A DNA stretch of 64,000 nucleotides from Octopus vulgaris (lineage: Eukaryota), in assembly GCA_951406725.2 (NCBI GenBank), contig OX597817.1:37758001-37822000 (forward strand), read 5' to 3'. Both the position numbers and the translations under genes were made by a program. Positions 1 to 64,000 of this stretch are shown piece after piece. The notes under the pieces are model-generated. The model worked only from the letters and a program-made list of their open reading frames with translations, was not told the DNA's origin and did no database searches. How positions within the stretch are numbered: position 1 is the first letter of the stretch; each line of letters begins with the position of its first letter.

Positions 1-270
1 CTGGAAACCGAACATCCAGACATCTTTTCCTCACATTTATACGTTGGGTATAATTAAGGAAGATTCTAGAACCATTTATTTATACAGAGCCGAGCAACAA
101 CATAGAGGCTTCGCATTAGTTGCGTAAATCAAAGCTGGAACGGCTTTGATCGTAGTTTTGCTCAATCAGGACAGAATTGAGGCTTAACAGTAATCAAAAG
201 GAAACCCCATTCAGCTCTGCTTTGAGTTCATATTGCCGCCACTCGTTCTTCGTCCGTGTGATATTTGCAC

Positions 271-284
271 GTTGCTATGACAGC
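271..284 (+). promoter_or_regulatory. X-box-like (RFX) motif
   Basis: GTTGCTATGACAGC, 11/14 match to GTTGCCATGGCAAC, in a CpG-containing repeat-free region ~110 bp upstream of the ATG. Confidence 0.5.
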
Positions 285-306
285 CAGCGTTTAACCGCAA
301 TCGTTC

Positions 307-320
307 GTTGCCATGACGAT
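307..320 (+). promoter_or_regulatory. Second X-box-like (RFX) motif
   Basis: GTTGCCATGACGAT, 11/14 match with a perfect GTTGCCATG half-site. Confidence 0.5.
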
Positions 321-389
321 ACAACAGCATCGTCGGTGTGTGTTGTTGCATTAAGAAAAAGGAAAAAAGTAATCACCAACTAGATAGAG

Positions 390-577
390 ATGGAGAACAG
401 AGCGCTTATTCCTGTGCCTGATGATTTGACTGTCGGATTGGATTCACTGTCTTTCGAGAAGGCCTTCGGAGAAAACAAGTCAAAATACCTCAACAAATTG
501 CGCTATTCTTGTAAGATAATAAACATAGCTATATGTGTGTACGCCGTATATTTTATTAATGCCTTGGATGCCATCAA
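390..577 (+). CDS. NOXRED1: NOXRED1-like oxidoreductase, coding exon 1
   Basis: ATG at 390; MENRALIPVPDDLTVGLDSLSFEKAF...ICVYAVYFINALDAIK resembles the NOXRED1 N-terminus (DLESLQFE...ACAHATFF, from recall); donor AA|GTAAGT at 578, phase 2. Confidence 0.85.
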
Positions 578-649
578 GTAAGTTGGTAGTAATAATATGA
601 TCGACGGGGGAAAAACATTCTTTTTCTGATTTGATTTCTGTTGTTACAA

Positions 650-965
650 TGGTGTGTGTATGTCTGTGTGTGCGTGTATGTCTGTGTATGTTTGTGTGTG
701 CGTGCGTGTTTATATATGTATACATACACTTAAGTACGTATGTACGCAAGTTTGTAGTATGTACGTACACAAGTTTCTATGTATGTATGTATGTATGTAT
801 ACATGCATGTATGTATACATGCATGTATGTATGTATACATGTATGTATGTATGTATGTATACATGCATGTATGTATGTATACATGCATGTATGTATGTAT
901 ACATGCATGTATGTATGTATGTATACATGCATGCATGTATGTATGTATGTATCAATGTATTACAT
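650..965. repeat. (TG)n/(TATG)n/(TACATGCATG) compound microsatellite
   Basis: Direct reading; explains the many MYVC/HTYI ORFs. Confidence 0.95.
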
Positions 966-1165
966 GTAAATTTATGAGGATATTAAAAGACGTAAGTCGG
1001 TAATAGCATACTGAGGCTTCTTCCGGTAGTGAACCGAAAACGAACGGCTTGAAGGGAATGGAATTCTTGATATGTGTGTAGGGAGTGGGGAATGTGTGTG
1101 TGTGTTAGTATGCATGTATCTGTATATCCATTCATGTAAACTTGCATGTGTATGTGTGTATGAGA

Positions 1166-1400
1166 CTCTTCATTTAACGTCTGTTTTTCCATGCTAGCAT
1201 GGGCTGAGTGGTTCGACTTGAACTGACGAGCAGAGGGCTGTACCAAGTTCTAATGCCTGCTTTTGCCTGATTTCTGCAGCTGGATGCCTTTCCTAACGCC
1301 AACTACTTCACTGAATGTAGTGTGTACGTTTTCCGTGATGCCAGCACTGGTGAGGTCACCAAGTATCCATAACACAAGAAACCCTCTCAACTGAGTGGTT
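1166..1400 (-). mobile_element. RTE 3'-tail fragment
   Basis: Reverse complement of the RTE 3' end (ggcgttaggaaaggcatccagctg...cgttaaatg). Confidence 0.7.
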
Positions 1401-1710
1401 ATAGTGCTGCGGGAAATAAAAGCAGGTGTTTCGCTGATGAGCTGAATACATGCACACACACACACGTGTGTGTATGTATATATATTTCGTTTTTGGATTT
1501 GGTTTGCTTAAACTAACAAAAGGGAACGCAGTGTAAATAACGGACAGAGTCAAAACTATTGAAATAGCAAGACGCAACGAAATTATTAGGACAATAAAAA
1601 TAAGAAAAAAATGTGGAAATTTTACCGGTGAGTGTGTTACATAATAAGGCACAAAGAAAATGACTCTCCCCAGACACAACAGTATATATATCGTTATTTC
1701 TATTCTGTTT

Positions 1711-1765
1711 TAACAAAACTGTCTGACGAAGGGGAACGGGAAACTCTGAGTACCAGCTTTTGTTA
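1711..1765 (+). ncRNA. Degenerate type-I hammerhead-like motif in a (TA)n-flanked ~100-bp element
   Basis: TAACAAAACTG/CAG-c-TTTTGTTA stem I, CTGACGA (1723-1729), GAAA (1740-1743), CTC-t-GAG stem III, GTA site; stem II does not pair. Confidence 0.4.
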
Positions 1766-1788
1766 TATTTCTGCTGTTTTTAAATAAA

Positions 1789-1828
<40 letters not shown>

Positions 1829-2519
1829 CAACAGTTGGTTGCAGTTAATCATATATACAACTGGAATAATAATTTGTCTATACTTCGGTATGTAGATATT
1901 TGTTCCTATACTTTCGTAATATACACGATTCCCTTTGTTTGACCTGACCTGGTGCTTTACCATTTTAGTACCTGATTTTTGAAGTCTTATATGTGTCTGT
2001 GTGTGTGTAAATATGTTTATAGTTAGTAAATTATAAATCCAAAAGAGAAGCACTCTAAGTTTATATATGTGTATGTATGTATGTATGTATGTATGTATGT
2101 ATGTATGTATGTATGTATGTACGTACATACGTATGTATGTATGAACATACGTATGTATGTATGAACATACATATGTATGTATGAATTTTGACCAGTCACC
2201 TATTTGGTAGCAGGTTTATGAAGCAAAGCCTCTTGATTTAACCATTATCCTTTAAATCTTAAGAAGGTCTTGCAGGCTTTTGTAGTCCCAGATATCACGA
2301 CCATTTGTAGCATATGAATGAAGGATTTGCATTCTCTTCTCAAGATCCAAAGTTCAGCCATACTTTGCTCCAGTTGGGTTGGTGTGTATCCTGTTGCTCT
2401 AATAATAATAGGTATGAAGCTGAAAGTATCTTGGGTACTGGATTTGCAAACTCCTTATCAATGATCCATAGATGTTCTCTTTCCTTTATATTTTTCTAAC
2501 CACATTGGTGTTCAAACGT

Positions 2520-3295
2520 CAATTGATTTTCATGACAGAACGTGTGTGTGTGCATGATTAGACTTTCTTCCTGTGTCAAAATGTGGTTGTTGACCAAATT
2601 GCAGTACAACTGATATGATGTTTACGGACTGACAGTTTCAAAAGGAGTGCAGAGAACAACTTGATCTGTGTCAGTGTTTCAGCGAGCTTATCTAGGCCTT
2701 TGATGTTGTACATCATCAGCCAACTCTTTGGGGGTGTTCTTTTCAAGCTGGGATGTCTGAGAAGTTCACAAGTCTCATTCTATTTTATTCATATGAAAGC
2801 ATGGGATTGTATCAGTAGTGACCTACTAGAACCCTTCCCAGTGTTAAAAAGGGTGATATACTGGCTCTTGCATTCTTTGTCATCTTCTTGGCTAATGTTA
2901 CTTTGCAAGCCTTTGCACATAGCAATGCTGATATCTATATCCATTACCATATAACAAGAGAGCTTTTCAATATCCATCATTTTATTGCCGTAACAAAAAC
3001 TTCCATGGCTCTCATTTGTGATATCATTTACACTGATGATTGCAATCTTGTAACCCACACTGAGGATGATTGATGGACTGCTTTTCAGCTGCTTGCAGTG
3101 AGTTAGGACTTACAATCAGTCCTATGAAGACCATGGTCATGCTACAACCAGCTCCAAGCATGCCATATATATATATATCACCGTGATCACTGTGATCGAC
3201 CAGGCTATCAGATGCTGTTACACATCGCTGGTCACAATGCGCTTCACATTGTTTTAGCCTTCAAATGATGCCACCCTGCTGGCTAAGCGAGCAGG

Positions 3296-3355
<60 letters not shown>

Positions 3356-3870
3356 ATGTCAGGAGTATAAAGTTAAAAGCCATTACAAGTCATGAAGACA
3401 TTTGTCTACATTGGTAACATACTATCTAGATTTAATACACTTGACAAGGAGGTCAATTATAGTCTTTCTAAGGCCTGTAATGTATTTGGAAAGCTTGAAT
3501 CAAGGTTCTGGTCCCAATCAGACATCAAAGCCGCAATGAAATTTGAAATCTTTCAGGCCTCTGTCTAAACAGCACTGTTGTATGGATGTGAGAACTGGAC
3601 AACCTTCCTATGATGCCTGTGTAATATCTCATGTACCTGATACAAGTATATACTGCAACTGGCAAAAATGATAAGTATCAAGTCCATGATTATGAAACAA
3701 AAACTTAGTCAGTCTGGTCATTTAGAGAACATCTGCATGCCAAAACAGGTGTTGTATGGTGAGGTGGAGCAAGGAAAATGTTTCCATTGCAAAACAAGTG
3801 AGTGTTTTAAAGACTATCTTAAAGACATACTTAAAAAGATCAATATTGATGAGATGTCATCAGCGACAAG
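2520..3870 (+). mobile_element. Old, degenerate RTE (BovB-like) LINE RT remnant
   Basis: Broken frames recall [48 protein letters not shown] motifs; interrupted by a TA-flanked insert at 3165-3352. Confidence 0.65.
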
Positions 3871-3956
3871 GAGACCAAACATGAGATGTTTCTTAGAGCG
3901 AAATGAGTCTAAAAAGTTCTCTTACTCGGTCATGTGTAAGTATGTATATATATATA

Positions 3957-4207
3957 TCATCATCATCATCGTTTAATGTCCACTTTCCATGCTAGCATGG
4001 GTTGGACGATTTGACTGAGGTCTGGCCAACCAGATGGCTGCACCAGACTCCAATCTGATCTGGCAGAGTTTCTACAGCTGGATGCCCTTCCTAACGCCAA
4101 CCACTCCGAGAGTGTAGTGGGTGCTTTTACGTGCCACCGGCACAAGCACCAGTCAGGCAGTAATGGCAATGGCCATGCTCAAATGGTGCTTTTTATGTGC
4201 CACCTGC
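3957..4207 (-). mobile_element. RTE 3'-tail element with (GAT)n tail
   Basis: Near-identical to the reverse complement of 13035-13229. Confidence 0.85.
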
Positions 4208-4904
4208 AGAGGGCAATCCCATGGTCTTTTTCCCTGGAGTGAGCTCGCTGAATAAGATTTGGTGTGGGAACCTTGACTCTGCAATTCTTGCTACATGTCC
4301 TGACCTTTCATGATCAGTGATTCAATGCTTGACTGTTGGCTCTTTCCAGGTCTTTGCTATTAGTCAAATAGTATTCCCATCTGATGTCCAAGATTAAACT
4401 GCAACTTGGTCAACATTGTGATTCAGAAAACATGTTTGGTTTAACACAGAGAGAGAGACAGACAGACAGAGACAGAGAGAACAGAATGTCTTTAAATCAC
4501 ATAGTTAAGACACAACTTTGTTCAATGCTAATCTAGTGTTTATTAATGATTTTCAATATTTCCTTTCATAAGTAATAATAAATCTCTGAGCAAGGTATAC
4601 ACAGTAGCTGCACGATATAGGAAGGATGACTTCCCATTGTAAATACTGATTGAGCACAGAAAGTGTGTCAATAGCCAGCTGGAGGAGGTATCCTCCTGGG
4701 GCTTCAAGCTACAGTAGCATCCACCCTTAAGAGTTAGCCACATTTAAGTGGCAAATATACTTCACTCTTTCATAAGTATTTTTGGAATAATAACGTTTTT
4801 AATTTCATTGAAGTTTCCGAGCCTTCTTGACCTCTGTGCAGCACCTTGGGCAAGTGTCTTTTACAATAGCTACAGTATCACCAATGCTTTGTGGGTGAAT
4901 TTAA

Positions 4905-5162
4905 TAATAATAAATGCGCCCTTTTAAAGCCTAGCCAGGCTCACGGGCCCGGTTTCTCAGTTTCTATGGCATAAGTGTTCCCCAGCTGGACAGGACGCCA
5001 GTCCATCGCAGCGTTACTCATTTTTGCCAGCTGAGTGGACTGGAGCAATGTGAAATGAAGTGTTTTGCTCAAGAACACAACACGTCGTCCGGTCCAGGAA
5101 TTGAAACTACAATCTTACGATCATGATGCTGACACCCTAACCACTAAGCCATGCGCTTCCAC
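4905..5162 (-). mobile_element. tRNA-derived SINE (family D), nested in a family B SINE
   Basis: Minus strand starts GCGCATGGCTTAGTGGTTAGG (A box) with a B-box-like GTTTCAATTCC; closely similar to 21400-21651; family B halves at ~4838-4902 and ~5163-5426. Confidence 0.8.
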
Positions 5163-6158
5163 TGTGAGTGAATTTGATTGATGAAAAACTTTGGGGAAGC
5201 CCAGTGTGTGTGTGTGTGTGCGTGCATGCGTATGTTTGTGTCTATGTTTGACAACCCCGCTACAGCTTGACAACTGGTGTTAGTTTGTTTACCTCCCCAT
5301 AACTCAGTGGTTCAGCTAAAGAATTCAATAGAATAAGTAGCAGATTTTTAAAAAAATGTAAGTGCCCTTCAAGGTGGTGCCCCAGCATTGCCACAGTCTA
5401 ATGACTGAAACAAGTAAGAGATAAAAGTTATACGAAGAATACTTATGGTTAATTTATAGAAACTTTGAGACTGCTGCATTGCAGTATTTAGTCAATCTCT
5501 GTGTTTCGATACCACCAGCATCAACTTTGTCTTTTTGTTCTATTGTGGGTTTGATGAAACCAACTCCTCACACTGAACAATCATTAAACAATTTCTATTT
5601 GTTTTTTTTTTTGTTTGTTTGTTTTTTTGTTTTTTTTGCTGCACGAAAGACAGAAACGGTTCCACTTATTTACCAATATCCTTCTCACTCTCTTAGTCCA
5701 TATTAGAAATCAATTTTATAGAAGCTTTGCAAATTTTGTAGTTAAATGAATTAAAGACTTGAAGGAGAAACCGAATCAATTTGATTTTCCTTTAAGAAGA
5801 TAAAGATGGATAGATGGATTGATTATGTATGTGTGTGTGTGTGTGTATAAATGCATACACACACACATGCACATGCACATGTATGTGTGTATGTATATGT
5901 ATGTATTTTATTGTATTAGTACATATGTTTGTATTATAATTACATATAAATTATTTATATGTAATTAAGATAAGCATATTATGATTATTAACTTTTCTAG
6001 AAACTATAATCACCTTTAATATTTTATAAGCAGTGTCTACTTAATGTCTAGTCTAGTAAATCTCTCCCACTCTTACACTCCATCATGGCAAATATGGCCA
6101 GTTACCTTTACTCCAACCAACCAACCAACCAACCAACCTATTAGAAACTACTCTTGGG

Positions 6159-6395
6159 AGGTGGCGAGCTGGCAGAAACATTAGCACGCAGGACGAAATG
6201 CTTACCAGTATTTCGTCTGCCGTTACGTTCTGAGTTCAAATTCTGCTGAGGTCAACTTTGCCTTTCATCCTTTCGAGGTCGATAAATTAAGTACCAGTTA
6301 CGCACTTGGTTTGATGTAATCGACTTAATCCCTTTGTCTGTCCTTGTTTGTCCCCTCTACATTTAGCCCCTTGTGGGCAATAAAGAAATAAGAAA
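6159..6395 (+). mobile_element. tRNA-derived SINE (family A)
   Basis: GGTGGCGAGCTGGCAGAAAC...GAGTTCAAATTC (B box)...CTTTGCCTTTCATCCTTTCGAGGTCGATAAATTAAGTACCAG central domain; many copies in the window. Confidence 0.85.
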
Positions 6396-7089
6396 CTACT
6401 CTTGGAATTTATACACCCATACAATTCTTGAATTTATACTCTCTAAACAATCCACCTGCCTACTCTAAGCTACCCTCAAACCACCCTGCTAAATAAAGCC
6501 ACCAGTATACTGTAAGTTCCCTCTCCCTCCTACCCCTATCCTGTGAGTACCTCTCCTTAAATGTAATATGGAAAGACATGAGCCATATTGCGGGTAACCT
6601 ACCTGGGAGAGCAGTACCTCTGAAAATTTTGCATGAGGGAGACATGGAAACTGTAAGCTGCAATGAAGACAACCTGGATAAAAGAGCAATAATTCTCAAT
6701 AGAAACTGATACAATCTATAGTGGATACTTTAGTCCTGACAGATAATCTTTCTAATGCTGGTGGCAAGATTAAAAAAATAAATACAACATATGATTTAAA
6801 GTGGTTGGTGCTAGGAAGAGTAGATAACCAATAAAAGTCAATATCCTGACAATCACAAATATAATGAAAAACCCTATGTTTATGTACATAAGACTGATAT
6901 CTACTATGTTAGTCCTGTGTATGGTAGTGTAGTGGTCAGGTCGAAACAATTGGCTGTGTGTGAAAACCTCTTGGCTGTCAGATGAGCATATAAATACACT
7001 TTTATTCAGAGACAGAAAACAAACATTAAACAACAACCTTCCTACCAAGAGAACTTTCTATTTTCTTCTTGTTGGTGCAAAACTTCGGG

Positions 7090-7520
7090 GTTATCCTCTT
7101 CAGGTCTAGAAAGATTTTGGAGATACTGGAGCTGATATGAATAGATATGTGCAAAAGATAAGATGGAGGGGAGCCTCAGTCAGAATTCAGGGACAAATTT
7201 TGGGTGGGTAACAGCGCAAGGGTGGGTGCATTAGTTTATTGTTATCAGTGAAATAAATAAGGTAATTGACATAGCTAGAGTGTGCAACAGAATCATTAAG
7301 CTTAAACTAGTCATAGGCAGCACGACAGTATCATTTCTTTATTTATAAGCACCACACTTAGGACTGACATGAGTAAAAGGAGCATTACTACGAAACTCCT
7401 TTACAGATCAGCTCAAGAACAAATGGTGCTGACATTATTAACATGGCTGGTTACTTTAATAAACATGTTGGCAACACCATGATTACTACTCTGACATATG
7501 TGGAGGATATCAATAAAGAG
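7090..7520 (+). mobile_element. Degenerate RTE endonuclease remnant
   Basis: Residual similarity to 9900-10320 (RVCNRIIKLKL, AGYFNKHVG). Confidence 0.5.
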
Positions 7521-7545
7521 CTATAGATACACAAAATATAGCTTT

Positions 7546-7939
7546 TGGCTCTGTGGTAAGTAGCTTGCTTACCAACCACATGGTTCCAGGTTCAGTCCCA
7601 CTGCATGGCACCTTGGGCAAGTGTCTTCTACTATAGCCTCAGGCCGACCAAAGCCTTGTTAGTGAATTTGGTAGACAGAAACTGAAAGAAGCCCGTCGTA
7701 TATATGTACATATATATTGTGTGTATATGAATGTGTGTCTGTGTTTGTCCCCCCAACATCGCTTGACAACCGATGCTGGTGTGTTTATGTCCCCGTAACT
7801 TAGAGGTTCAGCAAAAGAGACCAATAGAATAAGTACTAGGCTTACAAAGAATAAGTCCTAGGGTCGATTTGCTCAATTAAAGGCGGTGCTCCAGCATGGC
7901 CGCAATCAAATGACTGAAACAAATAAAAGAGTAAAAGAG
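7546..7939 (+). mobile_element. tRNA-derived SINE (family B, internal TA/TG microsatellite)
   Basis: GGCTCTGTGGTAAG...GGTTCAGTCCC head, GGCACCTTGGGCAAGTG core, internal microsatellite, (TAAAAGAG)n tail. Confidence 0.85.
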
Positions 7940-8576
7940 ATACTTTGTGTGTGTGTGTGTGTGTGTATCTGTAGCCATTTTCTTATCAAGGTTTCATGTT
8001 AGTTTTTAAAAATTTAGATCTAGTAATCAATCTCCAGTGTATGTCGTAGTTGTTGAAGCAAAAGTTCTCTCAATTACCATCCAGTCTCATGATTTCCATC
8101 AAAACACACATATTCCTACCTGTGTATGACAATATTCACTAAATGTAGAGTGTCATGCCATCAGGTTACATAACCAAATAACCAAACCACTTCGTTTATG
8201 CCTTTTGAAAATTTACAGAATGATTTCTTGAACTGCAGCTTTCCCAATAATTTCTTTCTTAATATTCATTAGTTTCATTCTCTGCATATGGCAGGCAAAG
8301 CATCTTTCTACATTTGATTTCAAAAGCCATGAATAATTTTCCTCATTTTCAGTATTTGATATCCTTGATTTGCGCCCTTAAACTGCAGTTTGAATTACTA
8401 TTATTTTTAGAATATAATCTTTGTTGCTATTCTAATCTTTTTTCTTTTTCCCAATCAGGCTCTAAATTAGCTAAAGCAGATGTTACTACTGAAATCAAAC
8501 GATTTTACATCCTTCTGTGATCTCACATTTTCTGTTGTTTTTCTTCCCAAATATATTTAACTTCACTGACTATTTT

Positions 8577-8628
<52 letters not shown>

Positions 8629-9862
8629 ACACACACACTTTTGCATACTTATCTTTATGTGTGTGTATTTTGCTTCATTTAAAGTATTAAGAGATTTATA
8701 AGTTTTTTTCTTCGAGATGTTCAAATACAAGTGAAGCTATAAATGATAGCTTATAACATATCAGGTAAAAATACCCTTTAGGCATTTTCTTTCTAAGGAG
8801 TATTTATGTATATTTAAGCATATATCTTTTTATACTCACATATACACACATATATGGACTCTTAGATGACTTACACACTTATAGATATGTGTGTGTGTGT
8901 GTGTGTGTGTATGTATCTGCCTCTCTTTCTCTCTACAAATATATATATATATATGCCCGCAGCAAGTTCTTAAAAATTTATCTTACTATTTTTATTCGTT
9001 GTTACTACGTTTATTCATACATTGTTACGAAAATTTAACCTTTTAGGCTACTTTCAAGCCTTCGCCATAACTTGATTTATCTTTCCTATCTCTCTCTCTA
9101 CAAAATTTAACCTTAGGCTACCTCAAGCCGTAATCCCATCTTTTCCCATCTTTCCGCCATTGGCGGTGCGCCCGCCCCCCCACCCCCACCACCAATACCG
9201 ATGAACACTGTTCTCACCCCACCACCAATACCGGTGAACACTGTTCTCACCCCCCACCACCAATACCAGTATACCCTGTTCTCACCATCTACACCGGATA
9301 CGCCTTACTCATCTACACCGGGTACGCCCTACTCCCTCCTCCTCCCCCCACTACCCCTTCTCCTCATATGCTTTCACTGTGAAAAGACAAGCTGCTAGCG
9401 CCATAGCTCATCAACTGCCCACCGATCTTACGCTTCCTCCTGACACTGCCTCATTCCGACCATCCCCTTTTAGTACCCTCCCGCCTCGTAATATCCTACG
9501 TTTTTATTTCTTAGGAACCTACACCAACCCTTCCTGCCATCGTTCCTCCTTACCCCAACCTTCCCCACTGGTTGCTCCCCTATATTACCCGCCTCAACTG
9601 GACCCCCCCTCCCCAACTCAACTCTAGAATATCTGTATTTCTTTCCTCTATCTAATTACGTTACTCAGTGACGATAACGAATGTCCACTGCTAACACCAG
9701 CTCCTGCCCACGGCGTGGTCAGGTTGGAAGAGAGATCAAAAGAAAAATACCACGAAAACTATCACCACCACTACAACCCTCCTCTTCTCAGGCGCCGAAT
9801 CCCCCCGTCCCCCCCACATCTCCTTCCCAGTTTTCAGAGTTGGCACTATCAATGTTGGTACA

Positions 9863-11890
9863 TTGACAGGCAAGTCTAGTGAGATTGTAGAGATGCTAGA
9901 GAGAAGACAGGTTGATGTATGCTGCATACAAGAGGTAAGATGGAGAGATGCTTCGGCTAGGGTCCTCACGGGCAAGGCACTTAGATACAAACTCTACTGG
10001 CAAGGTAACGCGGAAGGTGTAGGGGGTGTAGGCATTCTCCTTGCGGAGGAATGGGTGGATAAGGTCATAGAGGTTGTCAGGGTTTGTGATAGAGTGCTTA
10101 AGCTCAGGTTGGTCCTACAGAGTGGCACAGCTATGATTATCTCAGCCTATGCCCCACAAGCGGGACTACCAAATGATCAGAAGGACAACTTTTATGATAC
10201 CCTTCTGCAGGCTACTTCAAAGACTAGTAACAAGGACCTCATCTTTGTAGGTGGAGATTTTAATGGGCATGTTGGGCGGGAATCGGGTATCTTCACTGGG
10301 GTACATGGTGGCTATGGTATTGGCACCAGAAATGATGAGGGAACTAGACTGCTGGAATTCTGTGATGCATGTAACCTTTCAATCTGCAACACTAACTTCA
10401 AGAAGCCAGTCTGCCACCTTATAACTTATCAGTCAGGAGACTCCGCTAGCCAAATAGACTTCATCCTCACCAGACAACGGGATGCAGGGTTGCTCTTGAA
10501 TACAAAGACCCTCCCGGGTGAAGAATGTATCCCTCAGCATAGACTAATCATCAGTGACTTTAAGCTTGAGGCCAGAAGGACTCCAAGAAACAAACCAATC
10601 CAGAAAAGAAGGATTTGGAGGCTAAAGAACCCTTCGCATGGTCAGAAATTTAGGGACATACTCATCAAGAAATTTGATGAGAGGGAAGAGGAGCTTCAGA
10701 CGTCAGACATAGAAGGTAGCTGGGAATTCCTACGGGACAGCTTGTTGAGTGCCACAGACCAAGTTTGTGGATGGTGCAAAGTCCCTTCCAGACCTAGAAT
10801 TACGTGGTGGTGGAATAGTGCAGTAGATAAAGCCATCTGTGAAAAGAGACGGGCCTGGAAAGCCTGGAAGGATGGGGGCAGCAGGGAACTGTACCAAATA
10901 GCCAAAAGGGAGGCTGGGCGGCAGGTATACATTGCCAAAGATGTAGCAGAAAAGAAGAAGTTTGCCAATGTCCAGCGTCGCGAGGATCAAAGAGCTGAAG
11001 TATTTCGGATTGCCAGACAGTGTGTCAGAGAAAATAGCGATGTTATAGGAGAGAAATGTGTCCGCATGGATGATGGGGCACTTGCTTTTACTACTAGTGA
11101 AAAGAAAGAGGCTTGGAGAAGCCATTATGAAAGACTGCTGAATGAGGAGAATGAATGGGAGGAGGAGAGCCTGCCAAATGTTGACCCAGTAGAGGGACCA
11201 GCTACCCGAATAGACAGCTCCCTTGTAGATAAGGCAATTAAGGATATGAAACCAGGCAAAGCCCCTGGCCTATCAGGAATCACTGCTGAGATGCTTAAAA
11301 CAGCTGGCTATGTGGGCCATGCCATAGTCACCCGCATTGTAAACCAGGTAGTTCACAATGGAGCCATACCCAATGACTGGTGCAGCAGTACCATAGTCAA
11401 CTGCTACAAGGGTAAGGGTGATGCTCTAGATAGAAATAACTACAGAGGTATCAAACTGTTGGACCAGGTGATGAAGGTCTCAGAGAAGGTCATAACCAAT
11501 CTCTTTAGGGAGAGAATTTGTTTAGATGAAATGCAGTTCGGTTTTGTACCAGGTAGAAGCACCACTGATGCTATATTCCTGGTCCGACAACTGCAGGAGA
11601 AGTACCTAGCTAAAGATAAACCCCTCTACATAGCTTTTGTAGACTTGGAGAAAGCCTTTGACAGGGTTCCCCGTTCCCTTATCTGGTGGTCGATGCGGAA
11701 ACTGGAGATTGAAGAATGGCTAATAAGGGCTGTACAGGCTCTATACAGAGAGGCTGTCAGCAAGGTTAGGATTGGCAACGAATATAGTGAAGAATTCCGA
11801 GTAGAAGTAGGTGTGCACCAGGGCTCAGCCCTCAGTCCCCTTTTATTCATCATAGTCCTTCAGGCAATAACAGAGGAATTCAAAATGGGA
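9863..11890 (+). CDS. RTE ORF, APE endonuclease and N-terminal RT (frameshifted)
   Basis: GTINVGTL, CIQEVRW, SAYAPQ, GGDFNGHVG, QIDFIL, KAPG, NYRGIKLL, QFGF, FVDLEKAFD, GVHQGSALSP. Confidence 0.9.
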
Positions 11891-12981
11891 TGCCCTGGGA
11901 GCTCCTCTATGCCGATGACCTAGCTCTCATAGCAGAATCACTACCGGAACTAGAAGAGAAATTTCGGGTGTGGAAGCAAGGGTTGGAATCAAAGGGCCTT
12001 AGAATAAATGTAGCAAAGACCAAAGTATTAGTAAGCAGCAAGAGGTACTCAGCACACATCCCCTCGGGTAGGTGGCCCTGCTCAACCTGTAGGAAAGGTA
12101 CAGGTAGAAACTCCATAAGATGCACCCAATGTAAGTTATGGACACATAAGAGGTGCAGCAACATTAAAGGGAAATTAACAGATAAGATAGCTTTCATGTG
12201 CGGCAGATGCACAGGGACAATAGACACAACAGACACTCAGAAAACAGATTCCATCACACTCCAGGGAGAGAAACTAGAAGTAGTTGATAGTTTCCGCTAC
12301 CTGGGAGACCAAGTTAGTAGCGGAGGTGGATGCACAGAGAGTATCACCACTAGAATACGAATAGCCTGGGCAAAGTTCAGAAAGCTCCTACCCCTACTGG
12401 CAACAAAAGGTCTCTCCCTCAGAGCAAAAGGTAGATTGTATGATGCATGTGTGCGAACTGCCATGCTTCACGGTAATGAAACATGGGCTGTGACTGCAGA
12501 AGACATGCGTAGACTTGAAAGAAATGAAGCTAGCATGATCCGCTGGATGTGTAGTGTCAGTGTGCACGCAAAACAGAGTGTAAGTATCCTGAGAGAAATG
12601 CTGGATATAAGAAGCATCAGATGTGGTGTGCAAGAGCGACGCTTGCGATGGTATGGTCATGTGCTGCGGATGGATGAAGAGAGATGTGTGAAGAAGTGCC
12701 ACTCCCAAACAGTTGAAGGTATCAGGGGGAGAGGTAGACCCAGGAAGACATGGGATGAGGTGGTCAAGCATGACCTCAGAGCATTGGGCCTCACTGAGGC
12801 AATGGCGAAGGACCGAGATCTCTGGAGATATGCTGTGACTACAAAGACCCGGGCTGCTTTCTGCAGCAATTCCACATACCCCCTACCCATTCTAAGTACC
12901 CCGGATCCCCAAAGTACCCTGGATCCCCAAAGTACCCCGATCCCCAAAGTACCCCGGACCTCGTTGCCCCCGTGCCGCTGA
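11890..12981 (+). CDS. RTE ORF continuation: RT YADD, PHD-like finger, thumb
   Basis: PWELLYADDL; CSTC..CTQC..H..C..CGRC; FRYLG; RLRWYGHV; RGRGRPRKTW. One-base deletion at ~11892 (TGCCCTGG vs TGCCCCTGG in the second copy). Confidence 0.9.
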   Translation: MPWELLYADDLALIAESLPELEEKFRVWKQGLESKGLRINVAKTKVLVSSKRYSAHIPSGRWPCSTCRKGTGRNSIRCTQCKLWTHKRCSNIKGKLTDKIAFMCGRCTGTIDTTDTQKTDSITLQGEKLEVVDSFRYLGDQVSSGGGCTESITTRIRIAWAKFRKLLPLLATKGLSLRAKGRLYDACVRTAMLHGNETWAVTAEDMRRLERNEASMIRWMCSVSVHAKQSVSILREMLDIRSIRCGVQERRLRWYGHVLRMDEERCVKKCHSQTVEGIRGRGRPRKTWDEVVKHDLRALGLTEAMAKDRDLWRYAVTTKTRAAFCSNSTYPLPILSTPDPQSTLDPQSTPIPKVPRTSLPPCR

Positions 12982-15275
12982 CACGTTAAAATGCTCGAAC
13001 CGATCGTGACGATGCCGGACCCTCCGGCCCCTGTGCAGGTGGCACGTAAAAAGCACCCAATCCACTCACGGAGTGGTTGGCGTTAGGAAGGGCATCCAGC
13101 CGTAGAAACTCTGCCAGATTCAGACTGGAGCCTGGAGCGGCCCCTGGCTTCCCAGACCCGGTCAAACCGTCCAACCCGTGCTAGCGCGGAAAGCGGACGT
13201 TAAACGATGATGATGATGATGATGATGATATATATGTATATACTAGCTGGTGTACCTGGTAATTCCTGTTGGTAAAGATGTTCTATTGAAATGCCTTATT
13301 ACTCTGATATAAGAAAGCAATTTCATTATAACTGCCACAAAAGGTGTATTTTCTGCCATGAAGAAGTACAAAACAACTGTCAGCTAGAGGAGGGAGAGAT
13401 TTTTGGAGGTTGGTGAAAAAGTACTCTGACTTGTAATGGCATTTTAAAGGTGAACTTTATGAAGGCTAATTTATTAAAGGTAATATATAAATGTATATAT
13501 ATAAATATATGAATGAAGTGTTTAATGTTTAAGAATGAAACGAAGAAAGTGCAATAATAACGTTCATACTCACTGATGGTCGCTCTCAATAACTGCCTTT
13601 AGCTTATGGAGTTCTTGTTTTTATATCTATCGAAAAGCAACCAGAAGGATAGACATATTGTTGAGAACATATGATTTCGTTGGAGGTTTGTTATCTCCAT
13701 TCAAGCCCCTGGTAGTCTAGAAGAGGTTAGAAGGGTCAAGTGGCGAAGACACTATTCTGCTTAGTGAAGGCATCTGGGAAATGTTTAACTGCTGTCATTC
13801 ACAGAAAAAACTATTGTTGTACCATGAGAAAAGCACTGTTGAAGAGTTAAGTGAAATTTGGCAATCGAGGATCAAATCCACGCTATGCCTGCATGAAGCC
13901 ACTACAAATATGTTGTGAAATAAAAATGTATCTACTGTCATGAAAAAGTTTAACTGTAAAAATGAAGAACTATCGGAGTAATGGGCATTCAAAAATGTAT
14001 ATATGTATAGAAATGTATGAATGAAGTCTTTAAGGTTTAAGATTCAAATCAAAGAAGTGCAATAATAATGTTTAGCAGTTCAAATCTGAGTAGTGAAATA
14101 CAGAATTAGGTCAGCTGATTGTGAGAATCAAATATTGACCACTTCACTAAAAACTGCAGGTGGTATGGGTTATTTCCCTTGGGTTGTTTAAATAAAATAT
14201 TAGTGATATGTAGTAAATAGAAGGATCCATTGGATCTGTTATCAATTTTTGTCAACAATCTAAGTATGTCACGAGGTTTCCAGACACGAGTTCTATTCAC
14301 ATGTCAAATAAAGTATAAAAGTGATATTGTCTGCAAAAATTAGAAATTGGACACACAAAAAAATCAATATTCAAAATAATCGAACATAAATAATGAAACC
14401 TGTAAAATATTTCTAAATTTGATGGCTCAATTAGTTTCATGAAAATGTTGTATGAACTGTAAAGAAGCAGTAAATATTATGATAAGTATAAGTGATACAG
14501 GGTGTCCCAACTGAATGTGATGTGGAAGTTTGGTTTCATTTCTTAAGAATTTTAAGCATTCAAAGAATGAGTTCATTGTATTGGGACACACTTATAAAAT
14601 ACGTTTTGGAATCAAAAATTTATGTACTGTCATTGAAAAATTTTAACTGAAAAAAATGCAGAATTATTGGAGTTATGGGTATTGAAAGTGTACATGCATC
14701 AAGAAAACTGTGAGTAGTGAAATGCAAAATTAGGTGCACTGATCATGAGAATCAAGTATTGATCGCTTCGCTAAAAACTAACAGCTGTAAGTGGAGATGC
14801 TATAGGTTATTTCCTTTGAGTGTTTAAAAAAATATTGTGCATGTGCTATGAAACCGGCTCTGGCTCTGTTGTACAAATGTCTTGTTTTCTTAAGGTTTTA
14901 ATTAAAATCTTCCACCAAACCTTAGTCACAATTTATGTTCCTAACACTAACTGAATGATAACTAAGTTATTTTACTAAATTCTTTGTTATATTTAAAGTA
15001 ATTGAAAGAAACACAGAGCATCTCAAAATAAATACAGTAATGAAAGGGTTAAAGGTTTGGACAGAGGGTACTAGACCACAAAGATAATCAGAGAATTGAT
15101 CAAGGAAAAACTTATAGAAAAGACAACATAGTTACATTTTGATGCTGAGCTAAAGATTCCAATCGAGTAGAAAGAAGAGAACCTAACATGTTAACAACTG
15201 AATTCTGAATTCAATCAAGCATGTTAACAAACTCAGAGAAGACACCTGAAATGTTAGCATGCCAGGTGAAATGTT

Positions 15276-15712
15276 AGGCAGCGAGCTGGCAGAAACGTTA
15301 GCTTGCCGAGTGAACTGCTTAGCGGTATTTCGTCTGCCATTACATTCTGAGTTCAAATTCCACCAAGGTCGACTTTGCCTTTCATCCTTTCGGGGTCGAT
15401 AAATTAAGCACCAGTTATGCACTGGGGTCAATGTAATCGACTTAATCCTTTTGTCTGTCCTTGTTTGTCCCCTCTGTGTTTAACCCCTTGTGGGCAATAG
15501 AGAAATAAGAAATGTTAGCATGCTGGGCAAAAGGCTTAGCAATATTTCGTCTGTTTTTACATTTAGAGTTCCAACTCTGTCAAGGTTGACTTTGCCTTTC
15601 ATCCTTTTGGGGGTTGATAAATTAAGTACCAGTTGCATACTGTGGGTCAATCTTATCGACTGTCCCCCCTTCCTTTCCCCCCAAATTTTGAGCCTTGTGC
15701 CTAGAGTAGAAA
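15276..15712 (+). mobile_element. Two tandem family A SINEs
   Basis: Two successive copies of the family A head and central domain. Confidence 0.8.
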
Positions 15713-17596
15713 ACAATGAATACCCTATGAGTTTTATGTAGGTTGTTGAGTCACTGTTAATAGGGATGTCAGCAAGGGGAACTGTGCTTGTTTTTTTTTT
15801 TTATTTTATCTTCTAGATATTTCCATTTAAAAGGCAAACTCTATTTTGGGACAATTCCATGCTAGCTAATTTTCCTCTTGACTTGATTGAAGTATTTTTG
15901 TCATTGTAACTCTTAGTAACACATAACGCATTCTGCATGCTGTTGTAACTCATCTTCAGATTGTTCTTGTTGTACAGTCAGTCAGTTTGTCGCTATTCAG
16001 GAAATATTAGATGGAAAATATTTTGCAGCTCTGCTTTGACATCAGTTTTATATGATCGACTATACCATCTAGCATGTTCTTTTCCTGATTTCTTGATATT
16101 TCTTGAACAGCTCAGTATTCCACCATTATATTGCAAGAGACTTCCAGTATTTGATACCGGAGCTAATATATTATATGCTTAATTTAAGAAAAAGAGAATG
16201 TTTATTCTCATGCCTATATTAACAGATAATCTCTTGTTTTAGTTTTCTTCATTGAAATGAATGGCTGCATCAGAACAATGTGTGTTTATGCTAGGTTAGA
16301 GGAAGTTTCTGCAATTATCGACAAAATTATTGAATGACATATTATTATTATCTCTGTCCCCCTTCTGAATCCAAAGTGGATATGAGATATCAATGAAACA
16401 TAACATGTAAGGAATAAAAAAAAATATCTGGAAAAATACATTCTTCCTGAAAACTTTCTGTCTATCCAGTGGCAGAAATGTGCGGACGCATTATTCAAAA
16501 CATTTCAACAGCTATAGTAAAACACTAAATTACCTGGAGAAATAACTTCAGAAGATTCAAATTGTGACACACATACATGTACCTGTAAACAGCTGTGTAT
16601 GAGACAATGAATTAAGATACAGACATGTGTGCATCTATGTATAAGGTAGCAAATAGGTTGATACATACACGTGTGTATGTGTTTGTGTCTGTGTGTATGT
16701 GAAAGAGAGAGTGTGTGTGTGTGTGTGTGTATCTGAGTAAAGAGTAACAAATGGGTAAATACGTATATGTGTCTGTATATAAGGTAGTTGATTGGTAGAT
16801 ATGCATATGTGTATGTGTGTGTATTTGTGTATAAGGTTGATTAAACTGGTAGAAGTATATATTCTTTTATTCTTTTACTTGTTTCAGTTATTTGTCTGCG
16901 ACCATGCTGGAGCACCGCCTTTAATATGTGTATGTTTGTCTTAAAGATAGCAGATTTTCAGGGTTGCTAGAGTGCTGGATAGAAAGCCTCACCGTATTTG
17001 TTTCAACTTGGTGTTCTAAGTTCAAATCCTGCCAAGATCACCTCATCTTTCATCCTTTCAGGATTGATAAAAAAAATTTTAAAATTAGCAGGCTAGGGCA
17101 GCGAATTGTCAGAATTGTGAGAGCATTGGATGTAATGCCTTGCAGTATCTGTTCTGGGTCTGTGCACTTAGAATTCTAATTCTGCTCCATCACTGAAAAA
17201 TAGCAGAACTTCTGCCAGATGTTGCAACTGACTGATTGTATCAACAATTTGTAAAAAATAGATGGAAATATAGTTTTCTTCCTTTGATTAGAAGATTGAC
17301 CACCACCACCGCCACCATCTATCTGCATGCACACACCACACTCACATGTACACACAGACACTCAACTAAATGTCGTAGTAGTGTGGATACTGAGACTATG
17401 AAATGCTAAAATTTGAAAAGTTAAAGATTATTTTGTAAAATATATGCAGATGTTTAAATGATATTATACTATGTTTATACCAAGCAAAAAAAAAATGTAC
17501 AATGAATAGATATAGCATAAAGTTATACACATTGCGCAAACTGCAAACTGACAATACATTTCTCATATCATAGCATATTCATTGTGTATATATATA

Positions 17597-17930
17597 TCAC
17601 TATCATCATCATCATCATCATCGTTTAACGTCCGTTTTCCATGCTGGCATGGGTTGGACAGTTCGACTGGGGTCTGGAAAGCCAGGAGGCTGCACCAGGC
17701 CCCAATCTGATCTAGCAGTGTTTCTACTGCTGGATGCCCTTCCTAATGCCAACCACTCTGAGTGTATAGTGGGTGCTTTTTACGTGCCACCGGCACAGAA
17801 GCCACTCAAGGTAGCACTGGCATCGGCCACATTCGGATGGTGCTTTTTACGTGGAACTGGCACGGGGCTCACCACTACAATTTCCATTTGATTTGATTTT
17901 GATATTGCTGATGTTGATGTACTTGACTCG
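17597..17930 (-). mobile_element. RTE 3'-tail element
   Basis: (CAT)n followed by the reverse complement of the RTE 3'UTR. Confidence 0.85.
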
Positions 17931-18071
17931 GCATTGGCCACATTCAGATATGTGTGTGTGTGTGTGTGTGTCATTGTGTGGTTGTGTTCTTGCTTGCTTA
18001 TATGTTCAGTGTGTGTGAGTGCACTCTTATCTCTTTATTTTCATGTTATCTGTTCTTTTCTGTTAATCCAG

Positions 18072-18262
18072 GAAAACTATAATTTCAAAAGAATTAAATA
18101 AAGAAACAAGTCCCAAAATATCTGACCCAAATATACCTGGTATTCGTATTGGTATAATTGGCTGTGGCGTTCTTGGACAACAAATCATTCGATGTCTATT
18201 ATATCAGAATAATATAAAGCCTCATAATTTGCTCATTTCAACAAGAAATCTAGAACAGCTTG
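18072..18262 (+). CDS. NOXRED1: NOXRED1-like exon 2 (Rossmann dinucleotide-binding motif)
   Basis: Pyrimidine tract + CCAG| acceptor; open frame KTIISKELN...IRIGIIGCGVLGQQIIRCLL...LLISTRNLEQL (GxGxxG, ISTR); donor G|GTATGT; phase matches exon 1. Confidence 0.9.
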
Positions 18263-18789
18263 GTATGTAGGATTATTTTTTTTAAGAAGATTAACTGTTT
18301 TGATATCTATGATTAATTACTGAGATTTAAAATTAAAAGATTGTTAACCCCATTCTTGATATGTTTGTGATTGCGACTACATTACTCTTGAATCAATTCT
18401 AGAATATCTTCAAGTGCTTAATTCTTGTGGTTCTTTAAGATAGGTTTGAAGTTGGAATCTTTATTTTTGATGGATAATTTTAGAGTTCTTAGTGGTTAAA
18501 GATATTAAAACTCTATGCGAGAAAAGAAAGCCCTGAGTTCAAAGCCAGCATTGAGCAATGTTGGGTAGCTGAAAGACAGCAGGAAGTTGGTCTACTTGAA
18601 GTATATTGTCAACGTTATAAACAAAATGTATGAAACTAGTAGTTTAAAAAATTAAATTTTTTTAAATCCTAGATATTAGGAAGAAAATCTGAAGGCACCT
18701 TTTGTGTTGTTGTCGAGACTGGAAACATTTTAAATGGTTTTAATGTAAAATAAGTCACATGTCCAGGCCAGTGCTCCACAAGCATTTTT

Positions 18790-20987
18790 TCACTTTGCAT
18801 GGATGATGGTGCACTTGTTTTTAGTGATTCAGAAAAGAAAGAGGCTTGGAGAAGCCATTGTGAAAGACTGCTGAACATGGAGAATGAATGGGAGGAGGAG
18901 ATCCTGCCAAATTTGGACCCAGTAGAGGGACCAGCTATATGAATAGACAGCACCCTGGTAGATAAAGCAATTAGGGTATGAAGCCAGGAAAAGACTTCAG
19001 CCCATCAGGAATCACTGCTGATATGCTTAAAACATCTGGTGATGTAGGCTATGGCCTAGTCACTTGTAATGTAAACCAGGTAGTTCATGATAGAGTCATA
19101 CCCAATGACAGGCATAGCAGCACCATAGTCAACTGCTACAAAGGTAAAGGTGACACTTTAGATAGAAATAACTACAGGGGTATCAACCTACTGGATGAAG
19201 GGTCATAGCCCAACTAATTAGGGAGAGAGTCTGCTTAGATGAGATGCAGTTCAGTTTTGTGCCTAGTAGAACCACCACTGATGCTATATTCCTGATACGA
19301 CAACTGCATGAGAAATACCTAGCCAAAGATAAACCCCTATACTTGGATTTGTGGACTTGGAGAAAGCCTTTGACAGGGTCCCGCGATCCCTTATCTGGTG
19401 GGCAATGCAGAAACTGGGGATTGACAAATGGTTAATAGGGGCTGTACAGGCCCTATACAGAGATGCTGTTAGTAAGGTAAGGGTTGGCAATGAGTAAAGT
19501 GAAGAATTCCAGGTAAAGTAAGAGTCCACCAAGGATCAGTCCCCTTTTATTCATTTTAGTCCTCCAGGCAATAACAGAGGAATTCAAGACAGGTTGCCCC
19601 TGGGAGCTCCTCTATGCTGATGACCTTGCTATAATTGCTGAGTCACTATCAGAACTAGAGAAGAAATTTCAGTTGTGGAAGCAAGGTTTAGAATTGAAGG
19701 GCCTTAGAGTCAATGTTGCAAAGACCAAAGTTCTAGTAAGTAGGAAGGCGAACACATCACACACACCTTCAGGTAGGTGGCCCTGCTCAATCTGTAGAAA
19801 AGGTGTAGGTAGAAACTCCATAAGATGTACCCAGTGTAAGTTATGGACACATAAGAGGTACAGCAACATCAAATGAAGATTAATCAGGAAGATAGCTTTC
19901 GTGCGCGGCAGATGCACAGGGGCAATAAACACCACAGATGCTTAGAAAACAGATTCCATCACATTCCAGTGGGAGAAACTAGAAGTAGTTGATAGCTTCC
20001 ACTAGCTAGGTGACCAAGTCTGTAGTGGGGGGGGGTGAATTCTCAGAGAGTGTTACCACTAGAATAAGAATAGCCTGGGCAAAGTTCAGAAAGTTTCTAC
20101 CTCTACTGGTGACAAAGGGCCTCTAACTCAGAGTGAAAGGTAGATTATACAATGCATGTATGAGAACTGCCATGCTTCACGGCAGTGAAACATGGGCTGT
20201 GACTGCTGAAGACATGTGTAGGCTCAAAAGAAATGAATCTAACATGATCGACTGGATGTGTGATGTCAGTGTGCACACACAACAGATTGTAAGCTCCCTG
20301 AAAGAAAGCATCAGATGTGGTGTGCAAGAGAAATGTTTGTGCTGGTATGATCATGTACTATGGATGGATGAGGAGAGCTGTGTAAAGAAGTGGCACTCCC
20401 AAACAGTTAAAGGAATCTGGGGTAGAGGGAGACCCAGGAAAACATGGGATGAGATGGTGAAGCATGACCTTCGAATGTTGGGCCTCATAGAGGCAATGAT
20501 GTGCTGTGACTGAGAAGACATGGCAAATAAAGTGAGTTCACAGCTGTAACCTACACCAGTGTCATGTAACCAGCCCACTCAAAAGTACCTTGAAACGTAG
20601 GGTGACATGCTGTGCTTGAGGAGACCTATTGAGTCAAGTACATCAAAATCAAATGGAAATTGTTGCAATCCCCGTGCCAGTGGTATGTAAAAAGCACCGT
20701 TCGAACTTGGCTGATGCCAGTGCTGCCTTGACTGGCTTCTGTGCTGGTGGCACATAAAAAGCACCTTCTGATCATAGTTGTTGCAAGCCTCTTTTGGTCC
20801 CTGTACCGGTGGCATGTAAAAAGTACCTACTACACTCTCAGTGTGGTTGGCGTCAGGTAGGGCATCCAGCTGTAGGAATATTGCCAGATAAGATAGGAGC
20901 CTGGTGCAGACCCCAGTCGAACCATCCAACCCATGCCAGCATGGAAAACGGATGTTAAACGACGATGATGATGATGATGATGACGAT
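18790..20987 (+). mobile_element. 5'-truncated, degenerate copy of the RTE LINE
   Basis: Collinear with 11060-13229, with multiple stops and frameshifts; (GAT)n tail. Confidence 0.92.
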
Positions 20988-21399
20988 ACACTTATATTCT
21001 TTTCAAAATTCAGCAGTACACCCGAACTAAAAATATAACTAAAACTATATGGAAAAAAATTATATTCAGGTTTTACTGTGGCACACCTAGCAACGTTTCA
21101 TGGCACACCAGTGTGTCACAGCATACCAGTTGTGGAGCACTGGTCTAGGCAATTAAATCAATGACAGCAGCTCTACACAGCTGCTTGTCTTGTTAAAAAT
21201 AGCAGCCAAATGTGTTTCAAATCACACTAAACAATCTTAAAAAAGAGAATGGCCACATTGGACTATGTAGCCTCAGATGCTTTAAGTCTGAATAAAAAAA
21301 TGGTTTGGTCTGCTCAGTTATAGCCAACTTGGGGTTACATAGCAGCATGAAGTTGTTCAAGGTATCCCTTAATTACTGAAATAGTAACACTATTATTAT

Positions 21400-21651
21400 A
21401 AAATAAATAAATGCGCCGTTTTAAAGCCTATCCAGGCTCATGAGCCCGGTTTCCAGGTTTCCATGGCGTATGTGTTCCCAAGCTGGATGGGAAGCCAGTC
21501 CATCGCAGCATTACTCATTTTTGCCAGGTGAGTGGACTGCAGCAACGTGAAATGAAGTGTTTTGCTCAAGAACACAATGCGTCGCCCGGTCCAGGAATCG
21601 AAACTACAATCTTACGATCATGATGCTGACACCCTAACCACTAAGCCACGA
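21400..21651 (-). mobile_element. Family D SINE
   Basis: Closely similar to 4905-5162. Confidence 0.8.
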
Positions 21652-21906
21652 GCAGGTTTTGTGTCTGATGTCATTTTGGTAAGGGTTTTTCTTATTATAG
21701 CCTTAGGTCAAAGCCTTGTAAATGCAATTTTGTAGGAAGTGAGTGTGGAAGCCCCCTGGATGGACAGTTCCTGTTCTGATGTAGTAGATTTAATCTGTTA
21801 CCTGGTTTGATATAACATATTTAATGTGTTACCTGGATTGATATATAGCCCTTAGGTGTCTTTAGCAGACACCATTCTGTTTTGCAAGCATTATATCCAG
21901 GTCTCT

Positions 21907-22238
21907 GTGAGGGCGTGTGGCTTAGTGGTTAGGGCATTCGGCTCATGATCGTAAGGTTGTGAGTTCGATTCCCGGCGACGCGTTGTGTCCTTGAGCAAGA
22001 CACTTTATTTCACGTTGCTCCAGTCCACTCAGCTGGCAAAAATGAGTTGTACTTGTATTTCAAAGGGTCAGCCTTGTCACTCTCTGTGTCACGCTGATTA
22101 TCCCCGAGAACTACGTTAAGGGTACACGTGTCTGTGGAATGCTCAGCCATTTGCACGTTAATTTCACGAGCAAGCTGTTCCGTTGATCGTATCAGCTGGG
22201 ACCCTCGTCGTAACCGGCGGAGTCTTTTTTTTTTTTTA
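21907..22238 (+). mobile_element. Family D-headed SINE with a different 3' body
   Basis: GTGGCTTAGTGGTTAGG A box, GAGTTCGATTCCC B box, GTGTCCTTGAGCAAGACAC core; 3' body shared with 25466-25857; T-rich end. Confidence 0.8.
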
Positions 22239-22603
22239 TATCCAGGTTTCTAGACTGTAGATGACATCTTCTCTTCCCCCCACCAGTCATGGAAGCCTTT
22301 AACACAGTCATGAATGTTTCTCTTGTTTCTATAATTAGCAGATGGTTTTGTAATATTTCTTGACTGACATCGCATGCATGTGTGTTTATTTGTTTCTCCA
22401 TGACATCACAGGATAGTTATAAAGGAAGGACACTGTCATACAAGTAGAGTCCTGCATTTCCAGTCTTCCATGAAAAAAACACCTGACAACAGGTGTAGGT
22501 TGGCAACAAGAAGAGCATCAGGCCATGGGGAATCTGCTTTAACAAATTTTTTTCTGATCCATGTAAGCATGGACAAGTGAACATTAACAGGCTGATAATT
22601 ACT

Positions 22604-22802
22604 CTTTTACTCTTTTACTTGTTTCAGTCATTTGACTGTGGTCATGCTGGAGCACCGCCTTTAGTCAAGCAAATCAACCCCAGGACTTATTCTTTGTAAG
22701 CCTAGTACTTATTCTATTGGTCTCTTTTGCCAAACTGCTAAGTTACGGGGATGTAAACACACCAGCATCGGTTGTCATGTGATGTTGGGGGGACAAACAC
22801 AA

Positions 22803-22844
<42 letters not shown>

Positions 22845-22998
22845 GGCTTCTTTCAGTTTCTGTCTACCAAATCCACTCACAAGGCTTTGGTCAGCCCAAG
22901 GCTATAGTAGAATACACTTGCCCAAGGTGCCACACAGTGGGACTGAACCCGGAACCATGTGGTTGGTAAGCAAGCTACACACCACACAGCCACTCCTG
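22604..22998 (-). mobile_element. Family B SINE
   Basis: Full reverse-complement copy. Confidence 0.85.
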
Positions 22999-23448
22999 TA
23001 TAACGAAATCATGAAGAACATTTATCAACATACTCAACCATTCATACAGCTTTTTTTTTAAGGCCTTAAATTATATCTTTTAACAAGTATGGAGAATCTA
23101 CATAACCCCTGCTCTATATTGTTTGAAACCTATTAAATTAATCAGTAGAAAAAAAAACAGAAAGGGAAATATTTGAAAATGATTTGTTGCATAGACACAC
23201 AAGAGAGGACAAATGGGCTTCAATGGGCTATACATGTAGGCACAAGCGTGGGTGTGTGGTTAAGAAGCTTGCTTTGTAAACCATGTGGTTCCAATTGGTG
23301 CACATTGGGCAACTGTCTTCTACTATTGCTTCAGGTCAACCAATACCTCATGAGTGAATTTAAAAGATGGAAACTACATAGAAGCCTGTCATTATATACA
23401 GATATGTATATACATATGTATAAGTGTATATATATATATATATATACT

Positions 23449-23557
<109 letters not shown>

Positions 23558-23692
23558 ACATACACACACACACATACATACATACATACATACACACAAA
23601 TACATATATACATACATACATACATACATACACACAAATACATGCATACATGCATACATACATACATATATACACACAAATACATACATACA

Positions 23693-24001
23693 TATATAGG
23701 AGAAGAAAATGGATATAATAACAATGGGAAACTCGTGGTTTTCGCTGGTATGCCTTTAATTTAATTTAATTTAATTAGATAACAAAGACATTGAATTAAA
23801 GGCATACCAGCAAAAACCACGGGATTCCCATTGTTATTATATCCATTTTCTTCTCCTATATAACTTAAACCACGGTTTACCAACCAAACCACCTGCTACC
23901 GTACAACCTTACAAAAGACTGTGCCTACCCAGGTAATAACCAGGAGCGACTTTGGATTTGATTATCCCTTAGAGGTATTAAACCCCTCTAACTAATACCT
24001 A

Positions 24002-24004
<3 letters not shown>
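23693..24004. repeat. (TA)n-flanked fold-back element: 69-bp inverted arms plus 142-bp one-sided extension
   Basis: Arms 23693-23761 and 23794-23862 (about 3 mismatches), 32-bp AT-rich spacer. Confidence 0.85.
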
Positions 24005-24045
<41 letters not shown>

Positions 24046-24048
<3 letters not shown>

Positions 24049-24242
24049 GGTCCCGGGTTGAGTCGGGGTTAACCACAGTAAATAAGGTACTCAATACATA
24101 GCAGAGTAAATTAATTTATTTTATAGAAAGAGCTTCTACAGGACTAGAACTGTTTCATTCAAATGAAATCATCAGGAAGCTTCCTGATGATTTCATTTGA
24201 ATGAAACAGTTCTAGTCCTGTAGAAGCTCCTTCTATAAAATA
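24046..24242. repeat. (TA)n-flanked palindromic element: 63-bp arms, no spacer, ~70-bp one-sided extension
   Basis: 24117-24179 is the reverse complement of 24180-24242 with 1 mismatch; centre GGAAG|CTTCC. Confidence 0.92.
24178..24228 (+). ncRNA. Type-I hammerhead ribozyme motif (mirror copy on the - strand at 24131-24181)
   Basis: Stem I AGCTTC/GAAGCT; CTGATGA 24184-24190; short atypical stem II (TTC-attt-GAA); GAAA 24203-24206; stem III CAG/CTG; GTA site 24220-24222. Confidence 0.65.
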
Positions 24243-24300
24243 TATATATATATATATATACACTCACACAAATATACAAACATACATACATGTATGTTTG

Positions 24301-24360
<60 letters not shown>

Positions 24361-24640
24361 CATATTTATGTTTGTGTTTGTTTCCCGCCTCTACTTGAGA
24401 ATCAATGTTGGTTTGTTTACATCCCCATAACTTGACAATTCAGCAAAAGAGTCTTGTAGGAATAAGTACCAATTTTAAAATAAGTAATGATGTTAATTTG
24501 TCATAGAAGTATAATTGCTAGAATTGGGATACAAACCACAGCAGCACTTATTTTTGTATTACAATAATTATTCCACCATTAATTAAGCAAGGATGTTCAT
24601 GTTTGTGACTAATTAATTTTTTTTTCATGTTTTTTTGCAG

Positions 24641-24976
24641 ATGAATTTAAGAGAAAAGGAATTTTCTGCACTGATAATAATATCGAAGTGTGTAGATTTG
24701 CAGAGATCTTGTTACTCGCCATCCCACCATCACAACTTACCCTGCTGTCAAAAGAAATTATGGACCACTTACCAAAAAAATGCATTGTGTACAGCCTTTT
24801 AGTAGCTCAGGATCTCCAGAAGCTGGCTACAATGCTTAGAACTGAAAATGTTTACAACTTGAATGTTTCTGTTAATGAGGAAACCACAGCCACCATAAAG
24901 TGGGAACAAAAGGATATTACTGATATTCTAAGTGACCAGGAGACACTAAAACTGTTTCTGCCATTCTGGGGCAAAG
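24641..24976 (+). CDS. NOXRED1: NOXRED1-like exon 3
   Basis: TTTTTTGCAG| acceptor; DEFKRKGIFCTDNNIEVCRFAEILLLAIPPSQL...CIVYSLLVA...LFLPFWGK, similar to GIKCFYHN...FLCCLPSQL...IVYSFVA; donor G|GTAAAA; phase 1 to 1. Confidence 0.9.
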
Positions 24977-25465
24977 GTAAAAATCTATATTTTTTATAGT
25001 ACTTTTGACTTTAGTTGTTGTCATTGTCTTGATGCTATTCAGCCCTAGGTCAGCTCTCCTTGAGAAGATCTATAATCAAATGTATTCCAACTGTAATTAT
25101 CTAATGCATATTTCCTTTTTTTAAAATGATAAGGTATAATCTGAGGAAGCTTTAACTGCTATTTATAGCAGATTTAGTAGCCAAGTAGAAGTATTCTCAT
25201 TAATTCAGAGGTTTTATTAATTAAAAGGTTTCAGAGATTAAGAACCAATCTTGCTGACATTTTAAATTGGTGTTCAATACACCAAATAATCTATGAATCA
25301 ATATAGCTGATAAAAAAATAATTAAGAAATAAAAATAATAAACCCTCATTTCTGTGTATTTGCTGCTTCATGATATTCATCAATCTACAATCTCAGAGCA
25401 TCCACCAACCTACTGTATAAAGTCCTCCACCAAACAAACAAACCTTCATTTACCAATAATTTATG

Positions 25466-25857
25466 GTGGGGATGGAAGCACTCCGTCGGTTACGACGATG
25501 AGGGTTCCGGTTGATCCGAATCAACGGAACAGCCTGCTCGTGAAATTAACGTGTAAATGGCTGAGCACTCCACAGACACGTGTACCCTTAACGTAGTTCT
25601 CGGGGATATTCAGCGTGACACAGAGAGTGACAAGGCCGGCCCTTTGAAATACAGGTACAACAGAAACAGGAAGTAAGAGTGAGAGAAAGTTGTGGTGAAA
25701 GAGTACAGCAGGAATCACCACCATCCCCTGCCGGAGCCTCGTGGAGCTTTAGGTGTTTTCGCTCAATAAACACTCACAACGCTTGGTCTGGGAATCGAAA
25801 CTGCGATCCTATGACCGCAAGTCCGCTGCTCTAACCACTGGGCCATTGCGCCTCCAC
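25466..25857 (-). mobile_element. tRNA-derived SINE related to family D
   Basis: Minus strand GGCGCAATGGCCCAGTGGTTAGAGC...GTTTCGATTCCC; 3' body matches 22050-22220. Confidence 0.8.
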
Positions 25858-26142
25858 CAATAATTTATAACAGCTCACCCGATCATTGATTTGTATCTTC
25901 ACTGTCACATCTCCTCAGCACATTTGAACATCTTAATTCTATTTTGCCTTTCCTTCAGCCACCTGCACCAAAAAATATTTGAACTTACATCTTTTGGCTC
26001 TACACGTCATCTCCATTACCCCTTACCCATTGACAGCTTTCTTCTCTTTTAATTGCTGATCTAGAGGAAGGGTCAGTGTCCATAACCTTTGCAAAACCTC
26101 CTCAGACCAGTGAACTTGATGCAATTCATGTAATGTTTAAAC

Positions 26143-26255
26143 CTGTGGTTCTCAACCATTTGATATATTGTTGAAGTATAATCAATTTATTACAGATAAA
26201 TTTTAACAACAAAAGGCCCCCAAAGGGTCATGTGGGCCCCAGTTGAGAACCACTG
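26143..26255. mobile_element. Small hAT (Charlie-like) MITE
   Basis: Terminal inverted repeats CTGTGGTTCTCAAC ... GTTGAGAACCACTG. Confidence 0.55.
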
Positions 26256-26429
26256 GTTTAAACTGTTGCAGATCAACAGCTGCTGGAGAGACATGAGCTG
26301 GGAGAAAAGTCGACAAAATCAAAAAGAAACAATGCACATGTGCAAAATTAAAAATATAAAATGGTGACAATTTACCCATTGCACCCTCTCTCTCTCTATA
26401 TATATAAAGAGAGAGTGAGAGAGAGATGG

Positions 26430-26432
26430 GGG

Positions 26433-26471
<39 letters not shown>

Positions 26472-26750
26472 CACAAACATGCATGCATACATACATGCAT
26501 GTATGCATGCATACATCCATCCATCCATCCATCCATTCATCCATACATAAAAACATAGATTCATACATCCATCTATCCATCCATCCATACATACATACAT
26601 ACATACCTACATCCATCCATCCATCCATCCATCCATCCATCCATCCATCCATACATACATACATACATACATCCATCCATCCATCTATCCATCCATACAT
26701 ACATACATACATACATACATACATACATACATACATCCATACATACATGA
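26430..26750. repeat. (GATA)n/(CATC)n/(CATA)n microsatellites
   Basis: Direct reading. Confidence 0.95.
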
Positions 26751-28119
26751 CGTGGGTATACACGTCTGGTTTAAAATGGTATTACACAAATAAATAGTTG
26801 GTTATAGTTATCTAAAAATAACCTATCACAGAAATATAACATAGAATGCGGTCTGTACAATGCTCAGTATTCACTGTTCAACTACTGATTGTTAAACCAA
26901 CATGGTCGAACTAACACCGTCGACTACTCTTTTCTTTATTAGGCATAAAGCCCTAAATATAGAGTGGACACTATGAGGACAGACAACACAAACGTGGGGT
27001 ACATATAAAAATTAGTGAATGATTTATGAGATGTAAAAATAAAATTATAATGATAATGAAAATGGCTTTCTACCAACCAAAGTAGAAATTTGCATTTTAC
27101 TGTTTTTACTGTTTAGTTTGTATCTTTGTTACTGTTCAAACACCATCAACTACTTCCATGATAGTTCACTCAGTTCTTATTTATTTGTAATCAGTGAGTT
27201 CGCCTTCAGTCATGTGGGGGTGTTCAGGATTCTCCCATAAAAATAACACAGTATTCAATGTTCTGAGATTGAGGAAGAAGTCGTAAAGAATGTTGATGTT
27301 AAAAGGGTGATAGAGGTAGAAAAGGGGATTGAGAAGGTTATGGAGGAGGAAGAGACAGAAGGAAGCATACTAGAAGGCTTTTTTTTTTTCCAATTAAGTA
27401 GAACAGCAATAAAAAGAAATGGCGACACGAACCGAAAGGGAAGAAGTGGCACCAAGAGCAGAACATGGCAAACGAACAAGAAGGCAGAGAAAATATGATT
27501 GGAATTTTGTGACGTATGCCAAAGATGTAAACACAGAGAAAATGATAACCAAACTGAAATTAATTATAAGGGTGAAGTTACCCAAAGACATGTACAGGGA
27601 AAATGTGAAAGCAATTTTGATCGACAAGGAAAAGTATAGCAGGTTGAAAGAAAAATGTAATGTTGAAACACCAAGATTCTTGGTGGAGTTTGATGAACTA
27701 CCACCAGTAGTTGAACTAAGAGAAATAGAGCCATATATAAGGTATTAAAAAAGAGAGTAAATTGTGGTTTAAAAAAAAAAGGAGAAAAAGAGAGTAAAAC
27801 AAAATTATGCTAATAGGAAAAAAAATGGAAAAAGATTATAAACGTAAAATAAGAATGTTCAAATGGTACTGTATGTGAGTGGAGTGCATGCAGCCATTTC
27901 ATCACCATTGATTTCATTGTACATTTTACCGTTTTTCATTCGTTTTATGTTTTTTGTCCCCACTGTGATGTTCTGTCTGTCTTTGTGCTGTGCCCTCTGT
28001 GTTATGGCCATAGTGCCAAATAAAGAGATCATATTCATGACAAGTTAGATATAAAGATCGCCTTTTGGTAAAAATTCTGCTTTCATTGCTAATACTTATC
28101 TTTTCAAATGTAATTTCAG

Positions 28120-28312
28120 ATTCAATAATCAAAGATGTTCATAAACTGCCAGCAATTATTACATGTGCTGCATTAAATCTAGCCTTTACATTATCTTCTC
28201 TAACAGCTGAGGAGATTTTGCCAATGGTCCAGTTAGTAATTTTTAGTGTACTACCATTGTGTGAGGATGAAAGATTTTGGATTGAAGATTTTGGCAGAGG
28301 TCTAAACCCAAG
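28120..28312 (+). CDS. NOXRED1: NOXRED1-like exon 4
   Basis: AATTTCAG| acceptor; DSIIKDVHKLPAIITCAALNLAF...EDFGRGLNP with conserved AALN; donor AG|GTGAGA; phase 1 to 2. Confidence 0.85.
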
Positions 28313-28609
28313 GTGAGATATGAGGATTAAGACAAAACAAATTTTTAAGGTATCTGGGGAGACAGATGAGGGGTTTGTATTAACAAAACTTCATTTAAAA
28401 GAGAAATTGTAGATTGTTGATGTGTTTGAGTTGCTGTGAAGAGTAAAACGTCTGACAAGGACTAAATTGGGTGATAGGGGTGGGGTGGGGGCTAGCTAAT
28501 TACATCAACCCCAGTGTTCAACTGGTACTTAATTTAGCAACCTCAGAAGGATGAAAGGCAAACCCCAGTGCTCATATGGTACTTATTTTATCGACCCAGC
28601 AAAGATGAA

Positions 28610-29120
28610 AGGCTAGAGAGAGGCAAGACATCGTATGAGCACAAACCACAGAGAGTGGCAGAGTCAGAGACTAGCAAAATCCTCTGGGAGTTCCCAATCC
28701 AAACAGATCAGCTGTTAGAGCATAACAGACATGACCTGGTGGTGCTATATAGTTGATGTTGCATGCTCCTTTGACCGACGAATAGCCAAGAAGGAAGACG
28801 AAAAGACAGATAGGTACAACTTTCTTAAGTATGAAATAGCCCAGCTATGGAAAATGAAGAAGGTGAAAATAGTGCCAATTATTGTTGGGTTCTTGGGAAC
28901 AGTATCAGAAGGCATCAAGAGGAATATAAAGGAAATTGGAATAGAATGCCCAGTAGAACTGTTGCAAAAGGTTTGCCTCCTTGGCACAGCCAGAATAATC
29001 AGGAAAGATAGCTGAAAACAAATAGCATGGTACCATAGGCTACAGTTAGTAAGCCTGCTATGCATGCAAGACTCCAGGAGCTCCAACAAAACCTGTGATA
29101 AAGAGAAATTAATAATAATC

Positions 29121-29149
<29 letters not shown>
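28610..29149 (+). mobile_element. R4/Dong-like non-LTR 3' fragment (restriction-like endonuclease) with (TAA)n tail
   Basis: KILWEFPIQTD..EHNRHDLVV, IVDVACSFD, K..RY..LK.EI..LW, VPIIVGFLG. Confidence 0.8.
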
Positions 29150-29151
<2 letters not shown>

Positions 29152-29626
29152 TTCACCGAAAATGAGAACTGCAAAATCCTGTGGGATGTAATGATCAAGT
29201 GCAATCACCTGACCAGACATAAGAAACCAAACATTGTGGTGAATAAAAAAGAAAGAACATGTATGATTATTGACATAGTATGCCCCTGGTGACAACAGGA
29301 TCAATGTGAAAGAAGAAGAAAAAGTAAACAACTATGATGATTTAAAGTGGGGAAATATGAAGGTTGTGGTTAATGAGGAGAGTAGACATGATACCAATAG
29401 TAATTGGGTGCACTTGGAAGTATCGGCACTTAACTACTAGCATGGCGGAAAAAGATCTGTGCGAGTGTAAAGGTAGAACACCTACAAAAATCAGCATTGC
29501 TTGGAACTGCAAGAATTCTTTGCAGAGTTCTTAAAGTAAGACTAGTAAACAAGTGTCACCTTAGTCTGCTGGCTGTGGACAGCTGACACTTTCCATCATA
29601 ACCAGCAAAATAAGTTGTGAGTTTTC

Positions 29627-29672
<46 letters not shown>
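29150..29672 (+). mobile_element. Second R4/Dong-like RLE 3' fragment with (TAA)n tail
   Basis: ENCKILWD, RPDI, IIDIVCPGD, IPIVIG, LQKSALLGTARIL remnants. Confidence 0.75.
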
Positions 29673-29674
<2 letters not shown>

Positions 29675-29676
<2 letters not shown>

Positions 29677-31055
29677 TAGCCATAAATTCCTTAGCAGTCC
29701 CAATTGTTCTTTATAGCTTCAATGTGCTTAACTGCAATACCAGTGAAATAATGAAAATTGACAGAAAAATCCGCAAGCTAGCGACTTGTAATAAAGATAG
29801 ACGTGGATCGTCTTTACCTTCCCAGAGCTCAGGGAGGTCGAGGCTTGATTCAGCTTGAACTTACATACAAACCTACCACAATCGGACTGGCCAAATACCT
29901 TGAAGCAACCAACGATTGGATGCTAAAACTTGTTGAAAAACATGAAAGACTGAAAAAACTTCACTATATTCTGAAAGAGAGCAAACTGATCACTTAGATA
30001 CCTCCCAGATCAATCAGGTTGAAGGAAATGTGCCAAATGTTGCTGCAAAGAAAAGAAAATTAATTGCAAAGACAAAAGCACATGAAAAATTAGCTAGCAG
30101 ATGTGAACAGAAACCTCTGCATGGCAAGTATGTGGCCCGTAGCAAACAAGCTGATGTCGACCAGAAACGCACGCACCAATGGTTACGAAGCTCAGGGCTA
30201 AAAGCGGAGAGTGAAAGTTTCATATTAGCAGCTCAAGACCAAAGCTTATTAACCCGGAACTACCAAGCCAATGTGATAAAATATGGAGCAGACCCAAAAT
30301 GCCAATTCTGTAACGATGAGATTGAAACTATAGACCACCTAATCTTAGGGTGTAGGGTCTTAGCACCTGTAGAATATAAAGCAAGACATGACAGAGTCGG
30401 CCAGTATTTACACTGGACAATATGTCGGCATTATAAAATCAAAACCGCTGACAAATGGTATAAACACCATCCTGAAGCTGTGACTGAAGGAGAAAATGTG
30501 TCGATTCTATGGGACTTACCCGTACATACCGACAAAACTATAAAAGCCAATAAACTGAATATTATTATAAAAGATCAGACAAAAAGGATGTGTTTATTAA
30601 TTGACATGAGTGTTCCTTGCGATCACAATAAAGTGGTGGAAGAATTTCAGAAGATCAGTAAATATAAAGACTTGCTAATAGAAACTGAAAAAATGTGGCA
30701 TTTCAAGGCGACTACAATACCAGTGATTGTAGGAGCTCTAGGAATGATAAAAAAAAGGTACTGAAACCTATTTGAAAATGATACCAGGCTTACCATCACT
30801 ACAAGAAGTGCAAAAAATCGTGTTAACTTAGAAGAGCATTATCGCTGTGAAAACAACATCCATTCATGAATTTATTTATTTATTAATTTTTATTAAATAC
30901 ATATTTTAATTGTGAATTTGCATTGTAATCTGGGAATGTATACAATGAGCTTCTCTGCCCTAGGTGTACGGCAAACACTCGGCGAGAAATGGAAGAAAAT
31001 TTAGAGAAAGGAGGAAAAAAAAAAAAAAAAAAAAATAATAATAATAATAATAATA
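29675..31055 (+). mobile_element. Third R4/Dong-like fragment (RT C-terminus, CCHC finger, RLE)
   Basis: DRLYLPRAQGGRGL; LHGKY; AAQDQ; CQFC..ETIDHLILGC; RHD; ILWD; LIDMSVP; KYKDL; IPVIVGALG; ends in A/(TAA)n. Confidence 0.88.
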
Positions 31056-31056
31056 A

Positions 31057-31268
31057 TCATCATCATCATCATCATCGTTTAACGTCCGTTTTCTGCGCTA
31101 GCACGGGTTGGACGGTTCGACCAGGGTCTGGGAAGCCAGGGTCTGGGAAGCCAGGGGCTGCACCAGGCTCCAGTCTGATCTGGCAGTGTTTCTACAGCTG
31201 GATGCCCTTCCTAACGCCAACCACTCCGCGAGTGTAGTGGGTGCTTTTTACGTGCCACCTGCACGTAA
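31057..31268 (-). mobile_element. RTE 3'-tail element
   Basis: (CAT)n plus reverse complement of the RTE 3'UTR, with a 16-bp internal duplication. Confidence 0.85.
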
Positions 31269-33021
31269 ACAACAACAACAACAACAATTGTTTCTGATTT
31301 AGGCACAATGCTGACCATTTTGAAAGTAGGGAATTAGTCAATGCCATCAACCTTGGTACTAGGCTGGTACTTTTATTTGAGCAACACTGAAAGGATGAAA
31401 GGCAAAGTTTTCGCATTTCTCCATCCATTTACAATTTTTATGAAAAGCAGATGTGAAAAAAATCTTATTGTTTTTCTATTGCAATGACATTTTCAAATGC
31501 TTCTTCAACTTTTGTAATGATTATCTAATGATATCCCTTTAAACTTCTTTTGAGCTTAAGAGAAGAAATCCAAACCATATTTTTGAAGTCAAACCTATAA
31601 GGAATTGTGAAGAATTGTGAAATGATTTTGACAAATCAGTTCAGCGCAAATAAAACTGCTATTGCTGGTGCATCATCATGATAAAACAAAATTCCACTTG
31701 TTAATTTTGCCCATTATTTGTTGAATTCTATTTCTTAGTATATTAATTACTGTCACTTAATGTTGACCTTTCATAGTTTCACTTTCATTGAGATATTCAA
31801 TAGGAATAACATCCTTTGGGATTGTAAAAAATACTTGCTATTACCTTGGTTCAAACTGAATATGTTGTTAATGGTTTGATGGAATACAGAACCCTTTCAT
31901 TGCTATATTTCTGATGGAATACAATGCCTTTGTTTCAATTAGATTTTAAAAGAATGAAGAATTTAGTGAAATAACTGACATTATTTAGCTTGTGTTTAGA
32001 GGCCATTCAACCCGTTAAACGATGATGATGATGATGATGATGATGATGGTGTGTGTGTATATGTGTGTGTTGTGTGAGGATGGCATATCAAAGAAGAAAC
32101 TGAACATTCCCTCTGTGTGTCATAGAAGTTGACTAAAAGAGGTTGAGTTAGGATTTGCACTCAAAGAAATATAGTTGAAAGAAATATTAAGCTGGAGCTT
32201 GGAACATAAATTACTATATCTGATGGCATAAAAAGACTCATGAGCATATTAGACAGATCCCCATTTCTGTAGGACATATCCAGGAATAATTTTTTAGTGC
32301 AATAAAGCATGTAATGTAGGCTCAACTTCACGTAGAGGAGGGCCTGGGGTGATTTTTTGAGACAGTTTTTTTGGTTTTTGCAAAAAATATGTCTTATATA
32401 CCATTGAATACAAAACAAAAATTTTGATGGAAGATTTTAATTCAAATCACTTTCAAACAGGAAGTTTATATCATAGAACTAGCAGCAGTCTCAGTTGGGT
32501 TGGCTTCTAAAGGGTTAAATTATCACTTGCCTGAATATGTTTACTTTATTGTATCTGCAGAACCATATCTCATCACTGGCAACAGTTATTGAGAAATATT
32601 TTAGGGGATCACAATTTAAAAAATGCTAATGTGTTGCCCAACTCAACTTTTTTTCATGGATGAAATATTATAATTATCAAAACGAGAGGAAATCCATCTC
32701 CTGCTGATATAATTCATCTTCAGATGGCCGTGGAGTATTTGTTGACCAGAACTTTTCCTTATGTTCAATTCAGATGCAATGCTTCTTGTTGTGAACTTTG
32801 CATCTGCTCCAGTTTATATTTTCACTAACCCATAGCTTTCTTCAATTATCGAAGTTGAAGGATTTCCATAACAATACTGATCAACATTGAATCCTGGCAT
32901 TCTATACAGTGTTTCTTCTACTTTTGAATAGTTCATGAAGCCTTTAGATTACTGCCATAAACTTTAAGTAAATAATTTTGAGTAACCCAAATTCATTCAT
33001 TCATTTATTTTCTTTTTGCAG

Positions 33022-33199
33022 TTATGTTGTCAGCATGTTAAAAGCGCAAAATAATGTAACTTCCCTGCTTAAGAAAGTGAGGAGAAGCATTATTCTTCAA
33101 GAGGGATTCATTAAGGTATTTATGCAATGTTGCTATGTACCTGCTCATAAAGAGGAAACTGAGTGGCATGACATCAAGAGAAGTTTGACGATCGAGTAA
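33022..33199 (+). CDS. NOXRED1: NOXRED1-like last coding exon
   Basis: TCTTTTTGCAG| acceptor, phase 2 compatible; SYVVSMLKAQNNVTSLLKKVRRSIILQEGFIKVFMQCC...TIE*; total CDS 1086 nt (361 aa), close to vertebrate NOXRED1 length. Confidence 0.75.
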
Positions 33200-33396
33200 G
33201 CATCATAAGAATTAAGATAACAGTTTGAAAACAGTATGAATTTTACATGCTCGCATGCACACACACAGACGTGCGCACACACACACACACACATACACAC
33301 ACACACATACATACACATACATACGTACATTATGGTATGTTTGATGTATAGGTTAACATATCATGACAACTATTTCAATATCTGACAATCATTGCA

Positions 33397-33612
33397 AGGC
33401 GGCGAGCTGGCAGACTCGTTAGCACGCCGGGCGAAATGCGTAGCCGTATTTCGTCTGCCGTTACGTTCTGAGTTCAAATTCCGCCGAGGTCGACTTTGCC
33501 TTTCATCCTTTCGGGGTCGATAAATTAAGTACCAGTTACGCCCTGGGGTCGATGTAATCGACATAATCCGTTTGTCCCCCTCTGTGTTTAGCCCCTTGTG
33601 GGCAGTAGTGAA
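33397..33612 (+). mobile_element. Family A SINE (CpG-rich, probably young)
   Basis: Full head and central domain. Confidence 0.88.
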
Positions 33613-34933
33613 ATACATATCTGACACTCTTCAGACAATATAAAACCAGCATCTTCCATCATCCATCATAAACATCATCTTTTTTACTGCCTACTTTTCC
33701 ATGTTTGCATGGGTTACATGTAAGTACACTGCAGCAGAGGCTCTACAGGCAGAAACCCTTCTTGATGTCAAACCCTTCTTGTTTCCAAGTTGGGTAATCA
33801 TCTCGTAGTCTATCAAATATCAAACACCTTGGACATGTTTTACATAGAGAGCAGGAAATAACTGATCCCATGTTTATGAGTCCTTTTTTCTTTTTTACAA
33901 AATCAGACATGTCAAGATATATCAAGTAGTCTGGATATGTTTTTGTGGTGAACTTCAGTCATATGACACCATCAAGAAGTCATTATTAACAAACCAGTAA
34001 AAGCAAGGAAAATGCAAACTTACACAGACACACAAATATATAATGGGGTTCTTTTAGCTTCCACCTACCAGATCCATTCACAAGCCTGGGGTTATAGTAG
34101 AAGATACTTGCTCAAGGTGCCATGCATTGGGACTGAACCAGAAACCATGTGGTTGGGAAGCAAACTTCTCGACCACACTGACACACCAAGAAGTTTGCTT
34201 TACAAACATGTGGGTCCGAGTTTGATCCTACTGTTCTAGCCTCAGGTTAACCAATAGCTTGAGAGTATAAATTTGATTGACAGGAACATTACAGAAATTC
34301 ATTACACACACACACAAGCACATGTGTGTATCATCATCATTTAACATCTATTTTCCATGCTGGCATGGGTTAGATGATTTGACTGGAGCTGATAAGCCAG
34401 AGAGCTGTGCCAAACTTGTTTTAGTTTGGTTTCTATGGCTGGATGCCCTTCCTAATGCCAGCTGTTTTACCAAGTGTACTAGGTGTCTTTTATAACACCC
34501 ACCAGCATGGGTGCCCTTTTATGTGTCACCAGCACAGGTGCCTTTTTTGTGTGTCACCGGCACGGATGCCTTTTACAAGTCACAGACATGTAATATAGGT
34601 GCAGGCTTGGCTGTGTAGTTGAGAAGTTTGCTTCCCAACAACAGGATTTGGGGTTCAGCCTCACTGTGTGGCACCTTGAGCAAATTCCTCCTTTGAAGAT
34701 TTTGACAAAGGTCTAAGCTCAAAGTGAGGTGTGAAGATTAAAATAATACAAGTGTAGGCTGGGCTGATTGGGCAACTACTGAAATAAAAAATAACGGTGT
34801 ACAGAGGGATCGACCATAATGAAGAAATATATAAAAGAGAGAGTGTAGAATTAGTTAAACTTCTCTAATTTGCTACTTTCTTTTCTTTTATTGTCTCTTC
34901 TTCTCATTTTACTTTTATTATTACAATATTTTA

Positions 34934-35105
34934 AGGTGGTGAGCTGGCGAAATCATTAGCATGCTGGACGAAATGCTTAGTGGCATTCTGTCTGTCATTA
35001 CGTTCTGAGTTCAAATTCTGCCGAGGTCAACTTTGGATTTCATCCTTTCTGGGCTGATAAATTAAGTACCAGTTGCGTGCTGGGGTCAATCTAATCGACT
35101 AGCCT
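34934..35105 (+). mobile_element. Family A SINE
   Basis: Head and central domain. Confidence 0.8.
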
Positions 35106-37551
35106 CGTCCTTTTGCTTCCAATCATCTCTGGAAACATGTCTGGCCACACGAAATATTACCTTACTTGAAAACAGATGAAGGTCGGTGACAGGAATGGAA
35201 TCCAGCTGTAGAAAACCTGACTCAACAAACTCTGTCTGATTCATGCAAACACAAAAAAGTGGTCTTAAACTGATGATGAAGCTGATGATGATGATGATAT
35301 GTTTATATATAACAAGACTTATGAAGTAGACATATATACTATATATAGAATGAATCTAAAATGTTTGATAATTTATAACATTAGGTGAATATACTCACAA
35401 ATTTATTTATTTTCTCAAAGTTTAAAGATTCAAAGATTTAGGTCATCTAAATCTAAAAATGGTTTTTATCCAGTCTATATACAAATTATATTTGTTCTAT
35501 CAGTGTACTTTTGTTCTTCACAGGATTTTGAAAACTGTCTGATAGTTACTTTGTTATATAAACTTAATATAATCAATGCTTTGAGGTCAGAAATAATAGG
35601 TAGCACTTACAGACACTTCCAACAGGGAAGAAATAAAAGCAATTCTGAAGAGCAAACATTGCCAAATTTAGCAGTAGTTAATGATAGAAATATCTTGCTT
35701 TAAAATCTATTTTGACAACTGGATTATAAAAGAGATCTGATGCAGAACAATAGGTAGTAATACCAACTCAAGGAATGCTAAATTTAATGAATGGCATCAC
35801 TTGAAAATTTATCTGCCAAATATAAATTACATATCTTCACATCTATTCTAAAATTTCCTTATACTGTTCCTCAAGTCAATGTTTTAAAGCTTCTTACAAC
35901 CAATAATTTATGGAGTTAGAGTATAGCATATTTAATTGACTTTAGTAGATTATAGGTGCTGATGGTAGATTCTAGGTGTTTGTGTAATGAATCTTAGATG
36001 ATGTGAACACTTAACTGAATGAAACAAAACTAAATACTGTAGTAATACATTTCCTCTGGTTTCATTCTATTGGCCATTTTTACTGTCTATGACCTTAATT
36101 ATTGATTCTTTACTTTGACATGGAGAGAAGTTTTCACAGAGAAATAGTTCAGTCAATGGAATCAATCTCAGGATATTATTGGTGCTTATTATATTGACTC
36201 ATATCTTATTACCAGTACTGTATTGTCATGGCCAAGACATAATTCACAATGGCTCGACCCATCTAGTTTTCTGTAGACCAATGTTTCTGCTAAGCTGTGT
36301 ACTTGTGCATGCACACACATATTTTACAACTAAAGCACACAGGAAACAATAAATGCAAAACAAGATGAGCACACAAGATTTTCAAGATGAAATCGAATTT
36401 TTTTACAATTGAAGATGGTTACTTGCATGGATGCTCTCTTACTTTGCAAAGAAAGACAAAATTTGTACAGAAGCAAATTTCTCATACGCCCACAGCAAAC
36501 TATTAGAAGAAATACTGATGCAAGCTCTTTGCAATTTAGCCCCAGGTCGACATTTATTGAATAGATCCATAGTTAATAATATTCTAGTCATGTCCATCCG
36601 ATCTTCCTTTGAAAATATATTGGACTATGGTATCCGAATTGTTTATTTCTTTTCCAATGGGTTGTCAAAGATACTCCCACTCATCTTTTCTGTGTGTTTT
36701 GGTGCTGGAACCATTGTTATGGAAACTGGAGACATTGAAGGATATCCTATTTAAATTGAGACATAAAAGAGCTGTGTCTATATATGTACACAATGTTAGC
36801 ATTATTGTGTCAAACACATTGGAAATAAAGGTAGCTGGCACCATTCTGGAGGTTGTTCTATATTTTTAAAACTATTATTATCTATTTATTAATGCATACC
36901 CTCTCCAATCCCTAGACCACTCACCATCACATCTTTACATCTCTCTCTCCCTTCTTTCATTCTCTCCATTCTCTCCCCACTTGAAGCTGCCTTATTTCCC
37001 CTTTAATGCAAGACATTTTTTTTTTCTGTTCTTCAACAATCCCCACTTCAGTTGAGGGGTTTTGTCTTGCAAGTTACCTGGTGACTTCCCTGCTGCTGAC
37101 ACCACATTTAAACTGTAAAGTGGTTTGGGCCTTAGGTAGGACATCCAGCTATCGAAACCATGCCAAAGCAGACAGCAGGGCGTGGTGCAATCTTCTGACC
37201 TGTCATTTCCTGTTGAACTGTCCAACCCATACCAGCATGGAAAACAGGTGTTAAATGTTGATGATGACGATGATGATGATGAAGAGGAGGAGGAGGAGGA
37301 GGAGGATTTTATTATTACTGAAATCATTCTTTTACGCAATGTAGAACTCAAGCCATTTTTATATATTATTTTCTTTTGTATTCCACCTTCGTACTGTATC
37401 CAATATCTCAGGCCTTTATTGCAAATAAAAGAAACCATTACTTACTATTATCACCATGTTGTTGTTGTTGTTATTGTTGATCACTGGAATCTGCTAGTTC
37501 CTGAATAAATAAGTAACAGTGACATTTCCCATCATTTAGAATTCAGTTAAC

Positions 37552-37674
37552 TACTACTAAAACCACCACCACCACCACCACCACCACCACCACTACCACT
37601 ACTACTACTACTAGAGCTACTACTACTACTATTACTACTACTACTACTACTACTACTAGAGCTACTACTACTAT

Positions 37675-37706
<32 letters not shown>

Positions 37707-37709
37707 GAG

Positions 37710-37745
<36 letters not shown>

Positions 37746-37748
37746 GAG

Positions 37749-37790
<42 letters not shown>

Positions 37791-37817
37791 GAGCTACTAC
37801 TACTACTACTAGAGCTG

Positions 37818-37895
<78 letters not shown>

Positions 37896-37905
37896 GAGCT
37901 ACTAC
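37552..37905. repeat. (CCA)n/(CTA)n microsatellite with periodic AGAG interruptions
   Basis: Direct reading; source of the poly-V/poly-S ORFs. Confidence 0.95.
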
Positions 37906-38195
37906 TGCTTCTTCTTTTTCTCCTTCTTTCCCTCTCTCTCTGAAAGAAATCATCTGTGATCAGACTTGGAAAGAGATAGGCTACGTCAGGGTTAAAATAC
38001 CCACGACAAGGTGTGTGGCACAAGTGCACCCCAGGGACACCATGTAGAGATGAGAGCCCAAGGAAGGAAGGAAGAAATACAACAAATGCAGATTTGCTGG
38101 TATATGATGGACATGTGAGTAAAAGCAAATAAACTGATGGGGAGGTGGGGTTGAACTGTGTGGGCAACTTATACAGTGATGTACCTGAGTTCAGG

Positions 38196-38678
38196 TGTAG
38201 GAGTGGCTGTGTGGTAAGTAGCTTGTTTACCAACCATATGGTTCTGGGTTCAGTCCCACTGTGTGGCACCTTGGGCAAGTGTCTTCTACTATAGCCTCAG
38301 GCTGACCAAAGCCTTGTGAGTGGATTTGGTAGATGGAAACTGAAAGAAGCCTGTCATATATATGTTATCAAGTGATGTTGGGGGGACAAACACAAACACA
38401 CAAACACACATCATCATCATCATCATGGAGAACGGACGTTAAACGATGATGATGATGATGATGATGTGTTTGTGTGTTTGTGTTTGTCCCCCCCCAACAT
38501 CACTTGACAACCGATGCTGATGTGTTTACATTCCCGTAACTTAGCAGTTCGGCGAAAGAGACCGATAGAATAAGTACTAGGCTTACAAAGAATAAGTCCT
38601 GGGGTCGATTTGCTCGACTAAAGGCGGTGCTCCAGCATGACCACAGTCACATGACTGAAACAAGTAAAAGAGAAAGAG
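38196..38678 (+). mobile_element. Family B SINE with an internal inverted duplication and RTE-tail stub
   Basis: Head 38196-38360; inverted arms ~38364-38425 and ~38447-38511; tail to 38678. Confidence 0.85.
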
Positions 38679-40369
38679 TTCATTTGCTACGAAGGGAAGA
38701 GGAATCAAACATTTTGAGACTGACCCTTTGTTTGATAAAAAAGAAAATTTTCGACATATTCATTCACACCATGTTGTTGTTGATGTCGATGTTGATGGTT
38801 TTTACCAACCTTAAATCAGACCAGATTTAGTAAACCTATAATCAAAGGAGTTGTAGTGATAATAATTCCATCTGCTTTCTGAGACAACTGGGTGTGGTTT
38901 GATTGGAATTTGGCTGCTATTTTTAAAAAGATTGAGTGCCTACAGAGTGGCTCCCTTATTGACCTTGCGACTGCTTGACATAACTATGCATTATGCCATT
39001 AGCATAATACATAATTATATTGAGATGCCTTAATTAGGAAGTAAAGCTTGCTTGCTTAATCATAGCATAATTGTAGTTGAAATTTGTCACATGCTTTTTT
39101 TTTACCTCCAAGACAAATAATGAGCATTATAGACAAGTATTGAAGGGTTAATTCTAAAAACAAGTACATGAAATTACTTACATTGCAAAATTTGCTTGGC
39201 ATTCCTTCTGCATTATGCACGTATAGTTAAGTATATAAACTAACATATTTGAACTAGTAAGGCAAAAATATATTTTAATCAAATAAAATACATGTGTAAT
39301 GAGAAGATAAATCACTAGTATTAATGGTAACTCATGTCAAAAGGAACAAGGGAGATGACACTGAAATACAAATTGATTAAAAATTAAATGTAGACATGCA
39401 AGGGAGAGTAAATCTTAACTGTAACAGTTACAATGACAACTGGAAGACAAAGTAAAATGAAATTTTCAGTGTTCCTATACCCATCCATTGATGTTGATTT
39501 TGCTGTGGAGAAATGTGTGGAGGTGATCGCAAGAGTGATGTGGAGTTCTGTGGTGCTGACACTGAAGAACTAGGCCACCTCATTTCTGCCCCACATTTTT
39601 TCTTCTTTCACATTGATCCTGTCATCACTGGGGGGGGGGGGGGCATACTACGTCGATAATCATACATGTTCTTTCTTTTTTATTCACTGCAATGTTTGAT
39701 TTCGATAAGAGGTAGATCCCCCACCTGCACTATAACTTCTATGGTCAAGAAGACCCCTAAAGAGAGATGGACCAGAGCTATACGGACCCCTGAAAATAAT
39801 GATCAGGTTGAAAAGATGGTAACACATGCAGTTGGTGCGAGTACCAAGACCACATTCAAGGTCATAAATCTAAGTTTAATAACAAGATATATGCCCAAGA
39901 GGATGGTGCAGCCATCAGTGTCAGTATTGCTGGCAATATGGCTAACCTATTTATGGTATGGTAGGATAGGAGACTTAAAGAGAAATTAGCAGAGAACTCC
40001 ATAAACCTAACCATGCATTCCCGTTACTTACCACACAGCCACTCCTGCGCCTATAGTAAGCTACTTACCATACAGCCACTCCTGCGCCTATGAATCAATA
40101 TGAATCAATAAATATTATTTTTGACAAAAAAATCTGAAATACCTAAGACATGTCATAACCTATGATGGTGCCCCTGCAACTCTATCATAAGTTAAAAGCA
40201 CCCCTCTAAGATGTACAAGTTAGAGGAGACATTTACCACAAACAACCAGTCTAGTACTGGTGGCATAGGTTTGTTCAGGATGACCTGGACTTAAACAACA
40301 ACATAGAACCGATAAGGAGGCTACCATCTTAAAAATAGAAGGATATACGGATGCAGAGATAATGTAATT

Positions 40370-40585
40370 ATATTTCTTTATTGCCCACAAGGGGCTAAAC
40401 ATAGAGGGGACAGACAAAGGGATTAAGTCAATTACATAGACCCCAGTGCGTAACTGGTACTTAATTTATCGACCCCGAAAGGATGAAAGGCAAAGTCGAC
40501 CTTGGCGGAATTTGAACTCACAACGTAACAGCAGACGAAATGCGGCTACGCATTCCGCCCAGCGTGCTAACGTTTCTGCCAACTC
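40370..40585 (-). mobile_element. Family A SINE
   Basis: Reverse-complement copy. Confidence 0.85.
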
Positions 40586-41312
40586 AGATATACTGTTGGT
40601 CTTGGGTAAGGCATTAAACTGCATCTGAAGGCTGCTGGTATGTAAGAAGCATATCTGGTCATAAAAGCCAAGCAAAAAAGAAAAGGTGAAAGAGAAATAA
40701 GAAATATACACAACAACAAGCAATGTTATTGTGTTTGTCAGATAACAAAAACTGTGATAGATGGCAAGACACAGTGAGAAGCATCTAACACATACCAGTA
40801 CTGAAACACAGATGTAAATTGTTAACAATAGTAATGATAAGGACGATGATGATAATGATGATGATAGTGGTTGTGGTGGTGATGGTACTGACTACGACGA
40901 CGACGGCGACAACGACAACAAGGATAATTGATGATGATGATAAAGAGGTGGAAAAGGTGGGGGGTTAAAAGTAGAAGGAGGAGGAGGGGATAGATGTGGA
41001 TAGAGCAGCAGTTACAGAGGCAGAGTAGTATGTGAGGTGATGATGATAAGGAGGGGGAGGGGTAGGAGAAGGAGGAGAAGTATGGTAGTGGTGGTGTGGC
41101 AACTATGACAACAACGATTATGATGATGATGATGATGACAATGATGACAACAATACCTTTAATTAAATCATATAAAAACGGTAGGATTCAGCTCTTTTAT
41201 GTTCTCCTACATAGAACTTAAAAGACATAACATCTACAAACACTTGATCTTGCTTTACCTTGCATATAAACAAATATAGATATCTGTCTTACCTATAAAT
41301 ATTATTATAATA

Positions 41313-41543
41313 TTCTTTTATTCTTTTATTTGTTTCAGTCATTTGACTGCGACCATGCTGGAGCACTACCTTCAGTCGAGCAAATCGACCCCTGGACTTA
41401 TTCTTTGTAAGCCTAGTACTTATTTTAGCGGTCTCTCTTGCAAAACCACTAAGTGATGGGGATGCAAACACACCAGCTTCAGTTGTCAAGCAATGTTGGG
41501 GGGACAAACATAGACACACAAACATATACATACACACACATAT
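41313..41543 (-). mobile_element. Family B SINE, 3' half (split by the PLE)
   Basis: Continues at 44462-44627 on the other side of the PLE. Confidence 0.8.
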
Positions 41544-41550
41544 CCTAGCA

Positions 41551-43460
41551 GTGGATCTTTTCGCGGGCGCTTGTCAGCGTGCATTGGAGCGGTTCAACTT
41601 CTCCAGGCGCCAACGCCGCCTCAACATCTCCCCGGCTGAGCTCTTGGCTCTTCGTTCCCTCCAACGGCGCGCTGACATTATCATCAAACCGGCTGACAAG
41701 GGTGGAGCTGTAGTGGTGTGGCGCGCGGACCTCTATAGGGCCGAGGCTTTCCGCCAACTCAATGACACCTCCTTCTATTCCCCTCTGCCCTCTAACCCCA
41801 CACGTAGCTACCAACAGACGGTATCCTCTACTGTCCAAGACCTCATCTCGTCCTCCCGTCTCCCCCGCACCGCATCCAACCTAATTGTGCGAACCCCACG
41901 TACCCCCACCATTTACTTCCTCCCCAAAATCCACAAACCCAACAACCCTGGCCGCCCCATCGTCTCCGCCTGTAACTGCCCCACGGAGCTCATCTCTAAA
42001 TACCTCGACCGTGTCCTTGCCCCCTAGTGGCATCTCTTCCCTCCCACATCCACGATACCAACCATGCTCTCCGGCTTTTCAACTCTTTCTCCTTTCCTCC
42101 CGGCTCCTCCAAAATCCTTTTTACTATGGACATCCAAAGCCTCTATACTGTTATCCCTCACCACGAAGGACTGCAGGCCCTTCGACACTTTCTTGACCTC
42201 CGCTCTAACCCTGTACCTGACACCTCCACACTCATTCGTCTGGCCGAACTTGTCCTTACTCTGAACTGCTTCTCGTTCGCGGGCGAGTTCTACCATCAGG
42301 TCTCGGGAGTGGCCATGGGAACGCGAATGGGCCCCAACTATGCGAACCTGTTCGTTGGCTATGTTGAGGCCCAAATATTCTCTAATTTCACTGGTCCCAC
42401 TCCTGAACTATATGGTCGTTATATTGACGACATTATCGGTGCCACCTCACTCTCCCGCGAACATCTAGATTCCTTCCTCTCTTTCGTCCAATCTTTCCAT
42501 CCAGCCCTCCACTTCACTTCCACTATCTCCAACACCTCTGTCTCCTTCCTCGACATTTCGGTTAGCATTCTTCACTCCACTCTTACCACCTCCATTCACT
42601 ACAAACACACAGACTCACACTCATACCTCAACTTCTCTTCCTCCCACCCAGAACACACCAAGCTTTCCATCCCCTATTCCCAATTCCTCCGTCTACGTAG
42701 GCTCTGTAGTGACGACCATGACTTTGAGACTCAGTCTCAACGTATGGCTCACCACTTCACCCTACGTGGATACCCCCTCACCACTATCCACACCGCCCTT
42801 GCCAGAGCACGGTCCGTGGACCGTGTATCTGCTCTCTCTCCCCGAACCCGCCCTGTAGTCTCCCGCCTCCCTTTTCCCCTCACTTACCACCCCACGACCC
42901 TACGTCTCCAACGCACCATTCTTCGAGCTTTCCGTCATCTCCAGTCCGACCCGTCCACTTCACACCTCTTCCCTAACCGACCCCTCCCCTCTTTCAAACG
43001 AGCCCACAACCTTCGAGACCTTTTGGTCCATAGCTCCTTCCCTGACCCTACCTCCCAACCCGGCTCGTTCCCCTGCTCCCGCCCACGTTGCCGCACTTGC
43101 CCTTACCTCTCCAACACCACCCGCCTCACTAGCACCCACCATCGACCCTATCCCATCATCCACTCCTTCACCTGCACCTCCAGCAATATTATCTATTGCA
43201 TCTCTTGCTCTCTCTGCAATTCCTTGTATATCGGACAAACGGGACGCCGCTTGGCTGACCGGTTCGCGGAACACCTTCGTGACATCCACCTTGCGAACGA
43301 CACACCGGTCTCACGCCATTTCCGCTCCACCGGTCACTCCTTGCAACACCTATCTGTGTTCGGTTTGTCCTTACACAGAGGCCATCCGGATTCCCGTTTG
43401 CACCGTGAGAACAGGAATTAATCTTCTCTCTTCGCTCTTATACGCCATTTGGTCTCAACT
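41551..43460 (+). pseudogene. PLE RT/GIY-YIG ORF with two frameshifts
   Basis: ORFs 41551-42027 and 42027-43421 join by a 1-nt shift at ~42025 (LAP-LVASLP); second shift at ~43408 restores EQELIFSL...GLN. Confidence 0.85.
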
Positions 43461-44304
43461 CTCCCCCCTCCTCATCTAACCCCCCTCTCCCCCTCCTCAC
43501 CTATCCTTTCTCCCCCGACCCCTACTTCTACAGTCCTTCATCCTTTCACCCCTACTCCCCTTCCCTTCTTCCCTCTTTCTCCCTCCCTCTTCCCCTTCCC
43601 TCTGCTCCCTCACTCCCTCTCTCCCTCTTTCCTCCTTCATCCCCCTCCTCCCCTTCCTTCTCCCCCATCCTCTCCTCTTCCCCCTTCTCCTCCCCCTCTT
43701 CTTCCCCTCGCCTTCTCTCCCCCTCTTCTCCCCCTCCCCCTCTTCTCCTCACTACACCACATGACTTTACACATCACATCACATATGATGTGCCATACTA
43801 ATACACACACCAACTAATACATACTAATACGTACTAATACATACCAGTACATACTAATACTTACACCAACCCTATACATACACACGTCCAGACCCCGCAT
43901 ACGCACTTATACTCTCTCACACACACACACACACACCTATACATACCAATACGTACTAATACATACTAATACATACTAATACATACACCAACCCCATACA
44001 TACGCACGTCCAGACCAATCTTACGCACTAATACTCTCTCATACACACACACACACACACACACACACCCTTATACATACTAATACATACACCAACCCTA
44101 TACATACACACATCCAGACCCCTCCCACGCACTTTTAGCTGGTCCCTCAACCCTTTTATCAACCCTATTATCTCCCCTTATTTCGCTCTCGCGTCTCATG
44201 TTTGATCTTTGACCTCTGGCCGAAATCAGATCGCCATGTTGATTCGTTAGCTACTGCACGCATTTTTTTCTCTCCTTCTTTCTGTGTTTTTCTCTCTCTG
44301 TGTA

Positions 44305-44342
44305 TCTTTCTGTTGAAGAGCGTAGGCTCGAAACGTTAAAGA
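44305..44342 (+). ncRNA. Minimal hammerhead variant in the PLE terminal repeat
   Basis: TCTTT CTGTTGA A GAGC-gtag-GCTC GAAA CGTT AAAGA: stems I and II intact, palindromic AACGTT in place of stem III, core A6 replaced by U. Confidence 0.65.
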
Positions 44343-44461
44343 CTTGTTTTATTTATATTTCCTGAGCGCCATACTAATACAATTGTTCGTTTGTTTTCCA
44401 CCTGCCTTCGTCTTTTGTTTATTTTCATAAAGCTTCCCGTTATATATATATATATATATAT

Positions 44462-44627
44462 ATGTATACGACGGGCTTCTTTCAGTTTCCGTCTACCAAA
44501 TTCACTCACAAGGCTTTGGTCAGCCCGAGACTATAGTAGAAGACACTTGCCCAAGGTGCCACGCAGTGAGACTGAACCAGAAACCATGTGGTTGGTAAGC
44601 AAGCTACTTACCACACAGCCACTCCTT
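44462..44627 (-). mobile_element. Family B SINE, 5' half
   Basis: Completes 41313-41543. Confidence 0.85.
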
Positions 44628-44979
44628 GTATGATGTTTCATTAATTTAAACTTTTATTCATTTATTAGCTTCAGCTACTGGACTACAGCCATACTGTGGC
44701 ATTATCATTAAGGGTTTCCATTGATTACATTGACCCCATGTTCTTTGGTTAGAGCTCATTTCAGTGAGCTCATAAGTATACGAAGTACAAAATGGATAAT
44801 AGCTTAAGGGAAGATAAGTCGCCAGGACAATAATACTGTAGAGTATTTCTGCTCAAATGTAGCAGATTTTGTACAGCATTATACTGATGTGCGTGTGTGT
44901 GTGTGTGTGTCTATACACACACAACACACACACACATGCATACATACATGGATAGATAGGTGTACGCACATATATTCAC

Positions 44980-45341
44980 TTATTTGTTTCAGTCATTTGA
45001 CTACGACCATGCTGGAGCACCACCTTTAGTCAGACAAATCAACCCCAGGACCTATTCTTTATAAGCTTAGTACTCATTTGTTTGGTCTCTTTTGCTGCAC
45101 TGCTAAATTACGGTGACTGGTTGTCAAGTAATGGTGATAGGACAAACATAGACACACACACACACACACACACACACAACAGGCTTCTTTCAGTTTCCAT
45201 CTACCAAATCCACTCACAAGGCTTTGGTTGGACCAAGGCTAAAGTAGAAGACACTTGCCCAAGGTGCCATGCAGTAAGACTAAATCCAGAACCATGTGGT
45301 TGGTAAGCAAGCTTTTTACCACACATCCACTTCTGCGCCTA
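44980..45341 (-). mobile_element. Family B SINE
   Basis: Reverse-complement copy with an internal deletion. Confidence 0.8.
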
Positions 45342-46535
45342 TATATACACACAAGCAAAATGCCCCCCCCCCCCATCCAATGGACGGTGCTGAATTGTCA
45401 AACATTTAAACCAAATTTTCTCAAAACAACTTGTCCAACCATCGCATAGGCCTCCCCTTTGAGAAACACTGATTTAACCTAAATTTGAGACACCAGCAAA
45501 AGAAGAAATGAAGATAGGCTTTTTTTCTATTCCAAAGAAAAACGATTTTATTCACACAAATATGCAACCGAAGAGTTTAAAGTACCAGTAATGATAAGGC
45601 TGATGACTGGGAGAACACAAACATGGTTTAAACAGTAAGCTTAGCAGGAAAGAAACGTGCTTTTAAGCAGTACAAAAATAACAAAAAATGGAAGGTGCAG
45701 TTATGTACAGGTTGACAGAAGAAAAGCAGGACAAAAACGGCTTTATCGATCGCATTCTCACCTGGAATCGATTTTTGCAATTTTTTCAAGAGTTATACAT
45801 GCCCTGATACCATTGGTATCTACATATCAAATTTGAGCACAATTGGATGGAGGATGCCCAAGATCCTAGAAGACACACAGACAGACAGAACAGATTTTAT
45901 ATAATATATATTATGAGAGAGAGACAGAGAGATACATACATAGACAGATACACACACACACACAAACCTACTAATCAAATTCGTGCCAGTATGGAATATG
46001 GATGTTAAATGATAAAAGATGAAACAATGATATCCATCTTTTTTTACCCTATGCTAGCATGGACTGGATGCTTTTGTCCTTCCTCTTGTGACTGATATAA
46101 TAAGGAGAAAACAGGTAATCTTTGTTGTGTATGTCTTTTTAAAATTATTTAGCTCAACTTTGTCTTTCATCCTTTCAAAATCAATAACATATACTATGAG
46201 CCAAGTACTGAGGTCAATGGGTTTGATTAATTCTACCTAATACAGGGTAGCGAATATTCTTAGAAATTTCACCACCAATGGCCTGGCATCTATAAAAAGT
46301 CAATAGATAACATATTCTCAATATAAAATAGTGTACATTTAAAGACAAGAGAAAACTACCTTTAACAGGTAAAAAAAATAACAAAGTAAAAATTTTTATT
46401 TTTCATTTCCTTCGAAAATAGCTCTTACATGTGGTTTTGGTCGTTTTGACTGCTTCTTCTAGCGTGTAAAAATTACCAGTTAAAGGTAGTTTTCTGTTGT
46501 ATTTAAATGTACACTATTTATATATATATATATAT

Positions 46536-46934
46536 ACTCTTTTACTCTTTTACTTGTTTCAGTCATTTGACTGCGGCCATGCTGGGGCACCGCCTTTTAG
46601 TCGAGTAAATCGACCCCAGGACTTATTCTTTGTAAGCCTTGTACTTATTCTATCGGTCTCTTTTGCCGAACCGCTAAGTTACGGGGACATAAACACACCA
46701 CCGTCGGTTGTCAAGCAATGTTGGGGGGAGACAAACACAGACACACAAACATATACACACATACATATATACGATGGGGTTCTACCAGTTTCTGTCTACC
46801 AAATCCACTCACAAGGCTTTGGTGGGCCCGAGGCTATAGTAGAAGACACTTACCCAAGGTGCCACGCAGTGGGACTGAACCCAGAACCATGTGGTTGGTT
46901 AGCAAGCTACTTACCACACAGCCACTCCTGTGCG
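46536..46934 (-). mobile_element. Family B SINE
   Basis: Full reverse-complement copy. Confidence 0.88.
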
Positions 46935-49243
46935 CACAGCAACACTACATGGTAATGTGACATGGATCCTGAATGCAGAACACATAAAAAGGCTAGAAGC
47001 AATGAAGTTAGTATGCAGATGCCACCAACTCGAAGTGTCACAAAATGGGAATGAATTTGGAACTACCATATCTATGTGGTTAACAAGCAAACATTTAATA
47101 CCACACACCCATTCCTAAACCTATATGGAAATATTATTTGTATCTGCTAGTCAGTTAGTCAGTACTATATATGAACATTTCTTAATTGAATTTCTCAAAA
47201 GAAAATCCACAGGAATCTATTACGAAAATAAATTTGGTTAAGATATCTAGAAGATAATCTAATCAAAGTAATTTGTGAATATAGAAAGGCTAGTGGGCAG
47301 AACAACATTCATTTAGAATTAATAGGCCAAATAAATTACAATTGGAATCTAAGTTTAAGGTAAGGATGATGGCAAATGGTAAACTGACATGAAATATCCA
47401 TTTTATCAGTCTGTTGAAGCAGAGTAAAATCTGAATGTGGTTTACATCTCTGTAGAATAATATTTTGTCAGTCATTAATGACAAGAAGGATGTAGTCATT
47501 GTTGGTGGTAAATCCTTGTTGTCAAGCATGTTTCTGAGGATTTTGAAACCCTGGGGGCCATTCGTTAGTAAATTTATTTGTGGAATGAAAGAGCCATGAG
47601 TTTAATCTCTTCAGTGCTTTGCCTTCAAAGGTTTCCATATTTATGGCACAAACTGTGCTGAGATGATGTTGTAACTGTTTATATGTAGAAAATAAATGAT
47701 AACAGAATATTATTACTAATTGGTTGACATGGTCCTTTATTTTCATTGTTACGATATGGAAGACTAGTTGTAGTTGTACACAGGTTATTGCTGTTCTGCT
47801 ATCCATTCTGTAGGTAGTTAAATTCGTTTTTTGTTGACTGCTGGAAGACTGGTAGAAAAAGGAGAGAAAGAAAGGGTAAGAGAGTCTACTCCTCTGGGTT
47901 GATAAGTAGATAGGGTGAGAGTTGTATTGTTGTGCTATGACAATTCATTACTAAAGGGGAAAAAATTGATACTCTTCAGCTAGGCACCAAGTGACCAAAG
48001 GGATAGAACTGATTTTAGATTCTATATTTATAACTTTTGCTAACTAAATTAGGTCAGGCTGAACAAAGGATTTTAACTCTGTAATCAGTCCTGCCTCAAG
48101 TTTTGCTTAAAAAGTTACAGGCTAACAATTGACACTCATGAATTTCCTAGTGCAATAGCTGAGAGCAATGGGAAAAGAACTAGTAGAAAAATGTGGATTT
48201 GTTTCAAATCCTAGCTTAGAATCTAGGAAGTTATTTGTTACAATGTAAGACTGTTAAGTCACAGGAAGATAACAGTATTAAAGTCATTCATGGTTCACCT
48301 TGGAACTTTCTATCAGTATGTGAGAAGCAATCACTTCACTCATGGGATTTGAACCCAGAATTCAAAGAGCCACAACAGATAGCAGTACTCTTAATATTTC
48401 CACCACTATACCATCCCTGAACTGATATTTTATTTATTGACCATGAAAGAATAAAAGAGAAAGTTAACCACGATAGGATTTGAACTCAAAATGCAGAAAG
48501 CTGGAACAAATACTACAAAGAATTCTCTCTACCACTCTAATGACTCTGCCAATCAGCTAATTGATAAATCATTCAAGTTCTTTAGTAAGACAAGTTCATT
48601 ATTGAAATTAGTTTATCACAGGATGATGAAAAACTATACACAGATATAATTAACTTATCATAGAGAGGCAATAAATGATACAATGGAATAAGTAATTTAT
48701 CATTGAGTGGTGATTATCTACACAGCAAGTTAATTAGTTTATTCTAGAGTTGTGATAAACTGCATAGAGAGATAACTGTGTGGCTCAGTAGATTTATGAT
48801 TGAGACCGAGTATAATTATTTTTTCTTTAGATAGTAGTACTGAGGCGATGGGAAACTTGTTGAATTGCAAAGAGATGCCAGTGTTGCCTCTGTCATCGCT
48901 TATCTTGATACATTCTTGCATACATTCGTGTGTGAGGAGTAATATGCTATTAGCGAGATTTAAATTCTTAAGATGAATTTCAGTTCAAAATGCAAAGTAT
49001 CAAGATATAGAATACAGTAATAGTTGCGATCTTTTATCTTTTACTTGTTTCAGTCATTCATCTGTGGCCATGCTGGGGCATTGCCTCAAAGAGTTTTAGT
49101 TGAATGAGACTGGCTAAAATCATGATAACTCATCCAACCCACACCAGAAGTAAAATGGTAGTGAGTGATGGTGGTGATGATGATGATGATGATGGAAATG
49201 ATGATGGTGATGATGGTGGTGATGATGGTGATGGTGATAATGG

Positions 49244-49279
<36 letters not shown>

Positions 49280-49381
49280 CGACGAGGAGGAGGAGAGTGG
49301 CACTGATGGTGATAGTGATGACGGCAATAATGATGATAATAGTCTTTTGCTGAACTGCTGAGTGGATTTGGTTGATGGAAA

Positions 49382-49422
<41 letters not shown>

Positions 49423-49426
<4 letters not shown>

Positions 49427-49949
49427 AAATTGAGGATAAAATCTTTATAAGAAATTATCAGTAGTTAGCATGAAAAACCTCGTAAGAGAAAAAATCCGTA
49501 AATTTTTCCACTTTGAAAATATTTATTTGTATTATATAGAGGGTACTACTATTGATAGATACTGCACACTAGGAGGGACCCTTGCGGTCAAAACTACTAA
49601 AATAAACAAATTGTACCGAATGCAAAACTTCAAAGCAAGTCATTTAAAAAAAAATTTAGTTACATATCACCTGTGATTTCGCAATTAATGCAGAATATGC
49701 ATTCTATGCTCATCAGTGCAACAAACTCAAGACATATATGTCTTGTATATATATGTCTTGAGTTTGTTGCACTGATGAGCATAGAATGCATATTCTGCAT
49801 TAATTGCGAAATCACAGGTGATATGTAACTAAATTCTTTTTTAAATGACTTGCTTTGAAGTTTTGCATTCGGTACAATTTGTTTATTTTAGTAGTTTTGA
49901 CCGCAAGGTCCCTCTAGCGTGCGGTATCTATGAATAGTAGACCCTCTAC

Positions 49950-49955
<6 letters not shown>
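49423..49955. repeat. (TA)n-flanked fold-back element: ~210-bp inverted arms plus ~107-bp one-sided extension
   Basis: 49530-49739 vs 49749-49955 are reverse complements, near-identical in the inner ~150 bp. Confidence 0.92.
49766..49829 (+). ncRNA. Type-I hammerhead ribozyme (mirror copy on the - strand at ~49659-49722)
   Basis: Stem I GTTGCA/TGTAAC; CTGATGA 49772-49778; stem II GCA...TGC with inner AGAAT/ATTCT hairpin; GAAA 49808-49811; stem III TCAC/GTGA; ATA site 49821-49823. Confidence 0.8.
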
Positions 49956-49986
<31 letters not shown>

Positions 49987-50002
49987 TATATTATATATAT
50001 AG

Positions 50003-50185
50003 ACACATGAAAGTACCCATTACACTCTTGGAGTGGTTGGTGTTAGGAAGGACATCTAGCCATAGAAAACCATGCCAAATCAGACTGGAGTCTGGTGCAG
50101 CCATCCAGTGTGCCAGCCCAGTCAAATCATTCGACCCATGCTAGCATGGACAACAGATGTTAAATGATAATGATGATGATGATGA

Positions 50186-50190
<5 letters not shown>
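50003..50190 (+). mobile_element. RTE 3'-tail element
   Basis: Matches the RTE 3'UTR; (GAT)n tail. Confidence 0.8.
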
Positions 50191-50254
<64 letters not shown>

Positions 50255-50404
50255 CATATATATATGTATATGACTCTTCTTTCAGTTTCCATCAAGCAAA
50301 TCCACTCACAAGGATCTGGTCAGCCTGAGGTTATAGTGGAAGGCACATGCCCAAGGTGCCATGCAGTGGAACTGAACCCAGAATCACATGGTTGGGAAGT
50401 AAGC

Positions 50405-50898
50405 TTCTTATTTCTTTATTGCCCACAAGGGGCTAAACATAGAGGGGACAAACAAGGACAGACAAAGGGATTAAGTCAATTATATCGAACACAGTGCTTA
50501 ACTGATACTTAATTTATCGACTCCGAAAGGATGAAAGGCAAAGTCGACCTCGGCAGAATTTGAACTCAAAACGCAGTGGCAGATGAAATACCGCTAAGCA
50601 TTTCGTCCGGTGTGCTAACGTTTCTGCCAGCTTGCCGCCTTTAAACAGACGAAATACCTATTTCTTATTTCTTTATTGCCCACAAGGGGCTAAACACAGA
50701 GAAGACAAACAAGGTCAGACAAACGGATTAAGTCGATTATATCAACCCTAGGGCATAACTGGTACTTATTTAATCGACCCCCGAAAGGATGAAAGGCAAA
50801 GTCGACCTCGGTAGAATTTGAACTCAGAACATAGCAGCAGATGAAATACCGCTAAGCATTTCACCTGCCGTGCTAAGATTTCTGCCAGCTCGCCACCT
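50405..50898 (-). mobile_element. Two tandem family A SINEs inside a family B head
   Basis: Copies at ~50405-50640 and ~50660-50898; family B sequence 50272-50404 resumes at 50899-50920. Confidence 0.82.
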
Positions 50899-52009
50899 TG
50901 AAGCAAGTTTCTTACCACATTTTGTGAGTAAAAAAAATAAGCAGATTAAAATATGGTAACATATGTTGGCATCAAGCGACACTCTAAGAATGATGCTTAG
51001 CTTCAGTTTCATTGTTTTCTCAATAAAACTGACCCATGATTCAGATTTAATTCCTAGCTATAGTCATATGAATTCGCTTATAACACCTGAACCACTGAGA
51101 AATACATTTCACCTATTTTAATAAATCAGAAAATATTGTATTAAGACATTAACTATTCTGTTAATGAGACATAGTAATTGTATTGTAATATTTTTCTTGT
51201 TATTTAAAAAAAAAAATCTACTTTTCCATTTTAACATTAACAAGAAGACACCACACTGTCTTCTATAGGAAAATGTTCATATTAACACAAAGTTAAGAAG
51301 CAAGAGTCTTTGTAGCTTGATGCTCCTCCAAAGCTATTTAGTCAATATGATGTGGACATTGCATTTATATCCAGCTTGGTAAAAGTCAAAAGAAAAACAT
51401 CGTTTATGATAACACTTTTACATTTTTTCTCTATGGATTCATAATTTTACAATTCATTCACTCTTTCATGCTTTACAATTTTATCAGTAGAAAACATAAT
51501 AAAAAAATAAAGACAAACCTGTTAGAATTCTGCTACATCATCACTTGACCTATACAATCTGCTTGTTAAGTCTCTGACAGCAAACTCATCACAATCTTTA
51601 TATATAGAAAATACAACAACATATTTTAAATCTTAGCACAGTAAGATCCATGATAAAGACACAATGGCTATAGATAGAAACTCTAAATTAATTCTTTGTT
51701 CAATCCATGCAATAGATTTGCTCAAGCAGAACAGACTCAGTCAATCCAAAATTAATAACAAACTACGAGAAAGACAGAAAGCTTCTCTTTTCACTGTAAT
51801 ATATAAAATCAATTTGCTTTAATACAAAAAATCAATTAGTTTTTATTCTGCTCTGCTAAAATAAGACACTAGTAGAATGTTCAGATTCTGTAACTGGAAT
51901 GGTTTTGTAGTGGAACTTTATTCATACTTTGCATATATACTTGTGAATCAACAGTTAGCATTCCTTCTGTGACCATTGCTGACTTATGAACGCTATACAT
52001 CACACAACA

Positions 52010-52340
52010 TCTTAAAATTCTGAAGTCTCTACTACTTCAAGTCAGCTAATTGGTTAGGTCCACATCATGTGTATGCTGACTATTCTGAACAGTAGTCATG
52101 TCTGACCTTTTATCCATCCCGGATCACTAAGAAGCTCATCTAAACCATTCTCCTATGCATGTCCCTTCATGTTACTCACAACTAAAGTTCAAAATCCCAA
52201 AGTATCCAAGTAGAAAACGTTAGTAAAAGTAATGTTGGAGCCCCTGACATCAGTAAAGTCTTTGATCATGAGTGGTATGAGAATCTCCCATGTGCTTGCC
52301 TAAAGTCTTGGTCTGTCTCTCAGTCATATGATAGAAAAAT
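52010..52340 (+). mobile_element. Degenerate CR1/Jockey-type RT remnant
   Basis: DISKVFDHEWYENL resembles the DISKAFDRVWH..L RT motif; the rest is heavily decayed. Confidence 0.4.
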
Positions 52341-52615
52341 TCCTGTCCAACCTACATTTTATCAATCTTAATGTATCATAAAGTTTGGTATTATCCCTCA
52401 CATTCCCTAGAATTTGTCAACCTGGAAAAGGCCAATAATAAAGTTCCACAAAATTACCTGGTGATCCTTCAGAAAACTGGGTATAGATGAATATCCGGTG
52501 GAAGCCATGCAAGCCAAATAGAGTGGTGCTGTCTGCATTGTATAAGTTTCTAATGAGTTCAGTAACATATGGGTTCAGTTTGCAGCTCATTCTTGTTTAT
52601 TAATATACTCAAGAC

Positions 52616-52941
52616 CAGTGGTTTTCAACCAGGGCCCATATTGCCCCTTAGGGTTTATATAAGATTTTGGGGTTCAATGCAATAAAATAGTAAATTAGGG
52701 ATCCTCAATAGTATTTTAAGGGCCCCTGAAAAAAATTTGTTTTAGATGTATGTATTGGTATGTATTGCAAGAAACAGTCAGGTTTCTTTCTCTAACATTT
52801 TACATAGTTTAACCTACACAGGTTTATGTGTAAAAGACAAAATAGGGATTTTGAGAGAGGTTTCTATAAAACAATGGGGATCCACCAGAATAAAATAGCA
52901 ATCAAGGGTGTCCATAGGTACAAAATGGTTGAGAACCCCTG
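52616..52941. mobile_element. hAT (Charlie-like) MITE
   Basis: TIRs CAGTGGTTTTCAACCA ... TGGTTGAGAACCCCTG. Confidence 0.6.
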
Positions 52942-53237
52942 CTCTTAACCATAATAAAATAATTCAAAACTGTGTCCTTGGAAATTCTTGTATATCAATG
53001 ACCTAGTTCTCATAGAATAGATTTACACACAGAAGCAGAGCCAGGAATTAAGAGGTCTAAAATAAAATTTAGTGAAGAGAAAATTCTTTGCAAAAGGATT
53101 ACTTACAAGATTCTACAACCGTTTAAGTATTGGCCATGTTTCATATAGAATATAAACCATGGATGCACAAAATGCTATGAGATCACAATAAAGCTGAAAG
53201 AGTAGAAAGACTCTGTATGAGGAATTTTAGACAAGAG

Positions 53238-53727
53238 TAATTAGCAATAAGAGCTCCTTTGAAATAAATTTTAGATGCCTGGGAGGCACCTTAGAATTAT
53301 TTGATAGCTATAGGTGCAGGCACTGCATGGGTGCATGTATGGCTGAAAGCTTAAGACATTCATTCACCAACCTCATGGCTTCATGTTCAATCCCACTGTA
53401 CAACACCTTAGTCTTCTACTATAGCCCTGGGCTGACAAAAGATTTTTTTGAGTGAATTCAGTGGATAGAAACTGAAAAGAATCCCAACATATATTTGTGC
53501 ATGCATGCGTGCACATGCATGTGCGAGTGCGTGTGTGTGTGTGTGCACACATATGAACGTGTCTGTTTTTGTATATATGTGCTGCTTGCTTATTCAAAAA
53601 TCTCAAACTTAGTGTATTTCTCCTAATTAGCAATAAGAGCTCCTTTGAAATAAATTTTAAATGCCTGGGAGGCACCTTAGAATTATTTGATAGTTATAGG
53701 TGCAGGCACTGCATGGGTGCATGTATG
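53238..53727. repeat. 104-bp direct duplication (53238-53341 / 53624-53727)
   Basis: Two mismatches between copies; a SINE head lies between them. Confidence 0.9.
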
Positions 53728-53965
53728 AAATAAATGTCTTGTTTGCAAGACATTTATTCAAAAGTCTCAAACTTAGTGTATTTCTCCTATCAATAGATCA
53801 TATGCTCACATTATGTTTTCAAAGTCTGTGTAATAAGAAATCCTTTGCTTAAAAACAGACAAGGTTACTGTATCAGAAAAGGAATTCAACCATAAAACAA
53901 CGCCTCAGTAACAAATCTGTCTAACCCACATTAACATGGAAACACAGACATTAACAGCCTTTGAG

Positions 53966-54309
53966 CTGGCACCGCGTGGCACCATGGGCAAGTGTCTTCT
54001 ACAATAGCCTCGGGCCGACCAAAGCCTTGTGAGTGGATTTGGTAGACGGAAACTGAAAGAAGCCCGTCGTATATATGTATATGTATGTATATGTGTGTGT
54101 GCGTGTATGTTTGTGTTTGTCCCCCTAGCATTGCTTGACAACTGATGCTGGTGTGTTTATGTCCCCGTCACTTAGGGGTTCGGCAAAAGAGACTGATAGA
54201 ATAAGTACTGGGCTTACAAAGAATAAGTCCCGGGGTCGAGTTGCTCGATTAAAGGCGGTGCTCCAGCATGGCCGCAGTCAAATGACTGAAACAAGTAAAA
54301 GAGTAAGAG
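53966..54309 (+). mobile_element. Family B SINE, 5'-truncated
   Basis: Core, microsatellite and tail intact. Confidence 0.85.
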
Positions 54310-54527
54310 TATTAAAATGTAAAGTGGTTGGTGGGTGTAGGTGCAGCTCTGTAGTTGAGAAGCTAGCATCTCAACAATGTGTTGTGTCTAGTCCTACTGT
54401 GTAGCAGCTTGGGCAAGAGTTTTCTACTATAGCTTCAGGCTAACCAAAGCCTTGTGAGTGGGTTTTATAGATGGAAACTGAGAGATTACTGTCATACAGA
54501 CACACACATGTATGCATGTGTACATAT

Positions 54528-54720
54528 AGGGAGAATTCACCAAAAAACAAAAGACGAAGACAGGTGGTGTAGACAACAAACAGATGTATTAGTATAATGC
54601 TCGGGAAGTGAAAAAATCTTTAACGTTTCGAGCCTATGCTCTTCCACAGAAAAGAACACAGAAAGAAACAAGGAGAGAAAATAAAGAATGTGTAGTGGCT
54701 AGTGATCTATCATGGTGAAT
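54528..54720 (-). mobile_element. Solo PLE terminal repeat with minimal hammerhead variant
   Basis: Reverse complement similar to 44231-44441; minus strand CTGTGGA A GAGC-atag-GCTC GAAA CGTT AAAGA; TA-flanked. Confidence 0.8.
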
Positions 54721-54735
54721 GATTACATATATATA

Positions 54736-54782
<47 letters not shown>

Positions 54783-55218
54783 TGAAAGGAGACCCCAAAA
54801 TGCTGAAAGGTGGTGCTCCGGCATGGCCCCAACCTCTGACTAAAACCAGTAAAAGAATATATATATATATGTATACATACATACATACATACATATGTGT
54901 GTGCATGCATATATATATATGCATACACACACATACATAAGTATATATATAATACATATACACGTACATACATGCATGTATGCATACATACATACATATG
55001 TATGTATGTATTGTTTCAGTCATTAGACTGCAGGCACAATGGGGTACCACCTTGAAAAATTATTTAGTTAGCTGCATCAACCCCAGTACTTAATTTTTTA
55101 AGCCTGGTACTTATTTTATCTGTATCTTTTGCTGAACTGCTAGGCTATGAGGACATAAATACACCGGCACTGGTTGACAAGCCATGGTGGGGGACAAACA
55201 CACACACATGTATATATA

Positions 55219-55421
55219 GTTAATCCAAACAAGAAAGCACAAAAAAACACAACAACGCGAGGATATGGAACAAATATAGTATTATTGGACGCTCAGGAAA
55301 GAAGGAAAGAAGGAGGGTATAACGTTTCGAGTGGAGCTCTTCATCGGAAACATAGGAGAAGGAAAGATCCAGAGAAGGGAAGACAGAGGAAAAAAAATCG
55401 CCAACGATACACATGCGGTCA
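55219..55421 (-). mobile_element. ~200-bp PLE-terminal-repeat-like element with hammerhead variant
   Basis: Minus strand CCGATGA A GAG-ctcca-CTC GAAA CGTT; same family as 56783-56998. Confidence 0.75.
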
Positions 55422-55432
55422 TGTATATATAG

Positions 55433-55825
55433 ATGTAACATATGGTATAATTATAAACAGGGCAAATTTTAGCCATTTATTGAGACTGAAAAAAATTATG
55501 GACAACCTTAATCAGTTTCGAATCTTATTGGGTTCTTATCAGAGGCGTCTGATAAGTCTCCAGAGAAACATGCAGCCAAACAAATGCAGCAGTTACTCTA
55601 TGAAAGGGTCCCTAATTTGCATACTGAAAGTGTTTAACACTCTATAAATACCAGTGGCCTGTCAACGGGGATCTTAGTCCACACAGTATCAAGCTATGAT
55701 ATAATAAATATGTAACATATGGTATAATTATAAACAAGGCAAATTTTATCATTTCTCTGCGGACTGAAAAAAATGAACAACCTTAATTGATTTTCGAACC
55801 TTATTGGGTTCTCATCAGAGGTGTC
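55433..55825 (-). mobile_element. Retrozyme-like unit: ~116-bp direct repeats, each ending in a hammerhead, period ~277 bp
   Basis: 55433-55549 vs 55710-55825; TA-flanked; non-coding. Confidence 0.7.
55777..55825 (-). ncRNA. Minimal type-I hammerhead ribozyme
   Basis: Minus strand GACACCT CTGATGA GAACC-caataa-GGTTC GAAA ATCAAT TA AGGTTGT: canonical core, 5-bp stem II, ACCT/AGGT stem I, very short stem III. Confidence 0.75.
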
Positions 55826-55837
55826 ATATATATATAT

Positions 55838-56570
55838 ACCTATCATATCACTGTCTTCTTTACCCGCATGTCTAGTAACGTCATTTATTTCATCTCCTGC
55901 TCTTTCTGTCCTTCTCTGTAGATTAGTCAAACAGGATGCCGTTTGGCTGACCAGTTTGGGGAGCACCTCCGAGACATTAGACTCTCTCCTCTCTTGCCTT
56001 GACACCTACTTCCTCTCTTCACTCTTACCCATGTTCTCCCTTCATCGATATCCCCCTCCATCTACATCCCACCCCATTCATCCCACTCTCACATACCCCA
56101 CCCCTACCCACTACATCCTCACCCCCCTCACACCACATTACGCACCACATCACACCACCACACACACACTAGCACTGATCTCTTTCCAGCACCCACACCA
56201 TCATCCACACACCCATACATTACAGACTCACACACTTACACATGCACACATCCACACGTCAAAGTCACTAGCTCCTATCCACATGCACATATTTACACAC
56301 TCTCACATACACACATGCACAGGTTTTATTATCTCCACTTCTTCCTAGCTCTCCTGTCTAACTACCTTTGCCCAGCCAGTCGCCATGATTGACTGCTAAC
56401 TCCAAAAGTGCTTTTTATTCTCTTTCTGTTTATTTCCTTGTGCTCCTTTCTGTTGAAGAGCATAGGCTCAAAACATAAAAGACTCTCACCTTCCTCAGCA
56501 TCAATCTATTACACCTGCTTGTTTTTTATACACCTGTGTTTTCGTCTTTTATTTTTCTGTAAATTTCAAC
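55838..56570 (+). mobile_element. Degenerate PLE 3' fragment (GIY-YIG remnant, C-rich UTR, terminal repeat)
   Basis: SSNVIYFISCSFCPSL*ISQTGCRLADQFGEHLRDI matches 43170-43290; CTGTTGAAGAGCATAGGCTCAAAAC at ~56450. Confidence 0.82.
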
Positions 56571-56631
<61 letters not shown>

Positions 56632-56635
<4 letters not shown>

Positions 56636-56782
56636 TCATCATCATCATCATTTAACATCCGCTTTCCATGCTAGCATGGGTTGGACAATTTGACTGAGGA
56701 CTGGCAAACCTGATGGTTGCACCAGGCTCCAATCTGATCTGGCAGAGTTTCTACAGCTGGATGCCCTTCCTAATGCCAACCA
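56632..56782 (-). mobile_element. RTE 3'-tail element
   Basis: (CAT)n plus reverse complement of the RTE 3'UTR. Confidence 0.85.
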
Positions 56783-56998
56783 GTGACCCCGTGAGTACCG
56801 CTGCCGATTTTTTTTCCTCTGTCTTCCCTTCTCGGGATCTTTCCTTCTCCTATGTTTCCAACGAAGAGCTCCGCTTGAAACGTTAAACCCTCCTTCTTCC
56901 CTTCTTTCCTGAGCATCCAATAATAGTTTATTTGTTCCACGTCCTCACGTTGCTGTGTTTTTTTTTGTTTTTTTGTGTTTTCTTGTTTGGATTAACTT
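56783..56998 (+). mobile_element. ~210-bp PLE-terminal-repeat-like element (inverted relative to 55219-55421)
   Basis: Same start (TGACC.C.TG) and end (TTTGGATTAAC + TA) as the other copy; decayed hammerhead at ~56858-56887. Confidence 0.75.
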
Positions 56999-57619
56999 TA
57001 TATATATATGGCAAGAAGAAAATAGAAGGAATCCTGCCATGCAATAACCAACACTTGTGTATTAATTGGGTATTCTACCAGTAGTATGCTGGATAGATAC
57101 TATCCCTTAGTTGGTTGGATTCACAACCTCTAAATTATATTTATACATATATATGCATGACTGTGTGTGCATGTGTGTGTGTTTGTGTGTACCCTTGTTT
57201 TGACATTACATGATGATTATAAATGAACATATACTGTAGTTTATTTCTAGCTTTCCGTAGGAAATATGTCTGGCTTTATGAAATGGCATTTTGTTTGGAA
57301 GCAGGTAAGAGTTGATGAAGGAATGGTATCCAGCTATAGAAAACCTGCCTCGACAATTTCTGTCTTACCCATGCCAGCATGAAAAAGTGTATGTTAAATG
57401 ATGATGATAATGATGATGATGATGATGAAGATGATGATGATAATGATGATACTGGTATTAAGTAGAATGTCCAGTTGTAAGAACCATGCCAAACAATAAA
57501 GAATATTACAGAGAGTCCCCACCCCACTTAAAAGAGCAGTAATCACAAAGAGAGACTGGCTAAAATCATGACAACCCATCCAACCCACACCAGCATCGAA
57601 AATAGAAGTAAAATGTTAG

Positions 57620-58032
57620 TGATGATTTTGGTGATGATGATGATGGTGGTGGTGGTGGTGGTGGTGGTGGTGATGGTGACGATGATGATGATGATGGTGG
57701 TGATGATGGTGGTGATGATGGTGGTGATGATGGTGATGGTGATGACGATGATGGTGAGGATGAAGATGATGATGATGATGATGATGGTGATGAAGATGAT
57801 GGTGATGGTGATGGTGATGATAATGATGATGATGATGAGGAGGAGGAGGAGGAAAGTGGCGTTGATGGTGATGACGACAATGATGATGATGATGATAATG
57901 ACAACGGCGACAAGCATGACAACAACAACGCTAATGATGATGACGATGATGATAATGACAATAATAATGATGGTAATAATGATGATGGTAATAACAATGA
58001 TGACAAAATCAGTGATGAAGATGATGATAATA
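57620..58032. repeat. (GAT)n/(GGT)n compound microsatellite, expanded tail of an RTE-like 3' end
   Basis: Direct reading; source of the poly-M/poly-S ORFs. Confidence 0.92.
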
Positions 58033-58399
58033 GATGTGATCTGTGCTGCTTGTAATGGTTGACAATGAGAGGAAGGTCATACGGCTGTTCATATTACAAG
58101 GCAGTGAAACTGGATGGGAACTGTGACATTTTTATCAAAAAATACTCACACACATACATATTACATCCAGATACTGTTTGGACGACACTGAAGGAGACAT
58201 GAGTTTTCATATCTATGAAACAAAACCTAAAAGACAAGAGAAAAGAGACAGAAGTGGCAGAGGAGGATGCTGGCACTCCAGTAACAGTTGAAGCTATTCT
58301 TGTGTGAGTGGAGTTGATGACAATTACGACAAGAACTATGGCAACAGTGCCAGTGATATTAGGTAATAACTAGACAGAATACATATGTACACACACACA

Positions 58400-58462
58400 T
58401 AGAGGCAGAGAGACACAGACACATATGTATATACATATTGATATCTATAAAATTATGTATGT

Positions 58463-58532
<70 letters not shown>

Positions 58533-58615
58533 TTTATATATATATATATACATACACACACCTATATATATACATACATATATATTCATATATATATACA
58601 TAGATGCATGCATGA

Positions 58616-58685
<70 letters not shown>

Positions 58686-58808
58686 TATATATATACATAC
58701 ATATATTGATATATATATATATACATATACATACATATATATAGATATAGATATAGATATATACATATATATATACATATATATATATATATACATACAT
58801 AAACATAT

Positions 58809-58840
<32 letters not shown>
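58400..58840. repeat. (TA)n/(TG)n microsatellite block
   Basis: Direct reading. Confidence 0.95.
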
Positions 58841-58843
<3 letters not shown>

Positions 58844-60438
58844 GGTGCGTCACCATTTTATATTTTTATTTTCATGCATATGCATTGTTTGTTGACTACG
58901 TAGCATAGTAGGGTCAGTTGGGCATCATATGTGAGAAAGACAGCACCATGATGCAATTCACTCTGCCAGAAATTTGGAAATGACATGCTGTACTACTTGA
59001 TAGTCGCACCAAGAGCTCCAATACGAACATCTCAGATTGTTTGGGTGTCAATCAGAGGACAGTGCAGAGGATTTGAAAAGAGATGGATGAGTCTAATGGT
59101 GATTATGAAGGTATGGCAGCTCAGAAAACTAACTTTGATTGTTCTTATAAGAGGCCGATGCCAGCGCCGCCTCGACTGGCTTCAGTGCCGGTGACACGTA
59201 AAAAGCACCATCCGAACATGGCCGATGCCAGCGCCGCCTTGGCTGGCTTCCGTGCGGGTGGCACGTTAAAAGACCAACTGATCGTGGCCGATGCCGGACT
59301 CCCCTGGCACCTGTGCAGGTGGCACGTAAAAAGCACCCACTACACTCGCGGAGTGGTTGGCGTTAGGAAGGGCATCCAGCTGTAGAAACACTGCCAGATC
59401 AGACTGGAACCTGGTGAAGCCCCTGGCTTCCCAGACCCCGGTCGAACTGTCCAACCTGTGCTAGCGCGGAAAACAGATGTTAAACGATGATGATGATGAT
59501 GATGATGATTTAGACCATGATTGACAATGATCCCTCCAAATCAATCAGGTACATCATCAGGGTCATGGGAGTGTCTGAGTTTCTTATCAGGCAGGCAATA
59601 CATGAAGACATTTAGTATTCCTCATACAAGAGGAGAAAGGGCCAATTTTTATTCCAAGCCATCAAGGACAAGAGGATAGGTTGTACTATGAAGCTTTTGG
59701 AAAAACTCCAACCAAACATGCTTTGATTTTTCTCAGACAAGAAACATTTCTGCCAGGATCAGATGGTGGACACACAGAACAACGGATAGCTTGCTGTGAC
59801 TTGAAAACATGTACCAAGAGTGATAAAAATCAAACATCCAGTCAACATCATGGTGTTTGGAATGATCACTAGTGATGGCGATGTTATGCCTACATTCAAC
59901 TTCCCACATGGCCTCAGACTCAACATGGAGGCCTACATCAAGTGCCCGGAGGAGGCAATGCTTCCTTGGGTCAAGAGGGTGGCTGCTGGAAGACCCTGTG
60001 TCCGGCTACAGGACTCTGCATCATACTACACAAGCAGGAGAATCCAGTCATGGCCATCAGACAATTTCTGTGACCACATCGCCCCCTAACATCTGGCCAC
60101 CTAACTCCCCAGACTGTAACACTCTTGATTATTATGTGTGGGGTGCAGTTGAGTGAGAGACCAGCAAAACTCCTTGTAACACCAAAGATGAAGTGGAGGC
60201 AGGAATTATGGCAGCATTCATTAACTTAAATAAGGAGACTGTTCGGAAGAGTTACAGGAGATTCCAAAGTCATTTGGAGGCCGTGGTTGAAGCCAATGGC
60301 GATTTTATTGAATAAATGTATTATTATGTATTTCATGATATTTTTATGTAATTTTGGTAAATATGTGTTTTAAAATGAGATATCAGTGTTACTTTCATTT
60401 TTGCATAATTTAGATGACAATTTATTCACCATACTCTG
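58841..60438 (+). mobile_element. Degenerate Tc1/mariner-superfamily transposon, DD37D (maT-like)
   Basis: TA|CAGGGT start and ACTCTG end; KHPVNIMVFGMITSDG, QDSA..., WPPNSPDCNTLDYYVWG, with 37 aa between the last two Asp after one frameshift. Confidence 0.8.
59150..59508 (+). mobile_element. RTE 3'-tail element nested in the DD37D transposon
   Basis: Matches the RTE 3'UTR; (GAT)n tail. Confidence 0.88.
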
Positions 60439-60442
60439 TGTG

Positions 60443-60478
<36 letters not shown>

Positions 60479-60492
60479 TGTATGTATGTATG

Positions 60493-60542
<50 letters not shown>

Positions 60543-60589
60543 CAAGGAAAAATTATAAAAAGGCAGATGCATACATGTATATATATATG

Positions 60590-60623
<34 letters not shown>

Positions 60624-60731
60624 TACATGTGTATACACATATATACACATATATACACACATATATATATATATGCATATATATATACACACATGCATGC
60701 ATACATATACACATACATGCATACATACATA

Positions 60732-61372
60732 CAGTAGCAGCCATAAAATAAAGGTCAGTAAGAACGAGTTTATTGAAATAGTTACTATAGAGACTAGATA
60801 TTTTTTCACATATTTAGATTTACCTAATATCTATCTTCCGTGAAAATTTCAAGTGGATCGAATAAATATTTTGTAAGTTGTAAGGAAGTAAACAAATAAT
60901 CTTCCAAATGGCAGTGGCCAAAAGTTATGGGCCACTTAGAAAAAGTGAACTATTAACCGAAGTATTTATTGTTTAGAAGACTGTTAATGGGCTAACAGTT
61001 ACTTCTTATGGTCTTACATTATTAGAACATTCACGTGTCAGCATGGCGGCTTGTGAGAAATGACCGGTGTCCTGTGATGAAGAACAAAGGATTGTGTGCC
61101 TTCGCTGAGAGGCTAGTCCAATTTTGTGATAGCAACTACTGTAGGAAGGTCTAGAAGTGTTGTGCAACAAATTGTAGACTGTTTTAAGTCATCAGGATTG
61201 ACTGATGCTAAACCCAAAACCGGTAGACCTTGTAAAACTTCACCAAGACAGGAGCGTATAATGATTAGAATGTCACTGAAGGATAGGTTTAAGAGTGCTA
61301 CTGAGATATCCTGCAATAATAAATATTTCAATACATTTGTTCTTACTGATCCTTATATTATGGCCGCTACTG
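60732..61372 (+). mobile_element. Internally deleted Tc1-like element
   Basis: ~50-bp TIRs (CAGTAGCAGCCATAAAATAAAGGTCAGTAAGAAC / GTTCTTACTGATCCTTATATTATGGCCGCTACTG), TA on both sides, HTH remnant IATTVGRSRSVVQ...TGRPCKTSPRQERIMIR. Confidence 0.88.
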
Positions 61373-61534
61373 TACATACATACATACATACATACATACA
61401 TACATACATGCATGCATACATATAGGAATACATACATGCATACATATATATAAATACATATATACATACATACATACACATCTGTTTATCTACCTAAATA
61501 TGTATGTGTGTGTATGTGCACGTGTGTGTAAATA

Positions 61535-61617
<83 letters not shown>

Positions 61618-62069
61618 CCATATATTTGCATATATATTTATGTGTGCATATTGGACAGGTAGTTCTTAATAAGTATAAATATAATTAAGCAGTAAAACAG
61701 GAAAATCAGGAAAGTGTAGGTTCATAGTAGTGATATACCTGATCTGTAGTAGATATCCTGAAAGTTCATACTTGAATATCATAGATGAAAGAGAGAGAAG
61801 AGAATCTGAGTAGACCTTCATAGTAGTTCTTCATGGATGGGTAGATATCTAGAGAGTTCATTGATGAATCTCACAAATAAGAGTGTGGAAAATATGGGTA
61901 ATACTTGACAACTGTTACTAGGGTCTAGAGATTAGTAAGTGTAGAATTCTGTGTACATATTCATGAAGTAAATGGGTTTGTGATAACCCATCCAATACAA
62001 CATGCTGGCATGGAAAGCATACATAAAATGCAGATGATGAAAATGACTGATAGCAGTGTTGCACAGCTA

Positions 62070-62420
62070 GCACCTATGCCAGTGGTATATAACAAGCACC
62101 TTTTGAGCATTGGGCCTCAGGGAAGCAATGACAAATGACCAAGGCTTCTGGCAATATGCTGTGCTTGAATGGAAGACCCATCAAGCCAAGTGAAATTGAA
62201 GTTGTGGCAGATACTGGTGTCATGCAACTAGCACCCATGTTGGTGGCACATAAAAGCACCCATTACACTCTTGGAGTGGTCGGTATTAGGAAGGGTATCC
62301 AGCCATAGAAACTATACCAAATCAGACTAGTGTCTGGTGCAGCCCACAGCTTACTAGCCTTGGTCAAACCGTCCAACCCATGGCAGCATGGACAAGGGAT
62401 GTTAAATGATGATGATGATG
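62070..62420 (+). mobile_element. RTE 3'-tail element
   Basis: Matches 20540-20987; (GAT)n tail. Confidence 0.78.
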
Positions 62421-62439
62421 TGTGTGTGCACATGTTATC

Positions 62440-63213
62440 CTGCATGTGTAACCTAACACAATTAGAAAGAATCACAAAACATATCATTCATCACATGCAG
62501 TTTTCTGGCTACAGCCAAAGGGACAGGATCAGAATGTACAAAGGGGCCAGAGCTAAGTACACGGCTATCAGAGAGAATGCTGCAAATGGGATCTGCTTGC
62601 TATACAGGAGTAGATCCTGGAATAGCATAGAAAGGACCACAAAGAAGATAGATATGGTTAACTTAGTAATGTTACCCTTTGTGATAAACTAGCATATCTT
62701 TTTAGGAAAACCTTATATAATATGAATCTACAAAATAAAGTAGTAGAAAGGCCAGGGACCTCCATGATACACCTGATCTATAGAATATATCTATCTGAAA
62801 GGACCCCATGTATGGATAACAACTGTATAATATGTAGGATGAATCCACAAGTAAATTGTAAGATTAGGAATGTAGTCTATAGTATATGATGTACTGAGGA
62901 ACAGTGAAGAAACAGGTCAACATACATTGGAGAGACAGCACATAGCATAGGTGAGTGGATAGGTGGACACTGGCAGGAGCTCAAGGAGGTGAAAAGCCCA
63001 TCAGTTCTCTACGAACATGCCCAGTTAGAACATAGAAGCTTGGTTAATAGCATAGACATTAAAATATTATCAACAGGTGCAGGAGTGGCTGTGTGGTAAG
63101 TAGCTAGCTTACCAACCACATGGTTCCTTAGGCAAGTGTTTTCTACTATAGCCTTGGGTTGACCAAAGCCTTGTGAGTGGATCTGGTAGACAGAAACAGA
63201 AAGAAACCATCAC

Positions 63214-63274
<61 letters not shown>

Positions 63275-63600
63275 TATATATACATATATATATATGTATC
63301 ACTTAACCAATGTTGATGTATTTGCATCCCTGTAACTTAGTGGTTCAGCAAAAGAGACAGACAAAATAAGTACTAGGCTTACAAAGAATAAGACCTGGGG
63401 TTGATGTGTTCAACTAAAGGTGGTGCTCCAGCATGGCTGCAATCAAATGACTGAAACAAATAAAAGAGTATAGAACAGACACGAAACTTGAACAGTTTAC
63501 AGAGGCCACACACATTGTAATAGACAGACTAAGCCTCAACAGAAAACATGAATGGATTAATAATACTCCTCCCTTCTACTAGACTACATAACATGATTAC
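62440..63600 (+). mobile_element. Degenerate PLE of a second lineage (RT C-terminus + GIY-YIG), split by a SINE
   Basis: MQFSGYSQRDR..LYRSRSW, KIKVVERPG, C...C.IC...NCKIRNVVYSI.C...TYIGETAHS, LYEH...H, EA..I....LNRKHEW. Confidence 0.7.
63076..63469 (+). mobile_element. Family B SINE
   Basis: Head, (TA)n and tail. Confidence 0.85.
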
Positions 63601-64000
63601 TCTAGATAGAATGAGAGAAGGAAAAAGAGACACAGATATAAGCACTATAATAAATAAATCCATACACACACACACAAGATACACATACACATACTAAAGA
63701 CAGAATGAGAATAAATAATTACTGAATAAAAAAGCTAAGAAAACATCTAAAGGACATGGGTATAAACAGCATAGTAAACAAATCTATATACATGCACACA
63801 CAGCACACATACTAAACACATAGACATGTGCACACATGCATGCATGCACACACACACACCCACACATATACACACCGATGCAGAGGCAAATACATGTGCA
63901 AATAAGGGTATACACCACAGAAAGACAGAATGAGCAAAACAGAGCAGGAGGAGATATGTGGGATGGAGAGTCACCAGAAGAGTTCACAGGATGTGTGATG

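What the first reader, a model, noticed from the sequence alone, without database searches (positions are those of the whole stretch)
49423..49955. Large fold-back element with a canonical hammerhead on each strand
Seen: (TA)n, 107-bp unique end, ~210-bp arm, TA-rich centre (itself a CAAGACATAT|ATGTCTTG palindrome), inverted arm, (TA)n. Each arm encodes a full type-I hammerhead (CUGAUGA, G-C closed stem II, GAAA, AUA site) pointing away from the centre. There is no coding capacity. Inference: a read-through transcript from either strand contains one ribozyme preceded by its antisense, so a ~200-bp hairpin would compete with the ribozyme fold. This could give self-silencing, a Dicer/ADAR substrate or a switch. 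Inverted ends with a one-sided extension match known PLE insertion geometry.
Basis: partly seen in the sequence, partly recalled or inferred. Interest (0 to 1): 0.75.

Follow-up and report, generated by a model that had tools for sequence, protein, structure and literature searches.

The report
Back-to-back hammerhead retrozyme insertion
This is one of hundreds of copies of a non-coding jumping repeat that carries a predicted self-cutting RNA; it sits in a TA microsatellite as two back-to-back partial copies, likely pasted in by a Penelope-type retrotransposon enzyme, so the fold-back is likely an insertion by-product and not a built-in switch.

Summary
The fold-back and both type I hammerheads are real. 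They are two 5'-truncated copies of a ~494-bp non-coding tandem/dispersed repeat (a non-LTR retrozyme; 751 exact hits to one 20-mer), joined head to head inside (TA)n. The '107-bp unique end' is the family's tail between two fixed 3' ends, and the centre is element sequence with a 15-nt duplication. In a position-sampled set, 40 of 79 insertions are inverted; of those with both ends classifiable, 27 of 28 independent ones have one long and one short end. That is Penelope-like geometry and fits priming from both target strands at two fixed start sites. Hammerhead stems covary across three subfamilies. Only 1 of 79 insertions keeps both ribozymes, so the double hammerhead is not enriched; in a read-through transcript the hairpin (about -350 kcal/mol) wins outright, so no switch is predicted. 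No autonomous partner was found; cleavage and expression are untested. The scan had already noted this family on other DNA of this genome.

The parts
49385..49422 (.). (TA)19, left half of the microsatellite target
   Evidence: the same flank type at nearly all family ends
49424..49739 (-). Long arm: monomer positions 179-493 (numbering of natural copy L016:1814-2306), 5'-truncated, ending at the long (L) 3' end; subfamily A1
   Evidence: 6 substitutions and 1 gap in 316 columns from the A1 majority
49424..49529 (-). Tail, about 105 nt between the short (S) and long (L) 3' ends of the family; present on one arm only
49659..49722 (-). Type I hammerhead of the long arm; predicted cut after 49665 (AUA)
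   Evidence: identical to the + copy
49728..49760 (.). Head-to-head junction: 18-nt palindrome 49728-49745 and 15-nt-period duplication of ATATATGTCTTG; made of element sequence, not host (TA)n
49749..49955 (+). Short arm: monomer about 179-388, ending at the short (S) 3' end; subfamily A1
   Evidence: 1 substitution and 4 gaps in 212 columns from the A1 majority
49766..49829 (+). Type I hammerhead of the short arm; predicted cut after 49823 (AUA); palindromic stem III AUCACAGGUGAU
49954..49981 (.). (TA)14, right half of the microsatellite target

Best explanation
The element is a head-to-head pair of 5'-truncated copies of a ~494-bp non-coding, hammerhead-bearing repeat (a non-LTR retrozyme) inside a TA microsatellite, likely made in one insertion by a Penelope-like reverse transcriptase/endonuclease supplied in trans. 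Shown: the family, its tandem unit, its two fixed 3' ends about 105 nt apart (S and L), the one-L/one-S rule of inverted insertions, same-subfamily arms, locus-specific junctions, covarying hammerhead stems. Inferred: the enzyme nicks both strands of (TA)n, each 3'-OH primes reverse transcription at one of the two start sites on the element RNA, both cDNAs stop early, and their ends are joined at a short AT microhomology (here TATAT, with one slip that left the 15-nt duplication). The hammerhead likely serves the propagating RNA (monomer release or circle formation, probably as a dimer). At this locus both ribozymes are predicted to be locked in the hairpin in any read-through transcript; the double hammerhead is a chance result of both arms stopping 20 nt upstream of the ribozyme.
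For: Family: 751 exact hits to a 20-mer against 1 for the reversed control; tandem period 493 in L012, L016, L017, L019. Ends: among 79 insertions taken from the first 100 hits on contigs C1-C2, 39 are direct (20 L, 18 S, 1 other) and 40 inverted (31 L+S, 1 L+L, 0 S+S, 8 with an unclassified end); after merging 6 loci that share flanks into 2 events, 27 of 28, binomial p=1e-7 at 0.5. Score-selected sets agree: 23 of 24 in subfamily group A, 17 of 18 in B. Some inverted loci have non-overlapping arms (L197: 435-493 and 45-399; L203: 257-399 and 411-493), which self-copying cannot make. Arms of one locus differ by 3.4% (35 pairs) against 8.2% median to other loci. Eight symmetric fold-backs, eight different junctions. 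Hammerhead: 93.6% of cells paired, 9 of 20 pairs with two-sided changes across A, B and C, slid controls 18-41%. Hairpin -349/-351 kcal/mol, hammerhead pair probabilities 0.0. Intact RT+GIY-YIG elements (781-aa frames) exist in the genome. Papers: inverted 5'-truncated copy, one-sided tail and (TA)n targets (PMC8557442); two RT start sites, both strands cut and extended, predicted dimer (PMC11167929); head-to-head pLTRs with junction palindromes (PMC3846280); retrozymes as non-autonomous PLE derivatives (10.64898/2026.07.22.740005).
Against: No autonomous partner sharing sequence was found: a family profile hit none of 42 GIY-YIG loci except one nested family copy, and the 10 of 232 family loci with a PLE protein hit show no common contiguous arrangement. 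The tail is about 105 nt, not the 30-40 bp reported for PLEs. The nearest other locus is often as close to an arm as its partner arm, so same-molecule templating is not shown; L012 is a subfamily mosaic. No 5' end among 93 arms lies within 2 nt of the ribozyme cut and 48 of 93 read more than 15 nt across it, so ribozyme cleavage left no sharp trace. The isolated hammerhead fold (-11.9) is not the minimum-energy fold (-15.3 kcal/mol). Only 9 pairs of subfamily-level changes underlie the covariation (three lineages; pairs-with-change control 328/500), and the core and stem III were used as anchors to collect the sequences.
Confidence: 0.8

Rival explanations
1. Snap-back: one cDNA started at L, stopped at the self-complementary ATAT, folded back and was copied outwards until the TA-like S sequence annealed to the target. 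Same element and enzyme, but one priming event plus self-priming.
For: Both arms start at the same base (monomer 179) with a palindrome and short duplication at the junction; arm starts lie within 20 nt of each other in 9 of 15 inverted pairs, permutation p=0.005 (includes one duplicated locus and needs the motif in both arms); self-priming was proposed for Penelope junction palindromes (PMC3846280).
Against: Cannot produce loci whose arms do not overlap or where neither arm contains the other (L197, L203, L207, L254, L006); S is also used alone in 18 of 39 direct insertions. It could still hold for this one symmetric locus.
Confidence: 0.12
2. The fold-back is a selected regulatory unit: a ribozyme switch, or a hairpin kept to feed Dicer/ADAR and silence the family.
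For: A read-through transcript from either strand would be a ~210-bp near-perfect hairpin. An inverted junction of another family locus (L025 geometry) is bridged by contigs of three public runs whose RNA status is only guessed.
Against: Both ribozymes complete in 1 of 79 insertions, no more than the ~3.6 of 40 expected from 24 of 80 arms carrying one; young A1 copy about 2% from its majority; energy gap of over 300 kcal/mol leaves no second state; no host gene among 18 long frames scanned.
Confidence: 0.04
3. A DNA-level fold-back transposon or MITE amplified as a palindromic unit, or an inversion formed later by recombination.
For: Long inverted arms and TA flanks; four and two loci share identical junctions.
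Against: Those shared junctions come with shared flanks, so they are segmental copies; junctions otherwise differ at every locus; variable 5' truncation with fixed 3' ends and partial tandems point to reverse transcription.
Confidence: 0.02
4. Assembly or long-read fold-back artefact.
For: The short arm has three one-base deletions within about 40 nt, two of them in short runs, which could be consensus errors.
Against: Flanks are not mirror images; arms end at two different family-defined sites; the long arm carries its own substitutions; dozens of loci share the rule; one family junction is bridged in independent short-read contigs (sides 92 and 83 nt in X7 and X10).
Confidence: 0.02

Closest known systems
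Metazoan non-LTR retrozymes (PMC7229834; bioRxiv 10.64898/2026.07.22.740005)
   Same: Non-coding AT-rich unit with one type I hammerhead, as monomers and short tandems; palindromic stem III suggesting dimer action; co-occurs with autonomous PLEs.
   Different: Unit 494 bp (above the 150-450 bp of PMC7229834, inside the 51-972 bp of the preprint); half of insertions are inverted with two fixed 3' ends, which the passages and sections I read of those papers do not describe; long stem II (A and C subfamilies); no long arrays seen; RNA and circles untested.
EN+ Penelope-like elements (Penelope/Poseidon, Neptune, Naiad): inverted pLTR with one-sided tail (PMC8557442, PMC3846280, PMC11167929)
   Same: 5'-truncated partial tandems, inverted copy at the 5' end, tail at one end only, junction palindrome, (TA)n targets, two discrete 3' ends, hammerhead in the repeat.
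   Different: No RT or endonuclease frame; tail about 105 nt (about 118 in subfamily B) against 30-40 bp; no sequence link to an autonomous family found.
Non-autonomous Chlamys elements such as MRC1 (PMC8557442, passage)
   Same: Non-autonomous PLE derivatives making pLTRs and head-to-tail copies.
   Different: Those resemble their autonomous partners at the 3' end and are described for a clade said to lack canonical hammerheads; here the hammerhead is canonical and the partner is unidentified.
L1 twin priming (recalled, no call)
   Same: Both target strands prime on the element RNA, giving a head-to-head inversion.
   Different: In L1 the second site is variable and arms do not overlap; here both start sites are fixed and arms often overlap over hundreds of bases.

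Membership tests
Type I hammerhead ribozyme | Core CUGANGA, GAAA and NUH in type I order, stems I-III able to pair | tested here: met
   stems I and II show two-sided changes across subfamilies; stem III invariant but used as anchor
Type I hammerhead ribozyme | Match to a curated hammerhead covariance model | tested here: not met
   No Rfam match at gathering score; no hammerhead family among 28 hits at E<=10
Type I hammerhead ribozyme | Loop I-loop II tertiary contact | not tested
   Stem II is extended by an internal loop in A and C, a short tetraloop hairpin in B
Type I hammerhead ribozyme | Self-cleavage at the predicted site | not testable with these tools
   Monomer fold is not the minimum-energy fold; stem III self-duplex -11.2 against hairpin +0.4 kcal/mol suggests dimer action
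Non-LTR retrozyme | Tandem units with a type I hammerhead in two consecutive units | tested here: met
   L012 has two consecutive units with intact cores; L109 spans more than two units in subfamily B
Non-LTR retrozyme | No protein coding | tested here: met
   Sense frames <=67 codons; a 172-codon antisense frame in A1/A2 only, 4 synonymous to 10 non-synonymous codon changes, no Pfam or Atlas hit
Non-LTR retrozyme | No LTR, primer binding site or polypurine tract | not tested
   No dedicated scan; none is apparent in the monomer
Non-LTR retrozyme | Expressed as linear and circular monomer RNA | not testable with these tools
   Only contigs were available
Autonomous Penelope-like element | RT plus GIY-YIG open frame | tested here: not met
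   Tandem junctions join unit end to unit start directly
PLE-mobilised non-autonomous element | Inverted 5'-truncated copy with a tail at one end only | tested here: met
   27 of 28 independent classifiable inverted insertions; 17 of 18 in subfamily B
PLE-mobilised non-autonomous element | AT-rich or (TA)n target | tested here: met
PLE-mobilised non-autonomous element | Tail of 30-40 bp | tested here: not met
   About 105 nt in A, about 118 nt in B
PLE-mobilised non-autonomous element | Sequence similarity to the pLTR of an autonomous PLE | tested here: inconclusive
   None in 42 GIY-YIG loci (30 of 148 matches plus 12 longer stretches; 6136 candidates, 150 scored)
MITE or foldback DNA transposon | Fixed symmetric termini, amplified as one unit | tested here: not met
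   Asymmetric L/S ends and a different junction at each locus

The most novel reading that the evidence does not exclude
These retrozymes record in the genome how a Penelope-type enzyme dimer works: each insertion primes both target strands, one at each of two fixed internal start sites on the same multimeric or circular hammerhead RNA, which would explain the strict one-long/one-short rule, the same-subfamily arms and the correlated stop points. The 494-nt RNA, with its conserved UAGCGUG/CACGCUA helix enclosing the short site, would then be a minimal, protein-free substrate for dissecting PLE twin priming.
Probability: 0.4. Interest if true: 0.6.

Novelty: new member of a known kind. Interest (0 to 1): 0.35.

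Why it matters
The locus itself is an ordinary product of a busy repeat family. The family is useful because it ties two published ideas together with countable genomic evidence: retrozymes as non-autonomous Penelope derivatives, and Penelope reverse transcription starting at two internal sites. The near-absolute pairing of one long with one short end makes a testable prediction about a two-active-site integration step, an open point in PLE biology. It does not point to a new regulatory device.

Tried and rejected
Rfam: no hammerhead hit; the miRNA-family hits are generic hairpin matches far below gathering scores. Autonomous partner: GIY-YIG search, 42 loci, blastn, profile and tblastn, none linked; the Pfam family asked for is not in the library. 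Antisense frame of 172 codons: longer than shuffles (0 of 500 dinucleotide, 1 of 400 trinucleotide) but absent from A3, B and C, neutral-looking, without homologues; treated as chance. Pile-up of 5' ends at the ribozyme cut: 0 of 93 within 2 nt; second-pass ends in the 50 nt 3' of the cut were 7 of 20 (p=0.0014, zone chosen after seeing the data) but 4 of 22 (p=0.11) in other A loci and 1 of 23 (p=0.90) in B; not accepted. Homogenisation near the hairpin centre: the window has 7 of 8 differences in the outer 50 columns, and ten other fold-backs show 1.7% inner against 3.6% outer, but the outer part is twice as variable in all copies; not accepted. A 16-nt echo of the S end at 49982-49997 recurs at 0 of 13 other S ends; left as chance. 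Expression: no RNA holder listed; contigs cannot show ends or strand. The window's own junction is not covered in four laid runs, which is no evidence either way. The sigma-70 scan does not apply to an animal genome. Earlier notes by sequence: nothing. Not-in-print check: searches and term look-ups showed no description of inverted two-ended retrozyme insertions; subscription papers, Repbase/Dfam and all supplements were not seen and may name this family.

Full report
Observation. The structure is as described. Arms 49530-49739 and 49749-49955 align over about 212 columns with 5 substitutions and 3 gaps, the inner 160 nt being 99% complementary. Both arms carry the same 64-nt type I hammerhead pointing outward, with the predicted cut after 49823 on + and 49665 on -. 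A pattern scan finds none in 20 shuffled windows. Rfam does not recognise it.

What it is. The window lies in a 2.8-Gb animal genome, G000. The element belongs to a repeat family whose unit is 493-494 bp, seen as direct partial tandems in L012, L016, L017 and L019. One 20-mer has 751 exact hits, the reversed control 1. Numbered on natural copy L016:1814-2306, the window holds positions 179-493 on the minus strand and about 179-388 on the plus strand. The '107-bp unique end' is therefore the family's tail and the centre is the unit's own TATAT with a 15-nt duplication. Two sister families were found: B (459 bp) and C (about 500 bp), with about 100 and 80 mismatches to A. The window copy is of subfamily A1, 2% or less in substitutions from its majority.

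End rule. Nearly all copies end at one of two 3' sites, S (about 388) and L (493), running into (TA)n. For a sample not chosen by score I took the first 100 of the 751 hits (contigs C1 and C2), giving 79 insertions: 39 direct (20 L, 18 S, 1 other) and 40 inverted (31 L+S, 1 L+L, 0 S+S, 8 with an end that fits neither site). Six loci are segmental copies of two events, leaving 27 of 28 (p=1e-7). Score-selected sets give 23 of 24 in A and 17 of 18 in B (the first A query favoured L+S). Eight symmetric fold-backs, the window included, each have their own junction. Arms of one locus are closer to each other (3.4%, 35 pairs) than to the median other locus (8.2%), though often no closer than the nearest one. 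Arm starts lie within 20 nt in 9 of 15 pairs (p=0.005), yet several loci have arms that do not overlap.

Hammerhead. Across 27 selected copies of A, B and C, 93.6% of cells pair and 9 of 20 pairs change on both sides; slid controls pair 18-41%. These are few independent events, and the core and stem III were anchors. Stem III is a palindrome that is far more stable as a duplex (-11.2) than as a hairpin (+0.4 kcal/mol), like the dimer-acting amphibian motifs in PMC7229834. The lone motif misfolds slightly in prediction (-11.9 against -15.3). In the whole element the hairpin is -349 to -351 kcal/mol and all hammerhead pair probabilities are 0.0; only a transcript starting at the centre recovers stem I (0.15-0.50). 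A long-range helix UAGCGUG/CACGCUA enclosing the S site folds in one natural copy of each family.

Is the double hammerhead special? No. Both ribozymes are complete in 1 of 79 insertions; 24 of 80 inverted arms carry one, so about 3.6 of 40 would be expected (my arithmetic). Unrelated repeats form the same kind of fold-back (L069; window 24114-24245). Eighteen long frames of the window gave only retroelement domains, so no host transcript is known.

Mechanism. Shown: geometry, ends, subfamily concordance, covariation, lack of coding. Inferred: a PLE RT/GIY-YIG protein in trans cuts both strands of (TA)n and primes at S and L, and the two cDNAs are joined at a microhomology. This rests on PMC11167929 (two start sites that define the tail, both strands cut and extended, predicted dimer; parts 1-2 of 4 read), PMC8557442 (inverted truncated copy, one-sided 30-40-bp tail, (TA)n targets; 12 passages), PMC3846280 (head-to-head pLTRs, junction palindromes, self-priming proposal; 8 passages), PMC7229834 (12 passages) and bioRxiv 10.64898/2026.07.22.740005 (parts 1-3 of 5 and a term look-up; it found cleavage in 1 of 9 tested elements). 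Intact 781-aa RT+GIY-YIG elements are present (their assignment to the Neptune clade from the linker cysteines is my recall), but none shares sequence with the unit. Against a simple picture: the tail is three times the usual length, and 5' ends do not mark the ribozyme cut (0 of 93; 48 of 93 cross it; an excess just downstream did not replicate), so templates were uncut multimers or circles, which I could not tell apart.

Artefact. Flanks differ, arms end at different family sites, and an inverted junction matching L025 is bridged by contigs in three coded runs. The window's own junction was not confirmed outside the assembly, and its three one-base deletions could be consensus errors.

Comparison and verdict. 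It meets the tested sequence features of a non-LTR retrozyme and of a PLE-type insertion, fails those of an autonomous PLE and of a MITE, and its activity is untested. I did not find the inverted two-ended pattern described for retrozymes in searches; supplements and repeat databases were not seen. Earlier notes of this scan, read after my reading was fixed, describe what appears to be the same family in this genome and similar ones elsewhere; they are not independent support. New member of a known kind; interest 0.35.

Noticed in passing
window 24114-24245: A second, unrelated near-perfect fold-back (97%) ending in (TA)n, with a minimal hammerhead-like motif (CTGATGA...GAAA) on each arm and a GGAAGCTTCC centre.
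   Followed up: no
window 42000-44440: Penelope-like element: 473-aa frame with RT and weak GIY-YIG hits, minimal hammerhead-like motif at 44314, ending in (TA)n near 44440; a related end lies at 56454.
   Followed up: partly
window 9695-12981: Non-LTR retrotransposon with endonuclease and RT domains split over two frames, and a weak PHD-finger hit.
   Followed up: no
window 55427-55825, minus strand: Two copies, 277 bp apart and 85% alike, of another hammerhead-bearing repeat.
   Followed up: no
window 23693-23862 and 38364-38511: Two further palindromes of 150-170 bp, 88% complementary.
   Followed up: no
L033:1205-1720 (+), L052:1467-1982 (-): A 172-codon stop-free frame antisense to the hammerhead spans the whole unit in subfamilies A1 and A2; rare in shuffles but without sign of selection or homologues.
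   Followed up: yes
L069:115-590: Fold-back of another repeat family with a long-stem-II type I hammerhead on each arm, next to a PLE end.
   Followed up: no
L091-L096: Young PLE family with many intact 781-codon RT+GIY-YIG frames, an upstream frame of up to 479 codons and a variant TTGATAA hammerhead core.
   Followed up: partly
L025 (G000:C10, about 19,394,750-19,395,350): An inverted family locus whose junction and flank are bridged by contigs of three runs guessed to be RNA; its short arm lacks the hammerhead, so the ribozyme there is not covered by antisense.
   Followed up: no
L049, L053, L068: Copies of different subfamilies sit side by side, separated by TA runs, suggesting repeated insertion into the same microsatellites.
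   Followed up: no
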